DNA from: an uncultured Verrucomicrobiae bacterium
Lineage (GTDB): Bacteria > Verrucomicrobiota > Verrucomicrobiia > Chthoniobacterales > Chthoniobacteraceae
Direction of reading: 5' to 3'
Length of the DNA stretch: 64,000 bases
Assembly: GCA_963836755.1 (NCBI GenBank)
Contig: CAWIKF010000001.1
Location: forward strand, 640,001-704,000
This document shows, piece by piece, positions 1-64,000 of this stretch. Position numbers and translations under genes: made by a program. The notes under the pieces are model-generated. The model did no database searches. It was not told where the DNA came from and saw only the letters and a list, made by a program, of their open reading frames with translations. The number at the start of each line of letters is the position of its first letter. Positions within the stretch are counted from its first letter, which is position 1.

Positions 1-127
1 CAGCTCGGCGGCGTCATTCGTTTTTCAAAAACGGGGAGCACATCGTTTCGGATTTTGCTCCCGTCGCGAACTTAGCGAGTTTGGCAGCGATTGCGTTTTC
101 GCGTGACGCGCGCTATTCGAGAGAGGC

Positions 128-1024
128 GTGGCGACCGCAAAAAAAGATCGACTGGCCGAAGCGTTTTTCGATGCGCTGGAGTTTGAGCGCAACTGCTCGC
201 GACGAACCCTGATCAACTACCGCCACGCGCTAGCGACCTTTCGCGCGCAGCCGAATTTGCCGGCGTGGAAAGATTGCGCGGCGGATCATTTCCGGCAGTT
301 TTTGTTTGAGCTGATGAAGAAAAAAAGCTCGCGCGCCACGGTGCGACTGCACTTCGCGGCGCTGCGGACTTTTTACAAATTTCTCACCGAGCGCCATGGC
401 CTGCGCGACAATCCGCTCAAGGAAGTGCAATTGCCAAAGGCGGAAAAAAAGCTGCCGCTCGTGCTGACTGGAAAGCAAGTCGACGAGCTGCTCGCCGCGC
501 CTTTCAAAGCGCCGCGCCAGAGACAGGCACCGGCGTGGGCGGCCGCACGGGACGCCGCGATCATGGAACTTTTTTACAGCAGCGGACTTCGTCTGTCGGA
601 GCTCGTCGCGCTCGACGTCGCGCACATTGATCCGTATTCGGAAACCGTCCGCGTTTTTGGCAAAGGCCGCAAAGAGCGCATCTGCCCGGTCGGCGCGCCC
701 GCGCTCGCGGCAATCCAGCGTTACCGGCACGAAGCGCGCGTCGAGGCGGGGCCGCTCTTCATCAATAAACGGCGCGGCCGGCTCTCGGCGACGAACGTTT
801 GGGCGCTGCTCAAAAAATATGTGCGGCACACGAGCATTCCGATTTCTCTCAGTCCGCACAAGCTGCGGCATTCCTTCGCGACGCACCTGCTCGATGCCGG
901 TGCGGACCTGCGCAGCGTGCAATCGCTGCTCGGCCACGCGAGCCTCTCGACCACGCAGATTTACACGCACGTGACGGTCGAGCGGTTGAAGAAAGTTTAC
1001 AACGAGGCGCACCCGCGGGCTTGA
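128..1024 (+). CDS. xerC: Tyrosine recombinase XerC/XerD type
   Basis: 298 aa; SAM-like N-domain; catalytic motifs GLRLSEL, GKGRKER, HKLRHSFATH, LLGH, TTQIY; no IntI-specific insertion. Confidence 0.85.
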   Translation: MATAKKDRLAEAFFDALEFERNCSRRTLINYRHALATFRAQPNLPAWKDCAADHFRQFLFELMKKKSSRATVRLHFAALRTFYKFLTERHGLRDNPLKEVQLPKAEKKLPLVLTGKQVDELLAAPFKAPRQRQAPAWAAARDAAIMELFYSSGLRLSELVALDVAHIDPYSETVRVFGKGRKERICPVGAPALAAIQRYRHEARVEAGPLFINKRRGRLSATNVWALLKKYVRHTSIPISLSPHKLRHSFATHLLDAGADLRSVQSLLGHASLSTTQIYTHVTVERLKKVYNEAHPRA

Positions 1025-1180
1025 GGCGCGGCGGGGCAGGGAACTGCCGAAGTTTAGACAGTAAGACTTTTCGGCTTGTTTGTTTTTAGCCAACAGCAAC
1101 GGCGCTGTTCAGTTTTGCGAATGCCCGCGAACCCGCTTCACTGCTTGCTTTTGAGCAGATTTTAATCATCGGCCATTCCA

Positions 1181-1197
1181 TTGGCACAGCGCCTGCT
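1181..1197 (+). promoter_or_regulatory. Putative sigma54 (-24/-12) promoter of amtB-glnK
   Basis: TTGGCACAGCGCCTGCT: GG(1183-84)-N10-GC(1195-96), upstream of a nitrogen-regulated operon. Confidence 0.7.
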
Positions 1198-1451
1198 GAG
1201 GGCGGCACCGTGATTTTCTCAGGAGAAATTTGCTCGTGTGCCGGCGTCGCCCATTTGCGGCAGCGTCTCGCGCATGGAGCGGTGACGAAAAATTTCTCCA
1301 GTCCAGTTTCATCGGCCAGGCTGCGGGTTCAACAAACCCGGAGCCAAGTGGTTTTGATGAATAACCGCGGGCGCATCCATCTGCGCGTCCTCAAACCTTC
1401 CGCCGGGCCCACTGCGCGGCGGAGCAAACCTAAACCTAAAAGAAAGTTATA

Positions 1452-3329
1452 ATGCCTAAACTATTAAAGAAATGGTCGCTGCTCGCAATCGCGGGCGCGA
1501 TGGCCTGGACCGCCGGTGGCGGAACCATCCGGGCACAGGATGCGACGCCAACCGTCGCAGCCACACCTGAAGCAGCTTCGCCTGCTCCAGCAGCTGCGGC
1601 AGCTAGTCCCGCAGCCGCGGATGCAACCGCCGCTGCTCCCGCAGCAGCATCGCCAACTCCGCAGCAACCTGACTCGCTCGCCTATCCGCCCGGCGCAAAC
1701 GCGGGAACGGTTACGGATTTGACGTGGCCAATCCCGGCTGATGCCAGCAGCGTCAATCCGGCTGGCAAAAACAAAGTCACGCCTGACGAAGTCGTCGCGA
1801 ACGTGGCGCACAACAAGATCTCGATCAACGTGGTCTGGACGCTCGTCACGGGCTTCCTGGTCATGTTCATGCAGGCGGGATTTGCGCTCGTCGAAACCGG
1901 CCTTTGCCGCGCGAAAAATGCGGCGCACGTTATGGCGACAAACTTCATGATCTACGGCCTGGGCATGCTCGGGTTCTGGATTTGCGGTTTCGCGTTCATG
2001 TTCGGCAACTACTGGAACGGTCCGGTTCCGATTGGCTGGCAACCGTCGCTCGGTCAAGGGCTCGCGCTTTTGAACAGCGGCTGGACGGTAACGATCGCCG
2101 GGCATCCGTTCGGATTGATCGGGTTAAAAGGCTTTTTCCTGAGCCCGTCGGTATTCGACAGCGCCGTCCTGACGTTGTTCCTGTTTGAAATGGTGTTCAT
2201 GGACACCACGGCAACCATCCCGACCGGCACGATGGCGGAACGCTGGAACTTCAAACACTTCATCGTTTACGGTTTCTGGGTCGGCATGTTCCCGTATGCC
2301 ATTTACGGCAACTGGGTCTGGGGCGGCGGCTGGCTCGCGCAGCTCGGCCAGAACTTCGCACTCGGCCACGGTGCCGTGGACTTCGCCGGCTCCGGCGTGG
2401 TGCACATGTGCGGTGGCGTGATTGCCCTCGCTGGTGGTCTCGCCATTGGACCTCGTCTGGGCAAATACGGCCCGGATGGCAAGCCACGCCCGATCCCGGG
2501 ACACGACGTTCCGATGGTCATGCTCGGCACTTTCATTCTGGCGCTCGGCTGGTTCGGGTTCAACCCGGGATCGACTCTCGCGGGCACGGACAACCGCATC
2601 GCCATTGTGGCGGTAAACACGATGCTCGCGGGTGCGGCAGCCTCGATCGGAACCCTGATCACGATGTATCTCGTAACGGGCAAACCGGATCCGACGATGC
2701 TTTGCAACGGCCTGCTCGCAGGTCTCGTCGCCATCACGGCTCCTTGCGCCTTTGTGAACACGATGGGCGCGGTGATCATCGGCTTCATCGCCGGCATCAT
2801 TGTAGTATTCTCCGTGTTCTTCTGGGAACGTGTGGCGAAAGTTGACGACTGCGTTGGCGCTCTCTCCGTTCACGGAGTTTGCGGCTGCTTCGGCGTGCTC
2901 AGTGTCGGCATCTTTGCCAACGGCTCCTACGGTGCCGGCTGGGGTGGCGTTCACAAACTGTTCAAAGACGGCGCGTGGACGATCATCAACAACGACGCCC
3001 TTCCGGCGACGTTAACGAAATACGCGACCATGACCGGCACTGGAGCTGGCGGCGGCTGGACAGATGTCGGCGTCACCGGCATCCTCGGCCCGCTTTTCGG
3101 CGCGCCTGCGGCCGACATGTCACAGTTCATGGCGCAAGCCGTGGACGCACTCGTCTGCGCAGTATTCGTGTTCGTGTTCAGCTACATCTTCTTTAAGGTG
3201 TCGAACATGTTCGTGAAGATCCGCTCCGTGCGTGAAGAAGAAATCCAGGGTCTGGATGTTCCGGAAATGGGCGTCGAAGCCTATCCGGACTTCTCGCAAA
3301 CCGATAAAACCTCGCCGCAAATCGGCTAA
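1452..3329 (+). CDS. amtB: Ammonium transporter (Amt family) with long Ala/Pro-rich N-terminus
   Basis: FMQAGFALVE, DFAGSGVVH, GWFGFNPGS, DD..GALSVHG motifs; twin His conserved; adjacent P-II gene. Confidence 0.95.
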   Translation: MPKLLKKWSLLAIAGAMAWTAGGGTIRAQDATPTVAATPEAASPAPAAAAASPAAADATAAAPAAASPTPQQPDSLAYPPGANAGTVTDLTWPIPADASSVNPAGKNKVTPDEVVANVAHNKISINVVWTLVTGFLVMFMQAGFALVETGLCRAKNAAHVMATNFMIYGLGMLGFWICGFAFMFGNYWNGPVPIGWQPSLGQGLALLNSGWTVTIAGHPFGLIGLKGFFLSPSVFDSAVLTLFLFEMVFMDTTATIPTGTMAERWNFKHFIVYGFWVGMFPYAIYGNWVWGGGWLAQLGQNFALGHGAVDFAGSGVVHMCGGVIALAGGLAIGPRLGKYGPDGKPRPIPGHDVPMVMLGTFILALGWFGFNPGSTLAGTDNRIAIVAVNTMLAGAAASIGTLITMYLVTGKPDPTMLCNGLLAGLVAITAPCAFVNTMGAVIIGFIAGIIVVFSVFFWERVAKVDDCVGALSVHGVCGCFGVLSVGIFANGSYGAGWGGVHKLFKDGAWTIINNDALPATLTKYATMTGTGAGGGWTDVGVTGILGPLFGAPAADMSQFMAQAVDALVCAVFVFVFSYIFFKVSNMFVKIRSVREEEIQGLDVPEMGVEAYPDFSQTDKTSPQIG

Positions 3330-3385
3330 ACCTCAACGCTGGGCCCCGTCTGGCTTCGGCCAGGCGGGGCACGGCAAAGGAGTAA

Positions 3386-3727
<342 letters not shown>

Positions 3728-3750
3728 CCCGCAATCACAGCAACGTTTAA

Positions 3751-3786
3751 AAAAAGCGGCGAAGGCCTCGACCTTCGCCGCTTTTT
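3751..3786. terminator. Rho-independent terminator, potentially bidirectional
   Basis: AAAAAGCGGCGAAGG-cctcga-CCTTCGCCGCTTTTT perfect inverted repeat after glnK. Confidence 0.85.
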
Positions 3787-3802
3787 CGTCACAAGCTCCC
3801 GC

Positions 3803-4141
3803 ATGCCCACCGTCTCCATCGTTCTTTCCATCGTTTCACTGCTGACCCTCGTCCTGGGAATCCTCGCGTGGCGGCTCACGACCAGCCGGCCGCTGCTCAT
3901 CAACGTTCTTCTCTCCACCGCCTTCACCTTGATCGGCGCCTACGCGGCGACGAACCGCCAGCGGCCCGAGTTTGCCTACATTCTTCCATTTTTCTCGGCC
4001 ATGCTCTGCGGCGGCAAGGCCCTGGGCTACTTGTGGCGCAGCCGCAAGGAAAGCGAACTTCTCACACCCGGCTCGCTCCTCGCCTTCGTCGGCCTCGCAT
4101 GCGCAGGGGGTGCTTTTTTTGCATTCCGCGTCCTTTATTAG
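3803..4141 (+). CDS. Small membrane protein (~4 TM), unknown function
   Basis: 112-aa hydrophobic ORF filling the intergenic gap. Confidence 0.65.
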   Translation: MPTVSIVLSIVSLLTLVLGILAWRLTTSRPLLINVLLSTAFTLIGAYAATNRQRPEFAYILPFFSAMLCGGKALGYLWRSRKESELLTPGSLLAFVGLACAGGAFFAFRVLY

Positions 4142-4283
4142 TTTCATTGGCCGTGGACGAAGAGAACCATCCCGCTGGTCCTATTTTTGCAAAATTCTTC
4201 CGCGGCGCGCCTGCGATCTTGCCTTCACAGAGAGCGGGAGGACCGGGCATGAAAACGGCTAGCCTTGCCGATTTTTCCAAACG

Positions 4284-5585
4284 ATGCCTTTTCTAGCCGA
4301 GAGTTTTCCCAACCCGAGTCCGTTCATGGTGCTGCCGTTTGTCGCGATGCTCGCGGCGATCGCCATCGCGCCGATCCTCATCAAGCACCACTGGGAGCGG
4401 CATTACCACAAAGTCAGCGTCAGCCTTGGGCTGATCGCACTTTTTTACTACGCGTTCGTCTTGAAAAACTGGGGGCGCATCGGCCACACGGCGTATGAAT
4501 ACGTCAGCTTCATCGCGCTGATCGGCTCACTTTTCATCGTCGCGGGCGGGATTCACATCGTCGTCAAAGGCGAGGCGAAGCCGTGGATGAACTGCGTCTT
4601 CCTTCTCCTCGGCGCCATCATCGCCAACGTCATCGGCACCACCGGCGCATCGATGCTGCTCGTCCGCCCCTGGATTCGGATGAACCGCTACCGCTTCACG
4701 GGCTTCCACACCGTCTTTTTCATCTTCATCGTCAGCAACGTCGGCGGCTGCCTGACCCCGATCGGCGATCCGCCGCTCTTTCTCGGATTTTTGAAAGGCG
4801 TCCCGTTCTGGTGGGTCTTCGAGCATTGCTGGGAGGCGTGGCTGGTGGCCGTCTTTGGAATGCTCGGGATCTTTTATTTGCGCGACCGGACGAACTTCCT
4901 CAAAGCGCCGCGCGCCGTCCGCGAAGCCGAGACCGGCGGCGGCGAGACATGGAAATTCGGCGGCCTCTGGAATCTCGCATTCCTCGCCGTCATCCTCGGC
5001 TCCGTCTTCATCAAAGGCATGCCCGGCCTGCGCGAGGCGATCATGATCGGCGCCGCGGTCGCGTCCTATGTGACCACCGACAAGCGGACGCACAAGGCAA
5101 ACGACTTCAGCTTCGCCCCCATCAAGGAAGTCGCGTGGCTCTTTGTCGGCATCTTCGCCACCATGATGCCCGCGCTCGATTACCTCGAACTGCACGCGGC
5201 CTCGCTCGGGCTCCACAGCGAGATGCAATTCTACTGGCTCACCGGCGCCCTCTCCGGCGTGCTCGATAACGCGCCGACATACCTCACCTTCCTCGCGAGC
5301 GCCTTTGGCGTCGTCGGGCTAAAAATCGACCAGCCCGAGCACATGCAGGAATTCATCATGCACCATGACCATTACCTCGTCGCCATCTCCATCGGCGCGG
5401 TCTTCTTCGGCGCCATGACCTACATTGGCAACGGCCCGAACCTGATGGTAAAATCGATCGCCGAGGCTGCCGGCGCGAAGACACCGAGCTTTTTCGGCTA
5501 TGTCTTCAAATATTCGCTACCGGTGCTCATTCCCTTCTTCTTCATCGTCGGGATTCTCTTCTTTTCGAGCCATCGCATCTTTTAA
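4284..5585 (+). CDS. Putative Na+/H+ antiporter / CitMHS-like IT-superfamily transporter
   Basis: Multi-TM; SNVGGCLTPIGDPP, LDNAPTY, TYIGNGPN motifs. Confidence 0.8.
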   Translation: MPFLAESFPNPSPFMVLPFVAMLAAIAIAPILIKHHWERHYHKVSVSLGLIALFYYAFVLKNWGRIGHTAYEYVSFIALIGSLFIVAGGIHIVVKGEAKPWMNCVFLLLGAIIANVIGTTGASMLLVRPWIRMNRYRFTGFHTVFFIFIVSNVGGCLTPIGDPPLFLGFLKGVPFWWVFEHCWEAWLVAVFGMLGIFYLRDRTNFLKAPRAVREAETGGGETWKFGGLWNLAFLAVILGSVFIKGMPGLREAIMIGAAVASYVTTDKRTHKANDFSFAPIKEVAWLFVGIFATMMPALDYLELHAASLGLHSEMQFYWLTGALSGVLDNAPTYLTFLASAFGVVGLKIDQPEHMQEFIMHHDHYLVAISIGAVFFGAMTYIGNGPNLMVKSIAEAAGAKTPSFFGYVFKYSLPVLIPFFFIVGILFFSSHRIF

Positions 5586-5607
5586 AGTCGCAGCTGGCTG
5601 CAGGCAG

Positions 5608-5953
5608 GTCATCAGAAAGCGCTCTCGCATCGTCGGAAACCGGTCTCACGTCATCGGAAACCGACCTCGCGTCATCGGAAACCGGTCTCGCGTCGTCGGA
5701 AACCGGTCTCGCATCGTCGGAAACCAGTCTCGCATCATCGGAAACCAGTCTCGCATCATCGGAAGCCGGTCTCGCATCGTCGGAAACCGGTCTCGCATCA
5801 TCGGAAACCAGTCTCGCATCGTCGGAAACCGGTCTCGCATCATCAGAAACCGGTCCCGCGTCATCGGAAACCCCTCTGATGCCATCGGAAATCACTTTCA
5901 GGCTATCGCAAACCGCTTTAAGCTCATCGGAGACCAAATCCGCCATCGGAAAC
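5608..5953. repeat. 21-bp tandem array #1 (~16 units, consensus RTCRTCGGAAACCGGTCTCGC)
   Basis: Units start at 5608, 5629, 5650 ... 5923; near-identical on the left, degenerate on the right. Confidence 0.95.
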
Positions 5954-5954
5954 A

Positions 5955-6311
5955 ATGACTCACGTAACTACATCAGAGGGAAAGCTGGTTGTGGAAGTTC
6001 AGGGCTGGGACAAGCTTTGGGCGTTCAAAGGCCGCCTGGAGATCCCGCTCGAGCATGTCAGCGGGATCCGCGCCGCCGAAAACGAGCGCGTGCGAGGGAT
6101 CAAGGCTCCTGGCACTTACATTCCTGGCGTCATCACTGCGGGCACGTTTCACCGGGTCGGCAGCAAAGTTTTTTGGGACGTGCACGATCATGCCCGCGCT
6201 ATCGCGATTGACTTGCGCGACGATCGGTATGCCGCGTTGATCGTCGAAGTCGCGGATCCAGAAGCGACGATCCGCGAGATCGAGAGAGCGATCGCGCCGG
6301 TCAGTGCCTGA
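5955..6311 (+). CDS. Conserved hypothetical protein (bacterial PH-like)
   Basis: LEIPLEHV, RGIKAPGTYIPGVITAGTF, IVEVADP pattern of a widespread small family. Confidence 0.7.
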   Translation: MTHVTTSEGKLVVEVQGWDKLWAFKGRLEIPLEHVSGIRAAENERVRGIKAPGTYIPGVITAGTFHRVGSKVFWDVHDHARAIAIDLRDDRYAALIVEVADPEATIREIERAIAPVSA

Positions 6312-6330
6312 AAAAGCGGTCAGGCAGCGA

Positions 6331-6693
6331 ATGAAAACTCCCGCGACGCGCGAATCGCAGCATGCGCGACCGATCGGCTCGCTCATCAGCAAATCCGAAA
6401 AGGCGCAGCAGAAACTGACGCCGGGAACGTGGCAGCATTCGATGCTGCGGGACAATCTCAAAGCGTTGCGCATCGCCTCGGCGTTGATGAACAATGACGC
6501 CACCGAGCATTTCACGCGGGAAGAATTTCGCGACGCTCTACAAGCCTTTGCCGCGATGATCAGCAGGAGTGAGGCGGCTCAGTCAAAGTTCGCGCCGGGC
6601 ACTTCCCAGCATACTTTGCTGCGAAACAGGCTCGCGGCGTTGCGCGCAGCGGAAGTTCTCGCAAAGGCGGCGGCGGACAAGTTCAGCTCTTGA
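6331..6693 (+). CDS. Hypothetical protein with internal duplication
   Basis: Two similar halves (KSEKAQQKLTPGTWQHSMLRDNLKALR / RSEAAQSKFAPGTSQHTLLRNRLAALR). Confidence 0.65.
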   Translation: MKTPATRESQHARPIGSLISKSEKAQQKLTPGTWQHSMLRDNLKALRIASALMNNDATEHFTREEFRDALQAFAAMISRSEAAQSKFAPGTSQHTLLRNRLAALRAAEVLAKAAADKFSS

Positions 6694-6789
6694 CCGAGGG
6701 GGCGGATTTTGACGCGCAACGCGCGACTTTTTCCGCATGGTTCTGATTCACCCGCAACTACATCCAAAACCGGCCTGAGAATAGTTTTA

Positions 6790-7110
6790 ATGGCAATGAA
6801 TATTCGCAAATCCTCTTTTGCAGTCACCCTCGCAGTTTCCATCGCTCTCGCGCTGAGCGCGTGCGGCGGCGGCTCGCCCCTGACTTTGACGCAAGCCAAT
6901 CTCGACAAAATCCACGACGGCATGTCGGCGAGCGAGGTGAAGAGCATCCTCGGCGACCCGACAGACTCGAAGACCGAGCCGATCCCGATCGTCGGCGGCA
7001 CGAAGACGACTTACGTTTACACGAATAAGGACGGGAACGACCGTGTCACGATCGTGTTGAAAAATGACACGGTGCAGTCGAAGGAAGGCCACTTCAGCAG
7101 CAACCAGTAG
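6790..7110 (+). CDS. Lipoprotein, BamE/SmpA-DUF3862-like
   Basis: Lipobox LSAC; KIHDGMSASEVKSILGDP motif. Confidence 0.7.
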   Translation: MAMNIRKSSFAVTLAVSIALALSACGGGSPLTLTQANLDKIHDGMSASEVKSILGDPTDSKTEPIPIVGGTKTTYVYTNKDGNDRVTIVLKNDTVQSKEGHFSSNQ

Positions 7111-7113
7111 CAA

Positions 7114-7920
7114 GTGCGCATCTCGCTTTTCACGGCGGTTATTTTTTGCGCTACCATGGCTTCCGCCAAAGTCGTCGTGAAACCGGTGACCTATGACGAG
7201 GGTGGAAAAAAGCTCGAGAGCCAGCTGGTTTACGATGACAGCGCGACGAATGGCGTGAAGCGGCCGGGCGTGCTGGTTTTTCCGGAATGGTGGGGGCTGA
7301 ACGATTTTGCGAAAAGCCGCGCGCAGGAGCTGGCGCAGATGGGTTACGTCGCGCTCGCGGTCGATATGTATGGCAACGGTCAGGCGACTACCGATGCGAA
7401 GCAGGCAAAAGATTGGGCCGGGCCATTGATGAGCGATAAACCGGCGATGGCGCGGCGCGCGCAGGCGGCGCTCACGCAATTGCTAAACACGAAGCTGGTC
7501 AACCCGCGACAGGTGGCGGCGATCGGTTTTTGCTTCGGCGGCACTTGCAGTCAGGAGCTGGCTTACAGCGGCGCACCGATCGCGGCGGTGGTCAGTTTTC
7601 ACGGCGGGCTCGTGACGCCGAGCGCGGATCAAGTGAAGCAGACTCACGCGAAATTCCTGATGCTCAACGGCGCGGTGGACCCGACCGTGAAGCAGGACGC
7701 GGTCAAGGATTTCATGCAGGCGCTCGACGCGGGAAAGATCGATTACGAGTTCATCAACTACGCCGGCGCGCGCCACGCCTTCACAAATCCCGATGCGGAC
7801 AAACTCGGCGCGGCCAACGGAATGTCGGCAGTGGTCGGCTACAACGAAATCGCCGCGCGCCGCTCGTGGGCGCAGATGAAAATGTTCTTCGACGAGATTT
7901 TCGGCAGGCGCAGCAGCTAA
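7114..7920 (+). CDS. Dienelactone hydrolase family protein (exported)
   Basis: PEWWGLN, GFCFGG nucleophile, SFHG, HAFTNP; signal peptide. Confidence 0.9.
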   Translation: MRISLFTAVIFCATMASAKVVVKPVTYDEGGKKLESQLVYDDSATNGVKRPGVLVFPEWWGLNDFAKSRAQELAQMGYVALAVDMYGNGQATTDAKQAKDWAGPLMSDKPAMARRAQAALTQLLNTKLVNPRQVAAIGFCFGGTCSQELAYSGAPIAAVVSFHGGLVTPSADQVKQTHAKFLMLNGAVDPTVKQDAVKDFMQALDAGKIDYEFINYAGARHAFTNPDADKLGAANGMSAVVGYNEIAARRSWAQMKMFFDEIFGRRSS

Positions 7921-9080
7921 ACTTTTACCCAGCTTTTCGTCCGCGCGCTTTGGCTGATCGCCGCGAGGACCTGCTCGTTTTTCAGGCCGTCCTCAAGCGT
8001 CGGCTGCACGCTTTTGCCAGCAACGACGGCTTTGACGAAATCGGCAAACGCATTCACAAACGTGTGCTCGTAGCCGATGATGTGGCCCGGTGGCCACCAC
8101 GCGCCGGCGTAGGGCTGCGACCTTTCGGTGACGAGGATGGAGCGAAAGCCGCGCCGGTCATCGGGGTCGGCGTTGTCGTAAAAGTCGAGCCGGTTCATGT
8201 CTTCAAAGTTAAACGCGAGCGAGCCTTTGCTGCCGTTGATCTCGAGCGCGATGTGATTTTTGCGGCCGAGCGCGAATCGCGTCGCCTCGAGATTCGCGAG
8301 CGCGCCATTTTTAAAACGGCCGATCCACGAAACGGCGTCATCGACGGTGACTTTGCCCATTTTTTTCCCGGCCTTTGCCGCCCGATGCCCGACGCCGGCT
8401 TCTTCCTGGAGCGGCCGCTCCTTGATGAAAGTTTCCATCATGCCGCAAACTTCCTGGAACTCGCCGACGAGGTAGCGGCCGAGATCGATGATGTGCGCGT
8501 CGATGTCGCCATGCGCGCCGCTGCCGGCGATTTTGCCCTGTAGGCGCCAGACGAGCGGGAAATTCGGATCCGTAATCCAATCCTGCGCGTAGCGTGCGCG
8601 GTAATGAAAAATCCGGTCGCCGAGATCGCCCGCGTCGATCATTTTTTTCGCGAGCGCGATCGCCGGGATGCGGCGGTAGTTGTGGCAGATCATGTTCACG
8701 ACGCGCGCTTTTTTCGCGGCGGCGACGATCGCTTCGCCTTGCTCGACATTGAGCGCGAGCGGCTTTTCGCAAAGGATCGCCTTTCCCGCCTGCGCCGCAG
8801 CGATGGCGATCTCGGCGTGCGTGTCGTTTGGGGTGCAAATATCGACGATGTCGATTTCCGGATCGTTCACAACTTTGCGCCAATCCGTCGTCGCCGTTTT
8901 CCAGCCGAGGTTTGCGCGGGCGGCCTCGACGCCTTTCGCCGACCGCCCGCAAATGGTCCGCAGCTCCACATCGGCGGGCAACTCAAAAAACTTTGGCGCC
9001 TGCCGCCACGCGTTCGAGTGCGCCTTTCCCATAAAGTTGTAGCCGATCATCCCGACTCGCAGCGTGCGTTGTTTGTTCAT
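7917..9080 (-). CDS. Gfo/Idh/MocA oxidoreductase
   Basis: Rossmann start, CTPN..H, CEKPLA, GD..AH..D motifs. Confidence 0.9.
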
Positions 9081-9209
9081 AGAGGAGTGACGTTTTCTAT
9101 CGCGCGAGGCCGTGCGCCGCCAGCGATTTTCTCGCCGCGGCTCTGCAGCGATCGGACGAAAAAAATCATTGCAAGCCGCGCAGTCATCGCTACAGTTCCC
9201 GCCTTCGCT

Positions 9210-9479
9210 ATGGCAAAAACGAGTTGGATCGAACGAGAAAAACGCAAACGCGCGACGGTGACAAAGTTCGCCGCGCTCCGTGCTGAACTGAAGGCAAAGA
9301 AGGATTACATCGGTCTCTCGCAGCTGCCGCGCAATGCCAGCCCGACGCGTGTGACCAATCGCTGCCAGACGAGCGGCCGTCGCCGTGGCTTCATGCGCCG
9401 CTTCAAGCTTTCCCGCATCGCGTTCCGTGAGCTGGCTTCCAACGGGATGATCCCGGGGGTGACAAAGTCGAGCTGGTAG
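9210..9479 (+). CDS. rpsN: 30S ribosomal protein S14 (89-aa, zinc-free type)
   Basis: [10 protein letters not shown]...[40 protein letters not shown] at 9210 inside the longer computed ORF. Confidence 0.95.
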
Positions 9480-9540
9480 CCGTCCCGGCGCCGCTCTTCA
9501 GCTCCGCCGCGATTCGCTGCGGACGCTTTGTCTTTTGCCA

Positions 9541-10929
9541 ATGAGCCCGTTCTTTCTTGCCGTGTTGGCGCAGGGCGTCGCGACGCATTGGGATGCGCCG
9601 GAGGTGATTTTTTTCAAGCTCCTCGTCGTCGTCCTCATCGTATTGGTGAACGGCTTCTTCGTCGTCTCGGAATTTTCGATCGTCAAAATTCGCGGCAGCC
9701 AGCTCGACGCGCTTTTGGAAAAAGGCGACAGGCGCGCAGTCATCGCGAAGCACGTCACCGAGCATCTCGACGCCTATCTTTCGACGACGCAGCTCGGCAT
9801 CACGATGACGAGCCTCGCGCTCGGCTGGATCGGCGAGCCGTATGTCGCGAAAATGCTCGAGCCGGTTTTCTCGGTCGCCGGCATCACGTCCGCCACGTTG
9901 ATCAACACGCTTGCAGTCACGATCGGCTTTGTCGTGATTACTTTTTTGCACATCATCTTCGGCGAGCTCGGTCCGAAATACATTGCGATCCGCGATCCGG
10001 TGCCGGTTGCGCTGAGCATTGTCCGGCCGCTCGGATTGTTCTTCGCCGTTTTCAAACCGGTGATCTGGACGCTCAACAAATCGTCGAATTTTCTGCTGAA
10101 AACCTTTCTCCGAATCGATCCCGTCGGCGGCACCGAGCTCGCGCACAGCGAGGAGGAATTGCGCGTGATCCTCGCTGAAAGCGAAGAAGCCGAGGAAGTC
10201 TCGTCGCTCGGAAAAGAGCTCGTCATCAATGCGCTCGACCTGCGCCGGCGTGTCGTCCGCGACATCATGACGCCGCGCGGCGAAGTCATTTTTTTGAGCA
10301 CCGAAGATTCCTTTGAGGAAAATTTAAAAGTCGCGCAGGAGTCGCGGCACACGCGTTTCCCGCTTTGCGACGGACATCTCGATCACACGATCGGCCTCGT
10401 GCACATCAAGGATCTGCTCTCGCTGATCCGCCGCCCAGACCCAGACTTGCTCTCCATCAAGCGCGAACTTTTACCGGTGCCGGAAATGATGGCGCTGGAA
10501 AAACTGCTCCATTTTTTCCTCAGCAAACATGCGCACCTCGCGCTCGTCGTCGATGAATACGGCGGCACGGTCGGCATCGTCTCGCTCGATAATGTGCTCG
10601 AGGAATTGGTCGGCGACATTCAGGACGAATTTGACGCCGAGCAGCAGGAATATCGAAAAATCAACGACGAGGAATTTGTCGTCGACGGCGCGCTCGGCCT
10701 TTACGAACTCAACGATCTCGCCGGCATCGAGCTCGAAAGCGCCGATGTCAGCACGATCGGCGGCTACGTGACGCATCTGCTCGGGCATTTGCCGAAGCAA
10801 GGCGAACACGTGCGCATCGACGATTACGTCGTGACGATCACGCAGACCGACGGACGCCGCATCGGCCAGCTTCAATTTAAAAAGACTGCCGTCGAAGTTT
10901 CCAAAGCACCTGTCAGCGAAAAACCGTAG
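9541..10929 (+). CDS. HlyC/CorC (CNNM + CBS) family transporter
   Basis: NGFFV.SEF, QLGIT..SLALGW, GELGPK, CBS pair, VVDEYGGT, CorC domain. Confidence 0.9.
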
Positions 10930-10962
10930 CGCCACGCGAAGGCTGCGGATAGCATCGCCGGC

Positions 10963-12792
10963 TTGAACGCGGAAGCTTTCATCACGTGGGCGCTCGATTC
11001 ATCCCGCTCCACCGAGGAGCGCTACACGACGCTGCTGCTCGTCGAGCGCGGTGTCGATTTTTGGAACAGCCATCATAACACCGGCGTTTATCGAAACTGG
11101 TGCCAGCAAAGCGAGGAACAGCGCCAGCGTCGACTGAATCCCGCCTTTGATCCACGCTACTCGGAGGAGGACCTTGTGCGCGCGTGCGAGATGCTTCCAA
11201 AAATCAATACGTGGTATCACCACGGATACAGTCAGCGGCCGCTCCGCGACTTGACGGCCTTCGGATTCCTCACGGAAATGGAAAGCATGGGCATCAACAA
11301 CAGCGAAGTCACTGATCTCACGCCGCTGGCGAGGATCACTGCGCTTCACACGTTGGATTTTAGTAGCGCGTTTTGCGATGACTTCAGCCCGCTTGCGCGC
11401 TGCCTGGGCTTGCGCAATCTCAATCTTTCCATCGGTGTGCGATGGCCGGATGTCACCGGCCTCGAAGCACTGGAGGAGATCGAAACGCTCTCGCTCGTCG
11501 GCAATCTGCTCGCCTTCGCGCCCGGCGTGGCATGGCCCAACGTCCGGCGCGGCACGCTCGTGTGCAGTCCGCTTTGCGCGCGCAATGTCGATGCGCTCCC
11601 TTTTTTTCCACGGTGCGAATTCCTAACGCTCGCGGGCGTGGATCGTCTCGACGGCATCGAACGCTACGCACCGCGCCTGCGCAACCTCACGCTCACTGGC
11701 CCCGTTCGCAGCCTTGCGCCGCTCGCATCCTTGTCAAAACTGACCTGGCTTTCCTATGGGGGCGACCGTCCGCGCGACGTCTCACCGCTGGCGCGTCTGC
11801 CGCAGCTTCACGCCGTGATTTTCAGCGCCTCACCTGATTTCCAGCATCCCGCGAAGCCGCGCGATTACTGCCCGCTGGCAGCCGCGCCCGCCTTGCGGGA
11901 ACTCACCGTCCTCGGTTGTCCGCCCGTGGAAATGGAAGTCGCCGCCCTCAAGGCCGGCCTTCCGCCCTGCGATGATCTCTGGCTCGCGGAGTCGCCACGC
12001 TCCATCCCACCGCTGCGGTTCATTGTCGCTCCCACGAACAAAGCACCTCGGCGCGCCTCGCACCATCGCGCACCAGGCGAGCCGGATTTGGCCGATACCG
12101 GCGTCCGCACTTGCGAAGGCCTCTGGGTGAAGGACTACGCCGCCCGCATCGTTCGCGAACGTCTCGGCCATGACGAATGGGGCACCGTCACCGCCAATGG
12201 CGAGTTTCGCACCGTCATGGCCACCGTTGAGTCTTTCGACATCGTGGAAAAATTCCGCGAAATCGTCGAGGCCATCCGCTTCGTGCTCGCCAGCCTCCGG
12301 CACGACTATCATGCAAGCGTCATGATCGCCCTCCGCGTCCCGCCGCCCAAGGCGACTCCCGCGCAGCAACAACTCGAGGAACAATTTCGAAACGCCCAGG
12401 ACCGTGCCGACTTTGAGCAGCGCCAGCGCGACGATGCCGAGTATCTGGAAAAACTTCACCTCCACGAGCTCGCGCAGCAGGAGGGCGATCCCGTCAAACC
12501 CGAGGAATATGCCCCCGCCGACCCCGAGCCACCGCTCGTGCCTCCATGGGAACAAGAAGACGACGAGGAGGAAGATGACAGTCACAGCGGAGACATCGGC
12601 ATCGCCATTAAAAAGAAACCTGACCCTCCGCCATCCTGGTCCGACGACGAACATCCGCTCGCCGATAACTACCGCCTTCTGGCCACCCTCACTTTGGGCG
12701 AGCTATGGTGCCTCCCGCACCAACGCGACATCGCCCTCTATCTCATGCACCGCGCCCCCGACGAGGAAATCCCCGAGGAGCCAAAGCCTTAG
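10963..12792 (+). CDS. Leucine-rich-repeat protein with acidic C-terminal region
   Basis: Repeated DLTPLARI.AL..L / DVSPLARLPQL motifs; 609-aa ORF; TTG start uncertain. Confidence 0.7.
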   Translation: MNAEAFITWALDSSRSTEERYTTLLLVERGVDFWNSHHNTGVYRNWCQQSEEQRQRRLNPAFDPRYSEEDLVRACEMLPKINTWYHHGYSQRPLRDLTAFGFLTEMESMGINNSEVTDLTPLARITALHTLDFSSAFCDDFSPLARCLGLRNLNLSIGVRWPDVTGLEALEEIETLSLVGNLLAFAPGVAWPNVRRGTLVCSPLCARNVDALPFFPRCEFLTLAGVDRLDGIERYAPRLRNLTLTGPVRSLAPLASLSKLTWLSYGGDRPRDVSPLARLPQLHAVIFSASPDFQHPAKPRDYCPLAAAPALRELTVLGCPPVEMEVAALKAGLPPCDDLWLAESPRSIPPLRFIVAPTNKAPRRASHHRAPGEPDLADTGVRTCEGLWVKDYAARIVRERLGHDEWGTVTANGEFRTVMATVESFDIVEKFREIVEAIRFVLASLRHDYHASVMIALRVPPPKATPAQQQLEEQFRNAQDRADFEQRQRDDAEYLEKLHLHELAQQEGDPVKPEEYAPADPEPPLVPPWEQEDDEEEDDSHSGDIGIAIKKKPDPPPSWSDDEHPLADNYRLLATLTLGELWCLPHQRDIALYLMHRAPDEEIPEEPKP

Positions 12793-12961
12793 CGCAACGT
12801 TGGCGTAAGCTCCAGGACAAGCACTATCGCGGCAAGCGCGAGTAGAAGGGGATCGCCGCGACGGATAATTGTCTCACCGATACTCATAACGCATTGAGCA
12901 TGCGACAACGCAACGCCTGAACGCTGCCAGTCATATTCCAGCTTTGGCAGGAGAAAGCGAA

Positions 12962-12968
12962 GCCTAAC
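12962..12968 (-). other. attC R'-like core GTTAGGC (remnant)
   Basis: Minus strand CTTC-GTTAGGC, 18 bp after the stop of ORF 12987..13418. Confidence 0.35.
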
Positions 12969-12986
12969 GAAGCTAGGTCGTCGGAT

Positions 12987-13418
12987 TCATCGCAAATCTT
13001 GAGCTGAAACAGCAATTTCTCCTAAGTAGTTGCCGGCGGTATCACGGTAAACGTAATGCATCTCAACACCGTGGTCACGAAAACTGGCAAGTTGCGGACT
13101 AGTCTTATAACTGTTCACTACTGTCGGGCGTAATGCCTTGATGAGACCTTCTACATTGACTCCTTTGAATAAGACACCAGAAACCGTGTAGAGATACGTG
13201 AATCGCTTTCCTGGACCTGGCGATGTCGAATCGAGCCGCGTATATTTGTCGACTTGCATTGGTAGCTTCGCGTTGAGTTGCGATGATGTCTCCACGAGCG
13301 CACGATCAAAGGCTGTCTCGCGCTGGTGATCGAAATACGACTGCACTGCTACCTTGCCAATGACTATCCCAACTATGCCCGCGACTAATTTCACGCAACC
13401 AGATAGCCGAGCTTTCAT
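12987..13418 (-). CDS. Hypothetical membrane-anchored protein (cassette-like)
   Basis: N-terminal TM; LNAKLPMQVDKYTRLD..Y.Y and Y.YRD..G pattern; AT-richer than flanks. Confidence 0.75.
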   Translation of the reverse strand: MKARLSGCVKLVAGIVGIVIGKVAVQSYFDHQRETAFDRALVETSSQLNAKLPMQVDKYTRLDSTSPGPGKRFTYLYTVSGVLFKGVNVEGLIKALRPTVVNSYKTSPQLASFRDHGVEMHYVYRDTAGNYLGEIAVSAQDLR

Positions 13419-13442
13419 GTTAGCTGCATCGCATGGTTGCGC
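13419..13442 (-). other. Left half (R''-L'') of an attC-like site
   Basis: 20/24 identical to 59640-59663; minus strand GCGCAAC-catgc-GATGCAGC-TAAC abuts the ATG of the next gene. Confidence 0.6.
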
Positions 13443-13496
13443 GCGTCATGCCTGGACTGCAGCCGCTCCCGCGGACTTTTAGTGACCATCCGTGCT

Positions 13497-14540
13497 TTAC
13501 CACGAAGAAGTCATGAACGTTGCCGGTGCAGGCCACCTGGCCTTGTTCTCCTCGGAAGCTGCAAAGATCGCTTGCTTGGCCGTGAGTGCTTTGACCAAGG
13601 CCTCAAACTCCGCCCCACTTCCGGACATCTCCACCTTCCACTCGTCATCCTTTTCATCGGGAGCGGCTGGCATCTTTCGGGCATGGAGCTTCACGGCCCC
13701 GGACTCTGTCGAGATCAGTTGGAACTCAGTCGTTGCCCCTTCGACGTCCGGCAATTTCTTGGGCATTGCAAACGAGACAAGGGTGTGACGGAGAACGTCC
13801 TCATAAGTCTGCGTGCGCCACTCCTTCGAAAGAAGAGCCATGCCGCGTCTTCCCGACATTTCTACAATATCGAATGAAAGATTCCGATCGCCCTCGTAGA
13901 ACGTGGATGTGAGTAGCGAGCGTTCCCAACTGGTAAAACGCCTTTGCTGGAGAGAATAGGTCACTCGGAGATTTCCCATGTCAAAGATAAGCCTCGCAGG
14001 CGAGCCAGCCAGGCTGAGATCAAAATCCACACAGTGACCCTCGTGAATACGGATCAGATCGTTGGACTGCAATCCCGCCACATGGCCGGCCTTGATTTCG
14101 TTCGCTGCGAATTCATTGTCTGCCAGATTCCGATAATTACCATTTTTGCCCCGTTCGAACGCTTCTCCATATCCTCCGGAGCTGATGTGGTATTCGAGCA
14201 CGATATAGCGCGCATCATCGCTGATCGCCGCGTTCGTGATATAAGTCGCCGGCATCGCGAGAAAGGTTCTCTTTCCGGTTTTTCGATTGAGGATCCATGC
14301 CTCAGCCGGCTCGTGCACAACATCCGTATCTCCACGAAGCTCCACGATGATGTCTCCATTCTTGGACGCAACCTTGCTGAAAAGTTTTAGAGTCAGAGTA
14401 GGATCCGGCTCCGATTGCCCCGCTCCGGCAGGCATGGCCGCCACGAGGAATGCTACAACAAAAAGCACCACCGTGCCGGCAAAGCCGCGTGGCATACTCC
14501 ACGGGCCCGTGCCGACTTCCATCGCATTGCTAGGTCTCAT
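13497..14540 (-). CDS. Hypothetical exported protein
   Basis: 347-aa ORF with signal-peptide-like segment; start uncertain. Confidence 0.6.
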   Translation of the reverse strand: MRPSNAMEVGTGPWSMPRGFAGTVVLFVVAFLVAAMPAGAGQSEPDPTLTLKLFSKVASKNGDIIVELRGDTDVVHEPAEAWILNRKTGKRTFLAMPATYITNAAISDDARYIVLEYHISSGGYGEAFERGKNGNYRNLADNEFAANEIKAGHVAGLQSNDLIRIHEGHCVDFDLSLAGSPARLIFDMGNLRVTYSLQQRRFTSWERSLLTSTFYEGDRNLSFDIVEMSGRRGMALLSKEWRTQTYEDVLRHTLVSFAMPKKLPDVEGATTEFQLISTESGAVKLHARKMPAAPDEKDDEWKVEMSGSGAEFEALVKALTAKQAIFAASEENKARWPAPATFMTSSW

Positions 14541-14915
14541 GTTTGGAGATGAGTTTCCAGACGGAAGTCCGTGCGACCCTTCTTAATGAATGGGAAAAGG
14601 TTCGTTCCATAAACATCCGTCAAGGAAACGCCGAAGTTGGTTTCGAGCAGACTGATAAGATTCCGGTTGGTAGGTAAGCTTCTCGTGTAGCCGTAGGTGA
14701 CGCAATCCATGTCGAGGGGACCACGCAGCGAAAGATCAGAACTCCAGTCCTGAAGCATTACCATTATTCAGCATTAACATTCCCAGCAGTCTTTGTGTAG
14801 GGTGAGACATAGGGACATTCATAAGCACCATCATGGTAATCTCCGATGCCCTTGTAACCGGGCCACTTGGTTCGCTGCCGCTTCCTAGTTTTTTTAATTG
14901 TAGTCGTTTATCCAT
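14537..14915 (-). pseudogene. Frameshifted, truncated gene, possibly uracil-DNA-glycosylase-like
   Basis: Three frames join to MDKRLQLKKL..RQRTKWPGYKGIGDYHDGAYECPYVSPYTKTAGNVNAE/MVMLQDWSS..PTNRNL..VYGTNLFPFIK; family call from recognition only. Confidence 0.55.
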
Positions 14916-14953
14916 AAGTGCGTGAGGCACAGGCCTAGCAAGAAAAGCCCTCT

Positions 14954-15643
14954 CTACCCGCCGACCGTGATGCTCACCGGCTTACTCCAGACGCCGACCT
15001 GCGCGTCGCCGACGATGTAGATGCCGCGATAGGTCCACTTCGTGGGCGTGGCGGGCAGGGGGGTGGTGTCGGTGTAGCCGGCGGTGGTGTCGTTGGCTAG
15101 GAAGATGAAACCTTTGCCGTCGCGATCGACTTCGAGGCGGATCATATCGAGGAATTTGCTGTTCCCACCCCAGCCCCAGTCGAGGAAAACGGTGTTGCCT
15201 TTGAGGATGGCTTTAAAGTCTGGCTGGATGGTGGACAGATCGGGGCCGGTTTGCTCGGCGCCTTCCAGGCCAAGGATGATGCCAATGGCGGGAGTGTAGT
15301 TTTTGTGAGTCTTGATGGCATTTGCCAGCGCGAGGAAGCGGGTGAGGATGCCGGCGGGCACCGAGGGAGGGAAGGCAGCGTGCTTCACGGGGATGGCCGG
15401 TTCCGTGCCGCTTTGGCCCGAGAGAGCGAGGCCTTTCCAAGCTGTCCACTGCGGCCCGGCGGAGCCCATGGTTTTGGCAAAGGTGAGAAGTTCGCGGTAA
15501 TAGGTTGCATCGGCGGCCTGCTGGGTGACGTCGGCTGCCGCGAGATTGAAAAGGGCGACGTAGCCACCGATGTTGTCGCGGAATTGCTCGAATTCGGTCG
15601 CTTTGCCGTCTTCGGTGTCGGAGAGGAAGTAATGTTTGGGCAT
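14954..15643 (-). CDS. Uncharacterised protein: helical N-domain + C-terminal FN3/Ig-like domain
   Basis: 229 aa; C-terminal W..LEVDR..F.FLA.DT..Y.D..P..W.YR..Y..G.WS..VSITV pattern; no signal peptide. Confidence 0.8.
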   Translation of the reverse strand: MPKHYFLSDTEDGKATEFEQFRDNIGGYVALFNLAAADVTQQAADATYYRELLTFAKTMGSAGPQWTAWKGLALSGQSGTEPAIPVKHAAFPPSVPAGILTRFLALANAIKTHKNYTPAIGIILGLEGAEQTGPDLSTIQPDFKAILKGNTVFLDWGWGGNSKFLDMIRLEVDRDGKGFIFLANDTTAGYTDTTPLPATPTKWTYRGIYIVGDAQVGVWSKPVSITVGG

Positions 15644-15771
15644 AATTTAGGGTGTTCTGTTTTGTTCACTGCGGGTTTCTACCCGGGAAAAGCGGCCCCG
15701 CTGAGCGTATGCCAGCGAACAAAAGACGGTTTTCCAGAGTAAAGTGGTGTTTTTCCCCGTTCAAAGCCCGC

Positions 15772-15990
15772 TCCTTGGAGGTTCCAAGGATGACTGGTGA
15801 CGTTCCACGCACGTCCGTGGAGGTTCCAAGGAGATGCGTGCAGGTTCCATGGACATCCTTGGGACCTCCAGGAACATCCATGGGAACCGCCAGGAAGTCC
15901 GTGCAGGTCCCCCGCACGTCCGCGGACGTTGGAAAACTGCCCGTGGAAGTTCGAAGAATGCCTTGGCAAGCTCCAAGGACGTCCTTGGAG
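15772..15990. repeat. 21-bp tandem array #2 (10 degenerate units plus a partial)
   Basis: Units at 15772+21n, e.g. TCCTTGGAGGTTCCAAGGATG and TCCGTGGAGGTTCCAAGGAGA; unit 1 is the palindrome TCCTTGGA-ggt-TCCAAGGA. Confidence 0.85.
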
Positions 15991-16303
15991 AATGGAAGGA
16001 GCGCCCGATTTGCGCACAAAACGCCAGAAAACCGCGGCTTTGGAGAAAGCGTAGAAAGCGCACAAAAAGCCGCCAGTGGAGCCGCCAAACCGTGGGGAAC
16101 CTCGCATCGCGAAGACGTGCCTAACAAAAGCGCTTTCACGATGGCAAGCGAATTTTTAACTCTTGTTTAAATTCTTTTTTTTCGCCGATGCGGCGGACAA
16201 ATCTCCGATCCTCGCCTTTATATAATGCGAAAAAGTTGTGTGAAAGTTCGCCGGCACATCCCTCTCCACAAAGTCGCGGGAGAGCTATACGATGCGCGGC
16301 TCC

Positions 16304-17239
16304 ATGAAAAATCCGCTGGGAAAAATTGCCGTCGTCGGCGCGGGGGCGGTCGGCTGTTACTATGGCGCGAAGCTGGCGCGCGCGGGCGCTGAGGTGCATT
16401 TTTTGATGCGGAGCGATCTGGCGGCGGTGCGCGAAAATGGGTTGCAGATCCGGTCGCCGGACGGGGATTTTCTTTTGGAAAAAGTGCGCGCGCACGGCTC
16501 GACGGAGGAGATCGGGGCGAGCGATATCGTGCTGATCGCGCTGAAGGCGACGGCGAATGAGGCGCTCGAAAAACTGCTCCCGCCGCTGCTGCATGAGCGG
16601 ACGGTTTTGGTGACGTTGCAGAACGGGCTCGGCAACGAGGAGTTCCTCGCGGCGCGTTTCGGCGCGGAGCGGGTGCTCGGCGGCTTGTGCTTTGTTTGTT
16701 TAAATCGTGTTGACCACGGTGTGATCGCGCATTTCGGCCACGGGACGCTGTCGATCGGCGAATATGGCCGCGCGCCGCAGCCGCGCACGCGCGAGCTCGT
16801 CGCGGCATTTTGCGAGGCGGGCGTGGACGCGAAGGTTGTGGAAAACCTGATCACGGAGCGCTGGCGGAAGCTGGTCTGGAATATTCCTTTCAACGGCCTC
16901 GGCATTGCCGCGCGCGCCGATGTCGCGCAGGTGCTGGCCGATGACGGCTTGCAAAAGCTCGCGCGCGATTTGATGGCGGAAGTGATCGCGGCCGCGAATG
17001 CGCTCGGGCACACGATTCCGGCCGATTTCGCGGATTTTCAAATCGAGCGCAGCTGGCCGATGGGCGCGTATCATTCGTCGAGCCAGATCGATTTTGAAAA
17101 CGGCCGCGCGGTCGAGGTGGAAGCGATCTGGGGCGAGCCGCTGCGCCAGGCGCGCCGCGGCGGGACGGACGCGCCGCGTCTTGAAACGCTTTACGTTTTG
17201 CTGAAAAAGTTGACGCAGTCGCATGAACGCAACGCCTGA
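16304..17239 (+). CDS. panE: 2-dehydropantoate 2-reductase
   Basis: GAGAVG, LQNGLGNEE, WRKLVWNIPFN, SSQID, E.EAI.G. Confidence 0.9.
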   Translation: MKNPLGKIAVVGAGAVGCYYGAKLARAGAEVHFLMRSDLAAVRENGLQIRSPDGDFLLEKVRAHGSTEEIGASDIVLIALKATANEALEKLLPPLLHERTVLVTLQNGLGNEEFLAARFGAERVLGGLCFVCLNRVDHGVIAHFGHGTLSIGEYGRAPQPRTRELVAAFCEAGVDAKVVENLITERWRKLVWNIPFNGLGIAARADVAQVLADDGLQKLARDLMAEVIAAANALGHTIPADFADFQIERSWPMGAYHSSSQIDFENGRAVEVEAIWGEPLRQARRGGTDAPRLETLYVLLKKLTQSHERNA

Positions 17240-18020
17240 GTTTTCGCTCGAATCGCTGCCGGGGCCGGTGCGTGAATTTTCGCCGGAGTGGGGGATCGTG
17301 CTCGGTTCGGGGCTCGGCACGGTTGTTGAACAACTGCAGGTGCAGCAAACACTTTTATTCCAAAACGTTAACGGCTTGCCGCAGCCCGCGGTGTCGGGTC
17401 ACGGCGCGCGCTTTGTCTTTGCGGAGCTCGCCGGAAAGCGCGTGATGATCGCGCAAGGTCGCGTCCATCTTTACGAGGGGCATCCCGCGCGCGCGGTCGC
17501 GGCGGGTGTGCGCTTCATGCACGCGCTCGGCGTGTCGAAGCTGATCCTGACGAACGCGGCGGGCGCGGTGTCGCCGGCTTTCGGCGCGGGGCAATGGATG
17601 ATGCTGGCCGACCATCTCAATCTCACCGGCACGACGCCGTTGCTCGGCGGCGCGAACTTTTTCGACATGAGCGAGATTTATTCGCGCAGGCTGCGCACAG
17701 CCTTTGCGCAAGCGGCTCGCGAGGAAGCGATCGAATTGCACGAAGGGGTTTATGTCGGGATGCTCGGGCCGCAATACGAGACGCCGGCGGAGGTGCGCAT
17801 GCTGCGGAATTTCGGCGCGGATGCCGTCGGCATGTCCACCGTCATCGAGGCGATCCAGGCGCGCGCTTTGGCGATGGAAGTGGCCGGTTTCTCTTGTTTA
17901 ACAAATTGCGCAGCCGGTCTCGGCGATGGCGCGCTGCACCACGGCGAGGTGCTCGAGAATGCGTTGGCTGGCGCGGAAAAGTTTACGCGATTGCTGCGGC
18001 GCGGACTCGCGAAACTTTAA
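17223..18020 (+). CDS. punA: Purine-nucleoside phosphorylase (family 2)
   Basis: IVLGSGLG, QGRVHLYEG, TNAAG, GPQYETPAE, VGMST. Confidence 0.92.
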   Translation: MNATPEFSLESLPGPVREFSPEWGIVLGSGLGTVVEQLQVQQTLLFQNVNGLPQPAVSGHGARFVFAELAGKRVMIAQGRVHLYEGHPARAVAAGVRFMHALGVSKLILTNAAGAVSPAFGAGQWMMLADHLNLTGTTPLLGGANFFDMSEIYSRRLRTAFAQAAREEAIELHEGVYVGMLGPQYETPAEVRMLRNFGADAVGMSTVIEAIQARALAMEVAGFSCLTNCAAGLGDGALHHGEVLENALAGAEKFTRLLRRGLAKL

Positions 18021-18584
18021 TCCCAGCGCCGCGCGCGCGGCTCGCGATCCTTGACGGTCGCGTCGCTCGGCACTGTCACGAACGGCCCGCCTTCCAGCGG
18101 CGCGGCTTTTGTGAAAGCAACCTCGGGCACATCGCTTTCCTTGCCGGCGAGCGGGAAATCTTTGCGCAGCGGGTAAAACGGGATAACCGTCCCACATGAT
18201 GATGCGGCGCAGGTCGGGATGGCCGGCGAACGTGATGCCCATCATGTCGAAAACTTCGCGCTCGTGCCAGTTGGCGGTCGCCCAGATGTCGGACACGGTC
18301 GGCACCTCGAGCTCGTCTTCGGAGACGCTGATTTTCAGGCGCAGATGCAGGCCGGAAGCGAACGAATACAGTTCGTAAACAACCTGAAAACGCGGCTCTT
18401 CGCCGAAATTATCGACGCTGGAAATGTCCAGCAGGTAGTCAAAGCCGAGATCGATTTTGCAAAAACTGCAGACGTCGTGAATCAGCGCGCGGTCAACGAT
18501 GAGCGTCGTCTCGCCGCGAAATTCGACTTTGCCTTTGACCGGAAATTTGTCCGCGACAGAAGTCGCCACATCGGAAAGCGTCAT
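18017..18584 (-). CDS. nuoC: NADH-quinone oxidoreductase subunit C, +1 frameshift near 18181 (error or pseudogene)
   Basis: [25 protein letters not shown]; removing one base restores [12 protein letters not shown]...RRWD* ending at 18017; span is 3n+1. Confidence 0.88.
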
Positions 18585-19108
18585 GCGTTTAACTCCTCGA
18601 AAAGCGCGCGCTTTTGATCGCCGAGCGAAGTCTCGCCCTCGATCTTGCGCTGCAATCTCATCAGTCCGTCGAGCAGCGCCTCGGGCCGCGGCGGACATCC
18701 GGAAATGTAAACATCCACGGGCAAAAGCCGGTCGATTCCCTGCAGCACCGCGTAGCTGCGATACATGCCGCCGCTCGACGCGCACGCGCCCATCGCGATG
18801 CACCATTTCGGCTCCGGCATTTGATCCCAGATGCGTTTGACGGCGAGCGCCATTTTATAAGTGACCGTGCCGGCGACGATCATGACGTCGGATTGGCGCG
18901 GCGAAAAGCGCATCACTTCCGCGCCGAAACGAGCGATGTCGAAACGCGACGCGCCAGCAGCCATCAGCTCGATGGCGCAGCAGGCGAGGCCCATCGGCAT
19001 CGGCCAGAGCGAATTTTTGCGCATCCAATTGATCGCCGAGTCGACGCGCGTAAAAATCACGTTGCCCTCGATTTTCGAATCGTATGCCGCCGGTTGAATT
19101 TCCCGCAT
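18581..19108 (-). CDS. nuoB: NADH-quinone oxidoreductase subunit B
   Basis: [31 protein letters not shown]. Confidence 0.95.
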
Positions 19109-19161
19109 GGGCAAAATCTAAAGCCGCTCCGAAACGCGGCAAGCCGATTTTGTGAAACTTT

Positions 19162-20022
19162 TCACGAGCGCGCTTCGGCGTGCGGAAAAAGTTCGCGCAA
19201 CTTTTCCGGCGATGCGCCATCTGCCCGCAGCGCGCGGAGGCTGAGAGCATCGTTTCTTTTTGCGAGCCGCTGTCCATCAACATCGCGGACGAGTGGACAA
19301 TGAAAAAATTTCGGCGGCGCAAAACCGAGCGCGTCGTAAAGCAGCAGCTGCCGAAAAGTCGAAGTCAGCAAATCTTCGCCGCGCACGACCTCGCTGATTT
19401 TCATCGCCGCATCGTCGGCGACGACCGCGAGTTGATAGGCGGGAATATCGTCTTTTCGCCAGACGATGAAGTCGCCGAAATCGCGCCCGGCAATTGCACG
19501 CTGCTCGCCGAGACGCTCGTCGAAAAAGTTCACCGTCTTTCCATCGGGCACGCGAAAACGCCAATTCACGCCGGCGGGAGAAAGCACTTTCGGTGTCACA
19601 TTTTTCGGCGGCCGGCACGTGCCGGGATACAGCGGCTCATCGTCAAATCCGGCGTGCTCATGCGGCGCGCCCAGCGCGTCCCGCACATCGCGCCGCGAGC
19701 AGGCGCACGGATAAATTAAGCCGCTGTCGCGCAACTTTTTCCACGTGTCCAAATAACTTCGTTCGCTCTGCAAATAAGGCGCATGCGGGCCGCCGATGTC
19801 TGGACCTTCATCCCATTCAAAACCGAACCAGCGCAAATCTTCCAAGATCGCAGCGCGAAAATCGGCGCGACATCGTGCGCGATCCAGATCCTCGATGCGC
19901 AGCAAAAGTTGGCCGCCGCGGGTGCGCGCACGTTCCTGCGCAATCCAAAAAGTTTGTGCGTGGCCGAGATGCAGAAATCCCGTCGGCGAAGGCGCAAGGC
20001 GGCCGCGATAAATCACGTGCAA
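19162..20022 (-). CDS. gluQ: Glutamyl-Q tRNA(Asp) synthetase
   Basis: GRLAPSPTGFLHLGH, LRIEDLD, YPCACSR, VVRGEDL, RLAKR; no anticodon-binding domain. Confidence 0.9.
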   Translation of the reverse strand: MHVIYRGRLAPSPTGFLHLGHAQTFWIAQERARTRGGQLLLRIEDLDRARCRADFRAAILEDLRWFGFEWDEGPDIGGPHAPYLQSERSYLDTWKKLRDSGLIYPCACSRRDVRDALGAPHEHAGFDDEPLYPGTCRPPKNVTPKVLSPAGVNWRFRVPDGKTVNFFDERLGEQRAIAGRDFGDFIVWRKDDIPAYQLAVVADDAAMKISEVVRGEDLLTSTFRQLLLYDALGFAPPKFFHCPLVRDVDGQRLAKRNDALSLRALRADGASPEKLRELFPHAEARS

Positions 20023-20062
20023 TTATCTCGGCGACAGCGGCGAGTTCAACCATGCTCTGCGC

Positions 20063-20239
20063 GTGTTTTCGCTGACGCGGCAGGAGCAAACTTTGATGGG
20101 CTGTGTGCTGCTTTCGCTCCTCATCGGCTCGGTCGTGCTGCATTTCCGTCACGCGCAAACCAAGCTGCCATCAGCTTCCGACGCGATTGCGACGGCAACT
20201 CCCGCGCCACAAATTCGCGATGTGCCCGATGAGCGCTGA
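20063..20239 (+). CDS. Small single-TM protein (58 aa), absent from the ORF track
   Basis: GTG start: MFSLTRQEQTLMGCVLLSLLIGSVVLHFRHAQ...DER*; fills the gluQ-acpS gap. Confidence 0.55.
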   Translation: MFSLTRQEQTLMGCVLLSLLIGSVVLHFRHAQTKLPSASDAIATATPAPQIRDVPDER

Positions 20240-20244
20240 AAAGT

Positions 20245-20640
20245 TCAGCTTTGATTTTTTACTCCGACGACTACCGCGTTCGCGACCGCGTAATGGTCGG
20301 AATGGCTCAGGCTGACGAGCGCTTCCATCACGCCAATTTTTTCCGCGAGCTCTCGCGCGACGTGATGTAAAACGATGAATGGCGCGCCATTTTCTTTTCG
20401 TAGAATCTCGATGTCGCGCCAGCCGATGCCGCCGCTGATGCCGGTGCCGAAAGCCTTTGAAACCGCTTCCTTCGCGGCGAAGCGCGCCGCGTAATGCCGC
20501 GCGGCGTGCGGCATCGCGGAGCAATACGCAATTTCATCGGCAGTAAAAACTCGTTTTAGAAAACGCTCGCCAAAACGTTGCAGCGACGTCTCGATCCGAA
20601 CGGTCTCGACCACGTCCACGCCGATGCCGAGAATTTCCAT
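20245..20640 (-). CDS. acpS: Holo-ACP synthase
   Basis: ILGIGVDVV, ARFAAKEAVSKAFGTG, SLSHS. Confidence 0.95.
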   Translation of the reverse strand: MEILGIGVDVVETVRIETSLQRFGERFLKRVFTADEIAYCSAMPHAARHYAARFAAKEAVSKAFGTGISGGIGWRDIEILRKENGAPFIVLHHVARELAEKIGVMEALVSLSHSDHYAVANAVVVGVKNQS

Positions 20641-21386
20641 CACGCGGAATAACCCGCCATCGCGGCAGCCATTTCGCGCACCGCTGTTTCGAGCCCGACC
20701 GAAAGCGCGCGCGCGATGATCGAGTGTCCAATGTTTAATTCGGTGAGATGCGGCAGGCGCAGAATGTCGGCGATGTTTGTGTAATTAATGCCGTGGCCGG
20801 CGTTGACCTGCAGATGCAATTCGGTGGCGAAGACTGCCGCTTCCGCGAGGTATTTCAGCTCCTGCTCGCGCGCCTTTCCGGCCGCATTTGCGAACGCGCC
20901 GGTGTGCAGTTCGACCGCTTCTGCGCCCAGTCGCTGCGCGGCTTCGACCTGGCCCGATGACGGATCGATGAACAAACTCACGCGCACTCCGGCGGATTGC
21001 AGACGGCGCACGGTCGGCTCGAGTTGCTTGAAATTTCGCACGACATCGAGGCCGCCTTCCGTCGTGATTTCCTGACGATTTTCGGGCACGAGACAAACAT
21101 CCTCGGGAAGAATTTTCAGCGCAAACGCGAGAATCTCCGGCGTGTTTCCCATCTCGAGATTCAGCTTTGTCATTACGCTTTCGCGCAACTGCCGCACGTC
21201 GCGATCCTGGATGTGACGCCGATCCGCGCGCAAATGAACGGTGATTCCATTCGCGCCCGCGCGCTCACAGGCGCTCGCCGCGGCGAGCAAGTCGGGTTCG
21301 ACGTTCGCCGCATCCGGCGTGTGTGCGTAACGCGTTTGCCGCAGGGTCGCGACGTGGTCGATATTGACGCCGAGGTTCAGTGGCAT
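20640..21386 (-). CDS. pdxJ: Pyridoxine 5'-phosphate synthase
   Basis: LGVNIDHVATLRQ, HLRADRRHI, TTEGGLD, NIGHSI. Confidence 0.95.
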   Translation of the reverse strand: MPLNLGVNIDHVATLRQTRYAHTPDAANVEPDLLAAASACERAGANGITVHLRADRRHIQDRDVRQLRESVMTKLNLEMGNTPEILAFALKILPEDVCLVPENRQEITTEGGLDVVRNFKQLEPTVRRLQSAGVRVSLFIDPSSGQVEAAQRLGAEAVELHTGAFANAAGKAREQELKYLAEAAVFATELHLQVNAGHGINYTNIADILRLPHLTELNIGHSIIARALSVGLETAVREMAAAMAGYSA

Positions 21387-21427
21387 GCAGGAATTTCGAA
21401 CGATGATCTGAAAACGCGCGGCGCGAT

Positions 21428-22963
21428 TTAATGGCGAAAGTGCCGCACGCCCGTGAATACCATCGCGAGTTTCCGCTCGTCCGCGGCGGCGATGACTTCC
21501 TTGTCACGCACCGAGCCGCCCGGCTGAATGGCGCACGTCGTGCCGGCTTCAGCCGCAGCGATGAGGCCGTCGGGAAACGGAAAAAAAGCGTCGCTGGCCA
21601 CGGCGCTTCCAACGAGCGAAAGCCCGGCATCGGCTGCTTTTAAAATCGCGATGCGCGATGCGTCCACGCGCGACATCTGTCCCGCACCGATGCCGAGTGT
21701 GCGGTCCTTCGACGCATAAACGATCGCATTCGATTTCACGTGTTTTACTACGCGCCAGCCAAAGATCATCGCCTGCATTTCGGCATGTGTGGGTGGACGC
21801 GCGGAAACGACGTTGCTTTCAAATTTCTCGATTTCCTGCGGATTTCTCACGTCCTGATCCTGGACGAGGATGCCGCCGATCACGGAGCGAATATCGAATT
21901 CGTCCTTCGTTTTTTCCGGTGCGAGCTTGCGCATGAGGCGCAGATTTTTCTTTTTCTGCAAAAGCGCGCGAGCTTCGGCGTCAAAGTCCGGCGCGATGAT
22001 GACCTCGCTGAAAATTTCGCTGATCGCGCGCGCGAGCGCCTCGGTCAGCGGGCGATTGCAGATGATGATTCCACCGAATGGCGCCTGCTTATCGGTCGCG
22101 AAAGCCTTATCCCATGCGGCTTTCAGGTCGGGATCGCTGCCGACGCCGCATGGGTTCGTGTGTTTTAAAATCGCGACAGTCGGCTCGGAAAATTCTTCGA
22201 TGAGCAGCGATGCGGCGCTGATGTCGAGGATGTTGTTAAACGAAAGTTCCTTGCCATGGAGTTTTTGAAAATGATCGTCGAAGCAGCCGTAAAGCGATGC
22301 CTGCTGATGCGGATTTTCGCCGTAGCGCAGCCGCGCGCCGAGCGGCAGGCAAAGGGAAAACGCGCACGTCGTTTCCTGTTCCTGATTGAAATAATTCGCG
22401 ATTGCGGAGTCGTAGCGCGACGTGGTCACGAAGACTTTGATGGCGAGCCGCTCGCGCAGTTTCAAAGTCGTCGCGCCATCATTCGCTCGCATATTTTCCA
22501 GCACATCCGCGTAATCGGCGGGATCGACCACGACGGTGACGGAGCGATAATTTTTCGCGGCGCTTCGGAGCATCGACGGGCCGCCGATGTCGATATTTTC
22601 AATCGCCTCCTCGAGCGTGACCGCCGGCTTCGCGATCGTCTGCTCGAATGGGTAAAGGTTCACGATCACGAGGTCGATCGGCTCGATGCTGTTTTCCTTT
22701 GCCTGCGCCTCGTGCGCGGGATTGTCGCGGAGATAAAGCAGACCGCCGTGAACTTTCGGGTGCAGCGTTTTCAAGCGGCCGTCGAGGATCTCCGGCGAGC
22801 CGGTGAACTTTGAAATTTCGGTCGAGTCGACCTCTTCTTTTTTCAACAGCGCCGCCGTGCCGCCCGTGGAAATAATCTCGACGCCCATCGCCACCAATTC
22901 GCGGGCAAAATCGATCAGGCCAGTCTTGTCGGAAACCGAAATCAGCGCGCGCTTTATTTGCAT
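21428..22963 (-). CDS. purH: Bifunctional AICAR transformylase / IMP cyclohydrolase
   Basis: [43 protein letters not shown]. Confidence 0.97.
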
Positions 22964-23084
22964 AAAAACGCCAGAGGCTAGTGCGTTCGTGCGGATGGGT
23001 CAATGCAGGTGCGAACGGGCTCGGAGCGAGCGCGCGGAAAGTTTTCGCACCCGCGGCTAGAGCCGCCGCTGCATTTGTGCTGTA

Positions 23085-23864
23085 GTGCGCGCTCTGATGA
23101 ATTGGTTCGATGAAAAAGCCGGCAAATTAATCGAGGGAATCCGCGTCAACGCATTCTCCCGAGAGGTGCGCGGCGGCGTGCCATTCATCGTCAAACGCCG
23201 TCGTCGCGCCGCCTGGCCCCTGCTGCGCACCGCGAACATTTTTTTCCAGCTCGCAAAAAATCCGGCCTACGTTTGCGAGCGGCCGGCGGACTGGCAGCGC
23301 TGGGAAAGTGGCTGCTTCAAAATGCTGCACGGCGATCGGTTCGCCGTCGTGACCGAGGGTTCAAACACGGTGCGCGCCGAGGTGCTGCCCGGTCGGTCGC
23401 TTGTGTCGCATCTCGATTCGGGAACGTTCACCGAAGCGATGGTGATCGCGGCCGCGGTCGAGCTGAGACGCGGGCACACGATGCATTCGCCGGAATTCCG
23501 CGAGAGCTGGTCGCATGGCGACCCGAACCTCGCGAATTTCCTTTTCGACACGGCCGAGCAACGGGCGCGGATGATCGATTTTGAAATCCTCCACTTCCGC
23601 TCGCTGCCAGCGGCGGAACGGCATTCGGCGGACCTGCTCGTTTTTTTGCAAGACCTGCTCGGATGCGTCACGGAGCAGGATTGGCTGCCGCTGGCGCGTG
23701 TCTTTTTAGCGGCCTATGATTGCGACGCGCTCCTCCCGTTTTTGCGACGACAGCTCATCGTGCCGCGCGGCATCCCACGCGTCTGGTGGTGGATTCGCAC
23801 AAACTACGTTCCGGGCCGCGTGCTGCGCGCGCGCATCGCGGCGCTCAACGAAGCGCTGGAGTGA
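23085..23864 (+). CDS. Hypothetical protein with kinase-like (APH/RIO/Kdo) motifs
   Basis: HGDPNLANF and MIDFE resemble HxD..N and DFx loops. Confidence 0.55.
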   Translation: MRALMNWFDEKAGKLIEGIRVNAFSREVRGGVPFIVKRRRRAAWPLLRTANIFFQLAKNPAYVCERPADWQRWESGCFKMLHGDRFAVVTEGSNTVRAEVLPGRSLVSHLDSGTFTEAMVIAAAVELRRGHTMHSPEFRESWSHGDPNLANFLFDTAEQRARMIDFEILHFRSLPAAERHSADLLVFLQDLLGCVTEQDWLPLARVFLAAYDCDALLPFLRRQLIVPRGIPRVWWWIRTNYVPGRVLRARIAALNEALE

Positions 23865-24471
23865 TCTGGCGAAACGCTGGATGCTCACCGATCCGCTTCA
23901 TTGCTTGCTCTAGGAGCGTTTTTCCCGGCTCGATGCGATGCCACGGCGAAGCGCCGGAAGGATGCGGCAGCGGGATCAGTGCGAACTTTTTTCCGTGAAG
24001 TTCCAGATCGAACTTTTTACCAATCACCTCATCGAGCTTTGTAAAATTGAGGAAAAGTCGAATAGCGAGTTTCCCCACTGGGATTACGAGCGACGGCTGT
24101 AGAATTTCGAATTCGGCGTCCATCCACTTGGAGCAGTTTTGAATTTCCCGATCGTTCGGCACCCGATCGCCGCCGGCAGAATTTTTTCCGGGAAAGCAAC
24201 GACAAACAGCGGCCATGTAAATTCGCGCGCGAAACTCCGCTTCGCTCAAGCCGCAAAATTTTTCGAACCAACCGAACATCGTCCGGCCCGCAGTCCACGC
24301 GAAAGGCCGTCCCAGCAAGGGCTCGCGGGTGCCGGGCGCCTGGCCGATGAGTAAAATTTTGCTGACGACTGCTCCGCCCGAAACTGGCGGCCGATGCATG
24401 AGCGGACAGCGCGCGCAGGCGCGCAACCGCGCGACGTGCGCGTCGAGCAGGCGCTGCGTCTGCGTGCTCAT
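23845..24471 (-). CDS. Uracil-DNA glycosylase family protein
   Basis: CxxC, IGQAPG, RCFPGK..GDR.P, LPHPSGAS. Confidence 0.85.
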   Translation of the reverse strand: MSTQTQRLLDAHVARLRACARCPLMHRPPVSGGAVVSKILLIGQAPGTREPLLGRPFAWTAGRTMFGWFEKFCGLSEAEFRARIYMAAVCRCFPGKNSAGGDRVPNDREIQNCSKWMDAEFEILQPSLVIPVGKLAIRLFLNFTKLDEVIGKKFDLELHGKKFALIPLPHPSGASPWHRIEPGKTLLEQAMKRIGEHPAFRQITPALR

Positions 24472-25418
24472 GCGGAACGAAGCTGCGCACCTGGCGCGAT
24501 GGGATGACCGCGCAAAAGTTCGCCCGCCTGCATTCGCTTTTTTCCCTCGAGCTGAATTTCGCGAAGCAAAACTGCCTCGTTTCCGGCAGCGACGAGCAAG
24601 CCGTTCGCATCCGCGCGAAGCACGGTTCCTGGATTCCCCGATGCGCGCCGCACTCGGATCGCGGAAAATATTTTGCACTTTTTCTCTTCGCCGTCGCGAA
24701 CCGGAAGCCAGGTGAAAGTCGCGGGCCACGGATTGAATGCGCGAATTTTTCGCTCCAGATTTTCGGCCGTGTCGCTCCAGAAAAGTTCGCCATCCCCGCG
24801 CTCGAGCTTTGCGGCGTAGGTCGCGTGGCGATTATCCTGCGGAATGCGTGGCGCGCTGCCTTGTTGCAAAAGTGCTAGCGCTTCGTTGAGGGCGGCCGGC
24901 GCCAGAGCCGCGAGCCGATCATGCAACGAGCCGCCGGTCTCGCGGCGGCGGATGCGCAATTCCTTCTTTAAAAGGATGTCGCCGGTGTCGAGACCTTCGT
25001 CGACATACATCACTGTTATACCCGTCGTGCGGTTACCGGCGAGGATCGCAGCCTGAATCGGCGCCGCGCCGCGATGGAGTGGCAGCAGTGATGCATGCAA
25101 ATTCAAGCAGGCGATGCGCGGCAATTCCAAAAGCTGTCGCGGAAGAATTTGTCCGTAAGCCATGACCACGATCACGTCGGGATCCCATTCGCGAACTGGC
25201 TCAATCGCATCCGCTGCGCGAATTTTGACGGGTTGATAAATCGGCGCGCCGTGGCGTTGAGCGAGGAGTCTGATCGGCGAGGGGAGCAGTTCTTGTTTAC
25301 GGCCCGCCGGTTTGTCGGGCTGCGTGACGACTCCAACAACGATGTGCTCTGGAGTGTTAAACAAGCTGCCAAGCGTCGGAAGGCCGATGCTGCCCGTGCC
25401 GATAAAGACCAGCCGCAC
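24468..25418 (-). CDS. fmt: Methionyl-tRNA formyltransferase
   Basis: VVTQPDKPAGR, NLHASLLP.HRGAAPI, GLDTGD; GTG start. Confidence 0.95.
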   Translation of the reverse strand: MRLVFIGTGSIGLPTLGSLFNTPEHIVVGVVTQPDKPAGRKQELLPSPIRLLAQRHGAPIYQPVKIRAADAIEPVREWDPDVIVVMAYGQILPRQLLELPRIACLNLHASLLPLHRGAAPIQAAILAGNRTTGITVMYVDEGLDTGDILLKKELRIRRRETGGSLHDRLAALAPAALNEALALLQQGSAPRIPQDNRHATYAAKLERGDGELFWSDTAENLERKIRAFNPWPATFTWLPVRDGEEKKCKIFSAIRVRRASGNPGTVLRADANGLLVAAGNEAVLLREIQLEGKKRMQAGELLRGHPIAPGAQLRSA

Positions 25419-25422
25419 GTGT

Positions 25423-25659
25423 TTACGGCAGGAGGAGCGAGGGGCGTGCCGCTTTTCCGCGTCCGCCTCTTGCCGCCACTTTTTCACCGGCAGTCACTTC
25501 GCGCTGGCCGACGGAACTGGCGCACCCGGTGCAAAGATAATCGTAAATTTCCTTGTCGGGCAGCACGAGCAGCAGCCGCTCGCGCACCGGCATCGCGGCC
25601 TGACACTTTTGGCAATAGAGCGACGAGGCGCGCAGGCTCTCGAATTGCGGAGTGTTCAT
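25423..25659 (-). CDS. Small zinc-ribbon protein (CxxC-x23-CxxC)
   Basis: 78 aa; ATGA overlap with adk. Confidence 0.7.
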   Translation of the reverse strand: MNTPQFESLRASSLYCQKCQAAMPVRERLLLVLPDKEIYDYLCTGCASSVGQREVTAGEKVAARGGRGKAARPSLLLP

Positions 25660-26237
25660 AAAGTGAGGATCGTGTTGATGATTTCCTGCGTCACTTTTAG
25701 CGGCATCTGCGTGGCATCAATGTTTTTCGTGAGGGCATCGCCGTAAAAATCGAGCACCGGTTTCGACTCGGCGTCGTAGGTTTCAAGCCGATTGCGGATG
25801 ATTCCCTCATTGGCATCGTCGAGCCGATTGTCCTTGAGCGCGCGCTTTTTCAAACGCGAAATCAATGCGGAGCGATCGGGGCATGAGAGATGGAAGACTT
25901 GTTTTACGTCAATCAAATCGCCCATGATCCTCGCCTGATCGACGTTGCGGGGGATGCCGTCGAGCACGAGCGAATCGATGTCGGGCTTGAAAACATGCGC
26001 GCCGACGGCGTCCTGAATGCGCGCCGACCAAAGCTTCACGGTAATGTCGGCGGGAACGAGCTCGCCTCTGCTCGAGTAGTCGAGAAACGCCTGGCCGATC
26101 GGCGTGCGCGTATCGATCGACCGAAAAACGTCGCCGCACGCGCAGTGAAAAAAGCGCGGGATGCTGCCGAGAATTTTGCCCTGCGTTCCTTTGCCGGAGC
26201 CGGGCGCGCCGAAGATGAGGAATGTTTGATATTTCAC
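25656..26237 (-). CDS. adk: Adenylate/nucleoside monophosphate kinase, short (LID-less) type
   Basis: GAPGSGKGTQ, GELVP, LDGIPR, R.DD..RL..Y. Confidence 0.85.
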   Translation of the reverse strand: MKYQTFLIFGAPGSGKGTQGKILGSIPRFFHCACGDVFRSIDTRTPIGQAFLDYSSRGELVPADITVKLWSARIQDAVGAHVFKPDIDSLVLDGIPRNVDQARIMGDLIDVKQVFHLSCPDRSALISRLKKRALKDNRLDDANEGIIRNRLETYDAESKPVLDFYGDALTKNIDATQMPLKVTQEIINTILTL

Positions 26238-26261
26238 ACGAGGAGTGGCGAAGGCAAAATT

Positions 26262-27248
26262 TTAAGGCAGCGCGCGGCATTCGTCGAGGCAGTTGTCAGC
26301 ATCCGACAAAGCTTGAGCGAGAGCGCGCTCGATCGGGGTTTTCACGACCGGCACTTCGAGATTTTTCAAAGCTCCGCCGGGTGAGGGAACGATGCGCACG
26401 TTTGGATTTGCGGGCGCCCATACATCGGGATCGGTCGGTCCAAACAGCAGCACGCAAGGCGTGTCGAGCGCTGCGGCGAGATGGGAAATTCCACTGTCGT
26501 GGCCGAGGAATAATTTCGCCCGCTCGAGAATCGCCGCGAGTCGCGTGAGCGGTAAATGTTGCGCGAGAAGCATCCGACGATCTTTCCAGGCGTGGCCGAG
26601 GGTTTGCAAAGCCGCGCGATCCGCTTCGCCGCCGATCAGCAGCAAAGTCGCATCCGGCGCTCTTTCAAAAATCCAGTCGCCGATTTCGCGCCAGCGATCG
26701 AGCGGCCAATTTTTCTTTTCGCTGCCACTGCCGGGATGCAGCGCGATAAATGGAGAATTTTTTCCCCGCAAAAATTCTGCGGCGAATTCGCGATCCGCGT
26801 CGCTCGGATGAAGCGTCGCCGCGCGATTTTCGAGATAAAGGGCGAGCTGCTCGAGCGGACGCGCGAGTTGTTGCGCGGCGTGTGCGGAATCGTCGAGACG
26901 CGGCGGTGCGTGGAGGAGATGTTTGACGCCACACCGGCGCAGGTTGTTTTCAAAAATCTGATCGGGATCGTAAAGGTAACTGACGACTTGCTGGAAGCTG
27001 GCGAAATAGTCGATGAGCTCCGGCGCGAGCTCCGCCTGCGGAATGAAAAAACGCGCGAGTGCCGAGTATTCGATCGACCGCGTCGCATCGGCATAAAATC
27101 GACCTTCAGCGAGCGCGATGATGTGTTTGTAGCCGAGGATCTCGAGATGCGCCTGCGGAAAATTTTCGCGCAAAAGTTTGATCGCAGGCAGCGTCAAAAT
27201 GAAATCGCCGAGCGCTCCTCCGCGAATGACGAGAATGCGCGGACGCAT
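26262..27248 (-). CDS. Glycosyltransferase family 9 (heptosyltransferase-like)
   Basis: ILVIR.GALGD, HPGSG..KNWP, GHDSGISHLAAA, LFGPT. Confidence 0.9.
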   Translation of the reverse strand: MRPRILVIRGGALGDFILTLPAIKLLRENFPQAHLEILGYKHIIALAEGRFYADATRSIEYSALARFFIPQAELAPELIDYFASFQQVVSYLYDPDQIFENNLRRCGVKHLLHAPPRLDDSAHAAQQLARPLEQLALYLENRAATLHPSDADREFAAEFLRGKNSPFIALHPGSGSEKKNWPLDRWREIGDWIFERAPDATLLLIGGEADRAALQTLGHAWKDRRMLLAQHLPLTRLAAILERAKLFLGHDSGISHLAAALDTPCVLLFGPTDPDVWAPANPNVRIVPSPGGALKNLEVPVVKTPIERALAQALSDADNCLDECRALP

Positions 27249-27284
27249 GGAAAAAACTAGCGCGCCGAACGTGCGGCGCAACCG

Positions 27285-27470
27285 CTATTGCGTGGTCGGA
27301 GCCATGCCGCCGAGCGCGCCGGTGCCTTCCCATTTCTCCGGCTTGTTCCAAGGAATCGCGCTCACGTGATCCTGATTTTGCGGCGGCGGATTATCCGATG
27401 CGCAACCGGCGATCGAGATGCAAAAAAGACTCAATAAAAGTGCTGATGCAACCTTCGTCGGGATTTTCAA
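27285..27470 (-). CDS. Small lipoprotein
   Basis: Lipobox IAGC; IPWNKPEKWEG motif. Confidence 0.6.
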   Translation of the reverse strand: MKIPTKVASALLLSLFCISIAGCASDNPPPQNQDHVSAIPWNKPEKWEGTGALGGMAPTTQ

Positions 27471-27476
27471 GACGAG

Positions 27477-28250
27477 CTATTGGGAAAAAATTACGCGGTC
27501 GCCGGGTTGCACATGCGCACCGCGCGCGAGCGTGCCGGGGACGACGTCGGCGACGGAAGTGGAAGGCTCGACTGAGGTGATATGCACCTTCGCGATCCGC
27601 GTGTCGCCGCGCACCACGAGCATGTCGGCGTTCATCACGGCGCCCTGCCGATCGCCGAGGCTGAGCACCACGAAATTCCAGCCGGCGTTGACCGCGAGAA
27701 CCTGACCTTCGAGGCCCGGCCGCATCAATCCCGCCTGGCGTTTTGCTTCCTTGTCTTTGAGCTCCTTCGTCGTCGCTTCCGCGTCACGCACTTTATTTTC
27801 CAGCGTCGTCTTCACGGTCTGCAGCTCAGCGAGTTTCGTCTGCGAATCTTTCAGGTCGTTCTGCAATTTCGCCACTTCCGGATTTTCGCCGGGCGTAGCG
27901 GTGCCGCTCATCGCCGCGACTTTTTTGTTCAAGTCTTCCACTTGCGCATTCGCCGTATCGAGCTTCGTCTGCGTCTCCTTTGCGAGGTCCGCATTTTTTT
28001 GCGCCTCGGCATGCGCGGCGGCGGCGTCGGCCGTGGCAGTGTCCGCGCGCTGCTTCTCGGCGGCGGTTTCGTCGCGAGAAGTTTTCAAGTCCGCCTGCGT
28101 TTTCGCGAGCGTCGCTTTCGTGCTTTGGAGGTTCTCCTGCGTCGTTTTCAAAACTTCGCGCAAGCCAGTGATGGTGCCTTTGGTTTGGAAGCCCAGGAAA
28201 GCGGTGGCGAGCATCAAAACGATTGCAACACCCAGAACGATTTTAGCCAT
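27477..28250 (-). CDS. Membrane-anchored coiled-coil protein with C-terminal beta domain
   Basis: N-terminal TM, long heptad region, GQVLAVN..WNFVV..GDRV tail. Confidence 0.75.
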   Translation of the reverse strand: MAKIVLGVAIVLMLATAFLGFQTKGTITGLREVLKTTQENLQSTKATLAKTQADLKTSRDETAAEKQRADTATADAAAAHAEAQKNADLAKETQTKLDTANAQVEDLNKKVAAMSGTATPGENPEVAKLQNDLKDSQTKLAELQTVKTTLENKVRDAEATTKELKDKEAKRQAGLMRPGLEGQVLAVNAGWNFVVLSLGDRQGAVMNADMLVVRGDTRIAKVHITSVEPSTSVADVVPGTLARGAHVQPGDRVIFSQ

Positions 28251-28412
28251 AATTATTGGGAATGTATTTTGGTTGGGGCCGGGGAGAACGTGCGCAAAGG
28301 CGAACATCCTTTTCGGAACGGGGCCACTTCTATGCCGTGCGGCGCGATTAATGCAAGAGCTTTGATGACAAAAAATTTGTTTTCCCCAAAAATTACCACA
28401 ATAGTCTCGGCC

Positions 28413-28506
28413 CCGTCAGGGACTATGGATCGAAGGCAGACAAACCCCGCCAGGGCCGGAAGGCAGCAACGGTAGTCAGACTTTCCCTGCCGTAGCTCCC
28501 TGGCGG
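28413..28506 (+). ncRNA. ffs: Signal recognition particle (4.5S) RNA
   Basis: Domain IV motif GCCAGGGCCGGAAGGCAGCAAC; closing stem CCGTCAGGGA/TCCCTGGCGG. Confidence 0.88.
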
Positions 28507-28582
28507 CTTCTTCGCAAAACGGCTGCGCGGCGTCATTTTTATTTCAGCAAGCCCATTATATAACCTACAGTTCTCAGACTCT

Positions 28583-31345
28583 ATGGCAGTCCCCATGCGC
28601 TCCACTTTTGCTCCGGCTTCAAACGTCGCACTCATCGAAGAAAATTATGCGCGCTGGAAAAGCGACCCCGCGTCCGTCGATCCGGGGTGGGCGGCGTTTT
28701 TCGACGGCTTCGAACTCGGTCTCGTCCATAAATCCAACGGCGCCGCGGCCGCAAAGGACGAAACTTTCAGCGCCGAGACTCCTTTGCAAACGCGCGTCGA
28801 CGGCCTCGTCTACGCGTATCGGACGCTCGGCCACACCATCGCGCGGCTCGATCCGCTGACGGAGGATCGGCCCGAGCAGCCGCTTCTTTCGCTGCGCGAA
28901 TTGGGTTTTAGAGAAAGTGATCTCGACCTTGTCGTGGCGTCAAAGTTTTGGCTCGGCGGGCAGCGCGTCAAACTTCGCGAGATGATTGCGTGGCTCCAAA
29001 AAGTCTACGCCGGCACCGTGGGCGTCGAGTTCATGCACATCCAAAACATCCGCGTGCGGAATTGGGTGCGCGAGCGTGTGGAAGCGCGTCCGGCGGATGC
29101 GGACGTGCCGCGCAAGACGCAGATTTCCTATCTGCGCGAGCTGCTCGAGGCAGAAAGTTTCGAGAACTTTTTGCACACGAAATACGTCGGGCAGAAACGG
29201 TTTTCGCTCGAGGGCGCGGAGTCGCTCATGGTCTCACTGCAAGCCGTCTACGACAAATGTATAACAAACGGTGTGCGCGAGATCGTGATGGGCATGGCGC
29301 ACCGCGGCCGGCTCAACGTGCTTGCAAACTTTCTCTGCAAATCGCTTACCACGCTCTTCGCGGAGTTCTCGGAAAACTTTGTTCCCAATCTCGTCGCGGG
29401 CGATGGCGACGTGAAATATCACCTCGGTTATGTGACCGAACGCACAGCGCCCGACGGGACAAAACTCGGCATCCGCCTCGCGTCAAACCCGAGCCATCTC
29501 GAAGCTGTGAATTCCGTCGTCGAAGGCATGGCGCGCGCGCGGCAGCGCATTTTGAAAGATACCGAGGAACGCAAAACCGTGCTGCCATTGCTTATTCATG
29601 GCGACGCCGCTTTCGCCGGCCAGGGCACTGTCGCCGAAGTGTTAAACATGTCGCAACTGCCCGGCTACAAGACCGGCGGCACCGTCCACGTCATCGTCAA
29701 CAACCAGATCGGATTCACCACGTTGCCCGCCGACGCGCGCTCATCGAGCTATGCGACCGACGTCGCGAAAATGATCGAGGCGCCGATCCTTCACGTGAAC
29801 GGCGACGACCCGCTGGCCGTCGCATGGGTCACGCAAATCGCGTTTGATTTTCGGCAGCAATTCCATCGCGACATCGTTGTCGACATGTATTGCTACCGCC
29901 GCCACGGGCACAACGAAGGCGACGAGCCGCTTTTTACGCAACCGTCGCTTTACGCCGAAATTGAGACGCATCCGTCGGTGGCAACGTTGTTTAAAAAACG
30001 ATTGATCGAGACCGGCGTGCTCGACGACGAAGGTGCGGAACAACTGGAACAGGAATTCGAGACCCGCCTCGACGCTGCGTTGAAAGAAGTGAAACAAGCG
30101 GAGCAGCAAAAGCCGGAGGAAAAAAACTCCAGCTATCACGAATCGAGCGCAATCTTCCAGCCGCCGTATTCGCATGCGCCGGTTGAAACCGCGGTCACCA
30201 AAGAATGCATCGAGCAGATCGTAAAAGCGCTCACCAGCGTGCCCGAGAATTTCAACGTGTTGCCGAAAGTCAAACGGATGTTGCTGGACCGGCGCGCGCA
30301 GATTTTGAAAAACGGCGGCCCATTCGACTGGGCTTATGCGGAGGCGCTGGCATTCGGGTCGTTGCTCACAGAAGGTGTGCCGGTGCGGCTCAGCGGGCAG
30401 GACAGCCGCCGCGGAACTTTCAGCCAGCGGCATTCCGTGCTCTACGATGCGGAAACGCGCGAGCGGCACATTCCGCTGCTGCACATTGCTCCCGATCAGG
30501 CGCGTTTTTGCGTGTATAACAGTTTGTTATCGGAAGCCGCGGTGCTCGGTTTTGACTACGGCTACTCGCTAGATTTTCCAGAGATGCTCTGTCTCTGGGA
30601 AGCGCAGTTTGGCGACTTTGCGAATGGCGCGCAGGTCATTATCGACCAGTTCATCATCAGCGCGGAATCGAAATGGCAGCGGCCCAGCGGCATCGTCATG
30701 CTGCTCCCTCACGGTTACGAAGGCCAAGGGCCCGAGCATTCCAGCGCGCGGCTCGAACGCTTTCTCCAGCTTTGCGCCGAGGACAACATTCAGGTCTGCA
30801 ACGTCACCACGCCCGCGCAATATTTTCACGTGTTGCGCCGGCAGATGAAACGCAATTTCCGCAAGCCGCTCGTCATCATGACGCCGAAAAGTTTGCTACG
30901 GCTCGACAAGTGCGTTTCGACGCTCGACGATTTTACCAGCGGTCATTTCGTGGAGGTTCTTCCCGCGCCGCTGCTGGCGGCCGCCGAGGAAATCGATCGC
31001 GTGATTTTTTGCAGCGGAAAAGTGTATTACGATTTGTTAAACTATCGCGAGGCGAACCAGCGCACGCGCACCGCGATCCTGCGGCTCGAGCAGCTTTATC
31101 CACTGGACGAGACCGCGCTGCGCGAAATGCTCGCCGCGTTTCCGAACGCGGAAAAATATGTCTGGTGCCAGGAGGAATCGCAGAACATGGGCGCGTGGAG
31201 TTACATCAACTTCATCCTTCGCAAAATGTTCGACCGGCCCATCTGGTATGCCGGCCGCAACGCTAGCTCCAGCCCCGCCGTCGGCTCGCTCGCGATCCAC
31301 AAGCGCGAGCAAAAGTTAATAGTTGAAGACGCTTTCAACCTCTAG
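28583..31345 (+). CDS. sucA: 2-oxoglutarate dehydrogenase E1
   Basis: KRFSLEG, GMAHRGRLN, HGDAAFAGQG, WEAQFGDF, GPEHSSAR. Confidence 0.97.
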   Translation: MAVPMRSTFAPASNVALIEENYARWKSDPASVDPGWAAFFDGFELGLVHKSNGAAAAKDETFSAETPLQTRVDGLVYAYRTLGHTIARLDPLTEDRPEQPLLSLRELGFRESDLDLVVASKFWLGGQRVKLREMIAWLQKVYAGTVGVEFMHIQNIRVRNWVRERVEARPADADVPRKTQISYLRELLEAESFENFLHTKYVGQKRFSLEGAESLMVSLQAVYDKCITNGVREIVMGMAHRGRLNVLANFLCKSLTTLFAEFSENFVPNLVAGDGDVKYHLGYVTERTAPDGTKLGIRLASNPSHLEAVNSVVEGMARARQRILKDTEERKTVLPLLIHGDAAFAGQGTVAEVLNMSQLPGYKTGGTVHVIVNNQIGFTTLPADARSSSYATDVAKMIEAPILHVNGDDPLAVAWVTQIAFDFRQQFHRDIVVDMYCYRRHGHNEGDEPLFTQPSLYAEIETHPSVATLFKKRLIETGVLDDEGAEQLEQEFETRLDAALKEVKQAEQQKPEEKNSSYHESSAIFQPPYSHAPVETAVTKECIEQIVKALTSVPENFNVLPKVKRMLLDRRAQILKNGGPFDWAYAEALAFGSLLTEGVPVRLSGQDSRRGTFSQRHSVLYDAETRERHIPLLHIAPDQARFCVYNSLLSEAAVLGFDYGYSLDFPEMLCLWEAQFGDFANGAQVIIDQFIISAESKWQRPSGIVMLLPHGYEGQGPEHSSARLERFLQLCAEDNIQVCNVTTPAQYFHVLRRQMKRNFRKPLVIMTPKSLLRLDKCVSTLDDFTSGHFVEVLPAPLLAAAEEIDRVIFCSGKVYYDLLNYREANQRTRTAILRLEQLYPLDETALREMLAAFPNAEKYVWCQEESQNMGAWSYINFILRKMFDRPIWYAGRNASSSPAVGSLAIHKREQKLIVEDAFNL

Positions 31346-31357
31346 CAGAACAGGCTC

Positions 31358-32491
31358 ATGAGCGACGTAAAAATCCCCGCGGTCGGCGAGTCCATCACCA
31401 GCGGACTCATCTCGACGTGGCATAAAAAAGATGGCGACCATGTCGATGCGGGTGACGTTTTGCTCACGCTGGAGACCGACAAAGTTTCCACCGAAATCAC
31501 TGCGGAAACCGCCGGCACGTTGAAGATAAAAGTGCCCGAGGGGCAGGAGGTAAAAATCGGCGAAGTCGTCGCCAGCATCGAGGCCGGCGCCGCTGCTCCG
31601 ACGAAAAAGAAGGAGAAAAAACAGCCTGAAGTTTTGCCCCCAAAACCGACCGGTCGTGTAGAAACGCCGACGCATTCCGAAGCGCCTGTCGTCGAAAAAG
31701 AAGCCGCGCCGGCCGCCAAGCCCGTCGCCGCGGCGCCCGTGGAAAAAGTCTCAGCCGTTGCCGAAAAAGAAGCCGCGCCCGCGGCAGCAGACGGCCGCTT
31801 CATGCGTAAAAAACTTTCGCCTTTGCGCCGCAAGATTGCCGCGCAGCTGGTGATGGCGCAGCAGAACGCGGCAATTTTAACTACATTTAACGAATGTGAT
31901 ATGTCTGGCGTGATGAGCCTGCGCGCGCGGATGCAGGAAAGTTTTCAGAAAGAGCATGGCATCAAGCTGGGATTCATGTCGTTTTTCATCAAGGCGGTCG
32001 TGGCCGCGTTGAAGGTCGTGCCGGGAATCAATGCGCGCATGGAAGGCGATGACCTGATCGTTAATCATTATTTTGACATCGGCGTCGCGGTTGGCACCGA
32101 GCGCGGACTTGTGGTGCCGGTGGTTCGCGATGCGGATCAAAAATCATTCGCGCAGATCGAGCAGGAGTTGCTCAATTACGCGGCGAAGGCGCGAGAGGGA
32201 AAAATCAAAATCGAAGATTTGCAGGGCGGCGTTTTCACGATTTCAAACGGCGGCGTTTACGGTTCGCTTTTGAGCACGCCGATTCTTAATCCGCCGCAGA
32301 GCGGCATTCTCGGGATGCATAAAATCCAGGAACGTCCGGTCGTGGTGAACAAGGAAATCGCGATCCGGCCGATGATGTTTACCGCTCTCAGCTACGATCA
32401 TCGCGTGGTGGACGGCAAAGAAGCGGTGACGTTTCTCGTGCGGGTGAAAGAGTGCATCGAGGAGCCAGCGCGGCTGCTGCTCGACATCTAA
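31358..32491 (+). CDS. sucB: Dihydrolipoyl succinyltransferase E2
   Basis: Lipoyl ETDKV; catalytic DHRVVDG. Confidence 0.95.
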
Positions 32492-33738
32492 TCCGCTGTC
32501 TGCGGCAAACTTTCTCCGGGCGCGACGAGGCGAAAAAGAGCGACGAAGATCGCGAGACCCAGCGGCAGGGAAAGCGGCAACGCGAGGTGATAGCTCGCAA
32601 AGATCACGAGCCCGATCGTGAGGTAAATCACCATGGAAAGCGCGGCGATTGGGATCGCGGACTGCCGCGGTCGCCGGTAGAGAAACCAGCTCAGCAGCAT
32701 CATCGCCGCGACGATGACTCCATCAAACCAGAAGCCGATGCGGCGGATGAAAGCATTACTTTGCACTGTGGCGATCGCAGCGGCGGCGAGCTCGCCGGAG
32801 GAACCGCGGCGGCCGATGGGAAAATGGTAAATGCGCGATGCGTCGTCGGTGCGAGCCAGGATGACGAGCTTGCCGGCGAGGACTTCCGGCTGGATGACCG
32901 GTGGGAGTTTCGCCTCGATTTGCTCGGTCGCCAGCAGCAGATCTTCGAATCCGACGCGCGTGAAAGGCGCACGGAAATCGACGAGCATCGAGCCAGAAGA
33001 ATCAATCGGAATGGTAACTTTGTCGCCGAGCGCAATCTTATTTCCGAAATCCACTTTCACGTCATCGACGGTCAGTTTGAACCAGAGCATCAATGTCTGT
33101 AAAACAAACGACGGCACGATCTGCCCGTCGTAAGAAAAGACGAGAGGCGCGTGTCGCAGCGGCTCGCGGACGACTGGGACATTCGTGAAACCGAGCGTCG
33201 AGGAGAGGCGCAGTTCTTCTTTCGGCTCGCGCTCGATCGCGGTGAAAGAAGGAACGTCGCGCGCGCTGCCGCTGAGTTTGCGGAGCACCGGAACCGGCTG
33301 CGGAGGCGGCACCACGTCTGGATCTTCGGGAAATCCTAGCTCTGCGCCGAGCACGATTTTTGGCGCGAGCAAAATGCGTTCATGCAGGATTTTTTCGAAC
33401 TGCGGATATTTGAGCTGGGCGTCCGCATTCAATTTTTCCGGGTCCCATTCCGGCACCGGTTCGATGCCGATCGCTTCCGGATGAAACTTCAAGGCGTCAT
33501 CGAGGAAGAGCGCAAAATCGAGCGGCGACCACGGCCACGGATGCTGGCTGCCCATGCTGCTGTTGTTGATTTCCACGAGCACGAGCGTCGCCAAGGTGTC
33601 GGCGTGCGCGCTGTTCGCCGAAAGCCAGCCGATGAAATTTTCGTCGTAATCCAGCAGCGGCGATTCGTTCGCTTCGCGCATCAGCACGAGGCCGACCAGC
33701 AGCACTAGGAGCATGAGCTGTGGCGCGGAGCGATGCAT
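32488..33738 (-). CDS. CHASE2-domain membrane protein without cytoplasmic output domain
   Basis: [29 protein letters not shown], three C-terminal TMs. Confidence 0.7.
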
Positions 33739-33886
33739 TTGCGCGCGAGTTAAGGGCAAAGCGCCGGAAACTCAAATCGCAAAATTAAAGAGCGCGAGCT
33801 TTGCGCGAACGACGCGGTTTCGCGCGAAGGCGCATTGCGATTTGAGCGAAATACGGTGCGGGCTGTCAGACGTTATTCTTACAGAA

Positions 33887-35017
33887 ATGAACCGCATCGC
33901 TTTCGCATTCACCTTCGTTTTTCTATTTCACTTCGGCGCCTTCGCGCAGACCGATCCGGCCAGTGAGCCGTCGGTCATCGCGGTCGGAAAAGTTTGGCCG
34001 GCGGTGGTGAACATCAACACCGAGCGGATTATTAAGCGCGTTTACGCCGATCCCTACGACCAACTTTTTAACCAATTTTTCGGCCGCCAGGTCGTGCCGG
34101 AACGGCAGCTGCAGCAAAAAGTGCAAAGCCTCGGAAGCGGCTTCATTGTTGACCCGGCGGGCTACATCGTGACGAACGAGCATGTCGTCGAGCGCGCGGA
34201 AGATTTAAAAATTCACGTCACCACGAGCGATGGAAAAACTTACGAAGGCAAATATGTGTCCGGCGATCCCGCGCGCGACATTGCCTTCATCAAGATCTCC
34301 GGGCCGAAGCCGTTCGCGTTTATCTCACTCCAGGATCTTTCGCCGAGCCTGCTCGGCCAATCGGTCCTCGCGGTCGGCAATCCGCTCGGCTACGGACTCT
34401 CCGTCAGCCGCGGGATTTTGAGCGCGCTCAACCGCGCCGTCACGCTCGACCAAGTCGTTTACAAGGATTTGATCCAGACGGACGCGGCGATCAACCCCGG
34501 AAATTCGGGCGGGCCGCTGATCGATCTCAACGGCAAGCTCGTCGGCGTAAATTCCGTCAAAATGGCCTACACTCCGCAGGGCGTGCCGACGCAGGGAATC
34601 GGTTTCGCGATCCCGTCGAGTCTCGTGCGCGACGAAGTAAAACAATTCATGGAGGCGGAAAAAAATCCCGCCGCGAAGCGCAAGCTCCAGATGGCGCAGT
34701 CGCCCGCTCGCCGGCTTTTCGGTTTGCAGCTGCAGGATCTGAGCGACGAACTCGCCTCGGCTTTTGGCTACGACGGCGGTGCCGGCGTGCTCATTTCGGA
34801 CGTCGAAGCGGCGAGCCCGGCGGAGCAGGTCGGGATGAAGCGCGGCATGGTGATTTATAAAATCGGACGATTCTCGGTGAGCTCCGCGAAGGAGGCAGAT
34901 TCAGTGCTGGCCCAGGCGGCAAGCGGCTCGCAGGCGGATTTCCTTGTGGGTTCGCCGCGGCGTGTGCGCGGGCATTTGGTGCAGCAGGCGCAGACCGTTT
35001 CGCTTACGGCCCGTTAA
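33887..35017 (+). CDS. HtrA/DegP-like serine protease with one PDZ domain
   Basis: SLGSGFI, TNEHVV, QTDAAINPGNSGGPL; signal peptide. Confidence 0.92.
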   Translation: MNRIAFAFTFVFLFHFGAFAQTDPASEPSVIAVGKVWPAVVNINTERIIKRVYADPYDQLFNQFFGRQVVPERQLQQKVQSLGSGFIVDPAGYIVTNEHVVERAEDLKIHVTTSDGKTYEGKYVSGDPARDIAFIKISGPKPFAFISLQDLSPSLLGQSVLAVGNPLGYGLSVSRGILSALNRAVTLDQVVYKDLIQTDAAINPGNSGGPLIDLNGKLVGVNSVKMAYTPQGVPTQGIGFAIPSSLVRDEVKQFMEAEKNPAAKRKLQMAQSPARRLFGLQLQDLSDELASAFGYDGGAGVLISDVEAASPAEQVGMKRGMVIYKIGRFSVSSAKEADSVLAQAASGSQADFLVGSPRRVRGHLVQQAQTVSLTAR

Positions 35018-35028
35018 CGTGGCGTTAG

Positions 35029-36180
35029 CTAAGCGTAAAAGCTGGCGATTGTTTGCACAACGTATCGCAGCTGATCTTCTGTGAGTTCGGGAAAAATCGG
35101 CAGCGCCGTAGTTTCACGCGCCGCGCGCTCCGCCTCTGGGAAATCTCCCTCGCGATAGCCGAGATAAGCGAAGCACTTTTGCAAGTGCAGCGGGACGGGA
35201 TAGTAAATCGCGTGTCCGATCTGGTGCTCCGTGAGATGCGCGCACAATTCGTCGCGACGCGCCGCGCGAATGACGAACTGGTTGTAAATATGATGGTTTG
35301 GGTTTGCGCATCCGGCGAACGGCTCGAGCGGCAGCGTCAACTTTGACTCCAGTCCGGCGCGCGCAAATTCCTCGCGGTAAAATTTCGCGTTTGCGCGGCG
35401 CGCGGCCGACCAGCCGTCGAGATGCGGGAGCTTCAAATTCAGCACCGCAGCTTGCAGCGCATCGATGCGGAAATTGCCACCGATCATCTGGTGATAGTAG
35501 CGATCTTCCATACCGTGATTGCGCAACGCGCGCATTTTCACCGCCATTTTCTCATCGCGACATACGACCATTCCTGCGTCGCCGAATGCGCCAAGATTTT
35601 TCGACGGAAAAAAAGAATAGTATCCGAACTCGCCAATCGCCCCGCAATGTCGGACGCCTTGCGCGGAGGGATAAATCGCGCCGAGAGCCTGCGCGGCATC
35701 CTCGATAACCGGCACGTCGAATTCGGCTGCAAGCGAAACGATTTCGTCCATCGCGCTGCTCAGGCCGTAAAGATGCACGGGCATGATCGCCTTGATTTTT
35801 TCGTCCTGATTTTTTTCGAGACAAGCGCGCAGCGCGGGAGCGGAAATGTTGTAAGTAGCGGGATCGATATCGACGAAGATCGGCTTGGCGCCTACGCGGG
35901 CGATGCCTCCGGCAGTTGCAAAAAAAGTGTAAGGCGTCGTGACGACCGCGTCGCCCGGCCCGATGCCGAGCGCCATTAAAATCACCAGCAGCGCATCGCT
36001 GCCGGAGGAAACACCGATCGCGTGGCCGGCGTCGACGTAACCGCAAACCGCCCGCTCAAACGCCTCCACTTTCGGACCGAGGATGAAATGCTGGCTCTCG
36101 ATGATCTCATCGATTTCCGCGCGAATCTGCGGACGAAGTTTCGCGTATTGCAGCTTGAGGTCGAGCAGAGGGACTTGCAT
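35029..36180 (-). CDS. DegT/DnrJ/EryC1/StrS aminotransferase
   Basis: PVHLYG, IEDAAQA, SFFPSKNLG. Confidence 0.92.
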   Translation of the reverse strand: MQVPLLDLKLQYAKLRPQIRAEIDEIIESQHFILGPKVEAFERAVCGYVDAGHAIGVSSGSDALLVILMALGIGPGDAVVTTPYTFFATAGGIARVGAKPIFVDIDPATYNISAPALRACLEKNQDEKIKAIMPVHLYGLSSAMDEIVSLAAEFDVPVIEDAAQALGAIYPSAQGVRHCGAIGEFGYYSFFPSKNLGAFGDAGMVVCRDEKMAVKMRALRNHGMEDRYYHQMIGGNFRIDALQAAVLNLKLPHLDGWSAARRANAKFYREEFARAGLESKLTLPLEPFAGCANPNHHIYNQFVIRAARRDELCAHLTEHQIGHAIYYPVPLHLQKCFAYLGYREGDFPEAERAARETTALPIFPELTEDQLRYVVQTIASFYA

Positions 36181-36335
36181 GAGCCGTTCATCATGAGTTG
36201 CGCCGGGGGCGAGCATCAAATGCGAATTCCAATTTTTCGATTTTGATCCGCTTGAGGTTTTCGAAAAAAGTTGCCCCGTCATGGCTTGATGCTTTCCCCG
36301 TTGACGCTCGCGAAAGCTGTCCTAAACTCGTCGCG

Positions 36336-36524
36336 ATGATCGCCTTGTTTCGAAAAATTTTTTGGCTGGCGCTATTCGTAGTGTTTACATTCTGTTTTAT
36401 CGTGTTGTTCGAGCACGGGCCGACGAATTTTGTGCAGAACGCGCACGTGGAGGCGGCGCAGTTGCAAAAAATGTTTGGCAAGATCAACCGGCCGAAGGAC
36501 ACGAGCGACAAGATCGGCCAGTAG
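36336..36524 (+). CDS. Small membrane protein
   Basis: MIALFRKIFWLALFVVFTFCFIVLFEHG...; 9 bp before the next gene. Confidence 0.6.
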   Translation: MIALFRKIFWLALFVVFTFCFIVLFEHGPTNFVQNAHVEAAQLQKMFGKINRPKDTSDKIGQ

Positions 36525-36533
36525 CGCGGACGG

Positions 36534-37340
36534 ATGAAAATCATTCGCTACGCGGACTCTGCGGGCGAAGTGCATTACGCGGTGGTGCGGGAGGACGGGA
36601 GCGCGCACCGGGTGATCGGCGATATTTTTGACGAGTTTGAAATCACGTCTGAGGTCGCCGTCGTCCATAAATTGCTCGCGCCTGTCGAGCCGGTGAACAT
36701 CTTGTGCATCGGCCTCAATTATCGGCGGCATGCGATCGAGACGGGTGCGCCGCTGCCGAAGTTCCCAGTCGTGTTTATGAAAAGCACGAGTGCGCTGCAA
36801 AATCCCGGCGATCCGATTTTGCTGCCGTCGCATCTTGCAAGCACGCAAGTCGATTACGAATGCGAACTGGTCGTCATCATCGGCAGCCTTTGCAAAAACG
36901 TCAGCCGCGCCGAAGCGCTCGATTACGTGATCGGCTACACTTGCGGCAACGACGTGAGCGCGCGCGATTGGCAAAAAGATTGGGGCGGCTCGCAATGGTG
37001 CCGCGGCAAAACCTTCGACACGTTCGCGCCGCTCGGGCCATGCCTCGTCACGCCCGATGAGATTGGCGACCCGCATCATTTGAAAATCCAAACCAGCGTC
37101 AATGGCGAGACGATGCAGGACTGGATCACGGACGACATGATTTTCAAGGTGCCGGAGCTGATCGAATTTCTCAGCGGAAGCACGACGCTGCTGCCGGGCA
37201 CCGCGATTTTTACCGGCACGCCGCACGGCGTCGGCATGGCACGCAATCCGCCGCGCTGGCTCAAAGAGGGCGACACGGTCACGGTCGAGATTGAAAAGAT
37301 CGGGCGATTAATCAACCCGGTGCAAAGCGAGCGCAGCTAG
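36534..37340 (+). CDS. Fumarylacetoacetate hydrolase family protein
   Basis: CIGLNY, DYECEL, NDVSARD, GKTFDTF, TGTP.GVG. Confidence 0.93.
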   Translation: MKIIRYADSAGEVHYAVVREDGSAHRVIGDIFDEFEITSEVAVVHKLLAPVEPVNILCIGLNYRRHAIETGAPLPKFPVVFMKSTSALQNPGDPILLPSHLASTQVDYECELVVIIGSLCKNVSRAEALDYVIGYTCGNDVSARDWQKDWGGSQWCRGKTFDTFAPLGPCLVTPDEIGDPHHLKIQTSVNGETMQDWITDDMIFKVPELIEFLSGSTTLLPGTAIFTGTPHGVGMARNPPRWLKEGDTVTVEIEKIGRLINPVQSERS

Positions 37341-37402
37341 ATCTCGTGAAGCATAACGCCCGAAGTTGTTCCTAAGGTAAAAGCAGACTAGCTTGCGTGC
37401 AG

Positions 37403-37870
37403 ATGGCAACGAGCGAGAAAGTTTTGCCGCCACTGGTTGTGTTTCGCGTGGATGACGAAAAGTGGGCCGTGCCTGTTTCGGAGATTGAGCGAGTGGTGCG
37501 CGCGGTCGAGATCGCTCCATGCCCTGACGCGCCAGCTGCGGTGCTCGGGTCAATCAATGTGCACGGAGATGTGCTGGCTGTTTTTGACCTGCGTCTCCGC
37601 ATAGGAAAGGTGTCGCGCGAGATCACCTTGAGCGACTGCTTTCTGATAGCTCACGCAGGCCAGCGGCGAATCGCGCTTGTTGCCGACGAGATCATTGGCG
37701 TGTTGGAACCCGATGACTCGTCATCCATTTCCTCCAAAGCTCTTTTGCCGGAAACATCGCCCTTTGACCGCGTGTGCAAGCGTGTCGGCGAGATCGTGAT
37801 CATCTACGATTTGGAACGGTTGCTATCAGAGGGGGAAGAGTCGCTACTGGCGACAGTCCTGGCTTCATGA
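37403..37870 (+). CDS. cheW: CheW coupling protein
   Basis: LVVFRV, GSINVHG..V.DL, ALVADEI. Confidence 0.85.
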   Translation: MATSEKVLPPLVVFRVDDEKWAVPVSEIERVVRAVEIAPCPDAPAAVLGSINVHGDVLAVFDLRLRIGKVSREITLSDCFLIAHAGQRRIALVADEIIGVLEPDDSSSISSKALLPETSPFDRVCKRVGEIVIIYDLERLLSEGEESLLATVLAS

Positions 37871-39207
37871 CCGCCTCGATTTCGGATCTCTGCTGGCAAA
37901 GTCTGAGCGACGCAGTCGCGGCGCAAATGGGATTACACTTTGCGAAGGAACGCTGGCCGGACCTAAAACGCGCCATTGAATCGGCCAGCGAGGAACTTGG
38001 TTTCAAAGACGCTCGTGAAGCAGTTGATGCATTTCTTGCCAACCCATTCGCTCGTGAGACAGTCGATGTTCTCGCGAAACATTTGACCATTGGCGAAACC
38101 TACTTTTTTCGAGACCCGACACTATTTGAAGTCCTCGAGCAAAAGATTTTTCCAGCGCTCATTCAATCGCGCCGCACGGATCGTCGGCTCCGCATATGGA
38201 GCGCGGGCTGCTGCTCGGGCGAAGAACCTTATTCCGTGGCGATCCTTCTCTCAAAGTTGTTGCCTGATATCGACGATTGGGAAATCACGATCCTTGCCAC
38301 AGACATCAGCTCTCATTTTTTACGAAAGGCAACGGCGGCGACTTATACAAAATGGTCGTTTCGCGGAAAGTCGCATTCGCGAAAGGAAAGCTATTTTACA
38401 CGGACAGATTCAGGTCGATTCAAGCTTTTGCCAAAGTATCAAAAGCTGGTCAGCTTTGCCTTCTCGAATCTGGTTCAAGATGACTATCCCTCTAGGCTCA
38501 ATAACACGGATGAGATGGACGTGATTCTCTGCCGAAATGTGCTGATGTATTTCTTGCCGGCGCAAGCAGAGAAAGTCATCACGAAGCTTCGCCAATCGCT
38601 AGCTCCAGGGGGATGGCTGATCTCGAGTGCCGCGGAAGCAGGACCCAGGTTTAATTCCCTGACCTCCGTAAGCTTCCCCGGCTGCACTCTTTACCGAAAG
38701 GATGTGGATCAACCAAAAGACAAACCTGCTGCGCCGCTGATACTACTAACTTCCACGCCAGAACCAGTGCCCAACACCAACGGCAAGAAGCATGTCGCAA
38801 AAACCGTAAGTGCCAAACTCGACGTCGACTTGGGATATCTGGCAAAGGTCAAAGCCGATCAGGGCAACTATCGCGAGGCGCTCGCAATGGTTGAGGAGGC
38901 TTTGCGTCGCGATAGGTCGAACTTGGGGCTTCACTATTTGAAAGGCTCGATTCTGCAGGAGCAGAACGACCTGGATAATGCGGTAAGATCTTTTCAGCGC
39001 GTTCTCCATCTCGACGAAGACTTCGTGATGGCCTATTTTTCGTTGGGAACCATCATGCGAAAAATTGGGCGCACGGCAGAACAAGCAAAATACTTCAAAA
39101 CAGCTCTTTGCATCTTGAAGAACATCCCGGGAGAATCAGTAGTTGCTGAGTCCTCCGGAATGTCTGCCAAGGCTTTGTCGCAGATTATCGAAGCTGCCGC
39201 CGGTTAA
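37867..39207 (+). CDS. cheR: CheR methyltransferase with C-terminal TPR (WspC-like)
   Basis: IGETYFFRD, WSAGCCSGEEPYS, CRNVLMYF, TPR tail. Confidence 0.92.
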   Translation: MTASISDLCWQSLSDAVAAQMGLHFAKERWPDLKRAIESASEELGFKDAREAVDAFLANPFARETVDVLAKHLTIGETYFFRDPTLFEVLEQKIFPALIQSRRTDRRLRIWSAGCCSGEEPYSVAILLSKLLPDIDDWEITILATDISSHFLRKATAATYTKWSFRGKSHSRKESYFTRTDSGRFKLLPKYQKLVSFAFSNLVQDDYPSRLNNTDEMDVILCRNVLMYFLPAQAEKVITKLRQSLAPGGWLISSAAEAGPRFNSLTSVSFPGCTLYRKDVDQPKDKPAAPLILLTSTPEPVPNTNGKKHVAKTVSAKLDVDLGYLAKVKADQGNYREALAMVEEALRRDRSNLGLHYLKGSILQEQNDLDNAVRSFQRVLHLDEDFVMAYFSLGTIMRKIGRTAEQAKYFKTALCILKNIPGESVVAESSGMSAKALSQIIEAAAG

Positions 39208-39216
39208 GTCTTCTTG

Positions 39217-39846
39217 ATGAATCGCGACATCGATGTATGGGCAAAGCTGCGGAACCGCGTCGACCTGATGCGGGAAGCGTTTCAAGAAAGTTTGACGCCA
39301 TCTCCCGAAAAGCAGCAGGCGATACTGCATGAGCGCGCAGTAGCGCTTGCGAGTGAAGACGAGCCGGAGAAAATGGAGGATGAGCTGGACTTGCTCCTTT
39401 TTTCGCTGGGCTTTGAAACCTATGGCATCGAGACAACCTACCTTGGCGAAGTATTCACCCTCGATGACTTTACCTGGGTGCCGGGAGCTCCCGCTTTCAT
39501 CGCTGGTATTGCCAATCTTCGCGGAACAATGCTGACTTTATTAGATCTAAAACCATTCATAGGTCTACAGGCAACCGGAATCACCGACACCAATCAGGTG
39601 ATCACTGTTCGGGATAATCGGATTCAGATAGGATTGCTGGCAGACAAAATCTTCGGAATCGATCGCGTGAAGGCCTCGGAACTTCAAACTTCGCCTCCTA
39701 CGTTGACCCGACAGGACGCGGACTATTCAAAAGGAGTGACGCAGAGCGGCTTGGTTGTGCTGGATATGCGAAAGCTTTTGCGGCACGATAGGCTTGTGGT
39801 CGATCAAATGCATCCACGCATGCGAAGTAACATTACCGACTTATGA
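39217..39846 (+). CDS. cheW: CheW protein (WspD-like)
   Basis: [23 protein letters not shown]. Confidence 0.85.
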
Positions 39847-41570
39847 AATGGAATGTCGGAGCGAAGATTGGTGCGGGGTTTTGCTTGACGACAGTCGTTT
39901 TGTTGATCGTAGGTGCGGTGGCATTCCAAAACACAAAAGCCTTCGTCAGTGCGGTGGAAGAAAGGCGCCAGTGCTATCAGGAGCTGGGCGGCATCAATGA
40001 AGTGTCTTCGTTGCTCAAGGATGCGGAGACCGGACAACGCGGTTATCTGCTTACCGGTCAGGATCGTTACCTGACACCTTACACCGATGCGGATGCAAGG
40101 TTGAATGGTAGCATCGAGAAGTTGCGAGAGCTATTTGCCGGCCACAACCAGCAGGAGCAAAAGATTGCCAAAATACAAAAGGATACTGACATCAAGATGT
40201 CGGAACTGAGGGAGACGATCGCATTGCGGAAAGACAAGGGATTTGAGGCGGCTCAACAAGTAGTTCTAAGCGACACGGGCAGGAGCGCGATGCAGGAGCT
40301 GCGGGAGTTGGTGAATGCGCTGAAGGCCGATGTCGAAGCGAAACTGGAATCGCGGTCGCAGGAGTTGAGTAGAAGAGCGGACACGACCTTCACGACTATT
40401 GAGTATGGCATCGTGGTGTCAGCGCTGCTGACCTTGCTGATCGGTTACTTGTTGACGCGCAGCATCGCGAGGCCATTGCGCGGCGTGACGACTGTTGCAG
40501 ATCGCATCGCGCTCGGAGACTTAAGCACAGAGCTGATGAGTGTCAGAAGTGACGATGAGGTGGGAATGCTTCGCAATGCATTTTACAGTATGAACCAATC
40601 GCTGCGACTGTTAGCGGGGCGTGCAACGGAAATCGCCGCCGGAAATCTGCGGACCCAGATCAGCGCACAATCGGAGAAGGACGTGCTGGGCAACGCCTTT
40701 GCGATGATGACGCAAAATTTGCGCAGCTTGATGCAAGAAATTCTAGGCGCGGTGAATGTGCTCGCGACCTCCGCCAGTGAAATCATGGCCTCTACCACTC
40801 AGCTTGCTTCGGGTGCCGCGCAGACCGCAGCGGCGGTGACGGAAACGACGACGACCGTCGAGGAGGTGAAACAGACTTCGCAAGTCTCCAGTCAAAAAGG
40901 AAGAGTTGTCGCCGACAGCTCGCAACGGACTGCGGAAGTGGCGCAAAGCGGCCGGCGCGCGGTCGAGGAAACTGTGATCGGCATGGAACGGATTCGCGAG
41001 CAGATGGAGTCGATCGCCGAAAGCATCGTGCGCCTAAGCGAGCAAAGTCAGGCGATTGGCGAAATCATCGCCGTCGTGGACGATCTTGCCTCGCAATCAA
41101 ATTTGCTCGCGGTCAATGCATCGATTGAAGCCGCAAAAGCGGGAGAGCAGGGAAAGGGATTTGCGGTCGTCGCGCAGGAAGTCAAAAGTCTCGCGGATCA
41201 ATCCCGGCACGCGACAACACAAGTGCGCGCCATTTTGAGCGAAATCCAAAAAGCGACCAGCGGCGCGGTCATGGCGACGGAGCAGGGAAACAAAGCAGTC
41301 GCGGCGGGAATGACGCAATCGCAAGCAGCGGGCGAGGCGATTCGCCTGTTGAGCGACAACATCGTCCAAGCGTCGCACACGGCGATGCAGATTGCCGTGA
41401 CGAGCCAGGAGCAATTCGTCGGGATGGATCAGGTCGCAATGGCGATGGAGAATATCAAGGTCGCGAGCGTGCAGACTTTGACGAGCACGAAACAGGCTGA
41501 GACGGCTGCGCAAAACCTGCACGATCTTGGCCAGAAATTGAAACGGCTGGTATCAAAGTTTAAGGTCTGA
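39843..41570 (+). CDS. Methyl-accepting chemotaxis protein (CHASE3 + HAMP)
   Basis: [13 protein letters not shown] (CHASE3), two TMs, [25 protein letters not shown]. Confidence 0.95.
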
Positions 41571-41575
41571 TCGCG

Positions 41576-43798
41576 ATGCCGCAGACCGATGAAGCGTTCC
41601 TGAAAAAGCTCCGCGAGGCTTTTAGAATCGAGGCTCGTGAGCATTTGCAGGCGTTGTCTGAAGGGCTTCTGGAGGTGGAAAAAAGTGGCACCGGCGAGCA
41701 AAGGAGACGTGAAGTGGTGGAAGTGATTTTCCGTGAGGCGCACAGCCTCAAGGGCGCGGCGCGTTCCGTGAATCACGCGGCGATCGAATCAATCTGTCAG
41801 GCTCTCGAAAGCATCTTCGCGACTTGGAAAAAAGACGGAGTGCATGCCGGCGCGGCGGCTTTTGACACACTTAGCCGCGCGATCGATCTAATCCATGGAT
41901 TGCTCGCGGAAAAAAGTGGCGCTGCTCAACAGGTGGTCGCGGTTGTCCAACAACTGAGGTCATTGGAATCGGGGGCGGAGAAGATGCCGGGGGCGGCGCC
42001 AAGCGTTCCCGAAACGGCGCCGGTTGCGGAGATGCCGCTGACGCATGCGCTCTCGGATACGATCCGAATCGCGACCGCAAAAATGGATACGCTGCTTTTG
42101 CAAACTGAGGAGATGATCGGCGTCAAAAACGCGGTGCGGCAGCATGCGGCGGGATTGCAGGCGGCCGGGCAGATGATGGAAACGTGGCGCAAGGAATGGG
42201 CGAGGACCGAGCCGGATTTTCAGCGGACGCGATTCGCTGCAGACCGCTCCAACACAGGGCCGGCGCGGATTTACGATTTCCTCGAATGGAATCAAAGTTA
42301 CCTCTCCTCGCTCGAAAACAAGCTCGACGATTTGGCGAAATGCGCGACGAGCGACGCACGGATGATCAGCGGAATGGTCGATGATTTGCTGGACGAAGCG
42401 AAGCGACTTGTGATGCTTCCGTTCGCGACTTTGCTCGATTTTTTTCCCAAGCAAGTTCGCGACCTCGCGCGCGACCAGGGGAAGCAAGTCGATCTCGTCG
42501 TGCGCGGCCGCGAGGTTGAAATCGACAAGCGAATTCTCGAGCAAATGAAAGATCCGTTCGTGCATCTCGTGCGCAACGCGATCGATCACGGCATCGAGTC
42601 ACCCGACGCGCGCGCCGCGCGAAACAAGCCGGCGCGGGGTCTGCTGACGATCGCGGTTTCGCAATTGGATGCGGGCAAAGTTGAGATCGTCGTGTCCGAT
42701 GACGGGCACGGAATCGATGTGGAAAAATTGAAAGCCGCGGCTGTAAAAAATGGCCTCATCTCCGTCGACGAAGCCGCTCGGCGTGAGGATCGTGAGGCGC
42801 TCGCGCTCATTTTTCAAAGCGGCGTTTCGACGAGTGCGCAGATCACGGAAATATCCGGACGCGGTCTCGGCATGGCCATCGTTCGCGAAAAAATCGAGAA
42901 GCTTGGCGGCCGCGTCGAAGTGGAAAATCAGCCGAAGCGCGGGACGGCATTTCGCATCGTGCTGCCGGTCACGCTCGCGACATTCAAAGGCTTGCTCGTC
43001 CGCTGCGGCGGACAGCAATTTATTTTGCCAATCGCCAATGTGGAGCGCGTGATGCGCATGACGCGCGAGCAAATCATGAGCGTGGAAAAACGCGAGACGA
43101 TCTCGTGGAGCGGCGGCGCGATCTCGCTCTTCCGGCTCGATGCGGTGCTGGGGATTCCGCGCTTTGAAACAGCAGCGGGAAAATTTTTGCAAATCGTGAT
43201 TTTGAACGCGGGCGAAGCGCGGATGGCCTTCGTCGTCGATGAAGTGCTGCACGAGGAGGAAGTGCTTGTGAAGCCGTTGCAAAAACCGCTCGTGCGCGTG
43301 CGAAACATCGCCGCGGCGACGGTGCTCGGGTCGGGCCGCACAGTGCTGATTTTGAATGTTCCCGACCTGCTGCAATCAGCAGTGGCGAGCGACGGCGCCG
43401 TGATTGCAGCGGCTCCGGCGAGCTTTTCTGCGAAAGCGAAATCGGTCCTCGTCGTCGACGATTCGGTGACATCGCGGATGCTTTTAAAAAACATCATGGA
43501 AGCTGCGGGCTATGACGTGAAAGCCGCTGTCGATGGCGCGGATGCGATGAGCGCGCTGAGGACACAAGCATTTGATCTGGTGGTCTCCGATGTGGAAATG
43601 CCGCGGATGAATGGCTTCGAATTGACCGCGAAAATTCGCGCGGACAAACGCCTCGCGGAGATTCCGGTGGTGCTCGTGACGGCGCTCGAGTCGCGCGAAC
43701 ATCGCGAGCGAGGCATCGATGCCGGCGCGAATGCTTACATCGTCAAAAGTAGCTTCGAGCAAAGCAATTTGCTCGACGTCGCGCGGAGGCTTTTATGA
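41576..43798 (+). CDS. cheA: CheA-receiver hybrid kinase (WspE-like)
   Basis: Hpt AHSLKG, HLVRNAIDHG, SGRGLGM, CheW domain, C-terminal REC. Confidence 0.95.
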   Translation: MPQTDEAFLKKLREAFRIEAREHLQALSEGLLEVEKSGTGEQRRREVVEVIFREAHSLKGAARSVNHAAIESICQALESIFATWKKDGVHAGAAAFDTLSRAIDLIHGLLAEKSGAAQQVVAVVQQLRSLESGAEKMPGAAPSVPETAPVAEMPLTHALSDTIRIATAKMDTLLLQTEEMIGVKNAVRQHAAGLQAAGQMMETWRKEWARTEPDFQRTRFAADRSNTGPARIYDFLEWNQSYLSSLENKLDDLAKCATSDARMISGMVDDLLDEAKRLVMLPFATLLDFFPKQVRDLARDQGKQVDLVVRGREVEIDKRILEQMKDPFVHLVRNAIDHGIESPDARAARNKPARGLLTIAVSQLDAGKVEIVVSDDGHGIDVEKLKAAAVKNGLISVDEAARREDREALALIFQSGVSTSAQITEISGRGLGMAIVREKIEKLGGRVEVENQPKRGTAFRIVLPVTLATFKGLLVRCGGQQFILPIANVERVMRMTREQIMSVEKRETISWSGGAISLFRLDAVLGIPRFETAAGKFLQIVILNAGEARMAFVVDEVLHEEEVLVKPLQKPLVRVRNIAAATVLGSGRTVLILNVPDLLQSAVASDGAVIAAAPASFSAKAKSVLVVDDSVTSRMLLKNIMEAAGYDVKAAVDGADAMSALRTQAFDLVVSDVEMPRMNGFELTAKIRADKRLAEIPVVLVTALESREHRERGIDAGANAYIVKSSFEQSNLLDVARRLL

Positions 43799-44865
43799 GC
43801 GAGAAAAAAGTTCGCGTCATGATCGTGGAGGACTCCGCGGTTTCGCGCGAGCTGCTCCGGCATGTGCTGGAATCCGATCCGGAAATCGAAGTGGTGGGCG
43901 TCGCGTGCGATGGCGAGGAAGCGCTGGTGAAAGCTGCGCAGATGCAGCCGCACGTGATCACAATGGACATCCACATGCCGAAATTAAACGGCTACGACAC
44001 GGCGCGCCGCATCATGGAGACGCAGCCCGTGCCGATCATCATCGTGAGCGCAAGCGCTGATCCCAACGACGTTCGCAAGGCGTTTCGAGTGATGGATGCG
44101 GGAGCGGTTGCGATTTTGGAAACGCCGCGCGGGCTGGCGCATCCTGAGCATAGTCGGATGGCGTCAAAGTTGGTGCGCACCGTGAAATTGATGTCTGAAA
44201 TCAAAGTCATCAAACGCTGGCGAAGGCCGGCGCCAGCTGAATCCGCGACCGTTCCCGAATCCATAAAAGCACTCGCTGCGAAGCGGAAAATCGAGCTCGT
44301 GGTAATCGGCGCGTCGACCGGCGGCCCGCCGGTGTTGCACACGATTTTGGGATCGCTCGAGAAGAATCTGAACGTGCCGATTTTGATCGTGCAACACATC
44401 GCGGCCGGGTTTGTGCAAGGCCTCGTGGAATGGCTGGCGCAGTCGTCCGGAGTTCCGATCCATCTCGCGACGCATGGCGTGCGGCCGCAGCCTGGCAACG
44501 TTTACATTGCACCCGATGGCGCGCACATGGTCGTCGAAAAATCGGGCCGCATCGCACTGACGGACGATGCGCCGGACGAAGGTCTGCGGCCGGCGGTGTC
44601 TCATCTTTTTCGCTCCGTCGCAGAAACATTTGGCGATCGCGCCGCCGGGATTTTGCTCACCGGAATGGGACGCGACGGCGCGGCGGAATTGAAACTGATG
44701 CGCGATCGCGGAGCCGTGACGATCGCACAGAACCGTGAAAGCTCAGTCGTGTTTGGAATGCCGGGTGAGGCAGTGAAGCTCGAAGCCGCAGCCTATGTGC
44801 TGCCGCCGGCCGGCATCGCCGCGGTGCTCGACATGTTGTTGCACAAACGGAGTGTTGACGCATGA
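43795..44865 (+). CDS. cheB: CheB methylesterase response regulator
   Basis: REC plus GASTGGP, VQH, LTGMGRDG. Confidence 0.95.
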   Translation: MSEKKVRVMIVEDSAVSRELLRHVLESDPEIEVVGVACDGEEALVKAAQMQPHVITMDIHMPKLNGYDTARRIMETQPVPIIIVSASADPNDVRKAFRVMDAGAVAILETPRGLAHPEHSRMASKLVRTVKLMSEIKVIKRWRRPAPAESATVPESIKALAAKRKIELVVIGASTGGPPVLHTILGSLEKNLNVPILIVQHIAAGFVQGLVEWLAQSSGVPIHLATHGVRPQPGNVYIAPDGAHMVVEKSGRIALTDDAPDEGLRPAVSHLFRSVAETFGDRAAGILLTGMGRDGAAELKLMRDRGAVTIAQNRESSVVFGMPGEAVKLEAAAYVLPPAGIAAVLDMLLHKRSVDA

Positions 44866-46163
44866 CAGCCGCGAAACCGGAAATTTTGATCGTTGAGGAC
44901 AGCCGGACCCAGGCGATGGTTCTTCAAAACGTCCTCGAAAAAAATGGCTTCACTGTGGCTTCGGCGACGAATGGTCGGGCCGCGCTCGACTTGCTCCAAA
45001 CGCTTCGCCCCGTGCTGGTCATCACCGATGTGCAAATGCCGGGAATGGACGGCTACGAATTATGCGCGTCGATCAAAGCTGACGCGGCGCTCCGTGCCGT
45101 TCCGGTGATGCTTTTGACGTCGCTTTCCGCGCCGCAGGATATCATCCGCGGGCTCGAGAGCGGCGCCGACAACTTCGTCGTGAAGCCTTATGAGGAGCCG
45201 TTTCTGCTCTCGCGGATCGAGACGATTTTGGCGAACCAAGAACTGCGCCGCGCGGCCGGACACGAAGAGGAAATCGCCGTTTTTTTCGCGGGCCAGCAAT
45301 ACGTCATCACTTCCGATCGGCGTCAAATTTTAAACCTGTTGCTTTCCACTTATGAGACGGCGGTGCAGACGAATCACGACCTCATCAAGGCTCACGAGGA
45401 GTTGAAAGCGGCGCAGGGGCAGCTGATCGAGGCGGAGAAATTGCAGTCCGTCGGAAGGCTCGCTGCCGGCATCGCGCATGAAGTGCGCAATCCGCTGGCG
45501 ATTTTGGAAATGGGCATCTCTTTTCTCGTGGAGCGGCCGATGGCGGAAGACGACCGCGTGGTCATTGACGAGATGCGCGAGGCCGTGCGGCGTGCAAATT
45601 CCGTGATCACCGGCTTGATGGATTTGTCGTCGCCGAACGAACTCGGTATGCGCGAGATGAATGTGAATGACGTCATCGCCCAAGCGCTCGCGATTTTTTC
45701 CGATCAACTGGCGGAGCGCAAAATCGAGGTGCGCCGCGCGCTGGCGGAGGGCTTGCAAGTCACTCGGCTCGACGTCAACAAAATGGAACAGGTGTTCCTC
45801 AATGTGTTTGCAAATGCCCGCGACTCGATGCCGTCGGGCGGCGTGCTGACGGTTTCCACGCGGCAAAAGTTGCTTGAAAAAAAAGAAGTTGATTACGATG
45901 CGGGCGACCGCTCCGGCTCGCGTTTCCGTGCTGGCGACCGTGCGGTGATCATCGAGATCAACGACACGGGAGCAGGGCTTCCCGACGAAAAGTTAAACAA
46001 AGTATTTGATCCGTTTTTCAGCACGAAACCGACGGGAAAAGGGATGGGACTTGGTTTGACCGTGGCAAAGAAAATCATCGATTTGCATGGCGGCAAAATC
46101 GCGCTGGAGAACCTCGACGGTGGTGGCGTCAAAGTGACGATCGTTTTAAAATGTGCGAGTTGA
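44862..46163 (+). CDS. Hybrid response regulator-histidine kinase
   Basis: N-terminal REC, AHEVRNPL H-box, N-box, FDPFFSTK, GLGL. Confidence 0.92.
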   Translation: MTAAKPEILIVEDSRTQAMVLQNVLEKNGFTVASATNGRAALDLLQTLRPVLVITDVQMPGMDGYELCASIKADAALRAVPVMLLTSLSAPQDIIRGLESGADNFVVKPYEEPFLLSRIETILANQELRRAAGHEEEIAVFFAGQQYVITSDRRQILNLLLSTYETAVQTNHDLIKAHEELKAAQGQLIEAEKLQSVGRLAAGIAHEVRNPLAILEMGISFLVERPMAEDDRVVIDEMREAVRRANSVITGLMDLSSPNELGMREMNVNDVIAQALAIFSDQLAERKIEVRRALAEGLQVTRLDVNKMEQVFLNVFANARDSMPSGGVLTVSTRQKLLEKKEVDYDAGDRSGSRFRAGDRAVIIEINDTGAGLPDEKLNKVFDPFFSTKPTGKGMGLGLTVAKKIIDLHGGKIALENLDGGGVKVTIVLKCAS

Positions 46164-46167
46164 AACA

Positions 46168-46310
46168 ATGATCACCGAGGAGCTGCCGTCTGTGTGCGCG
46201 CGAATGATTTGCTCGTTTTTTTCACGGATGGACTTTACGAAGTCGAGGGCGCAGGCGACGTTTTTTTCCATCAACAAAAACTGACCGAGCTGATTTTTCC
46301 GACTCATGAA
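46168..46310 (+). pseudogene. Remnant of a SpoIIE/PP2C phosphatase C-terminus
   Basis: NDLLVFFTDGLYEVE resembles the PP2C D.L..(F/Y)TDG..E motif; no intact ORF. Confidence 0.5.
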
Positions 46311-46413
46311 CCAAGACGCCGCCACGCTATTCGATCGATTGCAGTGGAAATTAGAAGGCTGTGTTCGCCTTGTCGGCAGCGAAATTCCGCGGCTCGACGC
46401 GTGAAAGTTCCGC

Positions 46414-46764
46414 ATGCAAAAGCGCCGCATTTTAATCGTGGATGACGATACTCAAGCTCCACGGATGTTAAAAAAACTGCTGGAGCTGAAATGTTCCTAC
46501 GAAGTGATGGTCGAGAACGACTCGAAGCGCGCGCTGGAGGTCACGCTCTCGTTCCGGCCGGATTTGATTTTGCTCGATGTCATCATGCCCGATCTCGATG
46601 GCGGCGATGTCGCGGCGCAGATTCGTGCGACGCGCGACTCGCAAAATATCCCGATCATTTTCATCAGCGCGATTGCGCAGCCGATCGCGGGCTATCCTTT
46701 TCTTTCCAAACCGGTGCCCGTGGAAAAAGTGATCGAGTGCATTCAGGAAAATCTTCTCGCGTGA
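46414..46764 (+). CDS. Single-domain response regulator
   Basis: ILIVDDD, DLILLDVIMPDLDG, SKP. Confidence 0.88.
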   Translation: MQKRRILIVDDDTQAPRMLKKLLELKCSYEVMVENDSKRALEVTLSFRPDLILLDVIMPDLDGGDVAAQIRATRDSQNIPIIFISAIAQPIAGYPFLSKPVPVEKVIECIQENLLA

Positions 46765-46797
46765 CGCGGCGAAAGTGATCGCTCTTTCACAAAGCAA

Positions 46798-47613
46798 ATG
46801 CGCAAGCCGTTGAAAATTCAAAACGTGACTCTCGGCGGCGCGGCGCCGGTTTTCATCCTCGGGCCGTGCGTGATCGAGTCGGAAAAGTTTGTCTGGCGGA
46901 TCGCGCGGAAACTCAAGCGGATCGCTGACGAGGTTGGCGTGCAATTCATTTTCAAAGCTTCCTACGACAAGGCGAATCGGACCTCGGTGCAATCATTTCG
47001 CGGAATGGATGTGCGCGATGGCTGCGAGATTTTGTCCGCGATCGGAAGGGAATTGGGCGTGCCGGTGACGACGGATGTGCACACGGAGCGCGACGCGGAG
47101 ATCGCGGGCGAGATGATTGATGTTTTACAAATACCGGCATTCCTTTGCCGGCAGACGGATCTGATCAAGGCGGCGGCGCAAACGAGACGCGTGGTGAATG
47201 TGAAGAAGGGACAGTTTCTGGCGCCGTGGGATCTAAAAAATGTGGCGGACAAAATCCGCAGCTTCGGCAGCGAGCGCTTTTTCTTTACCGAGCGAGGTGC
47301 GAGCTTTGGCTACAACAATCTCGTCGCCGACATGCGTTCGCTTTACTGGATTCGCGAGGCCGGATTTCACGTGGTGTTTGATGCCACGCATTCCGTGCAG
47401 CGGCCGGGCGGGGCGGGGACGACTACTTCCGGCGACGGCGTGCTGGCGCCGGTGCTCGCGCGCGCGGCGGTCGCGGCGGGTTGTGACGGCGTTTTCATCG
47501 AGACGCACGAAGACCCATCGAAGGCGCTTTCAGACGGGCCGAATCAAATTCCATTGGCCAAGCTGCCGAAAATTCTGCGACAGTTGCAGGCAATTCATGA
47601 GACCGTTCGCTAG
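46798..47613 (+). CDS. kdsA: KDO 8-phosphate synthase
   Basis: GPCVIES, KASYDKANRTS, FDATHSVQ, SDG. Confidence 0.96.
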   Translation: MRKPLKIQNVTLGGAAPVFILGPCVIESEKFVWRIARKLKRIADEVGVQFIFKASYDKANRTSVQSFRGMDVRDGCEILSAIGRELGVPVTTDVHTERDAEIAGEMIDVLQIPAFLCRQTDLIKAAAQTRRVVNVKKGQFLAPWDLKNVADKIRSFGSERFFFTERGASFGYNNLVADMRSLYWIREAGFHVVFDATHSVQRPGGAGTTTSGDGVLAPVLARAAVAAGCDGVFIETHEDPSKALSDGPNQIPLAKLPKILRQLQAIHETVR

Positions 47614-48100
47614 TTTTTTCCTGGCTCTCGTGCTGACTTTTTTCCACCCGTGCGGTGCTGCGGCGAAATCCAGCAAAAAGAAGAAAGGCGAAGCCGCCGA
47701 TCCGAAGGCGCCAAAGTTTGACGTGCCGATCCCGGTCGGGCACGCCGCGGAAGGGGTGACGCTGCCGTATTTCGACGATCAAGGGAAATTGCAGATGAAT
47801 TATAAAATCGATTCGGCCACGCGTGTGGATCTCGGGCATTTGAAGATGACGCACACGCTCATTGAAACTTATGACGACGCCGAAAAAGTGGAGATGAAAA
47901 TCGACATGCCGACCTCCACTCTCGATCTCAACACGAAGGTCGTGACGAGTGAAACGCCAGTCACGATCAGCCGCTCGGATTTTCAAATCACGGGCGAGCG
48001 GATGCGCTTTGATACCGACAGCCGCGCGGGCGTGATGTTCGGCAAAGTGCGCATGGTCATTTACAATCAAAACGAAACGTTTTCAGATAAAACGAAATGA
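47597..48100 (+). CDS. lptC: LptC-like LPS export protein
   Basis: Position between kdsA and lptA; beta-jellyroll-like sequence. Confidence 0.65.
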   Translation: MRPFASFFLALVLTFFHPCGAAAKSSKKKKGEAADPKAPKFDVPIPVGHAAEGVTLPYFDDQGKLQMNYKIDSATRVDLGHLKMTHTLIETYDDAEKVEMKIDMPTSTLDLNTKVVTSETPVTISRSDFQITGERMRFDTDSRAGVMFGKVRMVIYNQNETFSDKTK

Positions 48101-48837
48101 GGAAGCTTCTCTTTCTTGTCACCATGCTTGCGGTTGTTTGTTCGCGCGCGGTTGCGCAACAAAGCGCCGGGAGCGGAGATTTGCTGCGGAGCCTCGATGC
48201 GGTCAACGGCGACGTAAGCGCATCGGTCCTTCCGGCGGGCGCGGCGGAAGAGAAAAAACCTGGCGCGGAAGCGCCGAAAGCTCCGACGATTATCACTGCA
48301 ACGAAGCAGACGACTTACGATGAAAAAACTCACAAGGCAGTTTTTTACGGCGACGTTCATGTGGATGATCCGCAGTTCAAGGTCAGATGCGATCAGCTGA
48401 CGGCTTTCTTGCGCGACACGAAAGCAGCGGCGGGCGCGAAGCCTTCACCCGGCGCAAAAACTTCAGCCACGCCGAAACCTTCGGCGTCGCCGGCAGCGAG
48501 TCCCGGCGGAAAAAATGGCGGCCCGGGCGGCGGCGGATTGCAGCGCGCGATTGCGGAAGGGCATGTGATCATCATTCAGGACAGACCTGCGGCCGACGGC
48601 CAGGAGCCCCAGCACAACGTCGGCAAATCACAGCGCGCAGATTACAATGCCGACACCGGCGACATCGTGCTGACTGGCTGGCCGCAAGTGCAGCAGGGAA
48701 TGAACACCCAGGTCGCGACTGAGGAATCTACGGTCATGACGATGAACAAGGATGGGCACACGATGAATACCAAGGGTGCGAGTAAAACCGTCATCCAAGA
48801 GCAATCCGCCAGCTCGCCAGCCGCGAAGCCACAGTGA
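48097..48837 (+). CDS. lptA: LptA/OstA family protein
   Basis: AVFYGDVHV, IAEGHV, IVLTGWP; upstream of lptB. Confidence 0.75.
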   Translation: MRKLLFLVTMLAVVCSRAVAQQSAGSGDLLRSLDAVNGDVSASVLPAGAAEEKKPGAEAPKAPTIITATKQTTYDEKTHKAVFYGDVHVDDPQFKVRCDQLTAFLRDTKAAAGAKPSPGAKTSATPKPSASPAASPGGKNGGPGGGGLQRAIAEGHVIIIQDRPAADGQEPQHNVGKSQRADYNADTGDIVLTGWPQVQQGMNTQVATEESTVMTMNKDGHTMNTKGASKTVIQEQSASSPAAKPQ

Positions 48838-49586
48838 TCACTCCAGAAAATGGCGCGGGCGATGAGGTCATTCTTCGCACCGAAAAGCTGGTCAAAGTTT
48901 ACGGCGGCCGCGCCGTGGTCAATGGCGTGGACATCAATCTCAAGCGCGGCGAAATCGTCGGGCTGCTCGGACCGAACGGCGCCGGCAAGACGACGAGCTT
49001 CTACATGATCGTCGGCCTCGTCCGGCCGAACGGCGGGCGCGTAATTTTCAACGGCGAGGAAGTGACGCATTTTCCGATGTTTAAACGAGCGCGCATGGGG
49101 ATGGGCTATTTGCCGCAGGAAGAATCGATTTTCCGTAAATTGACGGTGCAGGACAACATCATGGCGATCCTCGAAACGCTGCCGCTCTCCAGGCGCGATC
49201 GCAAAAGTCGGTGCGAGGAATTACTCACGCAGTTTGGTATCGAGCATGTGGCGAAGCAGCAGGCGCTGACGCTTTCCGGCGGTGAAAAACGGCGCCTCAC
49301 CATCGCGCGCTCGCTCGTCACGAAGCCAAGTTTATTGATGCTCGACGAACCATTTTCGGGCGTTGATCCGATTGCAGTTTATGACGTGCAGCAGATCATC
49401 GCGAACCTCCGCGACACGGGGCTCGGTATTTTAATCACCGATCACAACGTGCGTGAGACGCTTGCCATCGTGGACCGCGCGTATCTTATTTTCGAGGGCC
49501 GGGTCGAGAGCCAGGGCACCAAGGAGTTCCTCGTGAACGACCCGATCAGCCGTCAGCTTTATCTAGGGGAACGCTTTAAAATGTAA
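48834..49586 (+). CDS. lptB: LPS export ABC ATPase
   Basis: GPNGAGKTT, YLPQE.SIF, LSGGE, ITDHNVRET, YLGE.F. Confidence 0.96.
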   Translation: MITPENGAGDEVILRTEKLVKVYGGRAVVNGVDINLKRGEIVGLLGPNGAGKTTSFYMIVGLVRPNGGRVIFNGEEVTHFPMFKRARMGMGYLPQEESIFRKLTVQDNIMAILETLPLSRRDRKSRCEELLTQFGIEHVAKQQALTLSGGEKRRLTIARSLVTKPSLLMLDEPFSGVDPIAVYDVQQIIANLRDTGLGILITDHNVRETLAIVDRAYLIFEGRVESQGTKEFLVNDPISRQLYLGERFKM

Positions 49587-49606
49587 TCCAAGAAAGGAAA
49601 TCGCCC

Positions 49607-50179
49607 ATGCAAGTAGCCAATGCCCATCCACCCATCCAAGTCACCGGTCGCCACGTCAGCGTCACCGACGCGATCATTGATTACGCGCGACGCAAAATTG
49701 AGAGTCTTCATCTCGATTATCCGCGCATCATCGAGGCCCAAGTAATCCTCGACGTGCAAAAAATTCGGCACACTGCCGAAGTCATCCTGCATTGCACGAA
49801 CCACATCACGATCGACGCCAGCAGCGACACGCAGGACATGTATGCCTCGATCGACCAGGCGACCGACAAGATCGCGCAGCAGATGCGTAAATATAAGACG
49901 CGCATTATGCGCCAGCATCGTCCGCGCCATCAGGATGTGCGGCATCTCGACGAGCAGGTTTTCACGAGCGAGGGGATGGATGAGCACGAAAATGAGCCGA
50001 CGCTCGTGCACACCGAGCGCTATCCGGTGAAGCCAATGTTTGTCGACGAAGCGGTGCTGCAGCTTGAGATGTCGAGCCGGCAGTTCGTCGTCTTTTTGAA
50101 TGCGAAGACGGAAAAAGTGAACGTGATTTACCGCCGCAAACATGGCGACTTTGGCTTGATCGAGCCGGCATTTACTTAG
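49607..50179 (+). CDS. hpf: Ribosome hibernation factor, long HPF
   Basis: IQVTGRHV, DMYASID, KPM.VDEA..Q, VIYRR..G.FGLIEP. Confidence 0.93.
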   Translation: MQVANAHPPIQVTGRHVSVTDAIIDYARRKIESLHLDYPRIIEAQVILDVQKIRHTAEVILHCTNHITIDASSDTQDMYASIDQATDKIAQQMRKYKTRIMRQHRPRHQDVRHLDEQVFTSEGMDEHENEPTLVHTERYPVKPMFVDEAVLQLEMSSRQFVVFLNAKTEKVNVIYRRKHGDFGLIEPAFT

Positions 50180-50238
50180 CCGTTGCCGGGAAAAATAATG
50201 CTGCATCTCGCTCCTTCGTCTCCTCGCGAGGTGCCCGA

Positions 50239-51195
50239 GTGAGCGCGCATTACGACACCGTCGTCACGGTCGGCGAATGGTTCACGCGCCACTCCGAGGC
50301 GCTGCAGCTGCAACTGCTCGGTCCGGCTGTTGGATTGGACCGCATCATTCGGGAGCCAACCATTAATCGGCCGGGTTTGGCGCTCTCAGGATTTTATTCT
50401 TACTTTGCGGATAAACGCATCCAAGTCCTCGGGAGCGCGGAGCTTTCGTATTTAAAATCGCTCAAATCTGCGGAAGCAAGGGATCGTCTTCGTGAGCTCT
50501 GCAAGCATCGCATCCCCTGCATCATCATTTCGCGCAATGCGAATCCGCCGCGCCACATTCTCGACGAAGCAGCCACTGCCGGCGTCGCCGTTTTCCGCTC
50601 GCCGATGATCACGATGAAGTTCATCAACGCTGCGACGATCGCACTCGAAATGGACTTTGCTCCGACGAAATCCGAGCACGGCAGCATGGTCGATATTCTC
50701 GGCGTCGGAACTATGGTCCGCGGCTCCAGCGGCATCGGGAAAAGCGAGTGTGTGCTCGGGTTGATCGAGCGCGGGCACAGCCTCGTGAGTGACGACGTGA
50801 CGCGGCTCCGGGCGATTGAGGGCCGCGAATTGCTGGGCACTGCACCCGACCTGACGCGTCATCACATGGAAGTGCGCGGCATCGGCATTATCAACGTCAC
50901 GTCCATATTCGGCATCGCCGCCATCCGAACAGAAAAGCGGCTTGATCTGGTAGTTTCATTAAAAGATTGGCAGGACCTGGAGGAAGTGGATAGAATCGGC
51001 TTGGAACAGGAGTTCTACGAAATCCTCGGGATTCTTGTTCCACATATTACCATTCCCGTGCGCGTGGGACGCGATCTGGCTCGCCTCATCGAGGTGGCGG
51101 CGCTGGATCAAAAACTCAAGGGAATGGGACACAACAGCGCGATAGAATTTAATCAACGACTTTTAAATATCATGCAGAAAAAGGAAGCCACCTGA
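50239..51195 (+). CDS. hprK: HPr kinase/phosphorylase
   Basis: INRPGLAL, GSSGIGKSE, LVSDD, MEVRGIGII. Confidence 0.95.
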   Translation: MSAHYDTVVTVGEWFTRHSEALQLQLLGPAVGLDRIIREPTINRPGLALSGFYSYFADKRIQVLGSAELSYLKSLKSAEARDRLRELCKHRIPCIIISRNANPPRHILDEAATAGVAVFRSPMITMKFINAATIALEMDFAPTKSEHGSMVDILGVGTMVRGSSGIGKSECVLGLIERGHSLVSDDVTRLRAIEGRELLGTAPDLTRHHMEVRGIGIINVTSIFGIAAIRTEKRLDLVVSLKDWQDLEEVDRIGLEQEFYEILGILVPHITIPVRVGRDLARLIEVAALDQKLKGMGHNSAIEFNQRLLNIMQKKEAT

Positions 51196-51506
51196 TGAGC
51201 CTCACCAGCCGCAAGCCTGCTGCTGCCGGCTCGAGCCATAAAGTCACGAAGGAGCTGACCATCGTGAATCGGCTCGGTCTCCACGCACGACCCTCGGCGA
51301 TGTTCGTCAAAGTCTGCAACCGGCACAAGGCGGACGTCTGGGTGGAAAAAGACGGCGAGCAGGTCAATGGCAAAAGCATCATGGGCTTGATGATGCTCGC
51401 GGCTGGGCATGGCTCAAGGCTTCGCGTCACGTGCGATGGCGCCGATGCGGAACAGGCGCTGAAGGAAGTCGAGGAGCTTATCGCACGCAAGTTCGATGAG
51501 GAGTAA
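51195..51506 (+). CDS. ptsH: Phosphocarrier HPr
   Basis: GLHARP, NGKSIMG. Confidence 0.95.
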   Translation: MSLTSRKPAAAGSSHKVTKELTIVNRLGLHARPSAMFVKVCNRHKADVWVEKDGEQVNGKSIMGLMMLAAGHGSRLRVTCDGADAEQALKEVEELIARKFDEE

Positions 51507-51593
51507 AATGGTCGTTAAACAACATCAATGCCATGCGCGCTCCCGCATGTGTGCGTCCCGCCATCGCGGCAGCTTCGTTAAAGATCGCCGCGC

Positions 51594-53360
51594 ATGAGCG
51601 ACGAGCCGGCGTCTTCCGAAAAAAGATTTCATGGAGTAGGTGTCTCGCCCGGCATCGCGCGCGGCACCGTATTCGTTCATCGTGCCGATGACGAGGAGCC
51701 GCCGCTGCGGCACATCTCCGAGGAGCAGATTCCCAGCGAGATCGCCCGCTTCGAATCCGCACTCATCGCCACGCGCGCACAGATTTTGGAAATGCAGGAG
51801 CGCATCGCCGAGGCAATCGGCGCGAAGGATGCCGGGATTTTCGACGCCCATCTGCTCGTCGTCGAAGATCGCACGCTCATCGATGAAGTGCTGCGAACCT
51901 TGACGCGGGACAAAACAAATGTTGAACACGTGTTTCAGGCCGTCGCGAACCGTTATTCAAAAACGCTGAGCGAAATCGACGACCCGTATTTGCGCGAGCG
52001 TGCGCTCGACATCCACGACGTTGCGCGCCGCGTCGTCCATAATTTGATGGGCAAATCGACACGTGCGCTTTCCGCGGTCGACACGCCGCACGTGCTCGTT
52101 TCGCACAATCTCACTCCGTCCGATACCGCGCAGCTCAACCGCCGTCTCGTCCTTGGCTTTGCCACCGATGTCGGCAGCAAAACCTCGCACACTGCGATCA
52201 TGGCACGCTCGCTGAACATCCCGGCCGTCGTCGGGTTGCACGATGTCAGCGAGATCCTCGAGACGGGCGACCATGTCCTGCTCGATGGCTACAACGGCTG
52301 CCTCATCATCAACCCGAGCGACCAGACGCTCTGGGAATACGGTGAGCTCGAGGTCAAGCGCGGTCAGGTCGAGGAAAAACTCACCGAACTCCGCGAGACC
52401 TCGTCGACCACCGGCGATGGTCGCCACGTCATCCTCTCCGCGAATATCGAGCTGCCGGATGAAGTCGAGTTTGTCTTGAAATCGGGCGCTGAAGGCGTCG
52501 GCCTTTATCGCACAGAGTTCTTTTATTTAAACAAAACCGAGCTGCCCGACGAGGAGGAGCAATACGAAAACTACCGCAAAGTAGCGGAGCAAATTTTGCC
52601 GCACAGCGTCATCGTCCGCACGCTCGATCTCGGCGGCGACAAGTTCATGAGCGCGCTCGATCTGCCGGAGGAGCTCAACCCATTCCTCGGCTGGCGCGCG
52701 ATTCGTTTCTGCCTCGAAAAACTCGACATCTTCAAGGTCCAGCTCCGCGCAATCCTGCGCGCCAGCAGCATTGGCAACCTCCGCATGATGTATCCGATGA
52801 TCTCCGGCGTGGAGGAATTGCGCCGCGCGAATGCCGTGCTCGAGGAGTGCAAAGACGAGCTGCGCGCCGCCAATATTCCCTTCAACGAAAACATGGAAGT
52901 CGGCGCGATGATCGAGATTCCAAGCGCCGCCCTGACCGCGGACATCATCGCGCAGGAGGTCGATTTCTTCAGCATAGGCACGAACGACCTCATCCAATAT
53001 TCCATCGCCGTGGACCGAGTGAACGAGCGGATCGCGCACCTCTACGAGCCGACGCATCCCGCGATCATTCGTCTTTTGAAAATGGTCATCGACGCCGCGC
53101 ACGCGCACAATTTGTGGGTCGGCATCTGTGGCGAAATGGCTGGCGAAGTCGCCCTCACGCCGCTCCTCCTCGGCCTCGGCGTCGATGAACTCAGCACCGG
53201 CGCGGCGCTCGTCCCGCGCGTGAAACGAGCCGTGCAAAGCCTCGACATCGGCATCTGTCTGCAGCTCGTCGAGGAAGTCCTTCGCATGGAAAGTGCGGCG
53301 GAAATCCTTGCGCGCTGCGAGGTCATCGCCAAGAAACATTACCCCGAGCTGCTCGATTAA
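51594..53360 (+). CDS. ptsI: PTS enzyme I
   Basis: TSHTAIMARS, GLYRTEF, SIGTNDL, GICGEMA. Confidence 0.96.
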   Translation: MSDEPASSEKRFHGVGVSPGIARGTVFVHRADDEEPPLRHISEEQIPSEIARFESALIATRAQILEMQERIAEAIGAKDAGIFDAHLLVVEDRTLIDEVLRTLTRDKTNVEHVFQAVANRYSKTLSEIDDPYLRERALDIHDVARRVVHNLMGKSTRALSAVDTPHVLVSHNLTPSDTAQLNRRLVLGFATDVGSKTSHTAIMARSLNIPAVVGLHDVSEILETGDHVLLDGYNGCLIINPSDQTLWEYGELEVKRGQVEEKLTELRETSSTTGDGRHVILSANIELPDEVEFVLKSGAEGVGLYRTEFFYLNKTELPDEEEQYENYRKVAEQILPHSVIVRTLDLGGDKFMSALDLPEELNPFLGWRAIRFCLEKLDIFKVQLRAILRASSIGNLRMMYPMISGVEELRRANAVLEECKDELRAANIPFNENMEVGAMIEIPSAALTADIIAQEVDFFSIGTNDLIQYSIAVDRVNERIAHLYEPTHPAIIRLLKMVIDAAHAHNLWVGICGEMAGEVALTPLLLGLGVDELSTGAALVPRVKRAVQSLDIGICLQLVEEVLRMESAAEILARCEVIAKKHYPELLD

Positions 53361-53369
53361 TCGCCGCCG

Positions 53370-54032
53370 ATGAATGAGCTGATTGTCGCGCCATCCGTTC
53401 TCGCCAGCGATTTCTCGCAGATGCGGGACGAAGTCCGCCGCGCGCAAAACGCCGGCGCCGATTGGCTGCACATGGACATCATGGATGGCCATTTCGTCGA
53501 CAACATTTCCTTCGGCCCCGCGTTCGTTGCCGCCGTCCACGGCTGCGCATCCGTCCCGCTCGACGTCCATCTCATGATCGAGCGGCCCGACCATTACGTT
53601 CCGCGGTTTTCCGCGAGCGCGAGCAACATCACCGTGCACGTCGAGGCGAAACACAATGTTAACAGGACGCTGTCGCACATCCGGCAGACCGGCTGCACCG
53701 CCGGCCTCTCGCTCAATCCCGCCACGCCATTTGACGACGTCATTCCGTTCCTCGACAAAATCGACCTACTGCTCGTGATGACCGTCGTGCCGGGCTTTGG
53801 CGGGCAATCGTTCATCCCGGAAGTCGTGCCTAAGATCACCGCGGCGAATGATTACCGCCGCAAGCATGGGCTCAATTTCCGCATCGAAGTCGACGGCGGC
53901 ATCAACATGAAAACTGCGCCCATCACCATTCGCGAAGGTGCCGACACACTCGTCGTCGGCACCTACGGATTCGGCGCGGCAGACATGCGGGAAGCGCTGC
54001 TCGATCTGCGCGACGCCGCTACTGCAGGCTGA
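53370..54032 (+). CDS. rpe: Ribulose-phosphate 3-epimerase
   Basis: HMDIMDGHFV, DVHLM, PGFGGQ, EVDGG. Confidence 0.95.
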   Translation: MNELIVAPSVLASDFSQMRDEVRRAQNAGADWLHMDIMDGHFVDNISFGPAFVAAVHGCASVPLDVHLMIERPDHYVPRFSASASNITVHVEAKHNVNRTLSHIRQTGCTAGLSLNPATPFDDVIPFLDKIDLLLVMTVVPGFGGQSFIPEVVPKITAANDYRRKHGLNFRIEVDGGINMKTAPITIREGADTLVVGTYGFGAADMREALLDLRDAATAG

Positions 54033-55227
54033 TTTCGGGCGCTTCGCGAGCGAGCTCGAGCAGCGCCAGCGCCTCGCCCACCAGGAAAAGCGAACCGGTC
54101 ACCAGAACTTTGTCGCGCCGCGATTTCGCGATGCGGAGCGCCTCCGCGAGATCATGCGCGACCGCGCATTCCACATTGCCCGCCGCCGCGCAAATCTCTT
54201 CCGCGTTGCTCGAGCGCTGACTGCGAACCGGCACCGCAACAAGGAAAGCGGCGATTGGCGCCAGCGCCGCGCAGATCGCGCCAATATCCTTGTCGCGCAA
54301 AATTCCTGCGACAATCGTCGCCTTTTCCTCGCCGAAACTTTCACGCCACGTCTGCGCCAGCCGCTGCGCCGCGGCCACATTGTGCGCCCCATCGAGCACG
54401 ATCCGCTCATCCACGATTTGGAAACGCCCGGCCCAATTCACGCCGCGCAATCCCTCACGCAGCGCCGCCTCATCCACCGGAACTTTGGCCGCATCCAATG
54501 CCGCGCGCGCCAGCGCTGCATTCAGCCTTTGATGACTCCCCGGCAGCGCGATTTCAAAATCCGCCAGCGGTTGTGTGACAAAACGGAGCGAAGCACCTTG
54601 TGCGACAGCCGTTTGCCGCAGCACCTCTGCCGCTTCCGGCGCTTGCGGCGCGGAGATCACCGGCACCCCCGGCTTGATGATCCCCGCTTTCTCGCCCGCG
54701 ATCTTCTCGAGCGTCGCGCCGAGGAACGCCTGGTGATCGAGATCGATCGGCGTGATGATGCTCGCCAGCGGCGTCACCACGTTCGTCGAGTCGAGCCGCC
54801 CGCCCATCCCCGTCTCGAGCACCACCACGTCCGCAGCCGCCTGCTGGAAAAAAACCAGCGCCAGCGCCGTTGTGATCTCAAAAAAAGTCGGATGCGGCTC
54901 CCAGCCACGGACCACCGCACGGATCGCGTCCAGCCCCTTCGCCACCTCTTCTTCGCCGATCATCTCACCGCCGAGCCGGATGCGCTCGCGGAAGGTCACT
55001 AGGTGCGGCGACGTGAAAAGCCCGGTGCGCAAACCCTGCGCGCGGCAGATCGCATCAAGCATCGCGCAGACCGAGCCCTTGCCATTCGTGCCCGCTACGT
55101 GCAAAAACCGCTGCCCGCGCGGATGCCAGCCCAGCTCGCCGAGCAACGTGCGGACATTGTCGAGCCCGAGTTTGATGCCATGTTTCTGCGTGGCGTAAAG
55201 CCATGCCAATGCTTCGGGATAAGTCAT
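54019..55227 (-). CDS. folC: Folylpolyglutamate synthase / dihydrofolate synthase
   Basis: HVAGTNGKGS, TSPHL, ETGMGGRLDSTN, LDGAHN. Confidence 0.95.
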   Translation of the reverse strand: MTYPEALAWLYATQKHGIKLGLDNVRTLLGELGWHPRGQRFLHVAGTNGKGSVCAMLDAICRAQGLRTGLFTSPHLVTFRERIRLGGEMIGEEEVAKGLDAIRAVVRGWEPHPTFFEITTALALVFFQQAAADVVVLETGMGGRLDSTNVVTPLASIITPIDLDHQAFLGATLEKIAGEKAGIIKPGVPVISAPQAPEAAEVLRQTAVAQGASLRFVTQPLADFEIALPGSHQRLNAALARAALDAAKVPVDEAALREGLRGVNWAGRFQIVDERIVLDGAHNVAAAQRLAQTWRESFGEEKATIVAGILRDKDIGAICAALAPIAAFLVAVPVRSQRSSNAEEICAAAGNVECAVAHDLAEALRIAKSRRDKVLVTGSLFLVGEALALLELAREAPEISLQ

Positions 55228-55379
55228 GCGCGCGCCATGAATTTTACCATCCCGGCCGCCGCTGACCAGAGCCAGATGGCGTCAAAGTAGGGACGGCTCT
55301 TAACCTCCGGCAGTCATCTGCTTTCGATCATGGCAGTCCAGTGGCCTCGACGAACAAGCCAGTCAACCGACGAAGCTAA

Positions 55380-55697
55380 CTATCCTCCGCCTTTGAGGCC
55401 ATCGCGAAAAGCGATCGATTCCAACTCGACCCGGACAGCCTCCTCGATCGGAATCACAGGACGCGCCTCAAAGACGAACGCGGGCAGCATCGAGCAGAAC
55501 TTGTGTATGGCTGCCGGTTCATCGCACTCGAGCAGCATGTAACCACCCCAGTCGCCAACCCGGATCACGAACAGTTCGATCTTGAAACTCGCGGGAGCTT
55601 TCCATTGCGTGAAAACTTCGAGAATCCGCTTCTGGGCATTCTCGTATTCCATCGGCGATCCTTGGGGACGCTCGGTCCACGTAAGCATGTATTTCAT
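55380..55697 (-). CDS. DUF3303-like small protein (cassette-like)
   Basis: 105 aa MKYMLTW..; AGAGGA RBS; follows an attC-like site. Confidence 0.75.
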   Translation of the reverse strand: MKYMLTWTERPQGSPMEYENAQKRILEVFTQWKAPASFKIELFVIRVGDWGGYMLLECDEPAAIHKFCSMLPAFVFEARPVIPIEEAVRVELESIAFRDGLKGGG

Positions 55698-55723
55698 TTG
55701 TTTATCCTCTATGCGCGTGGTCT

Positions 55724-55778
55724 GCGTAGCGAGAACGATCTCAACTACCGGCGGAGCCTATCAGCTGCATCGGTAACT
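55724..55778 (-). other. Degenerate attC-like site
   Basis: Aligns with 59604-59663; core CAACTACCGGCGGAG is 13/15 to the shared motif. Confidence 0.6.
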
Positions 55779-55899
55779 AATTACTTAACGCACCATGAAA
55801 ATGTTCTCAGTGTGGGAGCTTTTGGACACCATAGACATTGAGCATTTAGCAGTGCCCTGAGTCAGTTATCATACGCTGCATTCATGGGACATAATGACG

Positions 55900-56090
55900 G
55901 AATGCCTTACGCAAGTCGTTCAGAAAGGGATGCGCGAATCTCTTTTACAGAAGCAGCTGGGCATCTTTTCATTTTCAAAGAGGCATGGCGAAATCCTACG
56001 TTTCACGCAAAGAAAACTTCCACTCGGATGAAGCAGAAACCGTCTTGAAAAATGCAGGCGCATTCATGCACGAATCTTTGCGATCGATCA
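55900..56090 (+). pseudogene. Frameshifted C-terminal remnant of a HEPN-like protein
   Basis: EAAGHLFIFKEAWRNPTFHAK (Rx4H), continuing after a frameshift as FHSDEAETVLKNAGAFMH. Confidence 0.45.
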
Positions 56091-56134
56091 GGCTCAGAAT
56101 ACTTTGGCACCGATCCCCGCAACGTTATCGGAGT

Positions 56135-56761
56135 CTAAACCGGCTTTTTAAGCAAGACCGACTTCTTCAGAGCCAGCGTCATGTCCCTGAGGAGTTCCTC
56201 CTCGCCGTAGGGCTTGCCTTTCGCGAGCTTGAAATTCTCCGGCCCTTGTCGGAAGAGATTAAGCGGGCCGGGATTCCGCATTTGGGTATAACGGTAAACC
56301 TTTCCATCCTGCACTAGTTTCGCATCCACGACCCCATAACCACCCGCAGGGTCGTTGCGCAAAAACAGCAGAACTTTTCCCGGTGGGAAATACTCTGCCT
56401 TATGGACGGAAACGACTTCCTTGGTCGCATTCAGCACCGTGTAAGGGCCGTTGTTGAATAAGTAGCGGCAGAATAAACCGCCATACTGGATCGTGATTTC
56501 CGCACCCGGCGCGAGATCGCCCTTGAAACTTTGCAGCACCTTGCAGCGCGTAATGGTGATCGTATCCGTCCATTTTATTAGACCCCTGGAATCCGTGATC
56601 TCGTGTGGGACATCCTTTGTCTTCACATCCTCCTCTTCGCAGTAGACGACAACATCGGAAAGCAGGATCAGCGACTCCATGCGATAGGATGGAATCAACT
56701 TTGCCCGCCCCGTAACCGCACAAACGAGAAGCATCAGGAGAGCTAGAAAACGATTCTTCAT
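56135..56761 (-). CDS. Hypothetical exported protein
   Basis: Signal peptide MKNRFLALLMLL..; ATGA overlap with upstream gene. Confidence 0.7.
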   Translation of the reverse strand: MKNRFLALLMLLVCAVTGRAKLIPSYRMESLILLSDVVVYCEEEDVKTKDVPHEITDSRGLIKWTDTITITRCKVLQSFKGDLAPGAEITIQYGGLFCRYLFNNGPYTVLNATKEVVSVHKAEYFPPGKVLLFLRNDPAGGYGVVDAKLVQDGKVYRYTQMRNPGPLNLFRQGPENFKLAKGKPYGEEELLRDMTLALKKSVLLKKPV

Positions 56762-57363
56762 CTCTGCGGCTGCGCGGCGGCGATCGGCGTTGCACTTCGC
56801 ATGCGGCGATTTTTGATGACTTCTGCCATCACCAGAAAACGCATCTCGTTGGCGTAACAATATTTGATCACCTTTCCCGAGGCGTCGATGATGCAAAACG
56901 TGGGAAATCCTTCGATGCCATAGGTGTTGTAAGTCTTGTCGGAAATGTCCTGAACCACCGCAAAAGGAACTCTTTCCTTCGTGGTAGTCTCCAGCGCCTC
57001 ATCGTAGGTATCCGTGGAAGGCATCACCCCGAGGATCGTGAGTTCACTCTGCGGGATCGTTAAAAAAAGCGAGCCTAGCTGCTGGCTGGCCGCAATGCAC
57101 CGGCCACAGTTGGCTGAGAAGAAATAGAGCACAGTCACTTTCCCTTTTTGAGTCGAGAGATCAGACGACCCTGCTTGACCGCGTGAAAGCGGAATCAAAC
57201 TTCCCGAAAACTGAACCAAAGGCGCCTTATCACCCTTGAGGATCGCGGCGCGCGTCATAGCCGCTGCATCGATCTTCCGACCCTTGGTCAAAGTGAAATC
57301 CTGCGCGCATGCATGAGCAACTGCTGCAATAAGCACCGCCGACACTATGATGGTTAGCCGCAT
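56758..57363 (-). CDS. TlpA/redoxin family thioredoxin-fold protein
   Basis: KGKVTVLYFF..NCGRC, YGIEGFPT..ID..G; signal peptide. Confidence 0.8.
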   Translation of the reverse strand: MRLTIIVSAVLIAAVAHACAQDFTLTKGRKIDAAAMTRAAILKGDKAPLVQFSGSLIPLSRGQAGSSDLSTQKGKVTVLYFFSANCGRCIAASQQLGSLFLTIPQSELTILGVMPSTDTYDEALETTTKERVPFAVVQDISDKTYNTYGIEGFPTFCIIDASGKVIKYCYANEMRFLVMAEVIKNRRMRSATPIAAAQPQR

Positions 57364-57369
57364 CGAGTG

Positions 57370-57428
57370 GTCAAACGGCACCCAGATCAGCTACAGGCGG
57401 AGGGCTTACCACGATTGCCGGGTTAGGC
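57370..57428 (-). other. attC-like site (59 bp)
   Basis: Minus strand GCCTAAC ... GCTGATC-tgggtgcc-GTTTGAC; CDF stop codon lies within R''; next ATG 6 bp after R'. Confidence 0.72.
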
Positions 57429-58379
57429 GCTGGCGTGGGCTTGCTCATGGTCCTCGCAATGTTGAACCTCCACTGTCACGTGGACAAGTTCCTCGTGCTC
57501 GCGAAGTAACTCTCGATAAGCGTCGGAAGATCTTGGCTCGTGCGCCACGATGCAGACGATGGCTGCAAACTTGCCCTCGCTAACCTGCCAAATGTGAAGG
57601 TCTGTGATGAGCGAGTTACCGTCGCTTTCTACTGCGCGGCGAATCTCGTCCGGCAGATCGGACGACGCCGGTGTGCGATCGAGCAGAATGCCACTCGTGA
57701 CCCGCAGAAGGCCATAAGCCCATGAGAAAACTACCACGCTGCCTAGAAGCCCAACCACCGGATCGAGCCACGAGCATCCAAAAAACTTCCCGGCGAGCAA
57801 GGCACCAATCGCTGCGAGAGTCGTGACGGCGTCCGCGAGGACATGGAGATAAGCCGCGCGCAGGTTCAGATCATGGTGATGCGCGTGGCCATGATTCCCG
57901 TGTCCATGTTCGTGATGATGAGAATGGCCGACATCGAGAAGCAACGCGCAAACCAGGTTGACCACCAAAGCGACGCACGCCACCCCGATGGCTTCGACGA
58001 AACGAATCGGCAACGGAAGAAAGAACCGATGCACAGATTCACCCGCCATGAGGAAGGCAACCACCGAGAGCACGATCGCGCTGGCAAAACCGCCTAACAC
58101 CCCCATCTTGCCCGTGCCGAAACTGTAGCTCGGATTACTCGCATGGCGGCGGGTGAAGTGGTAGGCGATCGCGGTGATGAGAAAGGCTGAAACGTGAGTG
58201 CCCATATGCCAGCCATCGGCGAGCACAGCCATTGAGTGAAAGACCATCCCTCCCACGATCTCGACCACCATCATCGTCGCTGCGATGCCGATGACGATGC
58301 GGGTGCGGCGTTCCGCTACCGATGAATCGAGCGTAAAGTTATGCGAGTGCTGCCAGCGGGTTTGGTCGGTGCGGTGCAT
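57423..58379 (-). CDS. dmeF: CDF family Co/Ni efflux transporter, DmeF-like
   Basis: ADGWHMGTH, His-rich loop, DLNLRAAYLHVLADA, DLHIWQ, HVTVE. Confidence 0.88.
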   Translation of the reverse strand: MHRTDQTRWQHSHNFTLDSSVAERRTRIVIGIAATMMVVEIVGGMVFHSMAVLADGWHMGTHVSAFLITAIAYHFTRRHASNPSYSFGTGKMGVLGGFASAIVLSVVAFLMAGESVHRFFLPLPIRFVEAIGVACVALVVNLVCALLLDVGHSHHHEHGHGNHGHAHHHDLNLRAAYLHVLADAVTTLAAIGALLAGKFFGCSWLDPVVGLLGSVVVFSWAYGLLRVTSGILLDRTPASSDLPDEIRRAVESDGNSLITDLHIWQVSEGKFAAIVCIVAHEPRSSDAYRELLREHEELVHVTVEVQHCEDHEQAHASA

Positions 58380-58422
58380 AGGATGAAAGGTAGGATGCTT
58401 TGGATGCGACGTAAAGACGTCT

Positions 58423-58464
58423 GGCTAAAAAAAGACCAGCTACAGGCGGAGCGCGTGTAAGTGT
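58423..58464 (-). other. Partial attC-like site (right half)
   Basis: Exact CAGCTACAGGCGGAG at 58437-58451, between two minus-strand genes; R boxes degenerate. Confidence 0.55.
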
Positions 58465-58731
58465 CTAGTTTTTTCTCTTTAGCTTCCCTTCTGCGGCCCT
58501 TGTCACCTCGATGAGTTCGACGCGTGTCTTATCGCCACCCTCGGTTTCGAGGACTACATTGCCAACTTCTTTTGAGTAATACTTGTGTTCTACGCTTCCC
58601 CTCTCGATTGCGGACCAATCCTTCGTCTTCACGCAGCTGGTGAACGAACCATAAGGCACCGTGACAGTTTCGCCGGTGCTCAATACTTGCCCCATGTCTT
58701 CCGCCTTGGCCTTCAGGTATTCCTGCCGGTA

Positions 58732-59303
58732 AGCCAGATGCCTGGTAGGAGAGGCCGGGGGAGGGGTGGAATCCATGGGTTTGAACGAGTAAACAGGCTG
58801 CCCCAGCCGAGACTGCCACGCGACGGGACGAGCTCGCAAGCCCGGACTGCCCCCGTTTCCGAACCCGCCCATAAACCGCATAAAAACCGCGAGCCTGCAA
58901 TATTACATGAAGCGGATGACATATCGCACGACGATCGTGCAGTATTACATCGTCACCATGCAGTGCTACATGACGACCGTGCAGTATTAGATCGCGACCA
59001 TGTTGTGCTGCATGACGACCGTGCAGTATTACACGACGACCATGTAGTGCTACATGGAGACCGCGCAGTATTACATGGCGACCATGCAGTGCTACATGAT
59101 GACCGTGCAGTATTACACGACGACCATGTAGTGCTACATGAAGGCGGCGCAGTATTACACGATGACCATGCAGTGCTACATGGAGACCGTGCAGTATTAC
59201 ATGGCGACCATGTAGTATTACATGGTGACCGTGCAGTATGACATTGCCGGACTTTTTGACCGCATCACGCCCATGTTACTCTGTAAACCGTCCGCTCTGG
59301 CCT
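58732..59303. mobile_element. 572-bp inserted segment carrying 21-bp array #3; diverged copy of 62802-63313
   Basis: Interrupts a gene precisely; AG dinucleotide at both junctions; no transposase or terminal inverted repeats. Confidence 0.7.
58897..59245. repeat. 21-bp tandem array #3 (16 units plus a partial; 42-bp higher-order period)
   Basis: Alternating GCAGTATTACATGGCGACCAT / GTAGTGCTACATGGAGACCGT-type units. Confidence 0.95.
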
Positions 59304-59603
59304 AGGTTCGCCGGGGTGAGGGTTGGATTGCATCACGATGCCCGGCTTGGCTCCGTCGATAGCAGCTTCCCATGAGCCATCTTTGCTGGCCTTCTTGCCT
59401 TTCTTGTATTCCGTCGAATCCTCGCCGAAATACCAGACATTGCCTGCCTTATCCTGAGCATACCAATCGTAGGTCTCCTCGATGAGTTGATCGTTGTGCC
59501 ACACCCGATCCCATACCAGCGATAAATACCAAGATGTCAAAAACGGTGTATCCGGCGTTGGCCTGTCTGGAATCATTCGGTGAAATCATACACGCACGGA
59601 ATC

Positions 59604-59663
59604 GCCCAGCGAGAATAACATCAGCTACAGGCGGAGCCTGTTAGCTGCAGCGCACGGTTAGGC
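59604..59663 (-). other. attC-like site (60 bp, best conserved)
   Basis: GCCTAAC-cgtgc-GCTGCAGCT-A-ACAGGC-tcc-GCCTGT-AGCTG-atgttattctc-GCTGGGC; hairpin with an unpaired base; upstream ORF stops 10 bp before R''. Confidence 0.75.
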
Positions 59664-59942
59664 GGCGGTTGGTTCATTTTTGTGCGTTGGTCACACTCTC
59701 AAGGCGATGCTGCAAAAAAGACCGATAAGGCAGGGGATGAAACTCTTCATAAAGACTTAAAGGAAGTGGCAAAGGGGTGATGTATGAGATCGTTCCTATC
59801 GCCACGCGTCCAGCAGTGGAAGCATAACTTTTTTGCCAGTAGAACCGACTGTGTTGTGAACTATTTCGTTTGACTCTGCCATGCCTTTCTCCCATTCATG
59901 GCGCTCTTCCCCTTACTCAAAGAAGCTCTCGCAGTTATTCTT

Positions 59943-62195
59943 ATGCGCCGAAACTATCTCCTCGGAATCCTAGCTCTCATCTCCACCGCGTCCGCGCAAA
60001 CTCCTCCCACATCGGATGCGCCGACCAGCAGCCCCACGGTTAAAAGTTCCGCGGCCACTGTTATCCCCGTTGTTTCGACGCCGGTAACTTATACCAATCC
60101 TTCGCTCCCAGTCGCGCAACGCGTCGCCGACTTTATCTCGCGCCTTTCGCTGGCTGAGAAAGTGGCGCAATTGCAAAACGCAGCGCCCGCCATTCCCCGG
60201 CTCAAGGTTCCAGCCTACGACTATTGGAGCGAAGGTTTGCATGGGGTCGGCCGTGCGGGACTTGCCACGGTCTTTCCACAAGCCATCGGCATGGCTGCCA
60301 CTTGGGATATAGATCTCATCCATCGCGAAGGCCAGACGGTCGCCAACGAGGGCCGCGCGAAGTTTAATTCCTCCACGAAGGACAGGGGCAAACGCTTCCA
60401 CGGCCTTTGCTACTGGTCGCCCAACGTGAACATTTTCCGCGACCCGCGCTGGGGCCGAGGGCAGGAGACCTATGGCGAGGACCCGTTCCTCACCGGCCAT
60501 CTCGCGGTCGCGTTCATCACCGGCATCCAGGGCGATCCGCTCCACCCGGAAGCGCTCGCCTGCGCGAAGCATTACGCCGTCCACAGCGGGCCGGAGCCGG
60601 AGCGGCATCGTTTCAACGTCGATCCATCCGAGACCGACCTGCACGAGACCTATCTTCCCGCCTTCGAGCACTGCGTCCGCGATGGCCATGTCGGGCAGGT
60701 CATGAGTTCCTATAATGCCGTTTACGGCGTTCCTGTTCCCGCGAGCAAGCTGCTCCTCACCGACATTCTGCGCGATCAATGGGGCTTCGATGGCTACGTC
60801 GTTTCCGATTGCGATGCGGTGGCCGACGTTGTGCACGGCCATCATTACGTGAAGACAATGCCGGAAGCTGTCGCCGTCTCGCTAAAGGCCGGCACCGATC
60901 TCGACTGCGGCCGCGCCTACGCCGCCCTCGTCGAGGCAGTGGAGAAAAAGCTGGTCACGGAAAAGGAAATCGACACCGCGCTTACCCGTGTGCTGACCGA
61001 GCGGTTCCGCCTCGGCCTGTTCGATCCCTCGACGCCTTGGGACAAGCTCACCGAGGCCGACAACGACACGCCTGCCAGCTCCGCGCTCGCGCTGAAAGCT
61101 GCCTGCGAATCGATCGTGCTCCTGAAAAACGACGGACTGCTCCCTCTCGATCGCAGCAAGATCAAGCATCTCGCAATCATCGGCGGCAACGCGAAGGACA
61201 CCAACATGCTCCTGGGCAATTACAATGGCACGCCGTCCCATCCCGTCTCCATTTTTGACGGCATCACAACGGCGGCGGGCGCCAATGTGCAGGTCGATTA
61301 CGCCGCCGGGCCACCGCTGGCCGTCGCGGCGGGCACGATCATCGCCACCAACTCGCCCGCGTGGCAGGATGCAATGAAGATCGCGCAAGGCGCCGATGTC
61401 ATCATCTACGTCGGCGGGATTAATGGCGGCAAACTGGAAGGCGAGGAAATGCGCACCGTGCTCGACGGCTTCCTCGGCGGCGACCGCACGCGGATCGAAT
61501 TGCCCGAGGTGCAGGAAAAGTTCGTGCAGGCGCTCGGCGCGTTGCACAAGCCGGTCGTCTTTGTCAATTGCAGCGGCAGCGCCATGGCGCTGAAGTGGGA
61601 GGCAGCCAATCTGCCCGCCATCGTCCAGGCATGGTATCCCGGCGAGAATGGCGGAACGGCGGTCGGTGAAGTCCTCTTCGGCGACGCCAATCCCTCCGGT
61701 CACCTGCCGATCACCTTCTATGCAGCCACGGACGATCTTCCCGCCTTTACCGACTACAGCATGGCGAACCGCACCTACCGTTACTTCAGCGGCCAGCCGC
61801 TCTACGCCTTCGGCCACGGCCTCAGCTATACGAAGTTCGACTTCGGCGCGCCAAAGGTCAGCGCCACCACCGTCAATGCCAGCGGCAGGATTCATCTTAG
61901 CGTCCCGGTCACCAACTCAGGAGCGCGCGATGGCGATGAAGTCGTGCAGGTCTATGTGAAGCAGGCGAAAGCAGCCGAGCCGCAACTCGTGCACAGCCTC
62001 GCAGCCTTCCAGCGCATCACTGTGCCGAAAGGCGCCACCGTGAACGCCGAAATAACTCTGCCCGCGCATCAACTTCGCCGTTGGGACGTCGCGACGCATG
62101 CGTTCAAAATCGCGCCCGGTTCCTACGAGGTGCAGATCGGCGCAGCCTCGGACGATATCCGCCAGAGAGAGCAAATCACCGTCACAGCCGATTGA
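59943..62195 (+). CDS. Glycoside hydrolase family 3 (beta-glucosidase/xylosidase), exported
   Basis: WSEGLHG, RDPRWGRGQETYGEDP, KHY, VSDC nucleophile motif, FGHGLSYT, Fn3-like tail. Confidence 0.95.
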   Translation: MRRNYLLGILALISTASAQTPPTSDAPTSSPTVKSSAATVIPVVSTPVTYTNPSLPVAQRVADFISRLSLAEKVAQLQNAAPAIPRLKVPAYDYWSEGLHGVGRAGLATVFPQAIGMAATWDIDLIHREGQTVANEGRAKFNSSTKDRGKRFHGLCYWSPNVNIFRDPRWGRGQETYGEDPFLTGHLAVAFITGIQGDPLHPEALACAKHYAVHSGPEPERHRFNVDPSETDLHETYLPAFEHCVRDGHVGQVMSSYNAVYGVPVPASKLLLTDILRDQWGFDGYVVSDCDAVADVVHGHHYVKTMPEAVAVSLKAGTDLDCGRAYAALVEAVEKKLVTEKEIDTALTRVLTERFRLGLFDPSTPWDKLTEADNDTPASSALALKAACESIVLLKNDGLLPLDRSKIKHLAIIGGNAKDTNMLLGNYNGTPSHPVSIFDGITTAAGANVQVDYAAGPPLAVAAGTIIATNSPAWQDAMKIAQGADVIIYVGGINGGKLEGEEMRTVLDGFLGGDRTRIELPEVQEKFVQALGALHKPVVFVNCSGSAMALKWEAANLPAIVQAWYPGENGGTAVGEVLFGDANPSGHLPITFYAATDDLPAFTDYSMANRTYRYFSGQPLYAFGHGLSYTKFDFGAPKVSATTVNASGRIHLSVPVTNSGARDGDEVVQVYVKQAKAAEPQLVHSLAAFQRITVPKGATVNAEITLPAHQLRRWDVATHAFKIAPGSYEVQIGAASDDIRQREQITVTAD

Positions 62196-62297
62196 TCGCG
62201 CCGTGCCCCGACGGCCTGCCATTAATAAGAGCGAGGGCCGGCATCGGCTCGCCTGAACCTGCGGTTACGTCCTGAAAAAGTCCGCAGGCAAGCGAGG

Positions 62298-62846
62298 TTA
62301 TTGCGGCCCCGACTGCTCGATATCGAGCAGCTTCGGCCCGACGCGATGGCCCACGATTTTCATGGACCAAAAGAGCATCGAGTAAAAGCCGGCGACCGCC
62401 ACCAAAGTGACACCGGCCGCGGCCCAATGGTGAGCGCGCATGCGACTGAGCCTTGGCATAAAGGCAATCATCCCGAAAAGGCTTAGCACCACGATCACCG
62501 CATCGAAAGAAGCGCGCTGCCAGTAGCTGCCGCCCAGATGCAGCCACATCCCGAATTCATCGAACGTGAGCGCCATCCCGAAGCCATACAAAAACGCCAC
62601 CCATTTTCTGCCCGACTCACCCAGCGGCACGAACAAAAGGAACGCCCCCACCGCGGAGAGCAGAAAAATCCCGTAATTGAGATGGTGAACGTGCGTCCCA
62701 CCCAGATGCAGAAAAAAGTCCGGCATCTTCTTTGTCATGATCAGGATCACCAGCACCCTCGAAGCAATGAAAGTCAGCAAAAAAGTGGTGAACACCACGC
62801 GAGCGAGATGCCTGGTAGGCGAGGCCGGGGGAGGGGTGGAATCCAT
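62298..62846 (-). CDS. Integral membrane protein of unknown function
   Basis: GGTHVHHLNYGI and ALTFDEFGMWLHL motifs; ATG of MDSTPPP at 62846. Confidence 0.8.
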   Translation of the reverse strand: MDSTPPPASPTRHLARVVFTTFLLTFIASRVLVILIMTKKMPDFFLHLGGTHVHHLNYGIFLLSAVGAFLLFVPLGESGRKWVAFLYGFGMALTFDEFGMWLHLGGSYWQRASFDAVIVVLSLFGMIAFMPRLSRMRAHHWAAAGVTLVAVAGFYSMLFWSMKIVGHRVGPKLLDIEQSGPQ

Positions 62847-62966
62847 GGATTTGAACAAGTAAACAGCCTGCCCTCGCCGAGACTGCCACGCAACGCGAGG
62901 CGCGCGCAAGCCCGGACTGCCCCCGTTTCCGAACCCGCCCATAAAGCGCATAAAAACCGCGAGCCT

Positions 62967-63253
62967 GCAGTATTACATGAAGCGGATGACATATCACACG
63001 ACGACCGTGCAGTATTACATCGTCACCATGCTTGTGCTGCATGGCGACCGTGCAGTATTACACGACGACCATGTAGTGCTACATGGAGACCGTGCAGTAT
63101 TACATGGCGACCATGCAGTGCTACATGATGACCGTGCAGTATTACATCGCGACCATGTTGTGCTGCATGACGACCGCGCAGTATCACATGACGACCATGT
63201 AGTGCTACATGGAGACCGTGCAGTATTACATGGCGACCATGCAGTATGACATT
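62967..63253. repeat. 21-bp tandem array #4 (13 units plus a partial), same family as #3
   Basis: Same units as 58897-59245; one 22-bp unit at 63030. Confidence 0.95.
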
Positions 63254-63436
63254 CGTCGGATCCTTTTTGACTGCATCAGGCGGGTTTACTCTGTTGACCG
63301 TCTGATCCGGTCTGCGTGCGGGGAATCACATTGGCCGCCCCGCGGCATTTCTGCTAAGCCTCCGGCAGGACGATCTCCGCATGCTCACGGAACAGATAAC
63401 GCCATCGACCAGGCCCACGCCAAAGTCCGTGCTCTC

Positions 63437-63503
63437 GGCGAGCATCGATTTGAAAAAATCCGTCCTCCGCCAAGATGGGCGAGCATCGATTTGAAAAAAT
63501 CCG
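63437..63503. repeat. 26-bp direct repeat, two copies 41 bp apart
   Basis: GGCGAGCATCGATTTGAAAAAATCCG at 63437 and 63478. Confidence 0.85.
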
Positions 63504-63728
63504 GCCTCCCCGAGCCTCGGCGCCACCCTATTATATAATCGCGAAAAAGTCCCATACCTCCGGCGGAATTTAGCTCGACCGCCGAGGCCGCACTCCATTA
63601 CACGGCGGCATGACGGCGAGGAAGCCAGCAGCAGCCAAAGAGCGGACAAAAATAGGCGAAACTTCTTTCGCCTTTAATTACGAACCTTCGCCTAAATCTC
63701 GTTAGGCCTAGCAACACAGTCCAAAGTG

Positions 63729-64000
63729 ATGAACGCGAGATTTGTCTTCAGCCTCTTTACTATATTGTTGGTTTGCTCATGCGCTTCCCATAAGCCCGCT
63801 GAGCCAGTTAGCGAGTCCGGTGATCGTAGTGCTACGACTACGACACGAGCATCGTTTCACATTGAGACGACGGGACTCGAAGGAGACGAGCCTTCGCCTC
63901 ACTACTGGGTAGTTTCCGGCACTCAAAGGGTTCCGCTTCCTAATCTACCGCACCCAGATAACACGACTTGCCCCGGGGCAGAGTTCACGATCTCGCCCGA
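63729..64000 (+). CDS. Putative lipoprotein, runs off the window end
   Basis: MNARFVFSLFTILLVCSCASH..; open to 64000; GTTAGGC ends 21 bp upstream. Confidence 0.6.
   Translation, partial: MNARFVFSLFTILLVCSCASHKPAEPVSESGDRSATTTTRASFHIETTGLEGDEPSPHYWVVSGTQRVPLPNLPHPDNTTCPGAEFTISP

Follow-up and report, generated by a model that had tools for sequence, protein, structure and literature searches.

Tandem 21-bp dyad arrays upstream of an unnamed helical/FN3 gene family in an uncultured Verrucomicrobiae bacterium: a candidate protein-plus-DNA module

The window analyzed here is a stretch of 64,000 nucleotides from the genome of an uncultured Verrucomicrobiae bacterium (G000, 3.2 Mb). Within it, a 229-aa gene belonging to an unnamed protein family is preceded by a tandem array of 21-bp units, which raises the question of whether such an array is coding sequence, an RNA, a selfish repeat, or DNA on which a protein docks. 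The locus comprises the following features:

14954..15643, minus strand: 229-aa gene of an unnamed family, predicted to have a helical N-domain (residues 1 to about 130) and a C-terminal FN3 domain
15644..15771, minus strand: spacer or leader of 129 bp, from array to ATG, with the end motif, a GC-rich inverted repeat, and an A/C-rich stretch before the start
15734..15743, minus strand: end motif TTTACTCTGG, lineage-restricted, 39 bp from the last dyad center and kept in the closest homologue loci
15772..16002, unstranded: 21-bp array of 11 head-to-tail units with an 8-3-8-2 dyad consensus, judged noncoding
15666..16139, minus strand: 157-aa ORF with a GTG start, running through the array and stopping 22 bp before the ATG
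16027..16034, unstranded: far arm of an 8-bp inverted pair (near arm at 15727-15734), at chance level

The array begins 129 bp from the ATG of the 229-aa gene, close to where an initial annotation of this DNA had placed it, but contains 11 units instead of ten, each identical to the consensus at 12 to 19 of 21 positions. Lag-21 identity is 0.59 versus a maximum of 0.37 in shuffled sequence (best of 59 lags, 300 dinucleotide shuffles). The dyad symmetry ascribed to the units holds for the consensus but not unit by unit: near-perfect arms occur in only two (8/8 and 7/8), and the other nine pair just 1 to 6 of 8 positions. The 8-bp inverted pair said to bracket the array does exist but is at chance level, as 8-bp matches are reached in 7.6% of mismatched flank pairs, and the longest exact inverted match between 70-nt flanks averages 5.9 in true pairs and 5.9 in mismatched pairs across 62 arrays. 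One of its arms overlaps the end motif, which is truly conserved and had been missed. A single metagenome contig, which may stem from the genome's own sample, spans 15589-15956 with one difference.

Arrays are linked to the gene family, and on one side only. A period-21 or period-42 array lies upstream of the gene in 56 of 70 homologue loci, versus 0 of 77 downstream windows and 0 of 59 and 0 of 60 distant windows. Upstream arrays were also found in 22 of 27 further loci (one after orientation correction), in 8 of 10 metagenome loci, and at all 8 paralogues in G000, versus 71 of 2629 called genes. The remaining 14 of the 70 homologues have no period-21 call, and some show period 8 instead. The initial annotation had staked its proposal on an excess of adjacent period-21 arrays among homologues, and on the gene being other than a single-copy, syntenically fixed one of known function; the excess is there, and the gene is multicopy, lacks annotation, and is not fixed in synteny.

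What the arrays share is a period, and their sequence is free. Dyad scores of at least 14/21 occur in 59% of 61 consensus units versus 19% of shuffled ones. Unit similarity tracks protein similarity (Mantel rho of 0.20, 0 of 999 permutations) and falls nearly to the shuffled level below 55% protein identity, and paralogues matching at E values of 1e-73 to 1e-118 have clearly different units. We detected no 10.5-bp A-tract signal of intrinsic curvature in homologue arrays (W z of -1.9, WW z of -2.1). To our knowledge, known gene-adjacent repeat arrays are held to their sequence by the protein or RNA structure that recognizes it. Free sequence combined with a kept 21-bp step, a length of about 250 bp, and an upstream position suggests that a ruler is at work, either a phase-binding protein or a repeat-writing enzyme.

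The gene product itself was modeled by AF2 from a 95-row alignment (pLDDT of 96), with helices at residues 11-28, 36-75, 99-111, and 118-124 and a beta-sandwich at residues 133-229. By VIA-align, this sandwich superposes on FN3 domains (Z of 11.3, rmsd of 2.2, 90 residues aligned; overall, Z of 10-11 and rmsd of 2-3 over about 90 residues), as expected of an FN3 fold, and Foldseek with the 229-aa model returned FN3 matches too. The model agrees with the helical N-half and FN3-like C-half first read from the letters, and the protein indeed has no hydrophobic N-terminal stretch that would indicate a signal peptide (read by eye). Searches with the whole model gave only FN3/Ig-like matches; they were dominated by the FN3 domain and barely probed the N-domain, which modeled alone from a single sequence reached a pLDDT of 39. 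As a homodimer, the modeled protein scored 0.83, versus 0.00 for the best of three controls, with runs agreeing in at least 70% of contacts at a pLDDT of at least 87; this mark is reached by 20 of 30 solved pairs versus 1 of 23 single chains. The models support a homodimer with a predicted antiparallel interface through the N-domain.

The 229-aa protein has no Pfam match, and no match in Pfam, NCBIfam, PADLOC, PDB sequences, or the named clusters of the ESM Atlas puts a name to its family, which spans more than 1000 clusters and for which the gene-array linkage offers a candidate function. With 8 profile matches within G000, the protein type is multicopy as well as unannotated, in line with the initial annotation. 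Searches of plasmid, phage, and viral-contig collections for the family returned 0 matches. One 488-aa match among 8000 scored candidates is weak evidence of a longer, fused form.

The initial annotation had offered two options, namely, a protein with its phased array, perhaps mobile, or a heptad-repeat protein (ORF 15666-16139) partnering the FN3 protein. The ORF reads through the array just as described and ends 22 bp short of the ATG; in addition, an open gene-strand frame is present in 59 of 61 arrays (44 ± 3 expected), and three solo arrays lie in frame within genes. However, all three frames of the gene strand are open across the focal array, and among 45 dyad arrays the individual frames are open in 29, 32, and 25; therefore, no frame is common to them. 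Differences in the frame first proposed are spread over the codon positions (1041/1115/1076), and the synonymous share is 0.279 versus 0.266 expected, showing no bias in either measure. The homologous frame contains 10 stops in locus L029, every frame is closed in L062 and L063, 41-bp periods are out of register with the codons, and 5 of 21 G000 modules lack any open frame. There is no selection at the peptide level, and we rejected the heptad-peptide reading on frames, codon positions, synonymous share, and 41-bp periods. A heptad-repeat partner is largely refuted on sequence grounds and highly improbable, and the ORF is most likely a by-product of a stop-poor repeat rather than a conserved gene; the option of a protein with a phased, perhaps mobile array fits.

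The gene strand is stop-poor in both homologue and G000 arrays (75 versus 136 stop triplets in 21 G000 modules), which a pure double-stranded DNA lattice does not explain. This would suit an array that acts as RNA, either a long structured 5' leader or a small RNA, bound by the protein (for autoregulation, for antitermination into exported-protein genes downstream, or in the manner of a type III antitoxin), and may have stayed translatable. Folding is better for the leader than for its shuffles (z of -4.8), and the consensus is oriented relative to the gene, with C at the dyad center in 37 of 45 cases. A tandem array directly upstream of a single gene is also the layout of the type III toxin-antitoxin loci toxIN, cptIN, and tenpIN (PMC3401426). 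An RNA role nevertheless sits poorly with complementarity, which is 0.46-0.51 at every distance of at least 4 bp and no higher within units than between distant ones, indicating no selection for local hairpins. Between array and gene, terminator-like sites are present at 5 of 59 homologue loci, equal to upstream controls, and none is present in the window's leader; the sole Rfam match across the window is an SRP RNA, and none falls on the array. Moreover, the period and motif phase match B-DNA, and sigma70-like boxes were seen by eye between array and gene in two G000 modules. The toxIN and cptIN loci consist of 1.9 to 5.6 repeats of 31 to 62 nt, followed by a terminator and then by the gene, whose product is an RNase toxin (PMC3401426), whereas the modules here have about 11 units of 21 bp, no terminator in the window, and a helical-plus-FN3 protein. 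Pfam, NCBIfam, and PADLOC gave 0 matches to a ToxN/AbiQ-type endoribonuclease, and in the fold searches the FN3 domain outweighed the N-domain. We consider it unlikely that the array works as RNA.

Many arrays adjoin a lineage-restricted end motif, TTACTCTG. This motif keeps a fixed helical face relative to the arrays. Where the array is upstream of the motif, the phase to the dyad lattice is 7-8 modulo 10.5 bp in 10 of 14 arrays (R of 0.64, about 6 of 8 families); where the array is downstream, it is 2.5-5.5 in 8 of 9, by a post hoc test in which related copies are not independent. We rejected the end motif as a family-wide feature: it is present in only 3 of 60 homologue loci, occurs in both orientations to the array, and often has no gene downstream. 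Of 29 sites sampled in other genera, each from a different genome and most from genomes that lack the family, 0 had an array. The motif is -10-like, and the -35 position is not conserved. A canonical sigma70 promoter was also rejected, as the window's TTGAAC-17-TACTCT arrangement has been lost from L001 and L210 alike, loci that do share the short GC-rich inverted repeat of the leader. A promoter scanner run over 14500-16400 predicted no promoter, and a TTG...TAnnnT promoter lies between array and gene at only 2 of 61 loci.

The array and gene lie at the panE end of an island that contains these features:

10930..16291, unstranded: island of about 5.4 kb, from a CBS-domain gene to panE, absent in congeners G001 and G002
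10963..12792, plus strand: 609-aa leucine-rich-repeat ORF inside the island
12987..13418, minus strand: 143-aa ORF, co-oriented, with a hydrophobic N-terminus (by eye) and only a subthreshold Pfam match
13497..14540, minus strand: 347-aa ORF lying downstream of the 229-aa gene in the same orientation, hydrophobic at its N-terminus (by eye), with 0 Pfam and 0 NCBIfam matches

The CBS-domain gene and panE are directly adjacent in both congeners, which bears out the core/accessory boundary drawn earlier and supplies the empty sites that had been suggested as a check. Filled and empty sites were compared for target-site duplications; gene identity to the congeners is only about 77%, and the junctions between genes do not align. 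Contigs from three DNA runs of one study contained no joint across the island. The location of the module is patchy and nonorthologous. The next co-oriented ORF has a hydrophobic N-terminus at 33 of 46 loci, versus 28% of G000 genes, and no transposase or integrase was seen by eye among the 25 largest neighbor clusters of 78 loci.

Arrays are not confined to the gene family. G000 holds 67 arrays (24 gene-linked, 40 solo intergenic, and 3 in frame in housekeeping genes), of which 43 adjoin no family gene. Periods are 21 or 42 bp in 58 arrays and 41 bp in 9, including some gene-linked ones, and lengths are mostly 200-360 bp. Related arrays form families of 2 to 6, and three solo arrays lie in the window:

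5609..5936, unstranded: solo 21-bp array of another unit family, whose unit recurs in a solo array at G000:C2:1007.3k and, upstream of a helical gene, at C4:55.9k
58886..59247, unstranded: solo 42-bp (2 x 21) array with the TTACTCTG end motif, one of three copies
62966..63252, unstranded: solo 42-bp array, second copy of the preceding family, with the end motif

It is conceivable, though unlikely, that the arrays are selfish minisatellites of the REP/BIME/RPE type, copied by a Y1 transposase of host or REP-associated kind and amplified by slippage, with the helical genes as passengers and nothing binding purposefully. The solo and in-frame copies speak for this, and solo arrays are absent from orthologous sites in congeners; like MITE-type elements, the arrays are multicopy, noncoding, and polymorphic in presence. 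Unit identity declines with distance within arrays, as in tandem amplification, and truncated and internally deleted module copies are present. Of the two Y1/RAYT-type domains of G000, the nearer lies about 3 kb from an array and the other within alaS, a gene that also carries an array; either might act in trans. Left unexplained are the one-sided position upstream of the gene (56 of 70 versus 0 of 77) and the single period kept by many unrelated unit sequences. Also against it are the absence of terminal inverted repeats of the MITE kind (means of 5.9 and 5.9 in 62 arrays) and the lack of transposases among the 25 largest neighbor clusters.

Comparison with described repeats sharpens this contrast. 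BrickBuilt (23-nt repeats) and MITEPgRS/464 (41-nt repeats) of Porphyromonas gingivalis likewise form spacerless tandem intergenic units in many copies, with filled and empty sites, a conserved flanking tail, promoter-like segments, and frequent proximity to secretion-linked genes (PMC4596501). BrickBuilt, however, repeats one unit throughout, is bounded by terminal inverted repeats of the IS5 type with target duplications, and has no associated gene family reported (PMC4596501), whereas the arrays here have dozens of unit sequences at one period and are tightly linked, on the upstream side, to a gene family. REP/BIME-RAYT systems (REPtrons) and Rickettsia RPE share palindromic units, clustering, lineage-specific spread, and in-frame insertion of palindromes into housekeeping genes, including those for tRNA synthetases (PMC3733652). 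REPs are hairpins tagged with GTAG or CGTC, mostly downstream of genes and flanking a Y1 transposase (PMC3733652); our arrays, in contrast, are contiguous 21-bp lattices upstream of a gene without a transposase match, including to Y1_Tnp. By eye, no GTAG or CGTC tag marks hairpin ends: the window consensus and most of the units listed lack GTAG, which is internal in one unit family, and CGTC appears in some units, including the window's, at no fixed position. Nor is this a CRISPR layout, as the units are contiguous and without unique spacers.

If a protein does bind the array, it need not be the neighbor's product. Several helical families without detectable mutual homology have the same array-gene architecture, and a shared host factor, or a shared process that generates arrays, may account for this better than cognate binding; a single superfamily for all array-linked genes was rejected, the transitive links being weak and profile support being limited to one subfamily. 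The array could be an operator lattice for an upstream LuxR-type regulator or a host nucleoid protein, with the helical/FN3 protein as the first regulated gene of a surface-protein cluster. Consistent with this, the family protein is not basic (pI of 5.6 and net charge of -3; family median net charge of -2), and a small, co-oriented LuxR/GerE HTH gene of one cluster (three members Pfam-confirmed) lies upstream at 11 of 78 loci. The other 67 loci fall outside that cluster, however, panE is upstream of the window array, and the units differ too much for one sequence-specific regulator, so that we regard a separate binder as decidedly unlikely.

The reading we prefer, tentatively and as a good possibility short of a probable one, is that the array is noncoding DNA, phased to the helix, on which a protein of two-fold symmetry docks; the adjacent gene probably encodes that protein, and the whole would be a portable module at the head of exported-protein clusters. 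The array would be a double-stranded lattice of dyad sites whose axes recur every 10.5 bp and whose units span two turns each. We infer that the docking partner is most likely the homodimer of the gene just downstream, and it would respond to spacing and shape more than to sequence. Together with the end motif, the leader, and the gene, the array would make up a portable expression module that inserts between core genes and usually stands first in a variable series of genes for exported proteins; protein loading on the array might govern output from the -10-like site beside it, for both gene and cargo. Units would drift while being homogenized within each array, and gene-less arrays may spread as nonautonomous repeats through a trans-acting enzyme.

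Several observations count against the docking lattice: the 229-aa protein is not basic and its fold matches are FN3/Ig-like only; many G000 arrays (43 of 67) lack a family gene and 14 of 70 homologues lack a period-21 call; units differ clearly between paralogues; and the end motif (3 of 60 loci), the TTG...TAnnnT promoter (2 of 61), and A-tract bending are scarce or absent. The in-frame array within an RND gene lies in a gene that has no match in either congener.

The gene-array combination looks like an undescribed protein-plus-DNA module. Full-text literature, mostly nonsubscription papers, yielded no description of the link. The nearest centromere-like parallel is the F plasmid sopC-SopB system and related iteron arrays, in which about a dozen phased dyad repeats lie beside the gene for a dimeric protein; unlike these, the modules here are chromosomal, occur in many copies, and do not conserve their unit sequence. 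No ParB-family match was found, the window neighbors are not ParA-like by Pfam, and there were 0 plasmid, phage, or viral-contig matches.

A bolder proposal, which we hold to be doubtful but worth stating, is a new class of module in which a helical dimer measures two-turn DNA units and builds or maintains its own 21-bp lattice beside the end motif, whatever the sequence. The lattice would control and disperse surface-protein cassettes. One rule would then have parallel cases in the Verrucomicrobiota helical/FN3 families and the DUF6261 loci of Bacteroidota, with the solo and in-frame arrays as its footprints. The DUF6261 profile (PF19775) matched 0 of 95 aligned homologues and nothing over the cutoff in G000, hhalign against DUF6261 gave a probability of 0.4% with a shallow, two-sequence DUF6261 alignment, and the two DUF6261 genes of one Verrucomicrobiota genome had no array by the same detector. 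In G000, arrays have left heptad inserts in genes such as ispG and alaS; with 67 arrays in 3.2 Mb marking exported-protein islands, they may shape both genome and protein evolution here.

The 229-aa ORF of the window (G000:C1:640001-704000) exists as the initial annotation described it, and a tandem array of 21-bp units lies beside it. The relevant features of the window are as follows.

14954-15643, minus strand: 229-aa ORF, the family gene beside the array
15734-15743, minus strand: end motif, overlapping one arm of a previously noticed inverted pair
15772-16002, no strand assigned: the array, 11 units of 21 bp
28414-28508: bacterial small SRP RNA, elsewhere in the window

Lag-21 identity of the window array is 0.59, compared with at most 0.37 in 300 shuffles. 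The ten dyad units first reported are real in period and symmetry but number 11; two dyads are near-perfect and the others degenerate. The 8-bp inverted pair said to bracket the array is present in its place but brackets it only at chance level.

The proposed enrichment of period 21 beside homologues was borne out. From the best 80 of 234 confirmed homologue loci, 78 remained after two at contig ends were dropped, and among the 70 with at least 400 bp of upstream sequence, 56 carry a period-21 or period-42 array within 700 bp upstream, compared with 0/77 downstream, 0/59 far-upstream, and 0/60 far-downstream windows. A second set from whole-genome searches has the array at 22 of the 27 loci whose upstream sequence was long enough (including L086, counted after orientation correction) and at none downstream, and metagenome loci have it in 8 of 10 examined (12 found). 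Within the source genome, G000, all 8 family profile matches have an upstream array, compared with 71 of 2,629 roughly called genes; for three further matches in the genome the upstream score is below threshold, with strand uncertain for two. The family is usually multicopy, as the initial annotation suggested, and patchy, occurring in 6/30 relatives and 3/150 genomes drawn from the phylum with 1 to 10 matches where present. The array-gene feature is real and strongly nonrandom. At five homologue loci, period 8 ranks top, and 8-bp tandem repeats lie upstream at L005, L006, L015, L016, L022, L028, and L046, in addition to the 21-bp array or in its place. The sole exception to upstream placement seen is a 159-aa gene of similar style (G000:C2:1046063-1046542, minus strand), whose array is downstream.

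The 229-aa protein has no match in Pfam, NCBIfam, PADLOC, or PDB sequences. Its relatives number 359 in the 90% collection and 1,021 among 50% representatives; the homologue records indicate Verrucomicrobiota, the closest being Chthoniobacter-like. An AF2 model from 95 sequences (pLDDT 96) has four helices, one 40 residues long, and a C-terminal sandwich matching FN3, in agreement with the predicted helical N-half and FN3-like C-half. A two-copy model scores 0.83, compared with 0.00 for the best of 3 controls, with at least 70% contact agreement between runs and pLDDT of at least 87; the mark used was reached by 20/30 proteins solved as pairs and 1/23 solved as single chains, counts that apply only approximately to the present alignment. 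In the predicted interface the long helices (residues 48-75) pack antiparallel, with residues 84-101 also contributing, and dyad sites would suit such a two-fold dimer. Many homologues begin with an extra N-terminal stretch (WD...F.WDDPN-like) before the usual family start; in P0018, P0028, P0035, P0050, P0052, P0141, P0165, and P0167 it comprises about 60 residues rich in W, D, and P. The window's gene lacks this extension and has a stop two codons upstream of its start.

We tentatively favor, at somewhat less than an even chance, a reading in which the array is noncoding and serves as a phased lattice for protein docking, as part of a portable module. The putative binder would be a two-fold protein, probably the adjacent gene's product; the module would control itself and downstream exported-protein cargo, and solo copies would be shed via a putative enzyme. 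In 46/73 loci the family gene is followed by an ORF of 120 aa or more on the same strand, whose N terminus is hydrophobic in 33 of the 46, compared with 28% of G000 genes (by a crude first-ATG and hydropathy rule).

The array could instead encode a heptad-repeat protein, as the initial annotation offered as one option, and the 157-aa ORF does exist where described. The gene strand of the window array is open in all three frames; of 45 dyad arrays, 29 are open in one frame, 32 in another, and 25 in the third. Codon positions contribute evenly to unit-to-unit differences; the share of synonymous differences in the annotated frame is 0.279 versus 0.266 expected (one other frame gives 0.328 versus 0.275 and no surplus at third positions). 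In some arrays stops interrupt the homologous frame, or every frame, and in some the period is 41 bp. The array is not a conserved coding sequence, and with no common open frame or codon-position bias the heptad option is very improbable. The noncoding reading leaves the stop-poor gene strand without explanation: 59/61 arrays have an open frame on that strand versus 44 ± 3 after column shuffling (opposite strand, 42 versus 38), and 21 G000 modules hold 75 stop triplets versus 136 expected.

Between loci, the period is kept while the consensus sequence differs. Unit similarity tracks protein identity (Mantel rho 0.20, 0/999 permutations); below 55% protein identity it is about 10.3/21, versus 9.8 for shuffled units. 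Dyad-rich units make up 59%, versus 19% of shuffled ones (scores of at least 14/21), and the unit consensus is loose, with an orientation relative to the gene. No A-tract bending signal was seen in the arrays. An array acting as an operator for another protein is a distinctly unlikely alternative. The 229-aa protein, which is slightly acidic, has a few conserved basic residues (K70, R102, K111, R174, R206). The protein neighbor that recurs most, a small LuxR/GerE HTH gene, lies upstream of the array; its cluster covers 11/78 loci (L009, L011, L023, L026, L029, L032, L036, L042, L049, L058, and L065). That the array acts as an RNA leader or antitoxin is also unlikely. The array-bearing leader folds well (z -4.8), but nearby stretches are no more complementary to each other than distant ones, and hence local hairpins are not under selection. 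The window's module also has no intrinsic terminator between array and gene, unlike type III TA loci as described in PMC3401426.

The docking-lattice reading invokes helical phase, on which an end motif overlooked in the initial annotation, TTACTCTG, bears. G000 has 31 copies, 19 within 80 bp of an array versus 0.27 expected, and in the congener G002, TTTACTCTGK has an array near 11/13 sites. Measured from the dyad lattice, the motif positions cluster when taken modulo 10.5 bp, not 21: arrays before the motif have phase 7-8 in 10/14 cases and arrays after it phase 2.5-5.5 in 8/9, in a post hoc test that left out 5 weak-dyad cases and used nonindependent copies. No other observation points as directly to a role for double-helix phase. 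The motif can face into or away from the array and is lineage-restricted (3/60 homologue loci); the two closest homologue loci keep the window's motif but not the would-be -35. It may be a -10 box, an element end, or a target.

Period 21 is the dominant repeat period of G000 (3.18 Mb; Tandem Repeats Finder plus our own scan). After 5 of 72 strong regions within long coding repeats were dropped, 67 arrays remained: 24 beside family-type genes, 40 solo and intergenic, and 3 inside ORFs. The gene-linked arrays precede several groups of mostly 205- to 350-aa proteins that look helical from their sequence, some with an FN3-like end and some without; the groups are joined by weak transitive matches only (profiles mostly give none) and, having been chosen for their arrays, yield no independent statistics. 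Solo arrays often share a unit with a gene-linked array. Partial modules comprise an array, leader, and first 35 or 7 codons, or an array fused to a gene's 3' end. Two copies of one 42-bp array (window 58736-59290 and 62805-63295) have about 200 bp of common flank. This flank includes an ATG followed by about 14 codons, a reading frame that continues into downstream sequence unrelated between the two, and the copies look like modules minus their gene. A 271-bp segment (window 63437-63707), lying just past the 62966 array's end motif, is 95% identical to sequence of the G000:C2:1471k module, namely its upstream flank and a portion of its 41-bp array. Large paralogous ORFs starting MKYKQSFALKLR adjoin 21-bp arrays at G000:C1:229.5k, C2:709k, and C2:1904.3k. 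The in-frame arrays are as follows.

G000:C1:58953-62516 (L191), minus strand: alaS ORF, 1187 aa, with a 21-bp array and other short inserts
G000:C2:1020285-1022471 (L192), minus strand: ispG with an array encoding NGPxVPS heptads
G000:C2:798660-800453 (L193), minus strand: piece of an RND permease ORF with a 14-unit array

The alaS ORF also carries an in-frame REP-associated tyrosine transposase domain (residues 639-778), and at its array site G002 has a 21-bp array that differs, whereas the other congener, G001, has an unrelated insert. The ispG array and a second in-frame palindromic insert are both missing from G001 and G002, and no orthologue of the RND permease ORF was found in them.

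The suspected core/accessory boundary was confirmed by empty sites: the window's 5.4-kb island is flanked by a CBS-domain gene and panE, which are contiguous in both congeners. A second array, gene, and cargo block of 3.5 kb corresponds to a 30-bp gap in G002. Four solo arrays have no array at the fetched congener site (one being the site after window 5581, L120), and the unit family of one occurs elsewhere in G002. A selfish REP/RPE-like minisatellite with genes as passengers would spread similarly, but the array lacks the tag or adjacent Y1 gene that define REP elements (PMC3733652), and we consider this explanation rather unlikely. Inspection by eye of the 25 largest neighbor clusters revealed no conspicuous transposase, integrase, or reverse transcriptase, homologue loci share no common synteny, and the family has no match in phage, plasmid, and viral collections.

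The proposed way of working is like that of a sopC/iteron-type array beside its gene, but the defining adjacent ParB gene is missing here. BrickBuilt elements spread similarly, but their terminal repeats are not found in this array (PMC4596501). In the text consulted, a prokaryotic satellite survey describes no such array class and calls transposed noncoding satellites rare (PMC6749651). No homology to DUF6261 was found; in one Verrucomicrobiota genome, neither of two DUF6261 genes has an array. The feature matches no family among those tested, and a literature search of main texts returned no description of the gene-array link (supplements could contain such arrays); we rate the architecture as categorically new and the mechanism as a proposal. 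A separate dispersed 60- to 130-bp repeat, resembling a cassette-junction repeat, lies between cargo genes of several islands, including array-module islands (G000:C2:1266k-1480k, C1:618.1k, C1:699.6k, and C1:704.4k).

Follow-up and report, generated by a model that had tools for sequence, protein, structure and literature searches.

Precise insertion of an array-bearing segment into an integron-cassette remnant: a possible repair capture of a diverged neighbouring allele

Analysis of the window, the whole 64,000-nt stretch at G000:C1:640001-704000, confirmed that the 572-bp insertion at 58732-59303 is real and precise. The genome in which it lies, that of an uncultured Verrucomicrobiae bacterium, comprises 3.18 Mb in 4 contigs (58% GC, 96.1% complete). 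A gene next to the insertion, of patchy distribution, has two named homologs, both from Chthoniobacterales, which makes a soil verrucomicrobium the probable host. The insert (copy A) is a diverged copy of a nearby segment (locus B) and brings with it an array of 21-bp units, an upstream region and the beginning of a membrane-protein gene (Table 1). The best explanation that we can offer, to which we give a little short of an even chance, is that a diverged allele of locus B was captured once, by a non-homologous route, with ends set by an inverted repeat and joined by Ku/LigD.

Table 1. Positions of the insert, its target and the donor-like locus in the window
Feature	Position	Strand	Remarks
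Insert, copy A, 572 bp	58732..59303		colinear with 62802-63313; left junction bridged by X2 contig
Captured first 15 codons of 62298-62846 membrane-protein gene	58732..58776	-	fused in frame to target C-half
Captured upstream region of 62298-62846 gene	58777..58895	-	start context; putative promoter
Array, 17 units of 21 bp	58896..59252		12-bp quasi-palindrome + 9-bp spacer, alternating as 42-bp dimer
TTACTCTGT motif	59276..59284	+	in phase with array; common to many other arrays of the genome
Left inner arm, terminal inverted repeat, 6 bp	58733..58738	+	
Right inner arm, terminal inverted repeat, 6 bp	59296..59301	+	
Target AG	59304..59305	+	repeated at 58732-33, there also matching donor: 2-nt microhomology or 2-bp duplication
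Target C-half, 88 codons, no stop or frameshift	58465..58731	-	exported all-beta protein family
Target middle part, ~72 codons	59304..59525	-	N-terminal ~85 residues missing; upstream limit approximate
Start of unrelated cassette-like frame	59525..59589	-	joined out of frame to target; limit approximate
attC-like site upstream of target cassette	59600..59664	-	degenerate core; own HMM, E 8.5e-18
Decayed attC-like site after target stop codon	58415..58456	-	
Next attC-like site, same integrase-less cluster	57366..57430	-	
Locus B, donor-like segment	62802..63313		14-unit array (62966-63260) with upstream region and first 15 codons
Locus B membrane-protein gene (gene B), intact, 182 aa	62298..62846	-	no Pfam family
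Left outer arm of donor inverted repeat	62796..62800	+	left behind, absent from insert
Right outer arm of donor inverted repeat	63314..63318	+	left behind, absent from insert

As an earlier, sequence-only reading of this DNA had claimed, CT on the minus strand (AG on the plus strand) is present at 58732-33 and again at 59304-05, and the insert matches 62802-63313 colinearly. The same reading held that removal of the insert rejoins the target without loss, unless homologs were to show extra residues missing at the join. No such residues were seen: all 120 listed homologs, the best 120 of 1056 matches, align gap-free within 10 residues of the join. In addition, the GxxM-to-YxQE spacing is 9 in the rejoined query, as it is in all 132 motif matches. 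From public run X2, a contig of 200 nt matches 58600-58799 exactly (0 differences) and bridges the left junction with 132 nt on the target side and 68 nt on the insert side. Among the matches listed for runs X1, X2 and X3, there is no record of the right junction and none of an empty-site joint, X1 and X3 being without coverage of the target C-half; all three belong to a single study, and their origin may be that of the assembly. Only at the left junction does the AG agree with the donor, which gives a junction homology of 2 nt on the left and 0 nt on the right. Further out, donor and target flanks agree at 4/15 and 5/15 bases.

The proposal that the donor was a diverged allele or old duplicate of the locus at 62802-63313 is supported both by homologs of gene B and by comparison with its X1 allele. 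The captured 15 codons are native to gene B, in that residues 11-20 are gap-free in 108 of 120 listed homologs, and locus B is therefore the donor side and copy A the derived copy. Over 62802-63024 (223 bp), copy A and locus B differ at 16 sites, at which the X1 allele has A's base 5 times and B's base 11 times, plus 2 changes of its own; for this allele all 26 differences over 62251-63024 were listed. With 13 differences from the X1 allele in the 223 bp, against 16 from the window's locus B, copy A is no closer to X1 than to locus B, which indicates that the true donor strain is not in hand. Eleven differences are private to copy A and 8 of these fall within 48 bp (P=0.007), between an unchanged block and the coding part, a clustering that is as expected if the sequence diverged under constraint at a working locus. 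A contig of run X3 over 63222-63457 contains A's three indels and then continues into B's flank, and sister alleles that have this upstream region in common are represented by two database proteins. Both synonymous codon differences pointed out previously are present in the sequence but do not serve as a hint of function: X1 has the insert's base at 62805, so that change arose on B's line, and the single private synonymous change that is left is uninformative on selection. Within the array of locus B, unit 3 has a 1-bp phase shift at window position 63031 that is absent from the X1 allele and is consistent with a 41-bp deletion.

The genome-wide check for further copies that had been recommended was productive, as it revealed a third copy (copy C; G000:C1:543879-544251). 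This is 91% like copy A and has a right end that is common to the base, and it is without the 150 bp adjoining gene B. A population allele of copy C from run X2 departs from copy A at the same base as copy C does, and at the right junction locus B, copy C and this X2 allele all continue with GC. Read by eye, A's proximal array units resemble those of B and its distal units those of C. A's right end lies within about 3-11 bp of the point where B and C cease to match, a coincidence that random capture does not predict and that counts against capture. Copy C itself is flanked by a perfect 11-bp inverted repeat that two degenerate array units make up (L122:2860-3259, G000:C1:543860-544259), A's right end falls 3 bases inside the right arm of this repeat, and a second, unrelated array is found immediately to the left of copy C. 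No further copies of the segment were found in 40 relatives or in two collection scans: in the DNA search of the 40 relatives the array segment was unmatched, and what did match were attC-like parts and, once, the middle part of the target, while scans with an array-dimer pattern of metagenome and genome collections, which may leave out records close to this genome, gave 0 matches each.

The target is the remnant of an integron cassette that was truncated before the insertion, and not a working gene. Its homologs are 220-270 aa long with an N-terminal leader, whereas the window keeps the last ~160 codons only, and a search for the missing N-terminal ~85 residues elsewhere in the genome did not find them. 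The out-of-frame join near 59525 is a second rearrangement in the same cassette, ~220 bp away; a second copy of the 59525-59589 frame was not found in the genome. The target cluster consists of four attC-like sites at 55.7-59.7 kb on the minus strand, and the genome has 83 attC-like matches in many clusters and one intact intI, which is located on a different contig from the target. This arrangement is a CALIN, which PMC4889954 describes as an attC cluster lacking an integrase; the insert, however, interrupts a cassette and is not one. The target halves contain 3 rare residues, compared with a mean of 2.4 in 31 close homologs; so few rare residues, together with codons free of stops and frameshifts, suggest that decay is recent. 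Taken with the clustered private changes of copy A, the lack of an excess of rare residues fits a recent insertion of a donor that had already diverged.

The in-frame chimera that had been described was confirmed in the sequence as a 103-aa fusion at 58465..58776. A model of an intact target homolog (pLDDT 85.9) features a single 15-strand beta fold, and because the insert interrupts the loop that precedes strand 10, the chimera keeps 6 of the 15 strands and is without a leader. It is probably a non-functional half fold, and it carries no sign of selection in its one private synonymous change. The best solved matches to the target family are exported Bacteroidales proteins (3fzx, E 6e-7, TM 0.41), while no Pfam family covers gene B, the chimera frame or either half of the target. 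On the capture reading, the fusion would be in frame by an accident with odds of one in three, aided by microhomology at the same codon position. Within the insert, the previous unit counts of 16 and 13 were correct as to the difference between the two arrays but not as to the numbers, which are 17 in the insert and 14 in locus B. A sigma-70 promoter scan of 58300-59800 returned 0 sites, Rfam has no family in the insert or the surrounding region, and our own attC HMM detected no attC-like site inside 58732-59303.

The ends of copy A are non-random. The insert had been described as having no TIR, which is not quite right, as its ends carry a 6-bp inverted repeat (58733-38/59296-301) that is equalled by 0.3% of end pairs in locus B. 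When A's ends are joined to B's flanks, the inverted repeat extends to 11/13 (CACGC-GA-GCCAGA versus CACGC-AG-GCCAGA on the other strand), with both breakpoints at its 2x2 mismatch. A score of 11/13 is seen for 9e-5 of 171,000 breakpoint pairs, with 5 positions only reaching it, and the background over seven other window sizes is 1.5e-4 to 1.5e-2; the repeat was found post hoc, and its 11/13 depends on the donor having been reconstructed. Locus B as present in the window has a repeat of only 8/13 (background 0.02), and with the flank of copy C the repeat is 10/13 (7e-4). The inner right arm could stem from gene conversion by copy C. Chance explains the inverted repeat poorly. Since the outer arms were left behind, a transposon end can be dismissed; what the repeat would suit is a single strand that folds and whose loop is either cut or serves a polymerase for entry and exit. 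The minus-strand stem has a pairing probability of ~0.85 with 20-nt flanks, ~0.17 with 60 and 0 with 150. We also considered whether the palindromic array folds the ends together and rejected this, since 13 of 22 shuffled arrays reach an end pairing of at least 0.8. No such repeat above 8/13 was found at the ends of eight other duplicated segments, and the breakpoint motif was dismissed as a genome-wide recognition site, having 6 scattered matches, none like the target.

In the proposed capture, the neighbouring locus, in the form of a diverged allele, would give up a free piece of 572 nt, probably from sister-strain DNA. The single strand would fold at the imperfect 13-bp inverted repeat, which would bring both breakpoints to one 2x2 internal loop, and a cut at this loop could then release the 572-nt loop with its ends kept together. 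Ku/LigD end-joining would paste the fragment into a break within the decaying integron cassette, where one end may anneal by the 2-nt AG and the other may join without homology, blunt or after fill-in, so that no target base would be lost. The array would be a passenger in this process. Of these steps, we infer that a single strand folded and was cut, that Ku/LigD did the joining and that the DNA was taken up from another strain. Ku (272 aa) and a LigD phosphoesterase-ligase (557 aa) are encoded by adjacent open frames on C2, and a 312-aa LigD polymerase domain by a separate one; LigD is therefore split, and neither part reaches the full-length NCBIfam cut-off. This stand-alone polymerase domain gene is found at L117:1459-2397 (G000:C1:540801-541739), ~2 kb from copy C. 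The genome also contains comEC, which supports DNA uptake only weakly, since it is present in 10 of 14 control genomes as well. A retroelement, in the sense of a reverse-transcribed copy, is not supported, with 0 matches to reverse transcriptase (PF00078) in the genome.

By this analysis, the insertion appears to work like a non-homologous end-joining (NHEJ) capture. In PMC6379672, a 1.3-kb heterologous fragment is captured at a chromosomal break in Sinorhizobium meliloti in a Ku/LigD-dependent manner, with 5 deletions among 23 sequenced junctions. The insertion in the window shares with that system its independence of homology (2 nt and 0 nt at the junctions), a similar fragment size and the presence of ku and ligD. 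It differs from the experiment described there, which used an engineered cut and compatible ends, in being a natural event with a near-self donor allele, a 2-nt microhomology at one junction and donor ends at an inverted repeat. SPDIR, in which ectopic single-stranded DNA of intra- or extragenomic origin is integrated without homology, yields microindels of 3 to about 100 bp via extended microhomologies according to 10.1101/2023.11.22.568220; this does not describe an insert of 572 bp whose flanks match at only 4/15 and 5/15 bases.

The 21-bp array of the insert is one of many in this genome. TRF identified 65 merged arrays with a period of 20-21 or multiples (41-42 bp), palindromic units and at least 17 sequence families, a count that may include a few coding repeats and misses weaker arrays. 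Multi-copy families account for 42 of the 65, and an outward TTACTCTGT (one mismatch allowed, <=70 bp) accompanies 17, compared with 0.16% of random places. Nine arrays are <=2 kb from an attC-like site, a zone that takes in 4.2% of the genome (P=0.002). Many directly follow a stop codon and have no partner gene (e.g. window 5609-5936 and 15802-15896). In one small-gene family, tentatively FN3-like, an array stands 100-190 bp upstream of all 8 loci; unlike these arrays, copies A, B and C are without a partner gene, and orphans make up most of the arrays of the genome. At the gene-B homologs of 5 genomes and at 80 metagenome loci (many with short flanks) no such array turned up, which suggests a late arrival of the array at locus B. 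Of 15 TTACTCTGT motif loci in two congeneric genomes, 11 hold an array, mostly beside genes whose counterparts in the present genome lack one; two of the cases may be orthologous. A further duplicated segment, a 496-bp copy of 96% identity (L118:3214-3709, G000:C2:923713-924208), comprises an array, the upstream region and the first ~37 codons of a 250-aa gene; its donor is at L119, C2:661368-661863, and the copy is 55 bp from an attC-like site. No interrupted target is evident there, and it may thus be a deleted duplicate. An array-free stretch of 420 bp, from the 3' part of a gene for 189 aa and copied to another site (98.8% identical; C2:401148-401567/C2:1299384-1299803), indicates that fragment duplication is not confined to arrays. 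The suggestion that arrays move with flanking DNA therefore holds to the extent that they are copied to changing places, which does not make the array the driver of copying. The arrays thus change place, with neither shared ends nor an enzyme found. In the literature surveyed, which included few subscription papers, there was no description of 21-bp arrays or inverted-repeat-bounded captures in bacteria.

Several other array and cassette structures were observed. A 41-bp array is positioned directly downstream of the sole intI (C2:764695-765011) and has a sister array at C2:1315842-1316096. In the window, 63437-63707 holds a 41-bp repeat and ~200 bp ending in a GTTAGG core at the head of an integrase-less cassette cluster, and this head recurs at C2:1471390-1471660 and C2:1266891-1267125, again with integrase-less clusters; the three recurring heads are attI-like and spread through the genome. 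A unit at window 14933-16126 on the minus strand, made up of an array, the motif and a 229-aa gene with GTTAGGC upstream and GCTAGGC downstream, is like a cassette without a full attC, and a GG-N10-GC sigma-54-like spacing was noted by eye ~20 bp after its motif.

Two other explanations deserve weight alongside Ku/LigD capture, though we rate both as less probable. The somewhat stronger is a template switch in cis, in which the nascent target strand would jump via AG to an older allele of locus B, copy 572 nt and return; entry would be at the unpaired loop of the folded repeat and return beside the departure point, and locus B would later have been replaced or have diverged. Neither a free fragment nor Ku/LigD is required, the donor-like locus is 4070 bp away in the same orientation, both ends fall at one internal loop, and the same cassette has a second rearrangement 220 bp away. 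However, one junction offers no microhomology for re-priming, and the 7% divergence demands either long decay, which is at odds with 160 target codons without stop or frameshift, or later allelic replacement, which is made plausible by the 3.4% difference between locus B alleles of different strains. The published template switches listed are short or eukaryotic events. A little less probable still is that the arrays make up a mobile, non-autonomous family, one end of which is fixed just past TTACTCTGT while the other varies, moved by an enzyme of the host or of an element, in which case copy A took 150 bp of flank along by transduction. This would account for the right boundary common to three copies within a few bases, although a conserved functional limit explains that boundary equally well. 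It also draws on the multi-copy families (42/65), the outward motif (17/65), the late arrival of the array at locus B, the second copy of array, upstream region and 37 codons 55 bp from an attC-like site, and the mostly different places of arrays with the same motif in two congeneric genomes. On the other hand, the flanks of other families fade gradually and have neither ends in common nor target duplications, fragments that contain no array have been duplicated as well, and shuffling the array leaves end pairing undiminished. Nor is there a candidate enzyme, the genome having no IS110, no reverse transcriptase and one Y1 transposase far away. As regards a MITE moved by a DDE transposase, there are a 6-bp inner repeat and a possible 2-bp duplication, with the repeat extending 5 bp outside the ends in the donor; the 3 copies do not have the same two ends, one being common within a few bases and the other not.

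The remaining possibilities are far less probable. Movement of the segment into the cassette cluster by the integron integrase at secondary sites, which we regard as very improbable, is favoured by an intact intI, by the 83 attC-like matches, by a target that is itself a cassette and by the 9/65 arrays close to attC-like sites. The insert has no attC-like site, and of the three positions at which a crossover could have taken place, not one would yield G|TT on either target strand, which makes IntI unlikely and also disqualifies the insert as an integron gene cassette; moreover, a G|CTAGGC junction would require a CT that is absent from the donor copies. The sequence-only reading had speculated about a CT-core circle, mediated by an IS110 bridge recombinase such as IS621; a CT-cutting REP-associated HUH transposase could be invoked as well, and the genome encodes one Y1 transposase. 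As described in PMC11208160 and 10.64898/2026.08.31.748434, IS110/IS621 insertion resembles the present case in being scarless with CT at both junctions (minus strand here), IS621 recombining at a CT core according to PMC11208160, but differs from it in that here the second donor end has no core and there are no repeated same-end insertions. For an insert that is colinear, each of the two donor ends would have to carry the core, and the GC found instead in locus B, copy C and the X2 allele of copy C largely rules out such a circle; the IS110 recombinase domains PF01548 and PF02371 have 0 matches in the 96.1% complete genome (0/12 and 0/14 candidates), and we give the idea next to no chance. 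Least credible is a misassembly between repeated arrays, notwithstanding the three similar arrays, the right junction missing from the reads listed and three runs that are perhaps of the assembly's own origin: an exact contig spans the left junction, 11 changes within 223 bp are private to the insert, and a codon-exact join is hardly expected from an assembly error.

If Ku/LigD capture is taken further, the arrays with TTACTCTGT might in general spread as single-stranded, inverted-repeat-bounded stem-loops that are pasted into breaks by Ku/LigD, which we think improbable. Should it hold, arrays would often carry a neighbour's promoter and start codons and would seed promoter-start fusions in cassette clusters, and the insertion at 58732-59303 and the 496-bp copy at C2:923713-924208 would be two snapshots of an enzyme-light spread. 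The genome-wide array family is the part that capture leaves unexplained, and the weight of the finding is modest, as it concerns one event in a cassette under decay whose product is probably dead. Nevertheless, base-exact natural captures of <1 kb without a transposase are rarely documented in bacteria, and if inverted repeats set the ends of capture, breakpoints would be partly predictable and open to testing. With the donor next door, population alleles and intact ku and ligD, the insertion would be a clean example of repair shuffling promoters and gene starts.
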